Below, piece after piece: positions 1 to 64,000 of a stretch of DNA of 64,000 nt. Source of the DNA: Centroscyllium fabricii (lineage: Eukaryota); NCBI GenBank assembly GCA_051313645.2, contig JBNRSN020000025.1:30132001-30196000 (forward strand), in the 5' to 3' direction. The position numbers and the translations under genes are program-made. Within the stretch, counting starts at the first letter, position 1, and every line of letters begins with the position of its first letter. The notes beneath the pieces are model-generated. The model did not search any database and was not told where the DNA came from. It saw nothing but the letters and a program-made list of their open reading frames with translations.

Positions 1-44
1 TAATTCCCTTAGAGTCCAAAAAGGGAATCAAGGGATATGGGGAT

Positions 45-308
45 TGTCATAAAACACGACTTCCTAAATAATCTCGGAAGAGTTACTGGTTGGACTTCCA
101 AACAACCTAGGAACAGTTACTGGTCGACCAGCTGAGGGCACCTGACCAGGAAGTATAAATACTGGGACTTAAGCACCAGTTTGAACAGAGACACTCTGGG
201 GCTTGGAGGCTAGTGACTGAACTAGCTCTCTGTCGTTATGTTATGTTATAAGTTGAATAAAGCCTTGCTTCATGTTCACTAAAAGCTTGGTAAGTCTTTA
301 TTACATCA
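45..308 (+). mobile_element. Solo LTR inserted in a CR1 3' end
   Basis: TG...CA ends, 5-bp TSD GGGAT (40-44 and 309-313), TATAAAT 154-160 and AATAAA 256-261. The flanks rejoin into a CR1-type tail. Confidence 0.8.
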
Positions 309-794
309 GGGATTAGATGGGAAATTGGAGTTGAAGTTGAAGATCAGCCATGATCTTCATGAGTGGCAGAGCAGGCTTTCACACACCAATACCAGGCTTG
401 CCTACTGTGCCTAATGCCATTGTTTTGCCATTTGGTAGGAGCTGTGACAGAGCTGTTTGTTTTCACTGCAGTGAACGAACTGCCAGTAACACTTCCAAGA
501 GGAGAAAACTTCAAAAAATGTTCCTAATTCCAAAAGCAATTGAACATCACAAAACCCGTTGCGTCAGCAATATAATGAAGTCCAACTCACCTCAAAGTTG
601 TCATCCCCTCTAGTTGCAACAGGCTCGGGCAATGGTGCCCTGTAGAGTCCTTGATCATATCATCCCAGACCCTCCAAACCCTTCCAAATCTGAGAGTGGT
701 CTTGTTCTGTTTTGAAGGTGTTAATCAGTTTTGAGGGAAGCTAATCCACTCCATACATCTAGCACTCTGTGAAAACAAAACTTCCTCTAATTTT

Positions 795-1098
795 TGATAA
801 ATAAGGAGAAATGGCAGAAGGGTCACCGATTTAAGGTGATTGGCACAAGAACCAGAAGCGACACGAGGAAAAAATGTTTTACACTGCAAGTTGTTGTGAT
901 CTGCAATGCACTGCCTAGAAGGGCGATGGAAGCAGATTCAATAGTAACATTCAAACGAGAATTGAATAAATACTTGAAGGGAAAAAATTACAGGGCTATG
1001 GGAAAATAGCGGGGACTAATTGGAGAGCTCTTTCAAAGAGCCAGCACAGGCATGATGGGCCGAATGGCCTCGTTTTGTGCTGTATCATTCTATGATTC
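795..1098 (+). mobile_element. CR1-type LINE 3' fragment
   Basis: GHRFKV...FTLQVVVICNALPRRAMEADSIVTFKRELNKYL is typical of the CR1 ORF2 C-terminus. It ends in an (ATTCTATG)-type tail. Confidence 0.85.
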
Positions 1099-1559
1099 TA
1101 CAGGGGTAATTTTAACCTATCTCACTGGGCGGGAAATCCACGGGATTGGTTGGATCTCTGGCTTTACACGCCCCCCGCAATATTCCTATCCGTTGGGCGG
1201 GGTGGAAGAGCAGCATTGAACTCGATCCCGTCAGTTTCTCGATGGGCAGGTTAGGTTAACATTGCCCCCCTGGTCTTCCCTGAGGCGTGCACATTTATAC
1301 CGAAGTCCTACAATCACAATGCAACTCAATTCCTCTATATTGCCCATAGCTGCTTTGATGTTCATGTGTCGCTGCACCTGAATGCTAGACCTGAACGCTA
1401 GTCTTCGTGGGCCAGCAAATGCAGTGGGTCCAGTGCCAATTGCATGTTTACTGACAGCGATGCCACTGAAGTGCGGTCACTGTGATCCCCACTTGGTGCA
1501 CCATGGCGTCATCTTCCGCCGGAGCCATGCCGCCAGCACCCTTTTATAGACACACAATA

Positions 1560-1921
1560 CAGGTCCACAATCCCTTATCCGCAATTCCGAAACTCGAAAA
1601 GCTCTGAAAACCTAAAGTTTTTTCGTGGAGTGTGCACGACATGACCCGAGTTGCGCCAAACATGACCCGATGCGGCCGACGCTTGACCCACGCAGGTGTG
1701 AGGCGTCAGCTGTGTCTCAGCGCTGCGACCAGTCACACGTGCTTCTGCTGCTCTCTGATATTTTTTGTTATTTTGTGATTTTAAGTTTAATTTCACTGTG
1801 AAAATGTCAAAAAGAGCTGCAGATACCCCTATGGTATATGTACCGTACTACCGTTCTGAAATCCGAAAAACTCCGAAACACATTTGGCCCCAAGGGTTTC
1901 GGATAAGGGATTGTGGACCTG
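1560..1921. mobile_element. Tc1/mariner-pogo (Tigger-like) MITE
   Basis: Perfect 22-bp TIR CAGGTCCACAATCCCTTATCCG with TA on both sides (1558-1559, 1922-1923). Confidence 0.9.
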
Positions 1922-4451
1922 TATAACATGACATGCATTGAAGTCCATTATTGTGTCACCTGCACACAGCATCATTGTGACGGAGATGATAAAGGGATTT
2001 GTCAAATGGGGATTCATAAAGACCAGTGTCCCTTTCACTGAATACTTCATTTTTTTTGCTTCCTGATTTCACTGCTGAACAGCCTGGCTCTAATTTTAAA
2101 ATTGTGTCCTCTTGTTCTGGGTTCCCCCCACCAGAGGAAATAAAAGCATATTCCTGCTCATCACTAGAGCAAGTCCTTCAACACGATGCAACACACAAAA
2201 TTAACGGGCAGGAAAAGATCAGCAAACCATGATGGCTGGAGCATCGTGACTAGACATTTCCCCCCCAATCCCTCCACAGCCATGTAATCTCCTGGAAGAG
2301 GCAAAAAAAAAAGAGGAAAAACCCAGGACCAGTAAGGGAACAAATACTCTGTAAAATTCCTCTCCGACCCCCTCAGGTGATTGAAACCAGTCCAGGAGAT
2401 CACACAGACCAAGTGTTATCGTCTATATGATGCGATCTCTGCCCCGGTCAAGAGCCGGTCCAGCTCCCTCTTGAAGGCTAACAGAGAGGCTCATTACTCT
2501 CTTGGAAAAAGGTCCTCAACAGATCCTGACAATTTATACACTTGCGGTGTGTGGGGTGATTTGCTGTCGGAGTAACACAATGTTGGCGAAAAGGTCCCAA
2601 AGATATTGAAAATGCTGGTTCCTGGGTGGATCTATCTACAATGTACCTCAAGATACTTAGATGAGAAGGAAGTAACATAGCAGAGCAGTAACAAAGGGAT
2701 ATGTCACATGACTCAAAGTGACATGTTGAGTTTGTAGCCCCTTACATTTTACATTTGGGCTTCCCGCCCTCTGTCTGTCTCCCCTCCTCCACCACCACTC
2801 GTACAACTGATCACTTAGGAGGCCAGATAGATAAGGCCCAGTGCTTTCAAGCCCCTTGATGAAGTGCATGGTGATTTGGGTTGGGAAGGTTGGTCTCTCT
2901 TCGATGCTTGTTCACTCACTCTGTGGAAGTCTCTTGCTGTTTTGGTGAAATCAGTACAATGTGGCATGTTGTGGCAAGGCAGATGTTTAGTGCCCGTGAT
3001 TCTTTATGGTGCGTTAGCAATTTCCAACGGGATGCCGAGGAGAAGAGGCAATGGGGAGGTCAGATGGTTCCTTATGTGGTCACAGCAGAATTCAGAAGGT
3101 GGGTTGAGCAGGGCTGCCTCTGTGCTGATGGTTGAAAATAGTCAATGACTATGGAATGGTGTTAAGGGATTTATCCTCTAATATTCCATCCTCCCGCACA
3201 CACATTTTTCCTCTTGTCCATGCTCTCTACGGTCAAAATGGCAGATAGGCGACCAGCTCCCAGGGCTCGAACTATGTTGCTTTGAAACTAGCCATCACGA
3301 TCGTGCAGGAGAGGGACCCAAGGGGGAATCTCCCTCTGATTTACCTCAGCTCCACCCGACAGCTATGATGATAGTCAGCAAGGTGCACCATCGCGCAATT
3401 TGGTGCTCCAATCTATACCTCCTTTCTGCATCATTACTGTCTCTCAGTCAGATGTCGCAGTAATCCTGTCTCCACGGTAGGGCAATTCTGGTTGCCAGTG
3501 CTCACAAGTTCGGCTTTAATGTTCCAAGTGTTGGCTTTTTGAAAATCTCCAGCACAAACACATTATCAGTCGGGAATCCTCTCACAATCTGCTTTTAACT
3601 TTTTGATGTTCCCCCCCTCATTTAAAGACTTTTGTCCATCCTTTCGTGCCGACTACCATTTTCTGGGTCACCTGCTCCTAGGCTTCGGCCTGTTCTGCCT
3701 TTGAGGTTGCCGTAGGAATGTGGACAAGATGATGATTCAGCCTCCAATTGCGCACCTAAAAATGACAAAGTGCTAGAAATATCTGGAGAAAGGAGGCACA
3801 CAAAGGTGCTGCTGCTAAGGTGGCGTCTCATCAGCAGTTACCCCTCTTCATAGCGAATGAAGTAACCGTAGGGTGAGGCAGTCCCACAGCAATGCCTGAG
3901 GCCACGCCCAGACCAGAGCGATGTATATTCATTCCACTCTGCTGAGTTGCCTGCACTGCTGGGAGGGGGGGGGGGGGGGAGGGGCGGCAGCAAATGGGAA
4001 TCAGACATTTTCCCACAGAGGCGATGAGAGAGAACATGAGAATTAGACAATTCACCATGTCCCTTCAGTATCGGTCCAGCCAAGAGCAGCATTGGTGGTG
4101 CCAGGGGCGAAGTCTACCTCACTAGCCACAGAAAAAAGTATTATCATGGATGGACAAGAATGGGGAGAAAATTGGGAGATGGTTTCGAGGTGCAACGCAC
4201 AGCCATACAGACCCAAGATACGAAATTAAGATGCCCAGTCTGCGCTGGATAATTGATCTCAGCTGGAGAATCCATAGATACTATAGTTGCGGATGCTGCA
4301 GTTGGCCTCGGTGCCATTGGGCTAGAGAGGTGAAAGAAATGGCTTCCAGCTCTTGACCACATTCCACTCACTCCTGTGGGAAAGGGCACGTGGGCTCACT
4401 TGTGATGCCCTACGTTGTTCGACAGCCTGCTGACACTCATTGTCTCGGCCT

Positions 4452-4630
4452 ACTTCTTCTTCTTAGGCAGTCCCTCGGAACCAAGGATGACTTGCTTCCA
4501 CATTAAAAATGAGTTCGCAGATGACTGATGAGTCCAATGTGGGACCAACAGTCTCTGTCACAGGTGGGGCAGACGGTGGTTGAAGGGGCAGTGCTTGGGT
4601 TGACGTGCGCTCCTTCCTTGGCCTGCAAAG
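4452..4630 (-). mobile_element. RTE-type LINE 3' end
   Basis: Minus strand encodes TVCPTCDRDCWSHIGLISHLRTHF* (CCHH finger), followed by a short UTR and an (AAG)n tail. Confidence 0.75.
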
Positions 4631-4643
4631 GATGTCCAATTGG

Positions 4644-4781
4644 TAGGGTTGCCAACCCACCAGAATTGCCCAAAATATTGGAGATGGGATAAAAGGCTGT
4701 TTGACAGGGTGGGGCGGTTGGAGCCCTGAGGTCATGTTATGAAACCTCCAGGTATCTGTCCAACCAGATTTGGCAACCCTG
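4644..4781. mobile_element. hAT (Blackjack-like) MITE, short copy; related copies at 15932-16288 and 51012-51381
   Basis: Ends are TAGGGTTGCCAA...TTGGCAACCCTG. The internal motif gaggtcatgt...cctccagg...tccaaccaga is shared by all three copies. Confidence 0.65.
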
Positions 4782-4844
4782 CACTCAGGTGAGGTTTCAG
4801 AGGGCACCATTAAACCATACGCCAGCTGGAGAAAAGAGACAAAG

Positions 4845-5455
4845 AGAAGGTGCGGTCCAGGGAAGTGAAAGTCCAGGGATGGGAAGGGAGAAATGTTGAG
4901 GTCCAGGGGAAGGGAAAGTCCAAGGAAGGGAAGGGAGAAATGTTGAGGTCCAGGGGAAGGGAAAGTCCAAGGTAGGGAAGGTGAGGTCCAGGGGAAAGTG
5001 AGGTCCATGGAAGGTGAGACCAGGGAAGGTGAGGTCCAGGGGAAAGTGAGGTCCATGGAAGGTGAGACCAGGGAAGGTGAGGTCCAGGGGAAAGTGAGGT
5101 CCATGGAAGGTAAGACCAGGGAAGGTGAGGTCCAGCGAAAGTGAGGTCCATGGAAGGTGAGATCCAGGGAAGTTGAGATCCTGGGAAGGTGAGATCCAGG
5201 GAAGGTGAGGTACAGGGAAGGTGAGGTCCAGGGGTAGGTGAGGCCCATGGAAGGTGAGACCAGGGAAGGTGAACCAGGGAAGGTGTGGTCCAGGGAAGGT
5301 GAGGTTCAGGGAAGGTGAGACCAGGGAAGGTGAGACCAGGGAAGGTGAGACCAGGGAAGGTGAACCAGGGAAGGTGAGACCAGGGAAGGTGAGGTCCAGG
5401 GAAGGTGAGACCAGGGAAGATGAGGTCCAGGGAAGAGAAGGTGCGGTCCATGGAA
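4845..5455. repeat. Purine-rich minisatellite, 15-16-bp units
   Basis: Repeated GGGAAGGTGAG(G/A)(T)CCA. It generates the spurious LTFPG/PHLPW ORFs. Confidence 0.95.
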
Positions 5456-8391
5456 GCTGAGCTCCAGGGTTGGGAAGGGAAAGAAAATCAGGGAAGTTAA
5501 AAAAGAAACACAGTAACACACCCTCCAGAAATGACCCGATAACCAATCCATTGGAGGACATCATAGTGCCAAGAGTCAAAATGTTGCCCAGAGAGAGAGA
5601 GAAAGTTAGTGAGCTTCAATCAATATATACTGGAAATAAATTTAACAAACTAACATGAGGAGATTTTTCTTTGTTTTTTAATTTACAGCAGAAAGGATTA
5701 TAAAGCATTCAAAAACATCTTACATAATTTTTAAGGGCAATTTAAAATGTTTGCATGACTCTGGCAGCTGGGCTAACCCTTGTAAAGCTTCTAAACAGCT
5801 GTGACCCAGCGACACTCTCACATGCAGACATACAAAAACAGGAAAAAAGAAAAAAAAAGGTAAAATTAAAAGGGGTAAAAAGAGAGAGTGAGAGAAGAGG
5901 GAGAAAGAGGAAAAGAGAGAGGAAAGAAAAGAGAGCGAGAGAAAGAAAAAAAGGAGAACCTACACTAGTATCACATGCAAGTGTCAGCAACCCCAGGAGT
6001 GTCGGAGCTTACATCACTGGGCTGCTGCGAGTGTGCAACAAAGCTTTGCATTTTCTAGAATTTTCTTTTTTTAAAGTTTTTTTTGTGCAATGTTATGACC
6101 TGTTTTTCTAATTTCAGATGAACAGATGAAGTGGACATTCTCTCCATTACTGTCAGATTTGTTTTTTTTCTCGTATATATTTTTTTAAATTTATTGTGTG
6201 TGTGTGTGTGTGTTTCTGTGTATATGCATCATTTTTTTCACGGTATTTAACACACGGTATTTAACATAAAAATGTCTGTTAATCTTTCTTTTCAAAGAGT
6301 GATTTATGGTATAATGCTATATATATATATATTATATCCTTACAGTAATCTGCTCAGCAAAGATTATAACTTAATGTCGTGTCTTTTCATTTAGCAATAC
6401 AGCATTCACATTACTTGGCACCCATTGGCAAAGGAGATAAGTCTTGGTAGCCAAACAGAAAAGAAATATGTAAACGTAAACTTTTCAGTTATATCATTTT
6501 GCTGTTTGTTTTCTAATTCTAAGTACAGTAGTTTTTTTTTGCAATTAATCATGCTTTAGCAAAAATGCCCTTCTAAAGAACATTTAAAATAAGGAATTCT
6601 TACAGTGAAATAATTTTTTTTTCATTTTACAGGTCGTTTGCCTCTAATATTTCCTTTTGTTTTGTTTTTTTTCATTACAGTCATGCACATATCTCCGTTG
6701 TTTTTTTTTTCATCGTTTTAAGTATATATACAATATATACAAACAGTATATCCACATTGCTAGCTCATTCAGATAAAACTGTACAAATTCCCATTCTGCC
6801 TTCACCAATCTCATAACCACGCACAGTAAAATAATTCATTGTTGGCATCCCCCGTTTGTTCATTCAGTTTGCACTCATTTCCCTATCATGTTCTTCTATA
6901 TATACAGAGTCCACCCAGGTTACTGACAGTAGCCAAGAATATGGACATTACTGGCCAGCAGAATACATCATACTAGTCTTTATTGGCTTGTATGATGTCA
7001 AGGCAATGAATGTGACCCCTCAAAAAATCGTCCTATTTTTGAAAGGCTAAAAAAGCTTAAATGCTTTTTAAAACAAAAAAAGAACAAAAAAAATAAATTA
7101 AATAATCAAAGCTTTAAATAAACTATTTATATATTATATATATATTAAAAAAAAGTTCAGACTAAATAAAAAGTTATAAAGTAAGGCAAAATAAAGTGCT
7201 GGACGTGACAGGACACTAGCTAGGTGACAGTGACTGTTAAGGAAGAAAGGTTTTGGGAGTTTTTTGGAAAAGACTAACACCCAGCTTATGTGGCACTTTC
7301 CCTCCTGCCCACGCCACTCCAATGTCCTTCTTTTGCTCTGCATTGTGGCCAGGTAGAAAAAAGCTAGGGAGCGTCTACCTCAAACACGTGGGGTGTGGGA
7401 CCCTCACCCTTCATGTTCTCCATGCACCATCTGGGTTTCGATCTACGTTAAACCGACCAGAATCACCGGTCGGTCACAGGCTGAAGTGTGCGTGTTTCAT
7501 ACATCATGAACTCAAAGTCAAAAAAAACACAAGAGCTGATCATTTTTTTTTTGCTGTCACAATGATTTTCACGGCATGATTCACATCTGCTGAAGAAACA
7601 AAATGAAAGATTGCAAGGGCCTTTTCCATGGTGCCTGCCAAGAGTTAACATACCCTGGATGGGAGGAAATAATTTGTCCAATTTTTTATTCGTTCATTCA
7701 TTTTCATTCCTCCCCCCATCCCTTTTGTCCTCAGTTTAAGTGGGGAATGATTGGAAACTTCCTGCATTCAACAGGCTGCCAGTCAGCGATAATGCTTCAA
7801 CAGCTTTGCCAATGCATCAACAGACAGTGTGCCTGTGTAAAGGCAAAGGAAATGCTCCCTCCTGGAAATATTGACGTGCTTTACACTTCCTAACTATCAT
7901 TCCATGTTTTAAACAGCGCAGGTCATTCTGGGAGCATTCTGTGATTTAAAACAAAGCTAAAAAGAAAAAGAAATGTGCGGCTTTCAGTGTCGATCACATC
8001 CATTCAGAGTGAAGCAGTTTTCTACCTAACCACAGCATTGGGCCCTATGTTGATAATGAATGAATGAAGGGTTGGTTGGGTTTCTGTCTATATCTCAGTT
8101 TAAACCTAATCTGAATCATCTACCCATTTACAACTGGAAAATAGATGGCCCAATAGAAGGCATTGTCTTGCTTCAATTTCCCCGAATGGTACAGGATCTA
8201 GAAAACGAGGCAGTGCCACCTTCAACATTGTTGGTCTCGTAAGGCCTTATATGTGTATGGGAAGGTAGGACTAGTTTGAATCTCCGTACTCTTCCCACAA
8301 ACACGTTTGGGGAAATCAAAAAACCTCTCTGTCACTAGTCTTTGGTCTTCACAAAGACCAGGCCAATTACCAGCTGCTGGTGAAAGGACTT

Positions 8392-8676
8392 ATTTAGGGG
8401 TAAGCCATTTAGGACAGAGATGAGGAAGAATTTCTTCACCCAGAGACTGGTGAACCTGTGGAATTCTCTACCACAGAATGTAGTGGAGGCCAAGTCATTA
8501 AATATATTCAAGAAGGAGTTAGATATATTTCTTAGAGCTAAAGGTATCAAGGGATATGGGGAGAAGGCAGGAACAGGGTACTGAGTTTGGATGATCAGCC
8601 ATGATCTCATCGAATGGCGGAGCAGGCCCGAGGGGCCGGATGGCCTACTCCTGCTCCTATTTTCTATGTTTCTATG
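8392..8676 (+). mobile_element. CR1-type LINE 3' fragment within the putative UTR
   Basis: Encodes MRKNFFTQRLVNLWNSLPQ, followed by the tail gatcagccatgatctc...ggcctactcctgctcctat. Confidence 0.85.
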
Positions 8677-10044
8677 ACATAGAAGATAGGAGCAGGAGTA
8701 GGGGACGAACTTACTGCCCTGTTCCAGCAGTGGCGGTCACCATTTTCCGAGGGTCCACAGAATAGGCGGCCAGGGGCATGGCTGACATAGGCATTTAAAT
8801 TGGGATCCTACCAGGTCACTGGGACCCTGATGCCATTTGCAGACTCGACTGGGTGGAGCCCTGCTCTCCGCCCGCCATCAGCAGGCGGTCCAGTCCCCAC
8901 AAGAGCCCAAAGGTGAGTACTTCTTTATTTTAGTGGGGCTGGGAGGAGCAGGATTGGTCTTCCGGGCTCCACAAGAATAACCCGGGGTCGCTGCCGAACC
9001 GGGTCTGCAACCTCCCCCCCCGCACTGAGATCGGACACCCTATTTCCGAGCCCGAAGTCTGGACGCGCCTTCCTGCTAATGCTATCAGGCTGCCGGCTGG
9101 GGCAGAGAGAAAATCTTGCACCGCGTCTGAAAAATGAGCACTTGGGATAAAATAAAGAAAGGACTTCCACGACATCAGGACGTCCCAAGACGCTTCACAG
9201 CCAATGAAGCACTTTTTTGAAGTGCAGTCGCTGTTACAATGTAGGGAAACGTGGCAGCCAATTTGCACACAGCAAGCTCCCACAAACAGCAATGTGATAA
9301 TTCTGTCAGATAGTCTGTTTTTAGTGGGGTTGGTTGAGGAATAAATATTGGCCCAGGACATGGAAAGCACCAGGGGCTATGAACTGTAGCCAGCAATGGC
9401 CTTCAAGAGAGGAGGATAAGGGAACAGTGAAAAATATTGGAGAAAAAAACTGATGGCAGGATGTGTTCACAGACACACACGGGGCCTCTTGTGTCGGTTT
9501 TGGGCGTCTATCTCAAGATGACCTGACGCAGCATCTTCAAATCTCTCTCAGCTCCTGCAATACTCTTAGCTTTAATAACACATTTTTAAAACAACTCTAC
9601 AATAATACTTTATACACATGCAGTTGCTCCATTATTTAATTGTTCTTATATTATCTTGTTTAAATGACCCACACACTTCAACGTAGCACCTGAGGGGGTT
9701 CTGAATACTCGGCTGGCTAAATACGGCGCATGCTGTATATTTTTATACAGTATGTATATGCTGCAGGATACTCTACCGAACTCGATCGATGCATAAAGTT
9801 AGAAATTGATTGAGGTTAAGACGCGATAAATCCACTCATTTTGTATATTGCACATGATTCCTCGAACTGGGAGTGAACTGGACGTTGCAGGGAGTCGGGA
9901 TGCAAGGAGTTAAGATACAGCGGTCTTTGGCTGTGTTTACACTCAGTCTGTCTCTGGGGTGTTCAGTCCTGGTGCTATTTTGGGATCTGCAACATTTACA
10001 CAGACTGCTGACTTTATGACAACACCTAAATAAAGACTGTACCG

Positions 10045-10390
10045 TGGCGTGGTGTGGTACTGAGTCGCACAGGCCACAAAAGGTCTGAGGTTTCTTCACT
10101 GGCCCGTGCTAACTGATCTGAGCCAGGGCAACGAGGACAGCTGGGGGGGGGGGGGGGGGGGGGAGGGGGAAGGAAGACAGGGAAAGATCAGCGGGTTTCC
10201 CTGCTCCTGGTTGTGATCTAGCCAGCCCTGCTGGAAGAGCGTGCGCGTCGGCATTGGGTGCGGATTCGGCTGTGATGCCCCCCACGTTCAAACAGCCTGC
10301 CAATGCCCACTCTCTGGGCCCACACATAAGTATGGATGTGGTAGCAGAGGGTATGTGAATGCCCATGGTACCCTGGCAAGGACTCAAGAG
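10045..10390 (+). mobile_element. Old unclassified SINE-like family; related copies near 4190-4450, 15560-15760, 22195-22490, 42920-43275, 53740-54050 and 60660-60925
   Basis: Shared degenerate motifs (gctgatctcagc, gggttcctgctcctg, ggctgtgatgccccc..aatagcctgcc) recur in both orientations. Confidence 0.55.
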
Positions 10391-11807
10391 ATTTGGGGGG
10401 GGAGGATGGGGGCAAAAGCAGAGACTACCATCCCATTAGCACTCACTCCAGTGCTTGGCTGTTCCTCATTTTTTGTACCAGTTACATTAGTAAGCTCTCC
10501 CTACAGTGCAGACCCTATTGGACTGTCTCTGGCTTAAAGTTGCCAGCGTATTCATCAAGCTGGCTCCAGCAGACGCGAATATTCCCAACACCTTGATTCA
10601 GCCCAGCGTCCTGTCTAATGGCTCAGGGCCAGGAGTCTCCCAAAATGGCGTGGCTCTGGGAGCCTGATCTCAGCGGTCGTTAAGCCCTGCAGCACCTGAT
10701 TCCCTTCGCGGCTTTCAACCGAGCGCCTGTTGATGAACAACTGAAACACTGATTGGTTTTGCATTATTGAGGATGAACATCAAAGGAGCGCACACACACT
10801 GACTGCAAGAATCCCCAGCCTTCCCCTAATACACTGAAAAAATCATAGCCTTGTGCTACTCTGTACGTTTGGCCCCAAGAGGCTACAGTTGGTCCTTAAA
10901 GGGTTATTAGGACTGCAGTCCTTCTGATATGGAGGGTTCCATTCAGGGGTGAAGAGTAGAGAGAGAAGGCGGGGGGGGCGGGGAGGGAAATGTACCAGGT
11001 TATCCAGAAATGGGCACTTGACCCAGTTATCTGAATGGAACCATTATAACGCAGCCACTGGCCACTTTCATATTTTGGCAACTTGCACAACACCTGCACC
11101 GAACATCTTGAGGAAGGGCCTTTCTCTCCTTCTCCCTCCTCTCCTCTCCCCTATCCCCCCAACCTCCGCCACCCCCCCCTTCACCCCGAGTCTGGTCTAT
11201 CCCAGTATATTGTTTCGGTACGTTGTCTGATAGCCGGACTTGGATAAAAGCAAGGAAGAGGGTAGAAGAGAAAAAACCCTAGGCCTTGTATTGGACCAGT
11301 TCCTATCACCACAGTGCGGCCTTGGTAACACCCAACAAGCGGCACATGCAATACCTGTAACTCCCTGGCTCGGGCTATTCGGCCACATAAGCTGCGCATC
11401 ACCTTTCCTTTCAGTCTAATACTCCCCTCAGTCCACTCACCTGCTTTTCTTCACTTTTTTTTTGTTTGATTTCTCTACATACATTTGCTTATTCCTGACA
11501 ATAAACCCCCTTTTTTTTTGTGTTGCAAACCTTGACACAAGTTTACAGTACTACGCACCAGGCTGGTAAAGAGGTTATTTCATTCTACAAGTTAGTTTTC
11601 AAGTTCTTAAAACAATAAATTGCAAGTTCTATGGCGCCTTGTTTTGTTTTCTTTAAAAAAAGTTCCATAAAAGTGCCGATGTGGTCGAGAGAAAAAAAGT
11701 TTCTAGAGCCTTGTTGCGATGAGAGTGTTGCTAATCTTCCCAAATCTCTAGTGATCTTTTGTAAATGTCTCTGATATAAACGTAAAGAAAACAGTCAGGA
11801 AGCAATG

Positions 11808-11871
11808 TTACATTGCTATGGGGTGCTTCTGTAAATCTTCAGGTTCCTTGGCCTTTCTCAATTCTTTCACT
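11808..11871 (-). CDS. CAMTA1: CAMTA1 terminal exon coding part, frame used when the 31-nt exon is skipped ((R)VKELRKAKEPEDLQKHPIAM*)
   Basis: CAC AG|A GTG AAA GAA TTG AGA AAG GCC AAG GAA CCT GAA GAT TTA CAG AAG CAC CCC ATA GCA ATG TAA. It resembles the recalled alternative C-terminus RVKELKKAKELEDIQQHPLAM. Confidence 0.85.
11839..11871 (-). CDS. CAMTA1: CAMTA1 terminal exon coding part, frame used when the 31-nt exon is included (SERIEKGQGT*)
   Basis: ctctctccctcccttcag|AGT GAA AGA ATT GAG AAA GGC CAA GGA ACC TGA, with a strong polypyrimidine tract. It matches the recalled CAMTA1 C-terminus. Confidence 0.93.
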   Translation of the reverse strand, partial: SERIEKGQGT

Positions 11872-12216
11872 CTGAAGGGAGGGAGAGAGAGGGAAAAAAG
11901 AGTAAAATCAAGTTACAGACATTAGTCAACAAATATACCAAGGATGCAATAACAAGGAGTGACCGGTAACATCACTAGTTAAAGGGTAACAATACCTAGG
12001 ATACAGCACAGGAGGCCATTCAGACCATTTTGCCTGTGCCAGCTCTATGAACGAGCTACCCAATCAGTCCCACTCGCCTGAGACTGCAAGGGAGCAAGCG
12101 CCTCAAAAAAAGGTTCAAATGACCTTGTGAACCAGACTGTAATCTGTGCACTGGGTGAGGCAGTGGGTTATGCTTTCACCTCTGGGACCCCGGCCTCAGA
12201 TCCGGCCTAGACTATT

Positions 12217-13013
12217 GGGGGGGATTTCGCCGGAAGTGCGGGAACCTGGTGGGGATTGGTCGGGGCGGGTTCCTGTCCCGCGGGTTCCTGTCCCGCCTGA
12301 CCAAAGACCTGGGAATTTTAATTTAATTGAGTTGTTAAATCCCCGCCTGTGGCAGCCGGTGGTAATTGACTCAATCGAGTCAGGCTGCAGCGGGGCTCGA
12401 GCAGTTTGATTGACAGTTCCAGCACTGGTTGTTGACAGTTCCCATGGAAACACTCCACTGTGACATCACAGTCGAGTGGAACCAATGGGAAAGGTCAAGT
12501 ACTGGTGACTGACAGGTGGGCGGGCGGGCTCTGAATCCTTTACAGCTCGGCACCGCTGTGAGCAAATGTGCAAAGCTGAGGTTTCTCAGTTTCTGCTCAC
12601 AGCTGGTGCAGACAGCACGGAGTAACTTACTCCTCTAAGGTGCTGGAGGCATGCCAAGCATTTGGCAGCATGTCCTTTCCCACCTTGAAGGAGAAAGTAA
12701 TGACCAGCGCTGTGCTCCCGCTGGGTTTCACCCAGTGTGGTTTAAGGTGACGGAGAATGGGTGGGAAACAGCTACAAATGGCTTAGGGCCCTTAAAATGG
12801 CATTAAACATGCCAATTAAGGGCCCTTAACGAGGTGACAACCCATCCCCGCCGGCGGGAAGGTTTCGGGGCGGGGAATCAGGGCGGGGGAAAATGTTAAA
12901 GCGGCGGGGATCCGGCGGGGGGGGGGGGGGGGGGTCGCGACCCACTGGTTGCGCTATATTGCCGGCCGACCCGCTGAAAACCCCGCCTCACGGGGACATG
13001 AAAATCCCCCCCC
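12217..13013 (+). mobile_element. PIF/Harbinger-type non-autonomous element, family A
   Basis: GGGGGGGATTT...AAATCCCCCCC ends. Highly similar along its length to 14762-15549. Confidence 0.75.
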
Positions 13014-13698
13014 GTTGAGAGTAGTGGTTACGGTGGAGTTTGGGGTAGTGTTGTAGTGGTTACGTTACTGAACTGGTAAACCAGAGAATGGGAGTTCAGT
13101 TCCCACCATGGCAGCTTGAGAACTTGAATTCAGTTTTTTTTAAAATCTGGAAGTAAAAGTAACCACGAAGATGTCGAATTGTTGTAAAAAAAAAACAACT
13201 GGTTCACTCGGGAACTTTGGGAAGGAAACTCTGGCCTATATGTGACTCCAGTTCCACACCAACGTGGTTAACTCTTAATTGCCCTAGCGAGTCACTCAGT
13301 TTGTGTCAAACCACTACAAGCGGTTCAAGAAAGTCCACCACCATCTTCTCAGAGCAACTAGGGGACGGGCAATAAATGCCAGGTTTGCCAGTGACGCCCA
13401 CATCCCAGGAATGAATCCCCACTGCTTCCCAGAAGTGCATTTGGACTATTCAGAGCTGATTCTGATCAGTCACCATGCACCAAAAGCAGCTTCCGGCAAA
13501 ATTCCCCCCATAGAGTCGACATTTCGGGTTAGGACCCTTTATCAAGACTGAAGTCAGGAAATGAAACAGGTGCGAGTGTCGGGGGAGCTGGGAGAGAACA
13601 AAAGGGAAGAGAGAACCAAGGAGAAAATACATCAAGAGGTATTCAAAATGAGACGAGATGGTGATGGGGCCTGGCCTGCTGAGTTGTTCCAGCATTTT

Positions 13699-14099
13699 AC
13701 ATAGTAACATAGAAGATAGGAGGAGTAGGCCATTCGGCCCTTCGAGCCTGCTCCGCCATTCAATGAGATCATGGCTGATCATCCAAACCCAGTACCCCGC
13801 CCCTGCCTTGACCCATGTCCCTCGATCCCTATCGAGCCTGCACCGACACATATCCCACCCTATCCCCGTAACCCCACATATTCAATCCCCCTAACACTAA
13901 GGGTCAATTTATCATGGCCAATCAACCTAACCCGCACATCTTTGGACTGTGGGAGGAAACCGGAGCACCCGGAGGAAACCCACGCAGACACGGGGAGAAT
14001 GTGCAAACTCCACACAGATAGTCACCCGAGGCCGGATTTGAACCCGGGTCTCCAGTGCTGTGAGACAACAGTGCTAACCACTGGGCCACTGTGCCGCCC
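13699..14099 (-). mobile_element. tRNA-derived V-SINE (HE1-like), long CR1 tail
   Basis: A/B-box head (gggcggcacagtgg...ggttcaaatcc) and V-domain gtttgcacattctccccgtgtctgcgtgggtttcctccgggtgctccggtttcctcccac, then a CR1 tail. Confidence 0.9.
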
Positions 14100-14761
14100 G
14101 CCTTTTGTTATTTCGGATTTCCAGCATCTGCAGTATTTTGCTATATTACAAAATACAGTTGGGGGGGCGATGTGAATGGGACATAAATCTCCCAAGGGAG
14201 GGCTCAGTATCAAAAATAAATGTTTGGCAACCATGAATTACACTCCAGAGCTTTCCTAGAAGTCATTCAGTCGCCAATTTAGAATATTTATATATTTTTA
14301 AACGTGGTACTAATTTCTCCCCTCCCCTCCTGAAGGTGCTGACCTGTGATTCTAGGGACCCAGTTGTGCCTTCAATATCAGCTGAGACCAGAAACTGAGA
14401 AATCTCAGTTCTCACAATGGCCTCTCAGCTGCTGCGAGCTGTGAGCGATTCGGAGCCCACTCGCCCACCTGTCAGTCACCAGCACTTGGCCTTTCCCATT
14501 GGCTCCACTCCACTGTGATGTCACAGTGGAGTGTTGCCATGGGAACTGACAACAACCAGTGCTGGAACTGTCACTCAAAGTGCTCACAGCTCCGCTGCAG
14601 CCCGACCCGATTCACCTAATTACCTGCTGCTCCCGCCGACGGGGATTTAACGACCTCATTAACCTAAAATTGCATGGCCTTCCCAGCTGGTTGGGCGGGT
14701 GCGACCGGAAGCCACCCCGACCAATCCCCGCCAGGTTCCCGCCCTTGTGTGGCCATTCTTT

Positions 14762-15549
14762 GGGGGGGATTTTGCCGTAAGTGCGGGAACCTGACGGGGT
14801 TTGGTCGGGGCGGGTTCCTGTCCCGCCTGGCCAAAGACCTGGGAAACCCATGCAATTTTAATTTAATTGAGTTATAAAATCCCCGCCTGCGGCAGCCGGT
14901 GATAATTGACTCAATCGAGTCGGGGCTGCAGCGGGGCTCGAGCAGTTTGATTGACAGTTCCAGCACTGGTTGTTGACAGTTCCCATGGAAACACTCCACT
15001 GTGACATCACAGTCGAGTGGAACCAATGGGAAAGGTCAAGTGCTGGTGACTGACAGGTGGGAAGGCGGGCTCCGAATCCTTGACAGTTCGGCACCAGCTG
15101 TGAGGAAATGTGCAAAGCTGAGATGTCTCAGTTTTTGCCCATGGCTTGTGCACCCACCACGGAGTGACTTACTCCTCTAAGGTGCTAGAAGCATGCCAAG
15201 CATTTTGCAGCATGTCCTTCACACCTTGAAGGAGAAAGTAATGAACAGTGCTGTGCTCCCGCTGGGTTTCACCCAGCGGGGTTTAATGTGACAGAGAATG
15301 GGTGGGAAACGGTTAAAAATGGCTACGGGTCCTTAAAATGGCATTATAGATGCCAATTAAGGGCCCTTAACAAACTAAACAACCATCCCCGCCGGCCGCC
15401 GGCGGGAAAGATTCAGGGCGGGGAAAGAGGCCGTCCGAAAATGCAAAACCGGCGGGGATCCAGCAGGCTGGGGCGGGACCCAAACATTTCCTATTTTCAC
15501 CTCCCAGCCGCCCAAAACCCCGCCTCACGGGGACATAAAAATCCCTCCC
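14762..15549 (+). mobile_element. PIF/Harbinger-type non-autonomous element, family A
   Basis: GGGGGGGATTTT...AAAATCCCTCCC ends with a 3-bp TSD TTT. An inverted partial relative lies immediately to the left (about 14390-14745). Confidence 0.8.
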
Positions 15550-16399
15550 TTTGTGTGTGAGCCTAGACAGTAAGGGGAAGCTAGCTATTCGACTGTGGAA
15601 GCCATCACAGCCAAGCCCAATCCTGATCCGAGTCCCGAGGTGCACTTCCTCACCCCGGGGCAGGGGGGCTAACTGCTGCTGAGGCCGAGTGGACCGCCCC
15701 AGCCACAGGATCGATTCTGGAGCCCTCCCCGCCAGTCCGTACAGCTCGGCCCTTCACTAGATAAAGGTGCTGAGGTGGGAAACGAGTGTTGCAGTGGGCG
15801 AGAAGCTGGCCTTTCGTCTCCAGGATCTGGACTCAAACCCAGGCCACATTGCTGGGACAAGCCTCCTCTGCCTGCCCTCTGTAAGGGTCCCACAGGAGCT
15901 GAGTTGGGGCAGACTCAATCCCGTTCCTGGTTAGGGTCACCAACCCTCAAGGATTGGCCTGGGGTCTCCAGGAAATAAAGATTAATCTCCAGGACATTGC
16001 TGCGAGCACAGACCCAGGGGGAAAAATCATAGAGGCATTAAAAAAAAGTGTGATTTTCTTCAAAACATTTATTAATTATAATAATATCAGAGATGGGGGG
16101 GGGGGGTGAAAGAGGCTGTTTGATTGACAGAGAGTCATCCAATTGGGTAACAAAGAGTCTGTGGGCGGGCTCAGTGCCGCGAGGATTGACGGGTCGGGCG
16201 ACCAATGGCGAGTGTTGGGGCGGGGGCGCTAGGAGGTCATGTGATGAACCCTCCAGGAATACGTCCAACCAGAATTGGCAAACTCGAGTTCCCAGTGGGT
16301 TTGGGCCTATGGTTAATGAAAATCTGCCCCCCAAGTTGGCAAAGTCACTCAGACTGGCCTGAGGAAGATGGGTGCTGAAAGAATGTCTCGCTGATATAG

Positions 16400-16818
16400 C
16401 AGGGGACACTCTTTCCCTCAGTAGAGGGGTCAATGCCCAGGGGGCATAGTTTCAAGGTAAGAGGCAGGAGGCTTAGAGGGGATTTGAGGAAGATTTTTTT
16501 CACCAAGAGGGTGGTTGGAATCTGGAACTCACTGCCTGAAAGGCTGGTAGAGGCAGGAACCCTCACAACATTCAAGTGATTTCAAATAAAACTGTTGGAC
16601 TATAACCTGGTGATGTGTGACTTCTTACATTTGTCCACCCCAGTCCAACACCGGCACCTCCACATCATGAACATTCAAGAAGCATTTAGACGAGCCATTG
16701 CATACAAGGCTACGGACCAAGTGCTGGAAAATGGGATTAGAATAGACAGGGCTTGATGGCCGGCGCGGACACGATGGGCCGAAGGGCCTCTTTCTGCGCT
16801 GTATAACTCTATGACTCT
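16400..16818 (+). mobile_element. CR1 3' fragment interrupted by a Penelope-like piece
   Basis: Near-identical to the uninterrupted copy at 30478-30810 once 16577-16679 is removed. Confidence 0.9.
16577..16669 (+). mobile_element. 5'-truncated Penelope-like 3' end
   Basis: 10-bp TSD AACATTCAAG (16567-16576, 16670-16679). The sequence matches the 3' end of the larger copies. Confidence 0.85.
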
Positions 16819-18443
16819 CGTGCTCGGGCAGAGTAGAGGGAGCTTTACTCTGCATCTAACTGTGCGATAGTTGAGTTGGGACTGCTTGCTGATGACACTG
16901 GATGTCTAAAGAGTCTCACTCCCCCAACACCAACCTCCATCCCCTTAATGAGCACAAAAGTTTAAAGTAACAAAATCTGCAAAGCAACTGGTAACGTGAG
17001 GTAAGTCTTGATTTCAACACAGTGGTGAGCAGTAAGAGTATTACACCAACTAGAACAGGCAATTTGCTGGCCTACTCTGAAAATAAGTCATTCAGCAAAA
17101 CAAGAGCTCTTTCTCTGACTGTAACTCACTCAAATAATCAGCAAACGCTCTTTGCAGCAATCATTAATGATTAGATTTGCAGGCTCTACATCTGCACCAG
17201 ATGTTCTGTAATTATTCCAGATCCTGAATTCTGACAATTTTGATGGCACAAAATTAATTTGAGATTAACTGGTTCAGGGCCAATGCAGCTATCCCCTTGC
17301 CCAGTATCCTCCCCTCCTCTCCTGAGACCACGCACTCCTTCCTGGGGGGGGGGAAAGGGTCCCACGGGGCACTTGCAGCCCTTCAGTATCTTTCATAATT
17401 GGCCGTTCTTCACAAAAACAGTGCACGAGGTCAGGCTATTCAACCACAGAGGGCACCACAGACGAGCCCAATCCTATTCACGCCCAATGTTCACATACAT
17501 GCACAAGAGTCAATGGAATAGCTTTGTTGCCAGGGATAGAAGTGTTAGCTGATTTCCCCCCAACCCCACCAGCCCTACAATCCTCCAAAAACTCCCTGGG
17601 GTAGAAATTTGTCTCGTGGGTTAGCAGCGCCACTTGAAGTCAATGGAATATCGGGCGGGGAGTGTAATGGACGGCTAATCTGATACCGCCCATTTTGTGC
17701 TAACGCCCCCAGACGAATTCTTACTCCATTGTTCCTCCAATTCTGGCCTCTTGTGTATCTCCCCAGTCCCTTCACCACACCATTGGCGGCCGTTCTTTCC
17801 GCTGCCTGGGCCCTAAGCTTGAAATTTCCTCCTTAAACCTCTCCGCCTCTCTCTCAATCTTTAAGACACTCCTTAAAACCTGCCTCTTTGACCAAACTTT
17901 TGGTCACCTTCTGTGGCTTGGTGTCAAATTTTGCTTGATAACGCTCCTGTGAAGCGCCTTGGAATATTTCACAATGTTAAAGGCTATTGTTGATTGGTCT
18001 TCACATTGTTCATTTAACCAGCAATCATTGGCTTTAACCAGTAACCAGAAAGATTTTGGGGGTGTAATTTGTCGAAGGCCAACTCCCACGGGTCAACACA
18101 CCAAGGTAAAATTGATCACCAGAATAATCAGATTGTCAGAAAATGGGCACGTTGACTTTTGTGTCTGATTCTCGCTCCCACTGGGTGAGGCTTTAGCCTA
18201 CTGTGTCCATGGGCTTGTGCTTGCGATCTCCCGCCCGATATCAGCGGTGAGCGAGAGGCCAGCAGGCTCCACACCGAGAGCAGGCGAGGCGGCGGCGAGG
18301 CGGGGGGGGGGGGGGTGGGGGGGGGATGCGATGAATCGAAATGGGTTGAATCGTTGGCTAGTCTGATTATGAATAGCACTGATGTGGCACCAGGTTCCCT
18401 GCCTGTCCTATTGGCCATATTTGAACATAGGAACAGGAGTAGG

Positions 18444-18836
18444 CCGGTGGCATAGTGGTTAGCGCTGTTGCCTCACAGCACTAGAGACCCGGGTTCAAAT
18501 CCAGCCTCGGGTACTATCTGTGTGGAGTTTGCACATTCTCCCCGTGTCTGTGTGGGTTTCCTCCGGGTGCTCAGGTTTCCTCCCACAGTCCAAAGATGTG
18601 CAGGTTAGGTTGATTGGCCATGATAAATTGACCCTTAGTGTTAGGGGGATTGAATATGTGGGGTTATGGGGATAGGGTGGGATATGTGTCGGTGCAGGCT
18701 CGATAGGGATCGAGGGATATGGGGAGAAGGCAGGGATTGGGTACTGGGTTTGGATGATCAGCCATGATCTCATTGAATGGCGGAGCAGGCTCGAAGGGCC
18801 GAATGGCCTACTCCTGCTCCTATCTTCTATGTTTCT
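18444..18836 (+). mobile_element. V-SINE, long CR1 tail, inserted in an antisense CR1 tail
   Basis: Same head and V-domain. The flanks rejoin as aggagtaggcc|attcagcc. Confidence 0.9.
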
Positions 18837-19164
18837 ATTCAGCCAATCAAGCCTGTTCTGCCAATCAATGAGATCATGGGTGCTCTGTATCTTAACTCTA
18901 TCCACCCACCTTGGCTCCATATCCCGTAAAAATAGTGCCATGGAATCTTTTACGTCCTCCTTAGAGGGCAGACAAGGCCTCAGTTTAACATTTCATCCAA
19001 AAGACAGCCCCTCCGACTGTGCAGCACTTCCTCAGGCGTAAGGCCTGCTTTTAACAAGGTAAGTGGTGAATTAATTTAAATTAAAACTTTTTTTCCACAG
19101 GTTTATTATTTTTTAATACTTTAAAGAAAGGTAAGTTTTTTTTAGCCCCGTTAGAAAATATAAT

Positions 19165-20054
19165 GGGCCCTGTCTTCCTGTGGCCCGATTGCTGCGGGTG
19201 CGTGCAGACGTGCACCCGCGGCGCACCCGCACGTGATTTTTTTTTTCTCAGCTGGACTTCCTGTGTGAAATCCCGTTTTTTCTTCGTTCGGAGTGGACGT
19301 CTTTTTTTTGGTCCGGGGTGAAAGCCACGCCCACTGAGGTCGGCTTTACCCCCGAACGAAACTCAGAATCGGCCAGCGGGATGAAGATTATCAGGTAGGG
19401 AAGCACCTTTTTTTTGGTTTTTTTAAGTTTGTAGGAAGCTGTTTTTTTTAAAGTTTCTGCCTTTTTTGCTGTTAGGGTTTTTTTTGCTCCAAGTAAAAAA
19501 AACAGGTTTAAAGTTAATTTTTTAAAAATTCCTTTGGAGATATTTGTTTGTGGTCTTACAGCTTGTAAATGTGAAGGTTTTTATATATTTTGGTGATAGT
19601 GAAAAAAATCGGGGATTTGAACGCGATGTCTTCAGCTCTCAGAGCTGAAGACATCGCGTTCAAATTCCCGATTTTTTTAACTATCACCAAAATATATATA
19701 AACTTTCACATTTACAAGCTGTAAGACCACAAACAAATATCTCCAAAGGAATAAAAAAACTTTAAACTTTAAACCTGTTTTTTTCACTTCTCAAAGCTGC
19801 CTGCAGCTTCTTACGCCTCCTTTTTATATGAGCAGCAAAAGAGAGGCTTCCCCACGTTGTACACCCGTATATTGAGCAGCTGACTACAGGAAGTCTGCAG
19901 CTCAAGGTCTTCCTGGGGAGGAAGCTGAAGCCCCTTGCCCATCAGCACAGGAAGTTCACGTTTCTGGTAATCACCCGAGCTGCCCCCCCACGAGGCATTT
20001 CTGACCCCCCTTCGTGGGGGTGCAGCTCTTCTGGCGCACAGGAAGACAGGGCCC
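19165..20054. mobile_element. PIF/Harbinger-type MITE with a large internal palindrome
   Basis: 18-bp TIR GGGCCCTGTCTTCCTGTG, 3-bp TSD AAT, and an internal inverted repeat at about 19493-19787 centred on 19640. Confidence 0.88.
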
Positions 20055-20592
20055 AATTAATTTTTCAAAAATTTAAATTATTGTTTAAAATAGTTATTTC
20101 ATGTAATTTATAGTTATTTTAAAAATGTGATTTAAAAAACTAATTATTTGAAGTTTTAGTGATGTTTTGGGGCTTGTAGTTTTCATAGTTTTGACAGCAC
20201 TTCCTGTCAAACTTATGAATGGAGCATTTTCTGTTCTGATTGGCTCTCCATGGCCCACGTGATTCCAGGGGACGCATCGCACTAACTGCACTGCTGGGCT
20301 ACACAAGCACTGCGCGCCGGCAGTAGGAGGAGGCCCAGGATCGGAATTCCATGCAGGCCCACAGCTCAACGGCCGGCGCGCAAGTAAGTGCAGGTTGGAG
20401 GCTTGCACCCGCGGGAAGCCTCCGACCCGAATTTCTGGGTTCTGTTCTAGCCCCAATCAATGATTCCAAATAGCTTCCAATTAGGGTGAGATGAAAAGGA
20501 ATCTTTGGTCAATCATGTGATAACACCTTTACATTAACCTGTTCATTGCCAGTACTGGTCAAGCAGAAGCTCTCTGGATGTCAATAGGTTGA

Positions 20593-20982
20593 TGGGCAGC
20601 ACGGTGGCACAGCGGTTAGCACTGTTGCTTTACAGCTCTGGAGACCCGGGTTCAAATCCAGCCTCGGATACTATCTGTGTGGAGTTTGCACATTCTCTGC
20701 GTGGGTTTCCTCCGGGTGCTCCAGTTTCCTCCCACAGTCCAAAGATGTGCGGGTTAGGTTGATTGGCCAGGATAAATTGACCCTTAGTGTTAGGGCGATT
20801 AAATATGTGGGGTTACGGGGATAGGGTGGGTATGTGTTGGTGTAGGCTCAAGAGGGATATGGGGAGAGGGCAGGGGCAGGGGCGGAGTGCTGGGTTTGGA
20901 CGATCAGCCATGATCTCATTGAATGGCGGAGCAGGCTCGAAGGGCCGAATGGCCTAATCCTGCTCCTATGTTTCTATGTTTC
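20593..20982 (+). mobile_element. V-SINE, long CR1 tail
   Basis: Same head, V-domain and tail as 18444-18836. Confidence 0.9.
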
Positions 20983-21422
20983 TCCGTGAATATTTTCTTA
21001 GCCATTATTGCCTGTGGGGGAGAGTTTCCGCGAGATTCTCTCAGTGTAACTTTGGCAGGAGCCCCGGAGAGACGGTGTAGACAGCCGTTTCAGTTTGCTG
21101 GTGCTGTTTCCCCTGGCGTTGTGCCAGAGTTACAGTGTGAGAGCCGGACCAACCCCACGGAGACATGAGACATGTTCTTTTTTGATTGCTGTCGTATCGG
21201 TTGCATTTCATTGACAAAGTGCTGCCCGGTTTGTGCCACATTACTCTTTACATTCAGGGTGTTGAAATCAAGACTCCTCGCAACCGTCTCCAACTCTCAA
21301 ACCTGCGGAATTCTTCAACTTCCTTAATCTTCCCCATCCCTCCCGTAATCGACCTTGCAATTGCAGAATCCTGACTTCCTGATTCAGCCCACCTTTTCTC
21401 CTACTCCTTCCAAGCGTGCTGG

Positions 21423-21716
21423 TGGCCCTGCTCTGGGGGCTTGGCCCTTCGCCCTGGCTCTCAATCCAATGAAAAGCTGGTGTCCCTGCTCTGGGGGGCT
21501 TGGCCCTTCGCCCTGGCTCTCAATCCAATGAAAAGCTGGTGTCCCTGCTCTGGGGGGCTTGGCCCTTCGCCCTGGTTCTCAATCCAATGAAAAGCTGGTG
21601 TCCCTGCTCTGGGGGGCTTGGCCCTTCGCCCTGGCTCTCAATCCAATGAAAAGCTGGTGTCCCTGCTCTGGGGGGCTTGGCCCTTCGCCCTGGTTCTCAA
21701 TCCAATGAAACGCTGG
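21423..21716. repeat. 59-bp tandem repeat, about 5 copies
   Basis: gtccctgctctggggggcttggcccttcgccctggctctcaatccaatgaaaagctggt recurs at 21482, 21541, 21600 and 21659. Confidence 0.95.
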
Positions 21717-23424
21717 TCAGGCAAAGACAATCATTGCTAATGACAGACGGCACCTCAATCTAATTTTAGTTGTGCTGAAGAAAGGACTTTTGTAGTTTTC
21801 TAATTTTGTTTGTTTTTGAAGTGGGGGTGGGGTGTCGGGGGAGGGGAATCAGCACCTCGGAGAGATTCGACGTATTTTGACATTCATTACAATGATGTGT
21901 TTCTCTCTGAATTAAGATAAACAAAAGGCTTCCAAGGTGACGGCGTTCCGTCAAATTACCGTTGCATTTTACAGCTCCCACCGTCATAACTTTCTGAAAT
22001 GCAATTGTTAATGTTTTTTGTGTGCATTAAGTCTAATAATAGACAACATTTCATTCACATAGATATTATACATCAATTCAAAAACATTGCAGATACACAC
22101 ACACGGACCGACAGATCGGGATCTCCACAGAATCAAATAAAATAAAAATGAAGAAGTTTGAGAATTTTATTCTTCTTATGCCCGTTCTCTCCTGGTTGAG
22201 TACGGTCATGGATGCTGCCGGTGCTGAGTGGCTATTCTTCATGTGGGAGTAGCAGCAGGCTATTCGACAGTGGGGGCCTCACAGCCACCCCCGAATCCTG
22301 TCCTGGCCCAATGTTCGCACACGCCCAGTTATCAGCATTGGCCGCTGGGGTGCAGGGACCACAGGCTGATTGCATCTCCACAGGCTGCGGCAGTGAAGGC
22401 CTTGGAAGCGATCAGCTAACCCGAACCAGGGATCGAAGTTGGCCTTTATATGGGCAGCAACACATGAGGCAGAGGCATTTACACACCCAGCCACCAGGCA
22501 GCAAGTGTAAAAAGGTTTGCAATTTGATTGTTTCCATACAAGGAACTGATGACGACGGGTCTTGGGATGCAGCTCTGCAGGGTTGTGAGAACGTTGGATG
22601 TCTAGGTTGGGTACGATTGGATAGGCCGTCAACGTTCATTGTCCAGGCCCGTCCCGCGAAGGTTGGCAACTTGGGTTAGGTACCAAAGGGCTGCAAGTCA
22701 CCAAGGAACTGTACCCCAGCACGACCGACGCCTTCAGGAATGGAGGGGTTTGTGCACGTGTCTCTGCCAATTCTTGTCCATGTGCAGAATTAACTTTGTG
22801 CATTCTTAGCCCAGTGCAGCAGAAGAATCTGAAGCGTTCAAAAAGAAGGTGGACAGACTCCTCGTTCAGTGGGGGAGAGGAGGGGTGCAGGCGTGGCGCT
22901 AAGGCAAACGTGGAGCTGAACTGCAGTAGAATGGCCCTTTCTCTGCTATGCTCTTAGGAGTTTAGATCTGAAATTAGGGCAAACTGCGCAGGTGACAGAA
23001 AAACCTATATTTGTTTTGCCCATCACTTTAATAACCACATAAAAGCACGCACTCCCCTGCAAACAGTGTAGTCTTCAATATAAATGGCATGCAGCTACCT
23101 GTAGCATATACCATGGTCAGTGTTACACTACATGTACTCAGGCTCTGTTTCTCGGTCTCAGAGCATTTCCATAGGCCTAGATGTCTTATCAAGCGCTTGC
23201 TTTCGACAGCAATTTGCTTTGGAGACCATAGGTTTTCAAACTGGGGTTTCCAGATCGGGGGTCCACAAAGGGACCACAATGGGTCTCTGTGGTCAGTGGA
23301 TCTCTATCTTTTTCTGTATTTATTCATTTACTAACACTTTTCTGTTGCTGTGTAGAAATGCAAAAAAAAAACCTTTCCTGCAACAATAACACTGTTCCCG
23401 TGGATGGTTGACACCATCCTGTGG

Positions 23425-23940
23425 AGGTGTGTCAATATTAGCAGGGGATCCCTGGCAGTGTTTCAACATTAGCAGGGAATCCCTGACAGTGTGTCATTAT
23501 TAGCAAGGGATCCCTGGGCATGTGTCAATATTAGCAGGGGATCCCCAGGAACCTGTCAATATTTGCAGGGGATCCCTGGGAGTGTGTCAATATTAGCAAG
23601 GGATCCCTGGGAGTGTGTCAGTATTAGCAGGGGATCCCTGGGAGTGTGTCAATATTAGCAGGGGATCCCCAGGAACCTGTCAATATTTGCAGGGGGTTCC
23701 TGGGAGTGTGCCAATATTTGTAGAGGATCCCTGGGAACATGTCAGTATTAGCAGGGGGTCCCTGGGAGTGTGTCAATATTTGCAGGGGGTCCCTGGGATT
23801 GTGCCAATATTTGTAGAGGATCCCTGGGCGTGTGTCAGTATTAGCAGGGGATCCCTGGGAGTGTGTCAATATTAACAGGGGATCCCCAGGAACCTGTCAA
23901 TATTTGCAGGGGGTCCCTGGGAGTGTGCCAATACTTGGAG
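23425..23940. repeat. About 31-bp minisatellite
   Basis: Variants of gtgtgtcaatattagcaggggatccctggga in tandem. Confidence 0.95.
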
Positions 23941-25571
23941 GGGGGCTCCATAGGTTAACGTTTGAAAACCACTGGTCTATACAGTTGAGGCTCACTCTCG
24001 GACTGAGTCAGTCCGCAATGCACACGTTACAACAACAAGATTCTAACAACAACACAACTAGAAATGTTTTGTTCTTTGTAGCATCAACCAAATAAGTACA
24101 AGCAGAGTGACAGAATGACAGTACAGTTTTTGAGATGGAAAGTTGTAATAGATTACCTCCCTCCGCGTATGTAAGGGTTCAGCTCTAAGACTCCAGCAAA
24201 TGTGGTTTTCTTTCCTCCCAGTACGCTGTGGATAGCCATAGTAAAGTGTTTTAGAGGAATTGGTTGTTTTTGTTTGATTTTTTTTGTGTCTGATGTCACA
24301 TTGGGTACAGGTAAAGGCCACACAACATTAACTGCGTGCTGGACAATTTGCTTTTCTGTTTTCTTCCCGAATTGCAGAATTTGTTTATTCGTACTACATC
24401 TCGCACTGGGTAGACGCTGGACACAAAAGAATGGTTCAAGTTCCTCATATTGGCAGCGCCTGTTTTTGTAAGTCAGGACTGGAACCAGAGCTGATCAGGA
24501 TCTAAGGCGCTGAAAGTGAACTCAGAATAGTAGGACTTTCGGGGGGGGGTGAATGATTCATGTCACAATTGAGCAAGCTCAGCTGGTCGCTGTAAACAAA
24601 CTACAGCGATTGTCTCTGATGAATCTGTGTGGGATGTTTATTTTCTAGTTTGTTCTGGGTATGGTAGACCCCTAATGATATCTTTTATGGCTGAAATTGT
24701 GCGAATATTAGCAATGTGTTTGAATGAATTTCCTCTGTCTCCTGTTTTAGCCAAGGCACCAACCCATTGGGTTAGCCCCCTCATCAAGATAGTGGCAGAG
24801 AGATTTCTAACGAGTGTGTTACCAATATCACATCAGGCTGGTGCCATTTATTAATATAAATGTTTTTTTTAAATACAGGTTCATTCTAAAATTTGAGGTT
24901 GTCTGAACTTATTTCATTTGGGCCTTAGCAGCTGGGCAGAGAGAGGAGACTTTCATTGCATCAGTTTGGAACGATTCAAACCCAGGTCCCACACAGTCCC
25001 ACTATCGTATCCCATGAACGAATTCCCTATTTTTAACATCACCTGAAAGCAGGCTGTTGTTAGATTTAACGTCCTTTTTACTGACTCTTTCTGCAGATTT
25101 CCGTTTGGAACAGTTTTCTTTGCAGGGCACTGGCGGGTGACATCTGTGAAGGAACGGGTCTCGACAGAGCAAGGGCATACACACTCAAATGGACAAGGTT
25201 AATGAACTGTTAGCTGATTCAACTAAAATGTAGTTTTTAGATTGGAGACACGGGGACAGCAAACGGAGGTTATCGCAACGGACATTTAACCCATTTGTAT
25301 CAAAGCTTCTCTCTCTGCCATTTAATGGAGGGGTCAGTGTTTCTTCAAAATGGATTAACACCTACGTTCATTTAGCGGAGAAAGAAATTTGATTCGAATG
25401 CATCAATCACAGCAATTTCCAGGTTACAGGCAAAGAAAAAAAATGTTAAAGGGATGTTGAGGGATAAGGCCCATTAATGGCTTCATTCTTGGAGTTCTAT
25501 TTTTGTAAAGTACAACCCAATACTAGGCTGTCGCTTGGGGAATATTTCCAAAGCTCGAGCGCAGAAATACT

Positions 25572-27124
25572 GGGGGGTATTTTCATGTCCCCGTGAGGCG
25601 GGGTTTTGGGCGGCTCGGCCTGCAAAATAGCGGAACTAGCGGAACCGGTGTGTCCCACCCCTCCCCACCGATTTCCCATTTTCGGTCGGCTTGTTTCCCC
25701 GACCCGAATCTTTCCCGCCGGTGGCCGGCGGGGATGGCTGATCAGATGATTAGGGGCCCTTAATGCCATTTTAAGGGCCCTTGGGGATTTTCAGCCCCTC
25801 CCCACCCAAACCCTGCCATCCTAAACCCCGCTGGGTGAAACCCAGCGGGAGCACAATGATTTTAAAACTTACTCCTTCCAGGTGTTGAAGGCCTTGGAGC
25901 TAAATGCTTCCCAGGCCTTCACCACACTGCAGGAGTAAGTCACTCCCTTAGGGCAGCAGTAGCTGTGGGGAAAAACTTCAAAAACTGCCTTCCCCATCTC
26001 CAATGACAGACGCTGGCTCTCTGTCAAAAATCTGAAGCCCGCCCGCCCACCTGTCACTCAGCAGCACATACCTTTCCCCATTGGTCACACTTCACTGTGA
26101 AGTCACAGTGGAGTGTTTCCATGGGAACTGTAAACAAACAGTTCCCGCATTTTCCTCAAGGTGCAGTTTCAGCGCCGTAATTGGCCACCGGACTGCTACA
26201 ATTAGCTCAGGCACCCCGCAAGTGGGGTTTTAATTGACTAATTAGTCGAAAATAGTGTGGCCTTCCCAGGCCCTTGGCCAGGCGGGTCAGGGACCCACCT
26301 CGACCAATCCCCGCCAGGTTACCGCTCGTCCCGCAAAATGCCCCCACATGGGGGAAATTTTCCTGGGTCAGTGAGGGCGGCTTTCCGGCGGGCGTAAAAT
26401 CGCGAAACCGGGGGTCCCGCCCCCCACCGGATCGCAAGTTTCGGGCGACGTGTCCCGCCGTCATTAATCTTTCCCACCTGCCGCCGGCGGGGATGCTCGT
26501 TGAGGTAATTGAGGGCCCTTAATTGGATTGGATAATCCCATTTTAAGGGCCCTCACCTATTTTAAACCCCTTCCCACCCAAACCCCGCCATCCTGAAACC
26601 CCGCTGGTGAAACCCAGCGGGATCACAGTCGGCTAGGTCACTTTCACCTTCAAGCATTGAAGGACCTAGAGCAGAATGCTTTCCAGGCCTTCAATACCTT
26701 GGAGGTGTAAGTGACTCCCTTTTCTGAGGGCCATCTGTGCAGAAAAATCTTGACAAAGTAATCTTGACAGAGGGATTGAGAGACGGTCCCGAACTGTTTC
26801 CAGCGCGTCCCTGCACCTGTCAGTCAACCCACTTGGGCTTTGCGATTGGTTGCACCCCATTGTGATGTCACAATGGAGTGTTTCCATGGCAACTGACAAC
26901 AGACAGTCCCTGGAACTGTCAGTCAAAGTCCTCGTTCCCTGCTGCAGCGCGCTGATTGCCGACTAGAGTCAGGCAATTGGAAGGGGTTCCCCACACACGG
27001 TGAATTAATTGATCAATTTAGGGAAAATTGCGTGGGGTTTCCAGGCCCTTGGGCGGACGGGCCAGAAAACCGACCCGACCAAAACCCGCCAGGTTCCTAC
27101 ACCTTTGGGAAACCCCTCCCCCCC
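25572..27124 (-). mobile_element. Two adjacent diverged family A elements (25572-26345 and 26350-27124)
   Basis: Both are reverse-complement relatives of 14762-15549, sharing taagggccc, gaaacccagcggga and the X-box-like palindrome. Confidence 0.75.
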
Positions 27125-27954
27125 ATAATATTCTAACACTGTGGCCCAGCTCCTACAGCTTCCACACATTGGGCCAAGCTCTCAGTGAGCACTGACGGGG
27201 TGCGGGGGTTAGTCTTGTGTAAAAAAAATTATCAGCCCCGAAGGTTTATTTCACAAAGGGGATCTTCATAATCCGAGGCGTGCTGATCGCCATGGTGTCA
27301 CCCAGTCGCCCCATTCCCCCAGCTCCACACCTCCCCCAGGGATTAGGTTTTCACCTTCCTCGCTCTCTGGGGTCAGTTTCACCCAATTGCATCTTAAAGA
27401 GACTTACATCCTGCCCTGTCCATCTATGCACATGCATGTTCCACCGGGGTGAGGGGGGCAGAAACGATCAGTGTTGTGACAAACCGCACCTCTTGGCGTC
27501 AAATGCAGCTCTAACTGGGGCGAGCTGTAAAGATTTACTCCTTACACAGATACAGCTTGGAACAGAGCATCAGTCCAGTTTAGATACTCCAGTGTTGATA
27601 TGGGGCTTGAAAACAGAGGTAAAGGGCGCTACCAACTCAGCCAATCTCAGGATGGTCAGCTTGGACCGGAATGCACTTGTTAGCCAGAAGTGAACCCACA
27701 GTATACACAATGAATATCCTCCAAGGTTAAATTATTTCTTCCCAGTGTATTCAATAAACACCCTTCACGGTGTGGCTGGTTGGTGACAAATTGTAACTAA
27801 ATGCATTGTTCTCGATCAACCATTTTTCGTTCCCTCCCCCTCCCTCTCCTTATTCCTGCCAAACTTTCTTCTCTCTCTAGTACTGACTTATTGCTGAGGT
27901 ATGGCTCCATGGGTGCTAATATGGCCGTTAACACTTAAACAATGAATTTCAGCA

Positions 27955-28410
27955 GGCGGTGGCGTAGTGGTTATGTCACTAGACTAGTAAGCCAGAGGTT
28001 CAGTCAAATGCTCTGAGAATATGGGTTCAAATCCCACCACGGCAGCTGGTGGAACTTAAATTCAATTCAATTTAATTCTGGAATTAAATGTTAGTCTTAG
28101 TAATGGCGACCATGATACCATTGTCGATTGTTGCAAAAACCCATCTGGTTCACTAATGTCCTTTAGGGAAGGAAATCTGCCATCCTTACCTGGTCTGGCC
28201 TACATGTGACTCCAGACCCACAGCAATGTGGTTGACACTTAATGCCCTCTGAAATGGCCTAGCAAGCCACTCAGTTGTAAACAACCGACTGCAGCGGTTC
28301 AAGAAGGCGGCTCACCACCATCTTCTCAAGGGCAATTAGGGATGGGCACTAAATGCAGGCCTAGCCAGCCAGCGACGCCCACATCCCATCAATGAATAAT
28401 TAAAAAAAAA
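27955..28410 (+). mobile_element. tRNA-derived SINE sharing its tail with the LINE at 57230-57970; degenerate copy at about 13045-13395
   Basis: Head ggtggcgtagtggtta...gggttcaaatccca. The tail gcggttcaagaaggcggctcaccaccat...gacgcccacatcccat plus A-run matches the LINE 3' end. Confidence 0.85.
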
Positions 28411-29638
28411 AAAAGCTATTCAACACCGAAAGGCATCACAACCAGATTCCTTAAGGGAGAGTGTTTAGGGGAATCAGGTTCATGAGGACCCTAACATCTG
28501 ACACTGCGAAGGTGGTGATTACCATCAGATCGAAAACTGAAGAATACGAGAAAGCATTGGACTTCTCCCATGAAGCCCAATTCTTCTGGTTAACCATCAA
28601 CTGTTTTCAATGTCATAGCTCTCTTCAGGGAGGTGAATACTGCCAGTTAGAAATTACAAAAGCAGACTAAAATTCCTCCTCAATCTTCAAACATAAGGGG
28701 ACATGGGAAGCCGGTTTACTGATGGTTTCAGCTTACCATCTTTCCTCGTAGCTGGTCTACACCTTCTGCTTGTAATATGGACTGAGCTTCTCCAAGCAAG
28801 GATTCAGGGATCTTTATACTGAGATGGGCAGTGTTTTTGGCATTTAATCGATTAAACAAGCAAGCTATGGGATCTGATACCCCTTGAAATGGTTTCCAGG
28901 ACCGAGGTATCTGTGGTAACAGCAGTGCGTTGACTGCTCAACATGGCTGGGTTGCCTTTCACCAGTATTCCCAATATTGATATTAATAGGCTTAACTGGT
29001 TGACCACTGTACTGCAGGCTGGCTCCTACTTGAGTTGGGGCCTTGCTGTGTGGTCCTGATGTTGCCTCCTAAACTTTGCTAAGGTATCATCTGTGCTGTC
29101 TTCTCCATCTTCTTTTCCAAGAAACTGTGTCTGCCATTAGTTAAGAAGTGGATGACAGGAATCTTAAGTGATCCATGACATTTAGCTGAAATCGTATTCA
29201 TTATAAATTGCCAGGGCGTTGAGGGGTACCAGTATTTTGCAGCTCTTCTCATGACCGTTGCCTCTTTTCTTGATGGACGGCAGCAGCTTGGGGGATGGGT
29301 TATTGTGGTGTTGCCAAATTTTCCTGAGATGTAATAACATTCTTTCTGGCCTCTCTGGCTATGCATTAAACACTGGCAGGCCTATGCTGGTTTGTACCCC
29401 AATTTCAAAGAAGGCTTCATAATCTTAAAATGAAAGCTCAGCCATTCAGGAGTGAAGTCAGGAAGCACTTTTACACACAGTTGAAATCTGGAACTCTCTC
29501 TCGTTAAAGGATGTGGATGCTGAGGGATAACTGGAGCTTTCGAGACTGAGATCAATAGATTTTTTTCAGATAAGGGTATCAAGGAGCAAAGCTGGGTAAA
29601 TGGAGTTGAGGTACAGATCAGCCATGATCTGACTGAAT

Positions 29639-30150
29639 ACATAAGAACATAACATAAGAAGTAGGAGCAGGAGTAGGCTGATCCGAACTTAGACTCACAT
29701 CCACTTCCCTGCCCGTTCCCCGTAACCCCTTATTCCCATATCAGCTAGGAAACTGTCTATCTCCGTTTCAAATTTATTTAATGTTGCAGCTTCCACAGCT
29801 CCTTGAGGTAGCAAATTCCATCGATTTACTACCCTCTGAGTGAAGAAGTTTCTCCTCATCTCACTTTTGAAAGGGCAGCCCCTTATTCTAAGATTATGCC
29901 CCCTAGTTCTAGACTCACTCATCAGTGGAAACATCCTCACCGCATCCACCTGATCAAGCCCCCTCACAATCTTATATGTTTCGATAAGATCGCCTCTCAC
30001 TCTTCTGAATTCCAGTGAGTAGAGGCCCAACCTACTCAACCTTTCCTCATAAGTCAACCCCCTCATCTCCGGAATCAACCGAGTGAACCTTCTCTGAACT
30101 GCCTCGAGAGCAAGCATATCTTTTCTTAAATATGGAAACCAAAACTGTAT
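29639..30150 (-). mobile_element. CR1 ORF2 3' fragment nested in an opposite-strand CR1 tail (29410-29638 and 30153-30205)
   Basis: QFWFPYLRKDMLALEAVQRRFTRLIPEMRGLTYEERLSRLGLYSLEFRRVRGDLIETYKI...RTRGHNL...FFTQRVVNRWNLLP. Confidence 0.92.
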
Positions 30151-30477
30151 GCAGAATGGCGGAGCAGGCTCGAGGGGCTGCATGGCCTGCTCCTGTTCCC
30201 ATAATGCTACCCTAGGTTTGTTAGAGTGGGTTACCCTAGAGCAGGCTGGTTTCTTCCCTTCTCCATAGGTTGGTCTCATGTGATTAGGCGGTCCTCAAAG
30301 CTTTTAGTTTCCAAGATACACAAGATGCATCAGCAGCTGGGTTCTGTGAGCAGATCGAAACTCTTGGGTTTAATGCTGAAACAGCATGAAGCAATTTTCC
30401 TTATTAGTCCTGGCCCCACGTGTTGAGTTACAAGTGCAGGCTTGCCTCCTGACCTCACACAACAGCGTGTGTTGCAT

Positions 30478-30810
30478 AGGGTAGATAGAAAGGAACTTTT
30501 TCCCTTAAGAGAGGGGTCAATAACCAAGGGGCATAGTTTCAAGGTAAGGGGCAGGAGGTTTAGAGGGGATTTGAGGAGGAACTTTTTCACCCAGAGGGTG
30601 GTTGGAATCTGGAACTCACTGCCTGAAAGGGTGGTGGAGGCAGGAACCCTCACAACATTCAAGAAGCATTTAGATGAACACTTGAAACGCCATAGCATAC
30701 AAGGTTACGGACCAAATGCTGGAAAATGGGATTAGAATAGACAGGGCTTGATGGCCGGCGCGGACACGATGGGCCGAAGGGCCTCTTTCTGTGCTGTATA
30801 ACTCAATGAC
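30478..30810 (+). mobile_element. CR1 3' fragment
   Basis: TKGHSFKVRGRRFRGDLRRNFFTQRVVGIWNSLPERVVEAGTLTTFKKHLDEHL. Confidence 0.9.
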
Positions 30811-30893
30811 ACAGTCTGTGTGGGGGAGGGGGAGAGAACGGAAAAGAACTGAAGATGACGTAGCAAAGGGCTAGTCTTCGATACAACAAGTCA

Positions 30894-31754
30894 TAATGTG
30901 GAGGTGCCGGTGTTGGACTGGGGTGGACAAATGCAAGAAGTCACACAACACCAGATTATAGTCCAACAGTTTTATTTTAAATCACAAGCTTTCGGAGCTT
31001 CTGCCCCTTCGTCAGGTGAAAGAGAGACTGACTTAAAGAACGCACATGTGTGATGAAGAGAGAAATCTGATATCTCCCACATCTCACCTCAGTAGAGATA
31101 GACACACAAAGGCTTATTAACATATTTTAAGTGTTTCATTTAAACATAGCATATATAGAGAGAGATAACAATGTGGTCTCTCCAGCTGTTTCACATCACA
31201 CCTCAGCTGAGAGACATCAAAGCAATCAAAGGTTTTCCAACATATCAAAGGTTGCAGTCACAAAGGGTCAAATGTTACAGTCTGCTTTAAATCCCACATC
31301 ATGATTTTTTAGAAACCAGGATTTTTCTTACTTAAAATCGCAGAACAATTCGTAAGAAAAATCCTGGTTTTTTAAAAATCATGATGTCGGATTTAAAGCA
31401 GACTGTAACATTTGACCCTTTGTGACTGCAACCTTTGATATGTTGGAAAACCTTTGATTGCTTTGATGTCCCTCAGCTGAGGTGTGATGTGAAACAACTG
31501 GAGAGACCACATTGTTATCTCTCTCTATATATGCTATGTTTAAATGAAACACTTAAAATATGTTAATAAGCCTTTGTGTGTCTATCTCTACTGAGGTGAG
31601 ATGTGGGAGATATCAGATTTCTCTCTTCATCACACATGTGCGTTCTTTAAGTCAGTCTCTCTTTCACCTGACGAAGGGGCAGAAGCTCCGAAAGCTTGTG
31701 ATTTAAAATAAAACTGTTGGACTATAATCTGGTGTTGTGTGACTTCTTGCATTT
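30894..31754. mobile_element. Penelope-like insertion as a 403-bp inverted repeat
   Basis: Arms 30929-31331 and 31352-31754, 20-nt spacer and a 35-nt unpaired extension on the left. 13-bp TSD ATACAACAAGTCA at 30881-30893 and 31755-31767. Confidence 0.88.
31664..31701 (+). ncRNA. Minimal hammerhead ribozyme motif (mirror copy at 30982-31019 on the minus strand)
   Basis: TCAC-CTGACGA-A-GGGGC-AGAA-GCTCC-GAAA-GC-TT-GTGA: stem I TCAC/GTGA, CUGANGA and GAAA cores, 5-bp stem II, palindromic AAGCUU in place of stem III. Confidence 0.75.
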
Positions 31755-32493
31755 ATACAACAAGTCAACATCATGCTTAAAGGGCTAGACAACCCTCACA
31801 CTTTTGCAGTTGCGTGTCGTACCTTACCCATAACAGGTGGAGTATCATTCAGCAAACAATGATATTTTTAATGCATTGGGAAAATTTGAAACTGATGAAG
31901 AATAATCAATGGTTATATTCCAACAAATCATAAAGTGTACTTACTGATTTAAAACTCAGCGGAGGGTGAAATTGGTCCTTGGCGAAAGCGCAAAGTGAGG
32001 CAGCAGCCTGTATTACACATGGGGAAAAAGAAAATCGGGCGCGGTGTAAAACCTTCTGCCGATTCTCTATCGGCCATTTTGTGCTTCTCAACCCCCCCGC
32101 ATCTCCTATAGCAGAATGCTGAGGTGAAAGGGCAAAGGTTATGGAAATACTCTTTTATTAGTAGCGGGCATAAGTTTAAGATCATCACCAAAAATCAAAG
32201 GGTGAGGTTAGGGTAATATTCTTTTAAATGCAGAATAGGCCTACCAGAAACAGTGCTGGAAACTGGTATGTGAGCCACCCTGAGCTACAAACTCCAATGG
32301 ATTGCTCCAGAGAATCGCTTAGTATTTACAGCACAGAAACAGACCATTCGGCCCATCAGGTCTGTGCCGGCAATTATACTCCACACGAGCCTCCTCCCAC
32401 TTTCCTTCATCTCACCCTATCAGCATCTCCTTCTATTGCTTTCTCCCTCATGTGCTTATTTCACCTCCCCTTGAATGAATCTATGTAATTGTA

Positions 32494-32687
32494 GACAAGG
32501 GTTTACAGAATAGAACAGGAGGAGCAGGCAAGGGTTTACAGAATAGAACAGGAGGAGCAGGCAAGGGTTTACAGAATAGAACAGGAGGAGCAGGCAAGGG
32601 TTTACAGAATAGAACAGGAGGAGCAGGCAAGGGTTTACAGAATAGAACAGGAGGAGCAGGCAAGGGCTTACAGAATAGAACAGGAGG
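32494..32687. repeat. 33-bp tandem repeat, about 6 copies
   Basis: caagggtttacagaatagaacaggaggagcagg repeated nearly perfectly. Confidence 0.95.
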
Positions 32688-33038
32688 ACCGAAATAAAAG
32701 TGGGCAAAAGAGATTTTTAAAGACGGGAGGAGTGAGGTTAGGTAGCTTGAGCCAGATAAAAACTTCAACCTCATCCTGGGGACAGCACGAAAATGATTTG
32801 GTGCAAAATGAAATGATTGATGAGACCGATGCATCGTTCAATATTGACCTCGAGCAATTGATCAAGTTACAGTTTGTCACAAATTAAACCAGCTGAATGG
32901 ACTTAACAAAAAAACTCTTGAGTGGCGTAGCCTTTAAGGCCCTGAAATCACTTCTTGTGACATTAGTATATTCAACACACCTAGTTGAAATTTATCTGTC
33001 CATTATTTTATCAGAGGTACTTAATCATTGACATTTAC

Positions 33039-33190
33039 GTGGAGGTGCCAGTGTTGGACTGGGGTGGACAAATGTAAGAAGTCACGCATGCATCTCTTCA
33101 CTTCACCTGACGAAGGGGCAGTGCTCCGAAAGCTTGTGATTTCAAATAAAACTGTTGGACTATAACCTGGTATTGTGTGACTTCTTACAT
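33039..33190. mobile_element. Penelope-like insertion with inverted ends and a hammerhead motif at 33103-33139 (+)
   Basis: TCAC-CTGACGA-A-GGGGC-AGT-GCTCC-GAAA-GCTT-GTGA, with an inverted tailed end on the left. Confidence 0.8.
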
Positions 33191-33194
33191 AAGA

Positions 33195-33745
33195 CAATTA
33201 CAGCACAGAAGGAGGCCATTTGGTCCATCATCTCTGTGCCGGCCCTTCACTAGAGCAACTCAAAACCAATCCCACTGCCTGCTCTCCCCACAGCTCTGTA
33301 TCTTCCTCGGCTTCAAATACCTCTCCAATTTTCCCTTAAAAGATGCAGTGGCCTCAGCCTCAACCACTCCCTGCGGCAAAGTATTCCATGCTCTGTGAAA
33401 TTAATATATTTCGCCTAACCTCTCCTCACTCTCTTAGTCACAATTTTAAATTGATGACCCCTCATCGCTGACTCCCCAACCAGAGGAAATAGTCTTTCCC
33501 TATCCACTCAAAACTCTTCCTAATTTAAAAAACTCCCAGTAAATCTCTCGGCCTTCTCTGCTTCAGTGGAATCAATCCCGATAACTTAAGTCTCTCCTCA
33601 TGACTATTGTTCTCCATCCCTGGCAGCACCCTGGTGAATCTATGCTGGATGCTCGCTATGGCTTTAATGTTCTTTCTATATTGAGCCCCAAAATTGCACA
33701 CAACACTCAGGGGCCTAATCAATGTCTTGTACAAATGTAACATTA
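33195..33745 (-). mobile_element. Diverged CR1 3' fragment
   Basis: LYKTLIRP...IQHRFTRVLPGME...EERLKLSGL on the minus strand, followed by a CR1-type tail. Confidence 0.75.
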
Positions 33746-33957
33746 CTTCTTTACTCTGGTACCCTATACTTAATTAAAAGTCATTTAAAGACACTGAACA
33801 CCTGTATTAAAATAATAGACAGATGAATTTCATCAGAACGCATTAAGTGCCTGAATGCTAATATCACACAATGTCATTCTACCCGTAAGCACTGTTACAG
33901 TCTGGCCTGAGAGAATAAAAAAGTAAGTGGCAGAAAGATTGAGAGATTGAAAATAGT

Positions 33958-34278
33958 GGGCGGCACGGTGGCATAGTAGTTAGCACTGTTGCGTCGCAGC
34001 GCCAGTGTCCCGGGTTCAAATCCAGCCTCGGGTGACTATCTGTGTGGAGTTTGCACATTCTCCCCGTGTCTGCGTGGGTTTCCTCCAGGTGCTCCGGTTT
34101 CCTCCTACAGTCCAAAGATGTGCGGGTTAGGTTGATTGGCCAGGATAAATTGACCCTTAGTGTTAGGGGGATTAAATATGTGGGGGTTACGGGGATAGGG
34201 TGGGATATGTGTCGGTGCAGGCTCGATGGGCTGAAATGGCCTCTATCTGCACTGTAGGGATTTTATGATTCTATGATT
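33958..34278 (+). mobile_element. V-SINE, short tail
   Basis: Same head and body, ending gctcgatgggc...tatctgcactgtaggga plus ATTCTATG-type repeats. Confidence 0.9.
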
Positions 34279-34436
34279 GAGAAGCCCAGAAGCCTTGTGT
34301 TCATACCTATGACTCAAACGGATTGATGTCCACTTATACAAGAGCCTAGAAATCCCACTGTGTGATATTGGGATACGGCACTTAACAGGTTTATCTAACA
34401 TGACTTTATTTTTTAACCTCAAATAACCTCCATTAA

Positions 34437-34739
34437 TGCAAGAAGTCACACAACACCAGGTTATAGTCCAACAGCTTTATTTGAAATCACAAGCTTTCAG
34501 AGCGCTGCTCCTTCGTCAGGTGAAGTGAAGAGATGCATATAGGCACAGCATATATAGTCAGAGAACACTGCCAGATGATTACAGGTAATCTTTCCAACTG
34601 CCCTTTATCACACCTCAGCAGAGAGATAATCACAGCAATCAAAGGCGTGAATGGTGTCCAAACAGGTCAGTCAGGAAACCTGGTGTTGTGTGACTTCTTA
34701 CATTTGTCCACCCCAGTCCACCACAGGCATCTTCACATC
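34437..34739. mobile_element. Penelope-like insertion with a hammerhead motif at 34487-34523 (-)
   Basis: 14-bp TSD ATAACCTCCATTAA (34423-34436, 34740-34753). The minus strand reads TCAC-CTGACGA-A-GGAGC-AGC-GCTCT-GAAA-GCTT-GTGA. Confidence 0.82.
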
Positions 34740-34857
34740 ATAACCTCCATTAAAGCAGTGGACCAAGTCACTTCATCTTAAATACTCGTACCTTAATATC
34801 ACACGGTGGAATTTATAAGCCAGGAACTCCAGTGTGAATTCCAAGCTGCATTCCAAG

Positions 34858-35322
34858 AGAGTCCCGTTCGCCCATCACCCCTGTGCTAGCTGACCTACAT
34901 TGGCTCCTGGTTAAGCAACGCCTCAATTTAAAAATTCGCATTCTTGTTTTCAAATCCCTCCATGGCCTCGCCCTTCCTATCTGTGTAATCTTCTCCAGCC
35001 CTACAACCCAACAAGATATCTGCGCTGATCCAATTCTGGCCTCTTGAGCATCCCCGATTTTAATCGCTCCACCATTGGCGGCCGTGCCTTCAGCTGCCTA
35101 AGCTCTGGAATTCCCTGCCTAAACCTCTCTGCCTCTCTATCTCTCTTTCCTCCTTTAAGACGCTCCTTAAAACCTACCACTTTGACCAAGCTATTGGTCA
35201 TCTGTCCTAATATCTCCTTATGGGGCTCGGTGTCACATTGCTTTTGATAACTGCTCCTGTGAAACACCTTGGGATGTTTTACTACATTAAAAGGTGCTAT
35301 ATAAATGCAAATTGTTGTTGTT
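34858..35322 (+). mobile_element. L2-type LINE 3' fragment; shorter copies near 17735-17990 (+) and 60030-60240 (-)
   Basis: PITPVLADLHWLLVKQRL.LKI..LVFKSLHGLA...STIGGRAFS, with tail ccttgggatgttttactacattaaaaggtgctatataaatgcaa(ttg)n. Confidence 0.85.
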
Positions 35323-35636
35323 ATAAATTTGTGGACCTAATTCTCTGACCTATGCTCCCTTCAAGTGCGACACCTGAGTGAGAAATCAGGGAATTTACCC
35401 CGTCTCTGATCCATTTTGTGGCAATAATCTGTCTGAATGGAGGGGCAGGGGGAGGGTGCAGTAAGCGATTATGTAGCTTCTGTCTCCATCCCCTCCTGCA
35501 CCATCCGCCTCCGCAACCCTCACAGCGCCCTCCATTCTGAGAATGGCCAGTCTAGAAAGTGCCCAAGTATTGTCAACCTTTCTCCAAAGAGCCACTGAAA
35601 CTGCTTTTACACTGTCGTTCACTGAGCAGAAACCTT

Positions 35637-36524
35637 GGGCAGGATTTTCCTGAAGGTGTGGGAAATGGGTGGGATCCCCACTGATCACTCTATCTTCCCA
35701 CTTTCTGAAGGGTGTGGAATCCCCATGCAATTTTGGCTTAATTGGCCAATTAAACCCCGAGTGTGGGAAGATCCTAGCAATTGAGGGATTTTGCCTAGAA
35801 ACTGGGCGGGCTTTGACCTGTGTCAGCAGCAGAGCCAATGATTGGCAGATGTACTGATAAGCTTGGTGTTTTGCTTTCTGTGGTCTCAGAGCATTATGAT
35901 GTCATAATGCTATGTCAACAGATGAAACCACAAATCTAAGAGTGACAGCTTTAAGTAGGCTGCCTCTGTTTGTTTGTGGTTTCAGTGGAATGTAAACAGA
36001 AACTGATCCATTGGGTGACTGACAGCGGAGCTGCTTTGCTTCACAGACACAGCTCACAGCACGATGTCTGTGAGTGAGTGGGACACAGCTGGCAGGTAAG
36101 TGATTTTAAGGTCTTTGGGCACTGAGGTTTGGCACCCAAGTTACACCTCCAGCATGTTGGAGGCTATCAAGCCGCTGTGTGGCTGCTGTTTCCCATGCCT
36201 TGAAGGTGGCAGTCACCCAGCTGAATCGGTGCGTGCCAGCTTTCAACGGCGGTGTTCCCACCGGGCAGGTTCTGGGTGGGAAGAGGGTCAAAGTAGCAAG
36301 GGGCCCTTAAAATGGCATTACCGATGCCAATTAAGGGCCCCTAATGAGCCTAATGAGCATCCCTGCCGATGCTGGGCGGGACTGAGGCAGGCCGATCGGA
36401 CTCGCCGGGTGAAATTGACAAGCAGGCGGGAAGGCAGTGGGAGGGGTCGCGGACCCCCGTTTCTGCTATTTTCATTGCAGTCCTGCCCAGAAACCCGCCT
36501 CACGGCCCGAGGAAAATCCTGCCC
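35637..36524 (+). mobile_element. PIF/Harbinger-type element, distant family A relative
   Basis: Perfect 15-bp TIR GGGCAGGATTTTCCT with 3-bp TSD CTT (35634-35636, 36525-36527). Confidence 0.85.
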
Positions 36525-36539
36525 CTTGTATCAGTAGAC

Positions 36540-36845
36540 CTCCCAAACCTGCAACTTCTACCACCTAGAAGGACAAGGGCAGCAGACACATGGGAACGCC
36601 ATCACCTCCAAGTTCCCCTCCAAGTCACACAAAATTCTGACTTGGAAATATATCACTGTTTCTTCATCGTCACTGGGTCAAAATCCTGGAACCCCCTCCC
36701 TAACAGCACTCTGGGAGCACCTTCACCACACGGACTGCAGCGGTTCAAGAAGGCGGCTCACCACCACCTTCTCAAGGGCAATTGGGGCGGACAATAAATG
36801 CTGGCCTTGCCAGCGATGCTTACGTCCTGTGAATAAATTAAAAAA
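36540..36845 (+). mobile_element. 3' fragment of the 57230-57970 LINE family; other copies at 37130-37425 (-), 41610-41960 (-), 49950-50070 (-) and about 58600-59150 (+)
   Basis: RRTRAADTWE.HHLQVPLQVT...KSWNPLPN...GLQRFKKAAHHHLLKGN. Confidence 0.85.
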
Positions 36846-39800
36846 TTCTGGCTTTCTGCATTGATGCTGCTAAACCAGAGGCAGAATCAGACCCATGAAA
36901 AGCAGGGCCAAGATTTAGCAGTTTCAGTGAAGGCAGCCAGCACATGGACACTGATCTCCTGAATTAAACAAGGAGCAGCTCCGCAAGTGTGATGAGTGAT
37001 GGAACAGTTTTGGGTGACTCTCCCTTTGATTGTCACTGGCTGCAAGTGCAAATTGGGCAACGAGTGGGCTGTACGTTCTCCCAGAGACGTTTGCTAGGAC
37101 AAGATAGGGGCTACAAGTCAAAGGAATTTCTTTTTAATTTGTTCCTGGGATGTGGGCATCGCTGGCAAAGCCAGCATTTGTTGCCCACCCCAATTGCCCG
37201 AGGCAAGATGGTGGTGAGCTGCCTTCTTGAACCGCTGCAGTCCCTGTGGTGAAGGTGCTCCCACAGTGCTGTTAGGGAGGGAGTTCTAGGATTTTGAGCC
37301 AGCGACGACGAAGGATCGGCAATATAGTTCCAAGTCAGGACGGCGTGTTACTTGGAGGGGAACTTGCAGGTGATGGTGTTCCCATGCACCTGCTGCCCTT
37401 GTCCTTCTAGGTGGAAGAGGTCGTGGTATTGTTGCTAATTGACCTGAAATAAGTGCAAAACCACCCAAGAGGGGCCAACAGGCTGAATGGCAAAACAGCT
37501 AGCAAGGGAATAAATAAGAATAAAATGGGATTTTGCATCCATACAGGCCAATCCTTTCCTTAACTTTGGAATCTTCCAGTCCCTTTCTGCGCCAGCCACG
37601 TATCAAGCCAGTCACAAAGATACCCAAGTGTAACATGCGGTCCCATTCAGAGGGATAATTCACCCTGAAGTTTCCTGGGTTTGGCTGTCAAATCAAGATC
37701 TTACTTCACTTTGACAATCCTTAGTCAATCCCAGGAGCCTGTAAATTGCTCTGTGATTATAATTTATTGCACCAACCGCTGATGCATTCATAGCAAATTC
37801 CTGTCTGCCATTTTGATAGCAGAGTTGACCCATTTAAGGTGAACAAGCTAATGCCTCTGTAAAAATAGTTAAGAGAGGAATTGGGTACAAATACCTTACC
37901 CATTCATAGCATGGTACAGAACTGTGGGTTATCCAGGATATAACATTGGGGTTTATTGGCACTCAGCCAGCTCCTGTCATTATCTTTGTGGTCAGTGTTG
38001 GTGATTAACAATTTATTGACTTGTCGTTAGTGTTTTAATGTGCGCAACTTGCCAGAATTGAAAGGAGAAAGACAATTTCTCTCTCTTTACCTTTCAAGCC
38101 ATGCATTAAAAACAACGGTGCAAAATCAGTAAATCACAAGTGGCGGCAAGATTGTGTGAGGGCAGCAGAACTATCTTTCCCCGCAATTCAGCAGGGTACG
38201 GCTGGTGGCAAGAGTCTATTGCACAGTATTTACAGCACAGAAACAGGCCACTGGGCCCAGCAAGTCCATGCCGGTGTTTATGCTCCACACAAGTCCACCT
38301 TCCGTATTTGGGCAACAGAACGATCTGAGTCGGGGAAGATATTGGAGTGAGTTTTACGATTCGGTGTTTCCAATGCACGGCTTCACGTGACGGGAGCGAA
38401 ATCAGACTTGGGGGCAGCCGTTACTGGATAGAAAGCCACCCAGGCCCGCGAACAGGACAGGCCGACATTGGCACCCGAATTCCCAATGGGAGCTCCCACC
38501 GCACGAAGCTTCATGTCGGGTGTAATTTATCCCGTGGTGAGGTGACGTTCACTGGAAACGGTGCGTTAACATTGCTCCTCGCTGACGACCACAACCCCCA
38601 CGTGTGAGCGCCTTTTCCACGAGTGAGAGTAGAAGGATAGTGCACAGCTCTCTGCTGTTGTGTGGTGCTTTCTGCTCTAGAAGTGTTATTGAGATAGGTT
38701 TTAAAACTCTTCCATTTCCACACACTGGAGCGGGAAAGCCCCTTTTCTCACTGGCGTGAATCATCAGCTGCAGCATCTTGCAAAGCCCCATTGAACAGGA
38801 TTATAGGACCTGCGTGTGATCCTGCACCCCTCGCGATCCACTAGCCTGCCCAAGATGCTCGCCACTAATAATGACCTCAATAAAAGAATGAGTGTTTGTG
38901 TAATCTAGTTCGGAGGGGCACAAATGATGGGCCTGGCTCCTGGCTCAAGTCTTCAATTAGTTTCAATTTCACACTTTTCGTCAAATTCACAAGCCTCAGG
39001 CTTGTTCCTCAAAATCTACTCCCGTCGCTGAACCGATCGGCCTCTTGCATTAAAGCCAGGTCCCAGGATGCTGCCAGTCTTGTTGTGACATCAGCAGGCG
39101 TCTCATACAAGCGTTTGTCATCCTCACCAGTATTTAACCGGGTCCCCCGCCCTCGATCTAATTTGCCTGACTTGTCGCCTTTGTCAGCTCAAGGTTGGGC
39201 ATCTCAGCACGTTAAGGCCTCAGGTGCCACATGACACGGGTCACAGCAATAGGAGGGGATGTGTTGCAGTGTTCAGTGTGCATGACGACACTGTAAGTGC
39301 GTTCAGAAATAACCTGTTCATAGAATCGCCACACACTGGACACCGGCAATTCCTCCCCAGTATCACCCAGTGCCTTATACAGTAACAATACTCCCCCCAA
39401 TATGCATTTGGTAAACATCATGACTGCAAGAACTTAAAAATATTAGTGACAGTGTAGAGATGCAACAAGACTAGAAATCCATAACAACAGGCCAGCTCAC
39501 ACATGACATAACAGGATCATATAATTTCACATATCACACGCTAATTTGACTGCACGTTGATAGAAATCGGGTTGTCCATTTAATATTTCATTTAACCACA
39601 ACTCATTTGTGACTGAGGACAAAGAGACCCAAACAAGCCAATGAATTCCTTGGAAGTTGTGTACTTTGAGCAATCTTTCAGTCATTTGTTTAAAGCTGCA
39701 ATATATTATATCAAACAAATGGCCCGTGCAGAAATCTACTAAGAAGAAATAAATGGTAATACAACAGGTCGTTTTTTTTATTGTGAGGGGCCAAGGCGGA

Positions 39801-40153
39801 CTAAGCGCGGCACTACATCGAGGGCCCAAGGGCCTGTACAGTGCTGTATGTTCTATGTTAACTAAGGGTAAAAGAAGTAGGAGAGAAGTTGGGACCGATC
39901 AAGAATTAAACTAATTGGATACGTTTCCGTGGCATTGCTCATGGGTAGTCTGGGGTCCGGATGTTTAGCTGCTCAGGTGGGGCCGAGTTTAACCTGGCCT
40001 GTCCCTTTAAGGCCACTGCTCAGGTACGTCTTGTGATGAAGTGAACTAAGCAGACACCTCCTGAGGCAAATTGGAGTCAATAGCTGAGGCAAGTTTCTGT
40101 CTATTGGCAGCAGCTTCTAAATCCTCAGCTCCTTCTGTTGCGGAGAGGCCAGG

Positions 40154-40527
40154 GGGACGACACGGTGGCGCAGTGGATAGCACTGCTGCCTCGCAATAAG
40201 GAGCTCCTGGGTTCGAATCCTGCTTGGCCCGGGACCTCTCTGCGTTGAGTTTGCATGTTCTCCCCGTGTTCGTGTGAGTTTCCTCCGGGTACTCCGGTTT
40301 CCTCCCACCACCCAAAGACATGCAGGAATTGGAGATACTAAAAAAAAATATTGCCCATGAGTATGTGTGTGAGATACAGTTTTTAGAGTTGGGGGTGTCG
40401 GGGGATATGGGGTGAGGGTAGGAGGGGGTGGCTGGGTTTGGATGATCAGCCATGATCTCATCAAAAATGGCGGAGCAGGCGCGAAGGGCCGAATGGCCTA
40501 CTCCTGCTCCTATCTTCTGTGTCTGTG
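40154..40527 (+). mobile_element. V-SINE, divergent subfamily, long tail
   Basis: tRNA head with ggttcgaatcc, V-domain, a different middle segment and the same CR1 tail. Confidence 0.8.
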
Positions 40528-42045
40528 TTAAACTTAAGTGACATCAAGCTTGGGTTTCAATGGTCTGTAGATTACAGGAGGATGGGGAGACTGAAAGAGT
40601 TTGGGGAGTTCCTGGGAAAGAATGTGTTAGTGTTGGAGATGGTGTGATAAGTCTGTGGGGGTGGGGGAGATCATTTTAACCGAACCCTATTAGCAGGAAA
40701 TGGGCGGCCAATCTGATCTCATCCCATCAGTTTCCCACTGAGCAGATTAGGTTAAAATGACCCCTTGATTTCACCAGAGTGAGGCTGTAGGTAAGAAGAG
40801 GTGTGTGCGGGACAGGATAGTTGGAATTTCAGGAGGAACAAGAGACAACTGTTTAGAGAAACAATAATCATAGTAGTATCAATACAATAGAGAGAGAGAC
40901 AAGGACGATTATAATGGAGACAACTGGAGTGGTGAACTCTTAGTGTGACTGAGATACATCTTATTCAGACTGATTCAGAAAGGGGAAGTACCTGGGGAAG
41001 AGAAGGAATGTCCCTTTCTACACTGTGTTGGTCGGGTGAGGGGGTGGGGATTAGTCATACTTCAGTAAGGGGGAGCGCCTCCGTTGTACTGACACTTGAA
41101 GACCGCAGTCAATTTGGATCAAGCTGAACAATCAAATCTCCAGGGGAATTGCTCACAGTTGCTAAGATGGAGCAGAGTTTAACCTGGCCTGATCTTTAAA
41201 GGCCACTGCTCAGGTACTTCATGTGGGTAAGAGGTCTAGGTGAGCACAGCAGAGATCAATTAGAGGCTTATTGTAGAGGGAAGTATCAGTAGGTTGGCAG
41301 CTCCTTCTAAATCCTTGGCTCATGCCCTTCAAGGCTTTGGTTATATTGCTCAGAAGTGTGTCCATTTTGTCTGCTAACACGCCTGTGAAGTGCCTTGGGG
41401 TGTTTTACTGTGTTAATGCTATGAATGCAAGTTGTTGTTTTGTGCAATCTTCTAAGTGTAGTCACTAACTCTTTCTGTACTGGGGAATGTCTATCAGCTA
41501 AATTGGTATACAGTGACCCAGTGTTGTACTGCAGTCAGAGCATATTGAATCTGCATGTGAGAATGAGTGGAAGTGCCTGGGGTACGTTGGGTGCTCTCTG
41601 ATTTATTTATTAATTCACGGGATGTGGGCACCGCTGTCTAATAAGCATTTCACTGTCTAGATTGTATTTAGTACAGGTGACAATAAAATGGAACTTGAAC
41701 TTGGCAAGGTCAGCATTTATTGCCCATCCCCAGTTGCCCTGGAGAAGGTGGTGGTGAGCTACCTTTTTGACCTGCTGCAGTCTGTGTGGTGATGGTACTC
41801 CCACAGTGCTGTTAGGGAGGGTGTTCCAGGATTTTGACCCAGCGACGATGAAGGAACGGCGATATATTTCCAAGTCAGGATGGTGTGTAACTTGGAAGAG
41901 TACTTGGAGGTGGTGGGGTTCCCATGCGCCTGCTGCTCTTGTTCTTGCTCTTTGACCATGCACATGGCACCCACGAGGGCACTAATGTGGCCCAGTCCCT
42001 GACGTGGCTCTTGTTTATCCTGGCACCAACTCCGCTACATGTGAT

Positions 42046-42369
42046 TCATAGAATCATAGAATCATAGAATCCCTACAGTGCAGATAGAAGCCATATCGGC
42101 CCATCGAGCCTGCACCGGCACATATCCCACCCTATCCCCGTAACCCCCACATATTCAATCCCCCTAACACTAAGGGTCAATTTATCCTGGCCAATCAACC
42201 TAACCCGCACATCTTTGGACTGTGGGAGGAAACCGGAGCACCCGGAGGAAACCCACGCAGACACGGGGAGAATGTGCAAACTCCACACAGATAGTCACCC
42301 GAGGCCGGATTTGAACCCGGGCCCCTGGCACTGTGAGGCAACAGTGCTAACCACTATGCCACCGTGCCG
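42046..42369 (-). mobile_element. V-SINE, short tail
   Basis: Reverse complement of the 33958-34278 type, with a (CATAGAAT)n tail on the plus strand. Confidence 0.9.
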
Positions 42370-44357
42370 ATTGAGGGAGGTTACGGGGCACTTTAGGGGG
42401 TGGATTAGGAACCACTGTGACAGGTGGACACCAATGGATTCATGAAATAAATGATTCAGCAGAGAAACATTTTGGGGTTTAGTTTCTTCTGTGTGCCATT
42501 TTTAGTTTGTTAAAGTCCTGGCCACACTATTTGAACATGCATGTTCATTGAAAATAAGTAACTGTATTAAAATATGCTGGGTAGAATCATTAACCAGTGC
42601 GTTAAAAACTGTGCAGAGTGTAAATGAAACCCCTCTATAGTAACTACTGCTGTGAATAATAGTGTAAGTGCAACTGTCTTCCTGTGATCACTCATGTACT
42701 GGCTAGGCCTGTTGTAAGCAGAATAAGTGTAGCCACCCTTCTTGTGAACAATAGTGCAAATGGAGCATCTTGCACTGATAGTAGTGTCACCAGCACCACC
42801 CTGCTATGAACAGCAGTGTAAGTAGGGTTACACTATTTCTTGCACAATTAGTACCTGCAGCAAATTATCCTCCAGCCCCAGTGTAAACACGGGGGCCAGG
42901 GGTTATAGACAAGAACAAAGGGTGAAAAAGGTCTCGGGTTCCATCTCTAGACTGTGCTAAATTAGCTCTCTCTCAGTCAAGTAGGAGTATGGGGTATTAT
43001 AAATGTTCTAAAGACTCCCTCGTTTAGGGTGTGGGGCGGGGGAAGCACATACCAGGGTGACTGCACCTGAACACTATCTGTGACTCATGCCGGAAAATGC
43101 ACGTGTGTGGATTTTGGGTCGAGGGACAAGACTGAGCTCGGCTTTGCCGCCCTACACAGTCAAATAGCTGGCCAACATTCGCGGCTTAAGACTCACACGT
43201 GAAGACCAGCCATTGTCTTCGTGAGGGCTGAGGTGTCCGTGGAACTGTACCTCAGCAAGAGTTAGTGTCTGAACTCGATGAAGAGCGGTTGGGGGGGGGG
43301 GGGGGGGGGGCGGTAGGTGTGGAAAGCATTCCTATTTTTGCAAATTGTCTGGGAAAAGATCGATAATTTTCTATAACATGCTGCAGCTTTAAATGCGACC
43401 AATCATTTTGATTTTAGCCTGTGACATCAGCCATTTGCATGCAGTCATTCCAAACTGGGTAATCCATTGTTATTGTTCAACTCGGGCTGGAAAACCTCAC
43501 GGGGAGCTAGCATACTCGCAGGGGTGCTTCTGCGAGCTGGCTCATGGGATGCAACACCAAGCTCTCGGGAATTTCGGGAAAAAGCAAGCCGTCACCGTGA
43601 AGAGATACCGTCTGCGTTAACTCGTTATTTCTCCGGCACGGGCTTTCGCCCGCTGGGAGGGCGGCTTCTGGTCAGAATGTGTCGGAGGCACTTCCTGTTT
43701 CTATTTTCGAATAAAGTGCGATTCCCGCTTCAGTGCTGAAGTTACGAGGAGCGTTGGACTGGCGGCCAGCTCTCCTACATCACCTCTGAGCACTGATGTT
43801 CTCTGCAAATCAAATCATGAAACGTTGACAGCACCACGAGATGCCGGGTGGACGTTTCTGGATTTAAAAGTTAAACATCATAAATAGTCAGGTTTATTTT
43901 TTATTATTAGAGATATGAACCAGCAGAGTAAGTACCATTTTTATAAACACTCCTTTACCACAGTCAGGATCTTCAATGGATTGTGACAACGAAGATAGAA
44001 AAGGTCGTCTTTTTAAAAATATATTTTTCCCAGGTAATTAATAGCAAGAACTAAAGAAATTGAATTGCACTTGAGAAACACGCCTCTCCCCCACTCCACA
44101 CCGGCACTTCCATCAGCTAAAGGTGATGGTGAGGAAAGCTGAGGGCTAGGCTATGATGCCCCACTATCAAATAGCTTGCTAATGTGCATGCTTTGGCAAC
44201 AACGGTTGATACCATTCATGCCAATAAAGCTTTTTGAATTGTGAATTGTGAATTGCATGGTCACATATGAGAAATAGGCTCTTGAGTGAGGAACTGGGGA
44301 GGTGGCGGGGGCGACTAGACCTCAGCAAGGAAAATATTTCCAATGATCAATGAGCTT

Positions 44358-46555
44358 GGGGGGAGTGGGATGGTGGGGGGAGTGGGGTGGTATGGGGGAG
44401 TGGGGTGGTATGGGGGAGTGGGGTGGAGAGGTGTGAGGGGGAGTGGGGTGGTGTGAGGGGGAGTGGGGTGGTGTGAGGGGGGAGTGGGGTGGTGTGGGGG
44501 GGAGGTGTGGGGGGAATGGCGTGGTGTGGGGGGAATGGGGGGTGGGGTGGTGTGGGGGGAGTGGGGTGGTGTGGGGGGAGTGGGGTGGTGTGGGGGGGAG
44601 TGGAGTGGTGTGGGGGGGAGTGGAGTGGTGTGGGGGGGGGGTGGGGTGGTGTGGGAGGAGTGGGTGGCGTGGGGGGGGTGGGGTGGAGAGGTGTGAGGGG
44701 GAGTGGGGTGGCGTGGGGGGGAGTGGGGTGGCGTGGGGGGGAGTGGGGTGGCGTGGGGTGGTGTGGGGGGGGTGGGGTGGTGTGGGGGAGTGGGGTGGTG
44801 TGGGGGGGGTGGGGTGGTGTGGGGGAGTGGGGTGGTGTGGGGGGGGGGAGTGGGGTGGTGTGGGGGGGGGGTGGGGTGGGGTGGTGTGGGGGAGTGGGGT
44901 GGTGTGGGGGGGAGTGGCGTGGTGTGGGGGGGAGTGGCGTGGTGTGGGGGGGGGGTGGGGTGGTGTGGGAGGAGTGGGGGGGGTGGGGTGGTGTGGGAGG
45001 AGTGGGGGGGGTGGGGTGGTGTGGGGGAGTGGGGTGGTGTGGGGGGGAGTGGAGTGGTGTGGGGTGGTGTGGGGAGTGGGGTGGTGTGGGGGGGGGGTGG
45101 GGTGGTGTGGGGGGGGGTGGTGTGGGGGGGGTGGGGTGGTGTGGGGGGAAGTGGAGTGGTGTGGGGGGGAGTGGGGTGGTGTGGGGGGAATGGGGGGGTG
45201 GGGTGGTGTGGGCGGAATGGGGTGGTGGAGGGGAATGGGGGGGTGGGGTGGTGTGGGGGGAGTGGGGTGGGGTGATAGGGGGAGTGGAGTGGTGTGGGGG
45301 AGTGGGGTGGTGTGGGGGGGAGTGGAGTGGTGTGGGGGGGGTGGGGTGATGTGGGGAGTGGGGTGGTGTGGGGGCGGTGGGGTGGTGTGGGGGAGTGGGG
45401 TGGTGTGGGGGAGTGGGGTGGTGTGGGGGAGTGGGGTGGTGTGGGGGGGAGTGGGGTGGTGGAGGGGAATGGGGGAGTGGGGTGGTGGAGGGGAATGGGG
45501 GGGTGGGGTGGTGTGGGGGAATGGGGTGGTGGAGGGGAATGGGGGGTGGAGGGGAATGGGGGGTGGGGTGGGGTGGTGTGGGAGGGGTGGGGTGGTGTGG
45601 GAGGAGTGGGGTGGTGTGGTGGTGTGGGGGGGAATGGGGTGGTGGAGGGGAATGGGGGGGTGGAGGGGAATGGGGGGTGGAGGGGAATTGGGGGGTGGAG
45701 GGGAATAGGGGGGTGGGGTGGTGTGGGGGGAGTGGGGTGGTGTGGGGGGGAGTGGAGTGGTGTGGGGGGGGGGGGTGTGGGGGGGAGTGGAGTGGTGTGG
45801 GGGGGGGTGGTGTGGGGGAGTGGGGTGGTGTGGGGGGGAGTGGGGGCTGGGTGGTGTGGGGGAAATGGGGGAGTGGTGTGGTGTGGGGGGAATGGGGGGT
45901 GGTGTGGTGTGGGGGGAATGGGGGGTGGGGTGGTGTGGGGGGAATGGGGGTGTGGGGTGGTGTGGGGGGAATGGGGTGGTGGAGGGGAATGGGGTGGTGG
46001 GGTGGTGGAGGGGAATGGGGTGGTGGAGGGTAGTGGGGTGGTGGGGGGAGTGGGGTGTGGGTGGGGTGGTGGGGGCTGTGGGGTGGGGGGGAGTGGGATG
46101 GTGGGGGGGAGGTGGGGGGGGTAGTGGGGTGGTGGGGGGGGAGTGGGGTGGTGGGGGGGGAGTGGGGTGGTGGGGGGGGAGTGGGGTGGTGGGGGGGGAG
46201 TGGGGTGGTGGGGGGGAGTGGGGTGGTGGGGGGGAGTGGGGTGGTGGGGGGAGTGGGGTGCTGGGGGGGAGTGGGGTGCTGGGGGGAGTGGGGTGGTGGG
46301 GGGAGTGGGTGGTGGGGGGGGAGTGGGGTGGTGGGGGGGGGGGGGGAGTGGGTTGGTGGGGGGGGAGTGGGGTGCTGGGGGGGGAGTGGGGTGGTGGGGG
46401 GGAGTGGGGTGGTGGGGGGGGAGTGGGGTGGTGGGGGGGAGTGGGGTGGTGGGGGGGGAGTGGGGTGGGGGAGTGGGATGGTGGGGGGAGTGGGTTGGTG
46501 GGGGGAGTGGGGTGGTGGGGGGGATTGGAGCGGTGGGGGAGTAGTGGGGTGGGGA
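44358..46555. repeat. 2.2-kb G-rich simple repeat with G-quadruplex potential
   Basis: Variants of GGGGGGAGTGGGGTGGTGT with almost no C on the plus strand. Confidence 0.95.
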
Positions 46556-48006
46556 AGTCAATGGGTGAGCACTCTATCCTTTCACCCCTGGATCAGGCCA
46601 GACTGTAAATGAGGATGTACGTCTCCTCTGTCAGCTGATTGTAAAGGTTCTACGTGAATTAAGCCAGGACATTCTCAATCCACTTCCAAATGGACAGAGC
46701 CCTACTTTGGGGCTCACTGGCATGGAATTGGCATTCTCACTCTGAGGCCACCGGATGGTTGGTGTGGGAAATGGAATGATGTCATACTGGTGCAATAGGG
46801 GGCACTTTAAGTTTGGGAAAAAAGCCACAATGTTGGGGCAGAGAACATAAGAATGTAAGAATTAGGAGCAGGAGTCGGCCATACAGCCCTTCAAGCCTGC
46901 TCCGCCATTCAATAAGATCATGGCTGATCTTTGACCTCAACTCCTCGTTCCCGCCCAATCTCCATTTCCTTTTACTTTGCATCTAGCCCATGCAATATCT
47001 CTGAGCTGTATCTCTGATCTGGGAATGCCTGATGCTGACACTGGGCTCCTGAAATGGAAAGTGTTCCATTTCCCAGGACACATATCCCATAAAATGTTTT
47101 ACAAAAGTTTTGGAAACATATGCTGGCTTGCCCTTATTACTAAAAAAAAAAGGGAACAGAATATAAGGGAAGATCAAGCATTATAAGTGGTGTTTGCTGG
47201 GACTGTGAGAGCGACCTGAAGAATCTCTGTTGGACATCCTTCTGAAATAAAAGGCAGATCAGCTGCAACCGGTACACCGTTTACTTCATGAATGAACTAC
47301 TCGATTCACAGGAGGCACTGTCCTAGCCACCCTCTTTCTGGGAAACCCTCATTAAAATGCTGCTGCATCAGAATGACATCATCTCCTCTGCCAATGTGCT
47401 GAGACTTAACACTGAGCTCCACCATTGGCATGACAACCAGGACAGGGAGGTGGGGAGGGGTGGATCAGTATTCTGAACTGAACCAACGGTAGAATACAAT
47501 GTGGTAAGGGTCGCAGCCATAGTTTGGCCTCAGACTTCAGATGGTTCTAGGTCAACTTGCAGTCTGGCGTCCACGATTGGCTTGGTTCTCCAAATGCCAA
47601 ATTTTGGATCAACAGGAACTCTGCATTGGACCTCAAACATCCAAAGATCAAATAGTCATACCCTTACGTATAGTAGAAACATGCTGTGTGGCTTCAACGT
47701 ACAGTATCACCCTCCAAAGCACCGAACACCATGTTGAAACCCCATCATGGTCCAGTCTGGGCTCCATTTATCCTTCGTGATAATGCCAGGGGTGTCAGAG
47801 ACAATACCATTTGAGCCAGGAAGTGTACACTTCCACTCTGTTACGAGCACCATCTGGCTTTGCTTGGCTTTTCCATTCCTGAAGATCTTGGTGTCAAATC
47901 CCATGAGCCAACTGGGTTCCAAGTTAAAACATTTTTATCGGGAAACTCCTGGATGTGGTTCATATCATCCAGTATCCCACAATTCATCGCAAGTGTCATT
48001 CTGGAT

Positions 48007-48296
48007 CATGCACTAAAAACTGGCAAAATCGTTCTTCATATATATATTTTTATATATATATATAAAATAAAAAAATGTATCTTTAAGAAGCAGATTTGTT
48101 AGTATCGTGTAGAGTGTTAGTTTATTTATAGGCAACAAACGTGAGAATTGGCAGGTTAGGCTGCAGCCTCATGCAAGCAGGCACCAAGCAGAGATAGAGA
48201 GAAGCTGGCCAGCAGAAGGCTACACTCACCCTTTTGTACAGTCTACGGTCCACCAGGGGGCTTTAGACAGCAAAACAATACCAAACAGCTATTAGC
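48007..48296 (-). promoter_or_regulatory. Splicing-regulatory motif cluster flanking the 31-nt exon
   Basis: Downstream on the minus strand: UGCAUG at 48170-48175 and 48007-48012, ACUAAC at 48116-48121 and 48098-48103. Upstream: branch-point-like GCUAAU 48291-48296 and UGC within the pyrimidine tract. Confidence 0.6.
48230..48260 (-). CDS. CAMTA1: CAMTA1 31-nt cassette exon ((S)PLVDRRLYKR), frame-shifting
   Basis: ttgctgtctaaag|C CCC CTG GTG GAC CGT AGA CTG TAC AAA AGG|gtgagt. It resembles the recalled CAMTA1 peptide SPLVDHRLYKR. Confidence 0.92.
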
Positions 48297-49237
48297 AAAC
48301 CAAATGTACCATCAATTATCAGACCAAAGGCAGGTTTCAACACTTCAAACTTTGATGCAAGTTGACGTAATTTCTGCCTCCCTCCCTCCTTTTTTTTGCC
48401 GTTCTCCTTCAAAGTCCTTCACCTCCTCCAACTAGGGGAGTGGGTGAGTGGGGGTGGGGGACGAGCACTCCTCCATGGCTATCAACACCAATGTTGTCCT
48501 GTCTTGCGGACGGGTTTGGCAGAAGGTGCATGTCTGCGAGACAGTGTGGATAGTCCTCCTTCCCCTCCCGTGGCACTGCGACCAGGGCCGATGATGCTTT
48601 TCACACACACTGGTCAGTGGGTTAGAGTGAGCATGCTCAGAAACTGAATCATACTGGGGTAAGATAGCAGGTGAGCTGTCATCCTGTCACAAGGGTTTTC
48701 AAGGGCCAACCTTCCCCGTCCGGCAAACAGAATTAGCCAGCGATTCGATTACACACAAGCACACTTCTGTTTGAACTCACGGAGCAATGGTCTGTCCTCT
48801 CTCTCGCAAACCTCGACTTAAACACAGAAGGACAATTGAGGCCAATAATCGGACCTGAATATTTTTAACCACCTCTTAGGCCTTCTACTGTTGGAGGCCG
48901 CACAGTGTCCTAAAGAGGTGAGACAGCATGGCAACCCAAGCAGCTTACAGTACGTAAGCACAGAGTGTTACGATCAGAGGAATAAGAAACAGCAAGAACA
49001 CATTCACAGGAATTAAATGGAGAGAAGAGTGAGTAATATAAAAGAGTTGGCTGCTAGAGTTTAGATGCCTCTTTAACATACACAGAAAAACAAGCAATGC
49101 AGCAACGAAAGAGTTAAAATGACCAACCTCACCCCTCCTATAGATCGGTAAGAATCACATCAAACCTCGTCTGGCATGCCTTATCTGCCTGTAGAACCCA
49201 AACAATGACTCTACTGTATGCATTTTGCATGTAATTT

Positions 49238-49340
49238 ATTTATTTTATTTGCACTACTCTCGGGAGAGTCGAGTCTTCGTCTCGTTGTATTGTACTAGTA
49301 CTCTGCAATGACAATAAAACTTGAATTGAATTGAATTGAA
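49238..49340 (+). mobile_element. Short LINE 3' end with (TTGAA)n tail, possibly Rex1/Babar-type; near-identical copy at 51528-51619
   Basis: tttgcactactctcgggag...gcaatgacaataaaac(ttgaa)n occurs twice. Confidence 0.6.
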
Positions 49341-50516
49341 TGCTGGGCCCGGGGATCATGCATAGGCATGATGGGGTGAATGGTTGCCTTCCGTGCTGTA
49401 TCACGCTGTGATTTTCATGAAAAGCAAGCTGCCCAGGTTTAGCATCATCAGCTTATTGCTGTGACAGGCTGCCTGGGTCCCTGTGTGTGTGTGTGTGTGG
49501 GTGTGTGTCATATTTTGTTCCAGATATCTGGTGTAATCTTCACTGCTTGCGTTTGCCAGTTGGTTGTTTGGATTAAGGCCAAGGTTTTTCAACATCAACC
49601 GTCACTTTGTAACGTTGGAAAGAATGACCGAGTTAAACAAATGTGTTGCTCCCTTAAGTCTCTTTAAGAGCTTTGCTGAAATATTAACAGATCTTTTTCT
49701 TTCAGAGGCTGACTGACCAGCTGTGCATTACCAGGAGTTTCTGTTTCTACTTTAGATTTTGACCATTTGTGGTTTTTCTTTTCTACAGAGGAAAATTATT
49801 CTGCCCCAACAATTCAGTTCCTTGGACTGTGGCCAATAAGATACCGCCCGAGACAAATCTCTACCCCATTGAGCGTACTCCTGCTAATATTGCTTAGCAG
49901 TCATTTCCAACCTCACGTCTTCTTTCTCTCTACTGATAGAATCATATATTTTTTTTAAATTCGTTGATGGGATGTGGGCATCGCTGGCTGGCTAGGCCGG
50001 CATTTAGTGCCCATCCCTAATTGCCCTTGAGAAGATGGTGGTGAGCCGCCTTCTTGAACTGCTGCAGTCTGAAGGAGGCCATTCGGCCCGTTGTGCCTGT
50101 GCCAGCTCTTTGAAAGAGCGATCCAATTAGTCTCACTCCCTGCTCTTTCCCCATAGCCCTGCAAATTTTTCCTTTCCAATTCCCTTTTGAAAGTTATGAT
50201 TAAATCTGTGTCCACTGCCCTTTAATGCTGTGCATTCCAGATCATAACAACTCACTGAGTAAAATAAAATAACAATTCTCCTCATCTTCCCCCCTCTGGC
50301 TTTTTTTGTCAATTATCTTAAATTTGTTCTTATCCCAATCTCTTTTCTTGTTTCCGTTTCAGTCTCTCGCTTTTTCTGTGTCCTGTGAGACTTTTATTGC
50401 CCGTCTGTCTGATGTTTCATTTATATTAAACAAACGCTTCTTACAGCCTCTGGTGCTGTGGGATATGAATCGGGCAGAATCCAAAGCTGAGAAGCAGAAA
50501 TAAAGCAACCAGTATG

Positions 50517-50875
50517 CAGGGCCGGCCTTAGCAATTGCGGGGCCCAATTTGGACCAGGGTGGAACCTGAGCAATATGATATTACACATCACTCAGGGCTG
50601 GCTAAACTCAAGTCAGTATGATACCTTAGTATCAATGTGAAAGTAAAGTGATCCAGATCTCCTTCAAGGTTGCTACAATTAGTCATGTTGTGCATGACTG
50701 CTCCATGCCTGCATTTCTAGCCCTAGACTAATTATTGATTGGTGCCTTTTTGCAGCTCAAAAGAATAAGACACAGGTGTTAGGGTTTTGAGTATGGACTT
50801 TAAAGTAATGGGTGCGGGGGCCCCACAGGGGCCCTATTGGGTCAAATAGGTTCAATTGGCCTAAGGCCGGCCCTG
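50517..50875. mobile_element. hAT MITE (Tip100-like)
   Basis: 15-bp TIR CAGGGCCGGCCTTAG and 8-bp TSD CCAGTATG/CCGGTATG (7 of 8 match). Confidence 0.85.
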
Positions 50876-52599
50876 CCGGTATGCAGCTGTTTTTGAAGTT
50901 GGGGGTCTTCCCAACCTTATTTGCCAGGCTCCTGGGCTCTTTGCAAAAGTCCAAACAGGCCAACAAGGGAAAAACTGACAACACCGGCCTACCCAGTGAG
51001 GCTGTGCTGACCAGGCTGCCATCCCTCCAACACTGTCCTGGAGACTCCAGGAATTGAAGATTATTCTGCAAGGGAACTATCGCGAGTAAACCCGGGACAA
51101 AAATCATAGGGGGGCATGTGGTTTTAAAAAAATTTCTTTGAACACTTTTATTAGTTATAATAATATAGGAGCTGGGAAAGAAAAGGTTGTTTGACAGTCA
51201 AGAATTATCTAATTGAGTCATGAAGAGTCTGTTTGCTTTCTGATTGACCATGGGAAGAGGGCTGCCATGAGGATGGGCGTGTTGGGCAACCGATGGCGGG
51301 AGCGTGGGGACGGGGCAGTGGAAGGCGAGAGGTCATGTAATTAAATCTCCAGGACTACATCCAACCAGAGTTGGAAACCCGACTGGGGAGGGACAGGTAG
51401 AGAGAGATGGGCATCGGACATAGGTGAGGTCTGGGAATTCATATAAAAATTATAGGCCCCAGATGAGTCTTTCAACCTGAGATCAGTTCGGAAAACCCAA
51501 ATCTAGCAGCAGTGAGCTCCAGCTGATTTGCACTACTCTCGGGAGCGGTGAGTCTTTGTCTCGTTGTATTGTGCTAGTACTCTGCAATGACAATAAAACT
51601 TGAATTGAATTGAATTGAAATCAAATCCAAACCTGCCAACTGTTAGTTACCTTGCAGTGTCAAAGTTCATGACACCTGGGGGGTCTTGATTTTTTGGGCA
51701 TGATTCCAAAAACCACAAATAAAAATCAGTAAATGGTATTTAGTTGCCCGGGTGGTGCACTCGTTAAAAGTGTTGGTGAAAACAGTCATTCACAAAAAAA
51801 GTGTTAAGATGGCACACAAAAGAATTTCACACTAACGTGAACCAGTTCACCACAAGACACAACGAATCTCCTTAAAAATTAACGTTTGGACACTTCTCAG
51901 TAGAGGAATTGCATCTTATGCTGAAACATACAGTTTACCAGCTGGAATCCTATGCGATCTTAACTTCTGCCCGTTTCTGGTTTGGTTTGTTGCTTGTTCA
52001 AAAAAAAGGGTTTAAAGGAAACAAAACTCTCAGAATTCCAGTGCCATCCAAGTCGAAACACTGGAGGGGGCTTTTCTAAAAAGGAGAGTGGGCACCTGCC
52101 AGCGATGCCAACCTAGGGGCACTATGAAGCGGTGTTTCAGTTCTACGTTTATTAATACGTCACCTTCTGTGTAATATTCCTTCATACTTGGTGTTCAGAA
52201 CGCTCTCGTTGCCCCACTCACACTTTAATCAAAGGCTCATTAGGGTAGATTTTGCCAGGCCTGGTTGGATCAGGCCCCCACATGCAGCCACCGCAGGGTA
52301 TCGCGTGCGCGCTGTCTGGGGTTTGCCGATATTTGCCAGCGGCGTGTGAAGTCTCGCCCACTGGCCGGGAGGCCTCGCAGAATGGACCCCATTGAATCGT
52401 CTAATTCTTGTGGTGGGGGGGGGGGGGGGGGGTGGTTTCCACAGAATGCCCCGATATTCTTTATTGTTCACATTTTAATCTCAATAGAACATCTGTTGTG
52501 GGGAAACACACGGAGCTGAGCTACATGCCCGTCTGGTACTGTGCAGCTCACTCGCGGCTCACCGTCAATTCCCCTGCTGATCTGCTACACCTCAAATGT

Positions 52600-53026
52600 A
52601 AAAAGCAGCATTTCTAAAGCGCCTTTAATGGCCTCGGGACGTCCCAAAGCGCTTTACAGCCGATCTAGTACTTTTGACGTGCAGAAACTGTTGTAATGTG
52701 GCAGCCAATTTGCACACAGCAAGCTCCCACAAACAACAATGTTATGGTCTGTTTTAATGATGTTGGTTGAGCGATAAATATTGGCCAGGATACCAGGAAG
52801 ATCCCCTCTGCTCTTCTTTGAATAGTGCCACGGGATCTACCTGAGGAGACAGATGGGCCTCAGTTTAATGTTTATCTGAAAAGCAGCGCCTCACAGTGCA
52901 GCACTTCCTCAGTACTGCACTGGGAGTGTCAATCTGGATCTTGTGCACAAGTACCTGGAGCGGGACTTGAACCCACGACCTTCTGATTCTAAGGCGAGAG
53001 AGTGCTACCCACTGAGCCACGGCTGA
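52600..53026 (-). mobile_element. Deu-domain SINE (SacSINE1/AmnSINE1-like) with L2-type tail; fragments at 9150-9375 and 18930-19035
   Basis: tRNA head (gtggctcagtgggtagcactct...gggttcaagtccc), central ggccaatatttatc...caaccaacatca...tgtgggagcttgctgtgtgcaaattggctgcc, and a tail resembling the L2 3' end. Confidence 0.8.
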
Positions 53027-54344
53027 TGGCAGGCTTAAGGTAACAATTAATTTGTCATGAAGTGTGTGCTCTTCAAATTACACAGTGTAACTATTAGTAC
53101 AGGGATGAGTATGCAGTTTGTTTGTCCACTATTTCAATGAAGGAGGCAACACGTTCAAAATTAATGGCTTTGTTAAAATACTGGACAAAGGAATTTAATC
53201 CAAATGTGCTGATGAACTAATATCACACAGCGTAATTTCAAGGCTCCTGTCTCAGAGCCCATTCCTCTGTGTGTGTGTGTGTATAAGCTTCACATCCAGC
53301 ACACCAGAGCAGCCAATATTCAAGGGGAGCACTGACTACACTTTGATCCAGCAACATGGTTTGGGTAGAATGAATGAAACAATTGGGGGTGCCTGGCCTG
53401 TACAAATGAGTGTATGTGCCTCTGGTCTGATATGTGCAGAATACCTGTGCCAGTTTGACATGGTGTGGGACTATGTGTGCAGCCGGGTGAGAATATCCTA
53501 TTTTGTGAGGAAAGATGTTCCCTGCGTTCACCTGCCTGAGGGCAGCCGGGCAGGACATATCCATGGGTTTACCTCTATTCCTGTGGGAAGTACCGGGCCT
53601 TCGATCTGTGTTGCCAAACAGGGCACAACTGAGATCAGGAACTCGCCAAAACACACGCCCTAATACCTCGCTCCCTGCCCTCCCACCAACCCCCCCCCCC
53701 CGCCCAAAGGCACTGATTCATGTTGGGATATGGTTTCATGTGGCACCTTAGCCAAATGGCCACTTTTCATATGGCAGCCGAGACAACAAGTGTCGCCATG
53801 CTCATTGACTGTGGTGGGCATCACACCCTGGCCCGATCCTGCCCTCATCCGGCCATCCAAACGTGCACACTTTTCTGTAGGGGTCAGTGGGTTGTAAACA
53901 GGAGCAGGAACCCTGGCTGACTGCCCGTTCCCTAGCCCGGGGCACAGAGCCCACTGTAGTGACATCGACCGCCAGCCCAGCTGGCACCAGCTCACTCAGC
54001 AGAAACTGGACAATCGGACCTCAGACCTTTTCGTCTGTACGGACTCAGTATCACAACAGGACAGTGACTTTACCTGCTGAAGAACCTGGGTGAGCTGTAG
54101 CAAAACAGCAGAGATCTACATGAGGAGTTAAAGGGCGAAGCAATAAATTATCATAACAATGAGATTTTCTTTCAAGAAGGTTCCAGCTCTTCCCCTCTAT
54201 TATTCCCTAATATCAATGGGTTGATCTTAAAATTATACTTATATTATTCTGGGTGGAAATAAAACCCAGGAAGCAAAATAAATTGAAATGGAAAGAAACT
54301 TTTTTAGAAAGTTGGCAGACTTTGAATGGCCTTTGACACCTCAC

Positions 54345-54419
54345 CTGTGACGGCAACGGCGCAAAAATCGCATAATCTTCCGTGCGGCTTGATCCTGTTT
54401 CTTGGTCAGCAGACTGCTC
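54345..54419 (-). CDS. CAMTA1: CAMTA1 75-nt exon (SSLLTKKQDQAARKIMRFLRRCRH)
   Basis: cttgtttcag|G AGC AGT CTG CTG ACC AAG AAA CAG GAT CAA GCC GCA CGG AAG ATT ATG CGA TTT TTG CGC CGT TGC CGT CAC AG|gtgagg. The phase matches the preceding exon. Confidence 0.96.
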
Positions 54420-54539
54420 CTGAAACAAGACCGAGGGAAACAAAATACAGCTCACTTCAGTCCTAAAAGTGCAGCACATCAGCGCGCAGTGAGGCGTTTG
54501 TGTTCGGGTGACTTTACATTAGAGCACTGCCAATGACAG

Positions 54540-55370
54540 ACATGGGGTTCACCTGCTGACTTGCAAATGTGGGGTTCACCCGCTGACTGGCAAATCTGGG
54601 GTTCACCCGCTGACTGGCAAATGTGGGGTTCACCCGCTGACTGGCAAACGTGGGGTTCACCCGCTGACTGGCAAACGTGGGGTTCACCCGCTGACTGGCA
54701 AATGTGGGGTTCACCCGCTGACTGGCAAATGTGGGGTTCACCCATTGACGCAAATGTGGGGTTCATCCGCTGACTGGAAAAAATGGGGTTCGCCCATTGA
54801 TGCAAACGTGCAGTTCACCCATTGACGCAAACATGGGGTTCACCCATTGACACAAATATGGGGTTCACCCATTGACGCAAACATGGGATTCATCCATTGA
54901 CGCAAATGTGGGGTTCACCCATTGACGCAAACGTGGGGTTCACCCATTGATGCAAACGTGGGGTTCACCCACTGACGCAAACGTGAGGTTCACCCATTGA
55001 CGCAAACATGGGGTTCACCCATTCAAACGTGGGGCTCACCCATTGATGCAAACGTGGGGTTCACCCATTGACACAAACGTGGGGTTCACCCACTGACGCA
55101 AACGTGAGGTTCACCCTTTGACGCAAACATGGGGTTCACCCACTGATGCAAACATGGGGTTCACCCATTGACGCAAACATGGGGTTCACCCATTGGCGCA
55201 AACGTGGGGTTCACCCATTGACGCAAATGTGGGGTTCACCCATTGATGCAAACGTGGGGTTCACCCATTGACGCAAACGTGGGGTTCACCCATTGACGCA
55301 AACGTGGGGTTCATCCGCTGACTGGTAAGCGTGGGGTTCACCCATTGACGCAAACATGGGGTTCACCTGT
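54540..55370. repeat. Minisatellite with 27-bp then 25-bp units
   Basis: gtggggttcacccgctgactggcaaat grading into gtggggttcacccattgacgcaaac. Confidence 0.95.
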
Positions 55371-55531
55371 CAATGGTTGCACTGAGATAACAGCCCGAGC
55401 TCCAAGGAGCACCGTGGTCACGAGACTCCATTTGTTTGCCACATCCCAGGGTCCCCTTAGAAAACATAAAAATGCTTTTTATCTATAATAACTCCAAAAC
55501 ACAAACAGCAGTAAAGGGAGTTTCACTGCAT

Positions 55532-56080
55532 CAGAGTAACACACCCTCCGACTGGGAGTAACACACCCTTGATTAGGAGTAACACACCCTCGATTGGGAG
55601 TAACAAACTCTCCAACTGGGAGTAACACACCCTCGATTAGGAGTAACACACCCTCGATTGGGAGTTTCAAACCTTCCAACTGGGAGTAACATACCCTCGA
55701 TTGGGAGTAACACACCCTCGATTGGGAGTTTCAAACTTTCCAACTGGGAGTAACACACCCTCGATTGGGAGTAACACACCCTCGATTGGGAGTTTCAAAC
55801 CTTCCAACTGGAAGTAATACACCCTCGATTGGGAGTAACACACCCTCGATTGGGAGTTTCAAACCTTCTAACTGGGAGTAACACACCCTCGATTGGGAGT
55901 TTCAAACCTTCCAACTGGGAGTAACATACCCTTGATTGGGAGTAACACACCCTCCAACTGGGAGTAACACACCCTCGAAAAGGAGTAACAAACCCTCCAA
56001 CTGGGAGTAACACACCCTCGTTTAGGAGTAACAAACCCGCCAACTGGGAGTAACACACCCTCGTTTAGGAGTAACACACC
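55532..56080. repeat. Composite minisatellite of 21- and 22-bp units
   Basis: gggagtaacacaccctcgatt interleaved with gggagtttcaaaccttccaact. Confidence 0.95.
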
Positions 56081-56185
56081 TTGCAAGCTGAGGCCTCAGA
56101 CCAGCTCCCTGGTGAAAAGCTGAGGCCTCAGTACTAGGCCCCAAAGAAACTGAGAGAAGAATTCTGCCCACACGTGATGTCCTAC

Positions 56186-56379
56186 CTGATTTTCTGTTGG
56201 ACCATGGCGGCTGTCCTTCGCTTCTGCCTCATTTTTCCGTATTCCTTGTAGCTGCGGTAATACTGCTGGATGAGGACAGCTGCCCGCCGACTCTGCTGGA
56301 ACTTCTTCTGCTCGTAATAACTGCGGAACTTGCTCTGGATCAGGATGGCGGCCAGCGTCATCTTTTTGTAAAGTGCATA
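56186..56379 (-). CDS. CAMTA1: CAMTA1 exon encoding IQ calmodulin-binding motifs
   Basis: ttctcttccag|TAT GCA...AAA ATC AG|gtagga; 194 nt. Encodes YALYKKMTLAAILIQSKFRSYYEQKKFQQSRRAAVLIQQYYRSYKEYGKMRQKRRTAAMVQQKI(R), with two IQxxxR motifs matching the CAMTA1 C-terminal region. Confidence 0.96.
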
Positions 56380-57036
56380 CTGGAAGAGAAACAAAGGACA
56401 AGATCCTCGTCAGAAAGGGAGATAGGGGCTGGGGTGTGGCAGGGGGTGTGAGGGGGGGAACCTTGGAGAGAAAGAGGTGGGGTAGGGCCCCCCGATTAAA
56501 ATGCCCGGCGCTGCCTCAACCGACCCCACCACTACAACCTTAGCATTCCAGGACCCTCAACTCAAATAAATAACTGGCTGCTGACAAGGCCATGCCAAAT
56601 TAGTGAGAACATAAGAATTAGGAGTAGGCCATACGGCTCCTCGAGCCTACGCCACCATTCATGACCACTGGTTAGGCCTCAGCTGGGCATCGCACTTAAG
56701 GAAGGATGTCAAGGCCTTGGAGTTGCGTGCAGAAGAGATTTACTAGAATGGTACTAGAATAGGATGAGGGACTTCAGTTATGTGGAGAGACCGGAGAAGC
56801 TGGGATTGTTCTCCCAAGAGCAGAGAAGGTTCAGGAGAGATTTAAGAGGTGTTCCAAATTCTGAGGGGTTTTGATAAGAGTGTTTCCACTGGCAGGAGGG
56901 TTGGTAACCAGAGGACACAGATGTAGAATAATTAGCAAAAGAAACAGAGGAGAGATGAGGAGAATTTTTGTTTACACAGAAAGTTGTTGTGATCTGGAAT
57001 GCACTGCCTGAAAGGGTGGAGGACGCAGATTCAATA

Positions 57037-58138
57037 TAGGTTGAGCACCGGTAATCGGCACCCAGTAATCCGACACCTTCAGTGGTCCGGCATGAATTGA
57101 AACCGGCGGTCTTTAGTTTGCAGAGCAGCCGCTCGGCGGCGCCACTGTTTCCTGCGATATAAACAAACATTGTATTGTGTTTAATCTGTATGCTTTATCT
57201 ACTTCTTTCCAGTTTTCCAGTTATTTTTTTTTTCTTTTATCCATTGATGGGATGTGGGCGTCGCTGGCTGGCTAGACCTGCATTTAGTGCCCATCCCTAA
57301 TTGCCCTTGAGAAGATGGTGGTGAGCCACCTTCTTGAACCGCTGCAGTCCATATGGTGTAGGTACACCCACAATGTTGTTAGGAAGGGAGTTCCAGGATT
57401 TCGGCCCAGCGACAGTGAAGGAGCGGCGATACAGGTCCAAGTCAGGATGGTGTGTGGCTTGGAGGGGAACTTGTAGGTGGTGCTGTTCCCATGCGTCTGC
57501 TGCCCTTGTCCTTCTAAGTGGTAGAGGTCGCGGGTTTGGAAGGTGCTGTTGAAGGAGCTTTGGCGAGTTGCTGCAGTGCATCTTGTAGATGGTACACACT
57601 GCAGCCACAGTGCACCGGTGGTGGAGGGAGTGAATGTTGAAGGTGGTGGATGGAGTGCCAATCAAGCGGCCTGCTTTATCCTGAATGGTGTCGAGCTTCT
57701 TGAGTGTTGTTGGAGCTGCACTCATCCAGGCAAGTGGAGAGTATTCCATCACACTCCTGACTTGTGCCTTGTAGATGGTGGAAAGGCTTTGGGGAGTCAG
57801 GAGGTGAGACACTCGCCGCAGAATTCCCAGCCTCTGGCCTGCTCTTGTAGCCACAGTATTTATATGGCTGGTCCAGTTCAGTTTCCAATCAATGGTAACC
57901 CCCAGGATGTTGATAGTGGGGGATTCAGCAATGATAATGCCATTGAATGTCAAGGGGAGATGGTTAGAGTAAACTGTGACGCAGTTTCAGTGAAGGGTGG
58001 GAGAGCGCCGAAGGCATCGGGCATTTGGGCTGTACCTAATACGTATTGTTATTTTACCTAACCTTCAGTGGTTCGGAATTTTCAATGGTCCAGCACCGGT
58101 CTGGCCCCGAGGGTGCCGGATTACTGATGCTCAACCTG
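57037..58138. mobile_element. Tc1/mariner-pogo MITE carrying a LINE insertion
   Basis: Imperfect TIRs (T/C)AGGTTGAGCA.C.GTAATC.GGCACCC flanked by TA (57035-57036, 58139-58140). Confidence 0.8.
57230..57970 (-). mobile_element. Non-LTR retrotransposon ORF2 3' fragment (RT thumb and C-terminus), CR1/L2-group, clade uncertain
   Basis: ORF 57297-57953: INILGVTIDWKLNWTSHINTVATRAGQRLGILRR...IYKAQVRSVMEYSPLAW...SWNSLP, with an A-rich tail. Confidence 0.88.
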
Positions 58139-58150
58139 TAGTAACTTTCA

Positions 58151-58364
58151 TGATGTGGAGGTATCGGTGTTGGACTGGGGTGGCCAAATGTAAGAAGTCA
58201 CACAACACCAGGTTATAGTCCAACAGTTTTATTTGAAATCACAAGCTTTCGGAGCGCAGCTCCTTCATCAGGTGTACACCTGATGAATGAGTAATGCTCC
58301 GAAAGCTTGTGATTTCAAATAAAACTGTTGGACTATAACCTGGTGTTGTGTGACTTCTTACATT
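58151..58364. mobile_element. Penelope-like palindromic insertion with two back-to-back hammerhead motifs (58239-58274 minus, 58277-58312 plus)
   Basis: Palindrome centred on CAGGTGT|ACACCTG (58275/58276). 14-bp TSD TGTAGTAACTTTCA at 58137-58150 and 58365-58378. Confidence 0.85.
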
Positions 58365-59919
58365 TGTAGTAACTTTCAAAAGGGAATTGGATAAATACTT
58401 GAAAAGTGAACATTTGCTGGGCTCTGGGGAAAGAGCAGGGAGTGAGACTAATTGGATCGCTCTTTCAAAGAGTCGGCACAGGCACGATGGGGCGAATGGC
58501 CTCCTTCTACGCTGTATCATTGTATGATGGTGTGAGGGCAGGCACGTCATCGGGGCTTTCTTCTCACTCCGTACCACACCCGTTTACAAAGCAACATATC
58601 CCCTTAAAGTGAGAATGAAACACACATTGCCCATGGTGTCTGATGGCTTCAGTGAAGGGAATCCACACAGCAGATGGCTGGACTGACAGTGCTAACACAC
58701 ACACGGTGCCGCAGTGTGGCGAGACCCAGCTCTGCTTCCACACTCCCACCTGCTTCAGAGCTTTGGACCTCTGCTACCATTGCGGAAGAGTTGACAAGAG
58801 AGTTCTCCTGTTGTTGGGGAATGGGAAGGAAATTCAGACATACAGGCATCACTGCCCAACCTCAACCAATGTCAAAGGGGCCTCCCAGCCCCGTGACCTC
58901 TACTGTCAAGAAGGAAAAGAGAAGCAATGTCATGGGAACGCCATCATCTCCTGACTTGGACATACTTTGACGTTCCTTCAGCATCACCAGGTCACTATCC
59001 TGGAATTGTCTACCCAACGCCATCGTGGGAGCACCATCACAAGGACTGCAGCGGTTCGAGAAGAAGGCCCTCTACCACCTTCTCAGGGTAACGGGAGATG
59101 TGCAATAAATGCCAGCATTGCCGGCCACACCCACATGCCGAGAACATATTCATTTTAAAGCGGCAAGTTCACAGCAGCTATCGACAGTGCCCTGCAAGTG
59201 AGACTCCACCTCGCCCAGGCGCCCTCTCTCATTGTCAACAGGACATGTTTGGTAGCACAGGGCAAAAGGGAGGACAGGAAAGACAGTTTCTGCTCAGCTT
59301 ATCTATTCCGTGGCAGCGCAACTATTATGCCGATAGGGTGAGATGAGGTCGGGTGGGAGGAGGCTTGTGTGGAACATAAACACCAGTATGGTGCAGTGGG
59401 GCCGAATGGCCTGTTTCTGTGCTGTAAATTCTATGTAATTCTGTGCATGTAATTCTATAACTTTGAACGCAGCTATTAAATCTCCACTCAAATGGCTCTG
59501 CTGTGAGGAGAACAACCCCAGCTTCTCCAGTCTCTTCACATAACTGAAGTCCCACATCCCTGGTACCATTCTGGCGAATTCTCCTCTGCATCTTCCATAG
59601 AAAACTGAGAGGGCTGCACACAAAATAAAATCACTTAATCTGATTTTAATTATAATTCAAATAGAACAGTTTGACTTGATTTGAAAGATTCTACTTGTCA
59701 TATGGAGACAACACACAGCGACCCAAAGCTCCAACGCCTTCAGAGATCTGGATAGAGTGCTCACGACTCAAAGCTCCATTAAAAAAACAGTTACACCAAA
59801 CTTGTGCCCAAATTCCACTTTCTAATACTCGGTTGCTTAATAACTCACAAATCAACAGCTAAATATCACAGCGGTGCAAAATGAATGAAATCAAAATTCC
59901 ATGTGTGCAACTGCATTAC

Positions 59920-59940
59920 CTTCAAGGCTATCCATGTAAG
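59920..59940 (-). CDS. CAMTA1: CAMTA1 21-nt microexon (LTWIALK) upstream of the IQ-motif exon
   Basis: Minus strand reads ctttgcaag|CTT ACA TGG ATA GCC TTG AAG|gtaatg. It has canonical AG/GT, is phase 0/0 and is in frame with the next exon (YALYKK). LTWIALK is the optional peptide I recall from vertebrate CAMTA1/2 isoforms. Confidence 0.9.
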
Positions 59941-61649
59941 CTTGCAAAGTGAATACAATACAGCATTAGTACCAGAGAAATGAAAGGCTCTTCTATCCAA
60001 AAGAGAAGCTTGCCCGAGTCAGTGCTGGGACACAACAACAGCAGCAACAAGCAGCGACCCAGTGCCTTTAACATGGAACAACATCCCAAAGGTGCTTCAC
60101 AGAGGCACAATCAGACAGAAATGGACGCTTTGCCAAAGAAGGAGTGATTAGTAAAGGGTGACCAAAAGGTCAGTCAAAGAGGTGGGTTTTAAAGGGGGTC
60201 TTAAAAGAAGAGGAGGGGGTGGCTGGGGGGTTAGGGAGGGAGCTGGAGCTGCAGAGGGCAATTTTTAACTTTTACGCGCAAACACGGTAGACCTTCAGTG
60301 TTCTGAAGCCCCCCCCGCCTCCCCTCCATCCGTGTTTCAGACACTGATAGGAACAGGAGGAGACCAGTCACTCCCTCGAGCCTGTCCCGCCAGTCAATTG
60401 GATCATGGCTGGTCTGTATCTTAACTCCAGTTTCCCGCCTTGGTTCCGTAATCCTGAATTACCCTTGCCTATCAAACCCGAACAGACTAAGAAAAAGTGT
60501 TTCTGTACAGTTGTACCGAACCACCACTCCCAGCTTTTGAGCAGGTTCCCGTTGGTTTTATTTGTTTTTTCCAAGCTTCTCCGCTCCTCTGCGGAAGATG
60601 CTGATCCGAGCTGAGGTTCAGCTCCAAAGCAGCGGACCACCGACTGGTTCATTCTTTGTGTGTCAGGCCAGGCAGTGATAGCAGTGCGGGAGGGGGCAAA
60701 AACAGCCCAGCCCGATCTCTACCCCCCCTCCCCCCCTGATGCCCACAAATGTGCAGCTTCCAGCCGGGGTCACTGGATGATAGTGCTCAGGAGCTGGGTG
60801 CTGGGGGTCTTGCTGACTGGTCCTCTCTCGAGTCCCAAGGTTGATGAGGCCAATGGTAACGCTCTTTCCAGCTGCGATAAACTAACTCAGCGCGGACCGC
60901 GGATTGAATCTGGGAGCTCTCGGTCTGTATGTGGGTTAATTTTAACTTTGTGGTGGTAGTGTAAAGTGGACGCCCGTTATCCACCCCTTCTCCCTCCCTC
61001 ACCCCACCCACCCACCGCTGGTTTTCCTTCAATCGGGAGCGGTGCACAAACGGGCACCTGATGCGGTATCGCCTGTTTTGCAGCATCAGCGAAAGTTCAA
61101 ATGCCCCGCGGTGGCTCAGTCCCACAACGGGTGCTGCCGCTACCAATGTCAGCATCAGGGGGCGGGCTGCTTCAGATGGTGGTTCAGACATTCATGCCAG
61201 GAATTGTTGCCGGGCAGGTCTCCCGAATGGTGGAAGATCGGCAGAAACTCTGTCTACGGCCGCCAATCGGCAAAACCCCAAAATCCACGGGGACCAATAT
61301 TCTGATGTAAGTAAAGGTGGCAGGCATATCCCTGAGGCTCCTGACTGCCCTAAGAGGCTGGCAATCCTGGGGGATGGCAGTCTGCTTCCAGGAGGGGGAG
61401 GAGGGGCTGAGAGGGAAACCCCATCCCCCATCCCCCACAGAAATCATATCAGCAACCCATTGCACCCCCCGCCCGCTTTGTAAGGGGGCTAAAAATAAAG
61501 TTGTACCCCCAACAAGTCTTTGGGAGTCCAGGCCCGACCCTGGTGGTCCCAACATACACAAATAAAGAGCCAGTGTGCCTCCTTCGTTTCGGCATTACGA
61601 CCACCGTACGTCCACCAGGATTCCCAATGTAGCGAGCTCCCGCTCCCAG

Positions 61650-62020
61650 CCCTGCCCCTCTCCCTCTCCCTGCCCCCTCTCCCTCTCCCTGCCCCTCTCC
61701 CTATCCCTCTCCCTGCCCCTCCCCCTATCCCTCCCCCTCTCCCTCCCCCTCTCCCTATCCCTCTCCATCTCCCTCCCCCTCTCCCTGCCCCTCTCCCTCT
61801 CCATCTCCCTCCCCCTCTCCCTCTCCCTATCCCTGCCCCTCTCCCTATCCCTGCCCCTCTCCCTATCCCTGCCCTCTCCATCTCCCTCTCCCTGCCCTCT
61901 CCATCTCCCTCTCCCTGCCCTCTCCATCTCCCTGCCCCTCTCCCTATCCCTGCCCTCTCCCTGCCCTCTCCCTCTCCCTATCCCTGCCCTCTCCCTCTCC
62001 CTCTCGCTGCCCCTGCCCCT
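61650..62020. repeat. C/T-rich low-complexity repeat
   Basis: Tandem ccctct/ccctgc/ccctat hexamers. Confidence 0.95.
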
Positions 62021-63173
62021 GTCCCAGCTTCCTTGCATCACCCGCCTTAGGAAAGGCACACAAAAGTGTACTGAAAATTTAAAATGAAATAATTTCAAAT
62101 AAAGTTTGTGAAGTTAAATCTCCTATGCTAAATGGGGAGTTACTGTTGTTGGAGATTGAGTTTAGCACTCGTATACCATCAATACTCATGTTTCATCGAG
62201 TGAAAAATACAAAAGAAGCTCGGGGGGTGGGGATCGCAATTTTAACTGGCGGGATCGGGTGCAACGCTGGTTTTACTCCCCACCCGGTTTTACTTTCTGC
62301 TAATGTCAATATTGGGCGGGGTGTAAATCCAGCTTTCCACCCAATTCCTTGGGATTCCCATCCAGGGAGTTAGGTTAAAATCCCTCCACCTCCCCCACTC
62401 CCACCGCATCTAAGGATCTAAGGTGGAAAGCAGGCAGCAGAAGTTGATTTTTATTTTATTATTAAGAAATCTGAGTGAAGGTCCGAGGCCATATTGTGCA
62501 GGACACAGAGCACAGGCTGAACAGAGCAGCAGAGAACACAAGACAGATCAGGAAATAGGGATTAGGTGGCACTATGATTGGCTTTTGAAGCGTTTGAAAA
62601 CTTGGAGATTGTAGGAAGAAGTAATGGCAGAGGGAGGTAGAACTACACTTCTGAGAAGCTGGGAAATATTAGCAGGACTTGGAGACGGAGCAGTGTGTTT
62701 TGATTTCAACACAGTGAGGACGCAGAGAGGGACGGGTGTGTAGGATGGTGTATCGAAGAAGGTAGAGAAGCAGTAACCAAAGTAGCCTCAATAAAATAGT
62801 GAGGGACAAGGAAGGTGACGACAAGGAGAGAGAGGTTGGAGACCAGAGGTGAGAGTTGGATCTGGGCTCTTCCCATGTACCAGTCAGCTGTGAAAACTGA
62901 CTGGGCTTCAGACGAGGTATTGATGAACAGCAGCAGGAGATGCCAGTATCAGTCATTGGGAGCTAATCCATTCCAGTTCCCACTGGCTAATCCTCTTGTG
63001 CTTCGCTTGTTGCCATCTGTTTCGATCATTTGTGTAACTACTGGAACAAGGCCAGGTTTAGTGCTTTTTATTTACACTGTTTTTGTAAATTCTTTTCTCA
63101 TCAAACTGAGGGGTGTTAGTGTTTGGGGATGGAACACTTCCAGCATTAACCATCCACAGCTGAAGCACAGCTA

Positions 63174-64000
63174 GTTAGATACAGAGTAAAGCTCCCTCTA
63201 CACCTCGACACTGTCCCATCAAACACTCCCAGGGCAGGTACAGCATGGGATAGATACAGAGTAAAGCTCCCTCTACACTGTCCCATCAAACACTCCCAGG
63301 GCAGGTACAGCACGGATTAGATACAGAGTAAAGCTCCCTCTACACTGTCCCATCAAACATTCCCAGGAGAGGTACAGCACGTGATGGATACAGAGTAAAA
63401 CTCCCTCTACACTGTCCCATCAAACACTCCCAGGGCAGGTATAGCACGGGTTAGATACAGAGTAAAACTCCCTCTGCACTGTCCCATCAAACACTCCCAG
63501 GGCAGGCTCAGCCCGGGGTAGATACAGAGTAAAGCTCCCTCTACACTGTCCCATCAAACACTCCCAGGACAGGTACAGCACGGGTTAGATACAGAGTAAA
63601 ACTCCCTCTGCACTGTCCCATCAAACACTCCCAGGGCAGGTACATTATGGGTTAGATACAGAGTAAACCTTCCTCAACACTGTCCCATCAAACATTCCCA
63701 GGAGACGTACAGCACGTGTTAGATACAGAGTAAAGCTCCCTCTACACTGTCCCATCAAACACTCCCAGGACAGGTACAGCATGGGTTAGATACAGAGTAA
63801 AGCTCCCTCTGCACTGTCCCATCAAACACTCCCAGGGCAGGTACATCATGGGTTAGATACAGAGTAAAGCTCCCTCTGCACTGTCCCATCAAACACTCCC
63901 AGGGCAGGTACATCATGGGTTAGATACAGAGTAAAGCTCCCTCTACACTGTCCCATCAAACACTCCCAGGGCAGGCTCAGCCCGGGGTAGATACAGAATA
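63174..64000. repeat. 67-bp satellite, at least 12 units, running off the window
   Basis: gatacagagtaaagctccctctacactgtcccatcaaacactcccagggcaggtacagcacgggtta with period 67 (63253 to 63320). Confidence 0.97.

Follow-up and report, generated by a model that had tools for sequence, protein, structure and literature searches.

Within the 64-kb window (the whole stretch of DNA analysed here), a short single-armed insert, which is the 3′ terminus of a hammerhead-bearing repeat likely of the Penelope type, begins at the base where the hammerhead of longer family members is predicted to cut its RNA. The insertion is real, well formed and of a known kind, and the prediction of the cut site is correct; the copy as a record of cleavage is unproven, a start at this base being not clearly beyond chance. 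We judge it narrowly probable that the insert start arose by 5′ truncation with no cleavage required.

The element stub itself is ordinary, and genomic 5′ junctions made by ribozyme cutting are already established for R2, where, in the available sections of Eickbush et al. 2013 (PMC3774820), cleavage by an HDV-like ribozyme sets the 5′ junctions. R2 offers a likeness in that ribozyme cleavage fixes where the RNA begins and the cDNA run-off joins the target by microhomology; the ribozyme and the element differ, and the R2 cut was assayed and marks full-length copies, whereas the cut considered here is predicted and would mark a minority of stubs. For Penelope hammerheads, the available text of the 2014 discovery paper (PMC4209133) describes in vivo evidence as absent and contains no analysis of breakpoints, and that of a 2021 survey (PMC8557442) calls hammerhead function unclear. 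A real spike at the cut would bear on whether these ribozymes cut in vivo, and a base-precise excess of genomic 5′ ends there would, if real, amount to in vivo evidence obtained purely from DNA, as in the case of R2. In a literature search mostly of titles and abstract openings, with subscription journals thinly covered, we found no report of 5′ ends enriched at the hammerhead cut in Penelope-like elements.

The insertion and its repeat family

Positions 16560–16683 read CCCTCAC, AACATTCAAG, 93 nt (16577–16669), a second AACATTCAAG and AAGC (Table 1). The G at 16576 can be assigned to either side, giving a 10-bp target-site duplication (TSD) with a 93-nt insert from element position +2 or a 9-bp TSD with a 94-nt insert from +1, positions being counted from the predicted cut. 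Because a paralog of the host repeat (88% identity over 141 alignment columns) carries one AACATTCAAG, followed by AAGC and with no insert, the duplication is a real TSD that arose on insertion, which bears out an earlier note's description of a 93-nt insert flanked by a 10-bp TSD that shares its G. An assembly artefact or gene conversion instead of transposition might be suspected from the high copy number of both insert and host repeat; it is highly improbable given the exact TSD set against the empty paralog, and given that the other insertions of the family agree with this one in tail end and TSD length. The peptide of the host repeat is 45% identical over 56 amino acids to that of a window open reading frame (ORF), and a Pfam search of host repeat and related ORF returned no family; we take both to be likely LINE 3′ ends, CR1-like for the host repeat. 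Relative to the paralog, the host repeat lacks 11 nt at 16693–16694, a gap 14 nt downstream of the TSD.

Table 1. Features of the insertion, its host repeat and its relatives in the window.
Feature	Position	Strand	Remarks
Host repeat around insert	16400..16739	+	Peptide resembles window ORF 29698–30294
Left TSD copy, AACATTCAAG	16567..16576	+	9 bp (16567–16575) if G is counted as element +1; single in empty paralog
Insert	16576..16669	+	Element +1/+2 to +94 from predicted hammerhead cut; single arm, no inverted partner
AC-rich 'tail', about 37 nt	16633..16669	+	Ends CATCATG
Right TSD copy, AACATTCAAG	16670..16679	+	Exact repeat of left copy
Host-repeat paralog with empty target site	30594..30734	+	Alignment to host repeat
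Head-to-head insertion	30892..31754	.	Arm starts about −360, −346; TSD up to 13 bp
Head-to-head insertion	33039..33190	.	Arm starts about +39, −48; exact TSD looked for, none found
Reference minimal type I hammerhead	33103..33139	+	Stem I UCAC/GUGA, CUGACGA, extra A, 5-bp stem II, GAAA, GC, UU; predicted cut before 33136
Head-to-head insertion	34435..34741	.	Arm starts about −186 (estimated by eye), +28; TSD up to 14 bp
Head-to-head insertion	58149..58367	.	Both arms start −32, front edge of hammerhead; TSD up to 14 bp

A BLAST comparison of the insert with the window recovers nine arms in five insertions, four of which are head-to-head pairs; the copy at 16576–16669 is the only single-armed one. 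In the pairs, one arm reaches +88 to +94 and its partner ends, tail-less, at +55 to +59, the tail thus standing on only one arm of each. Over the 55 nt compared, the insert differs from the majority of seven arms at one position, and the first 15 bases of target beyond the tail are 60–73% A+T in five of five arms. A 15-mer proposed in the earlier note has nine matches in the window at up to two mismatches, against 0.28 expected, and seven of the nine are family arms. The longer arms, which that note had called full copies, turn out to be truncated stubs without an ORF themselves, the longest (454 nt) having stops in all three sense frames. Eight of the nine arm starts lie away from the cut, scattered from −360 to +39, and since at least four of these eight fall within 50 nt of it, short stubs are the norm in the family. 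Two of the arms (30986–31345 and 34525–34676) have a 130-nt end in common and diverge upstream of about −35, so the window holds at least two subfamilies.

Our assignment to the Penelope type rests on layout and ribozyme rather than on a reverse transcriptase. Endonuclease-positive Penelope-like insertions are described, in the sections available of PMC8557442 and PMC3846280, as carrying a pLTR, an optional tail of 30–40 bp (the tail is also described in PMC11167929) and an inverted 5′-truncated copy, with high 5′ truncation typical (PMC8557442) and TSDs of 8–10 bp (PMC3846280). The family in the window likewise has a 30–40-nt optional tail on one arm only, inverted, 5′-truncated head-to-head partners in four of the five insertions, frequent 5′ truncation, short TSDs and a hammerhead near the 3′ end; its TSDs measure 9–10 bp at 16567–16679, and three neighbours have TSDs of up to 13, 14 and 14 bp. 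It differs from that description in the single-armed copy that starts at the predicted cut, and it may belong to either the Penelope/Poseidon or the Neptune clade. The earlier label of a Penelope-like copy therefore stands on tail, one-sided tail arms, inverted partners, TSD and hammerhead, with reverse transcriptase and endonuclease forming no part of its basis.

We consider it likely that a Penelope-like element inserted into the older repeat by target-primed reverse transcription, producing the 9–10-bp TSD, and likely that the CATCATG tail end marks the reverse-transcription start. The insert, its TSD, the empty site, a tail end common to other copies and a hammerhead motif upstream in longer arms are direct observations. 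For the anole Poseidon element PAc, the available text of PMC11167929 gives AT-rich targets, reverse transcription from two sites bounding the tail, and an AC-rich stem-loop downstream of the hammerhead, all of which have counterparts in the window. We also observed that UGUUGGACU can pair with AGUCCAACA as a long hairpin (16592–16648) that spans the tail-less end and is common to all tail-bearing arms folded; it may be likened to the AC-rich stem-loop of anole Poseidon in which reverse transcription begins.

The hammerhead motif and its predicted cut

The six other arms extending across the site all have GAAAGCTT, followed directly across the cut by GTGATTT, two of them with TTTAAAA for TTTCAAA. 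A minimal-hammerhead descriptor, written after the motif had been seen and allowing one mismatch per stem, matches exactly these six arms and has no match in 30 base shuffles of the window. Since it puts the cut directly before GUGA in every one, the cleavage bar drawn there in the earlier note was correctly placed. In the six arms the motif runs through a 4-bp stem I, CUGANGA, one extra base, a 5-bp stem II, GAAA, GC, U16.1 and U17 to GUGA, with exceptions: stem I has one mismatch in two arms, position 11.1 is a U in one, and stem II is damaged in one. An Rfam hammerhead search gave nothing at the gathering score in the window and nothing at E up to 10 in 33000–34800, a miss that would be expected, since these are minimal forms without helix III.

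These arms resemble the minimal hammerheads described in the available parts of PMC4209133 in their 4-bp stem I, the extra base between 9 and 10.1, G10.1–C11.1, and the palindromic 15.2–16.2 with no real helix III, for which a dimer is predicted to be necessary. The insert differs from them, as it lacks the ribozyme core and consists solely of the strand lying 3′ of the cut. A non-LTR retrozyme consists of tandem units each with a complete hammerhead, as far as the accessible text of bioRxiv 10.64898/2026.07.22.740005 describes it; the insert, a single unit without the core, does not fit this description.

The predicted hammerhead fold appears only marginally stable. Isolated as 41 nt, the reference motif at 33103–33139 has stems I and II in its minimum free energy fold (−10.5 kcal/mol), and isolated motifs fold no better than shuffles (z −0.75 for the reference and −0.69 for another). 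In free folding of 75-nt windows the hammerhead fold appears in none of five arms, stem II being kept in two.

Truncation or a cleaved template

That one of nine arm starts should be exactly compatible with the cut has a chance probability of 0.026 under a uniform spread or 0.075 under the local density of the other eight, and 0.06–0.17 within ±1 nt; over 55 windows of the genome, at least one exact match is expected with probability 0.76–0.99. The warning already attached to the earlier observation, that one copy could be a chance truncation, thus stands. With the TSD read as 9 bp, the match is nonetheless exact to the base, with p < 0.1 within the window, and the catalytic motif fits its descriptor in six of six arms; both points count against a truncation unrelated to cleavage. 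The shared G was rejected as evidence, since run-off at the cut and a truncation at +2 with 1-nt microhomology fit it equally. The ends of the insert can also pair in the predicted fold, GUGAU (16576–16580) with AUCAU (16664–16668), at z −1.6 and with 10 of 200 shuffles as good; we rejected this pairing as a cause of the breakpoint, its +1 to +5 side not being favoured in two longer arms.

A genuine possibility, if one that falls short of probable, is that hammerhead self-cleavage supplied the template as its 3′ product, with a 5′-OH at GUGAUUUC, and that reverse transcription from the tail ran off after 94 nt, leaving a 9-bp TSD; the copy would then be a genomic record of germ-line cleavage. 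The exact coincidence with the descriptor-predicted cut speaks for this, as does the single-arm layout, found in only one insertion of five, which is what run-off at the 5′ end of an RNA should produce; because the copy is single-armed, fold-back pairing cannot explain its start. If 1–5% of insertions came from cleaved RNA, the likelihood ratio over chance would be 1.6–9, a modest support, and at 2–5% the probability that the copy at 16576–16669 belongs to that class would be 0.56–0.89. In R2, genomic 5′ junctions do correspond to ribozyme cuts, according to the available sections of PMC3774820, and those of PMC11167929 report that the anole ribozyme cleaves in the presence of the element's protein; since reverse transcription starts internally at the tail in that account, cleaved RNA would keep its priming site.

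Against a cleaved template stand the single instance (n = 1), at 1/9 arm starts and 1/5 insertions in the window, and a large look-elsewhere factor. Folding predicts stem I for one full arm, at a pair probability of about 0.9, and not for another. Position 17 is a U, and in a dimer A14 could pair with U17 through AAGCUU, which would probably slow cleavage. Minimal hammerheads are poor cleavers in vitro in the available parts of PMC4209133. For anole Poseidon, as far as the accessible text of Frangieh et al. 2024 (PMC11167929) goes, the ribozyme is dispensable in vitro: hammerhead mutants insert unchanged, uncleaved RNA is the dominant substrate, no RNA-seq reads begin or end at the cut, and genomic copies starting there receive no mention.

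Truncation unrelated to cleavage is accordingly our best explanation, held at slightly better than even confidence, and in its favour are also the eight arm starts that lie elsewhere, short stubs as the family norm and the 5′ truncation typical of these elements. An endonuclease nick in A-rich target DNA would have primed reverse transcription at the tail end; the nick in AT-rich DNA and the internal start at the tail are carried over from anole Poseidon, as given in the available text of PMC11167929. Synthesis of cDNA would then have halted after about 93 nt, either at random or at an RNA structure beginning there, candidates being stem I by its 3′ strand (+1 to +4) and the self-complementary AAGCUU at −6 to −1, and the shared G may then have served as 1-nt microhomology for joining the cDNA end to the upstream target strand.

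It is improbable that the RNA began at +1 in another way, through an internal transcription start or a protein nuclease acting at the unpaired hammerhead core, or that a longer insertion lost its 5′ part later. Promoters are carried by pLTRs (PMC3846280 and PMC6765202, in the parts available), and near-cut junctions do arise in other contexts: one contig of run X2 (depth 87) passes from the tail end through five further letters to position +3 (joint 30983 to 30892), though this is one of 12 rows listed and one is too few. The insert itself offers no promoter or cap evidence for an internal start, and its intact TSD abuts the junction, which argues against a later deletion.

A broader proposal, that a minority class of family insertions is cDNA of self-cleaved RNA and that the genome thereby holds a countable fossil record of germ-line Penelope hammerhead cleavage, is tenable but doubtful in our view. 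The copy at 16576–16669 does not supply evidence of cleavage; it defines the best class to count, namely copies with a single arm and a TSD that are joined to target. Single-armed, target-joined copies would be the cleanest members of a cleaved class, because stem I fold-back pairing cannot explain their start.

Loose ends in contigs and further observations

Contigs from four runs of three coded organisms were aligned to the longest arm (46,662, 52,783, 4,590 and 2,760 contigs), of which 2,459, 2,573, 282 and 167, respectively, fit only in part; they cover the same 130-nt element end. Among the rows listed, 3′-side loose ends fall at +89/+90/+94 (407, 423, 30 and 18+45 contigs) and at +50/+51/+59, so that tail-bearing and tail-less ends both occur, and 13 rows of 5′-side loose ends at −13/−14, −32, −35, −104, −119 and −262. 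None of these 13, within the 24 of 993 rows listed under a ranking rule that is not stated, lies at the cut site. This favours truncation over a cleaved template, as weak evidence only, because of the unstated rule and because rows of only two contigs appear for one run. In the two smaller runs every row listed has at least 16 of 282 and at least 12 of 167 contigs, and a cut-site peak there would lie below about 6–7% if rows were ranked by count. A dominant cut-site peak in the contigs is unlikely, and a peak of a few percent is compatible with the rows listed.

The rows at −13/−14 (16–120 contigs) were rejected as breakpoints, their loose letters being element sequence past a loop-II indel of the reference arm, and in those at −32 and −35 possible true ends are mingled with differences between subfamilies. 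Of 14 joint rows listed, two touch the cut (+34 to +1; +63 to −2), as single contigs at a depth of about 4, and these are too few to weigh. A tabulation of positions shared by many molecule starts or ends had no entries for the four contig runs, and the 24-nt family motif had no occurrence in metagenome contigs. RNA runs X16–X21 consist of contigs, with 0.05–0.10 of the words, and contigs cannot show RNA ends. Upstream of 31029, contig cover is almost nil in two of the coded organisms.

Several contigs (depth 67–89; joints 30926 to 30896) carry the tail in tandem with 9-nt spacers, in a 40-nt unit derived from the tail. The final ATG of the tail may be an ORF start, since pLTRs overlap ORF starts in other Penelope elements. 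At 58149–58367, both arms begin with the first C of the CAC that precedes CUGA and meet around the palindrome CAGGTG-TA-CACCTG, whose antisense CAG/GTG resembles a splice donor motif. Elsewhere the window contains long tandem or low-complexity arrays at 44315–46600, 54500–56150, 61600–62030, 63070–63970, 23340–24020 and 4970–5440, one of them with an extreme G skew.
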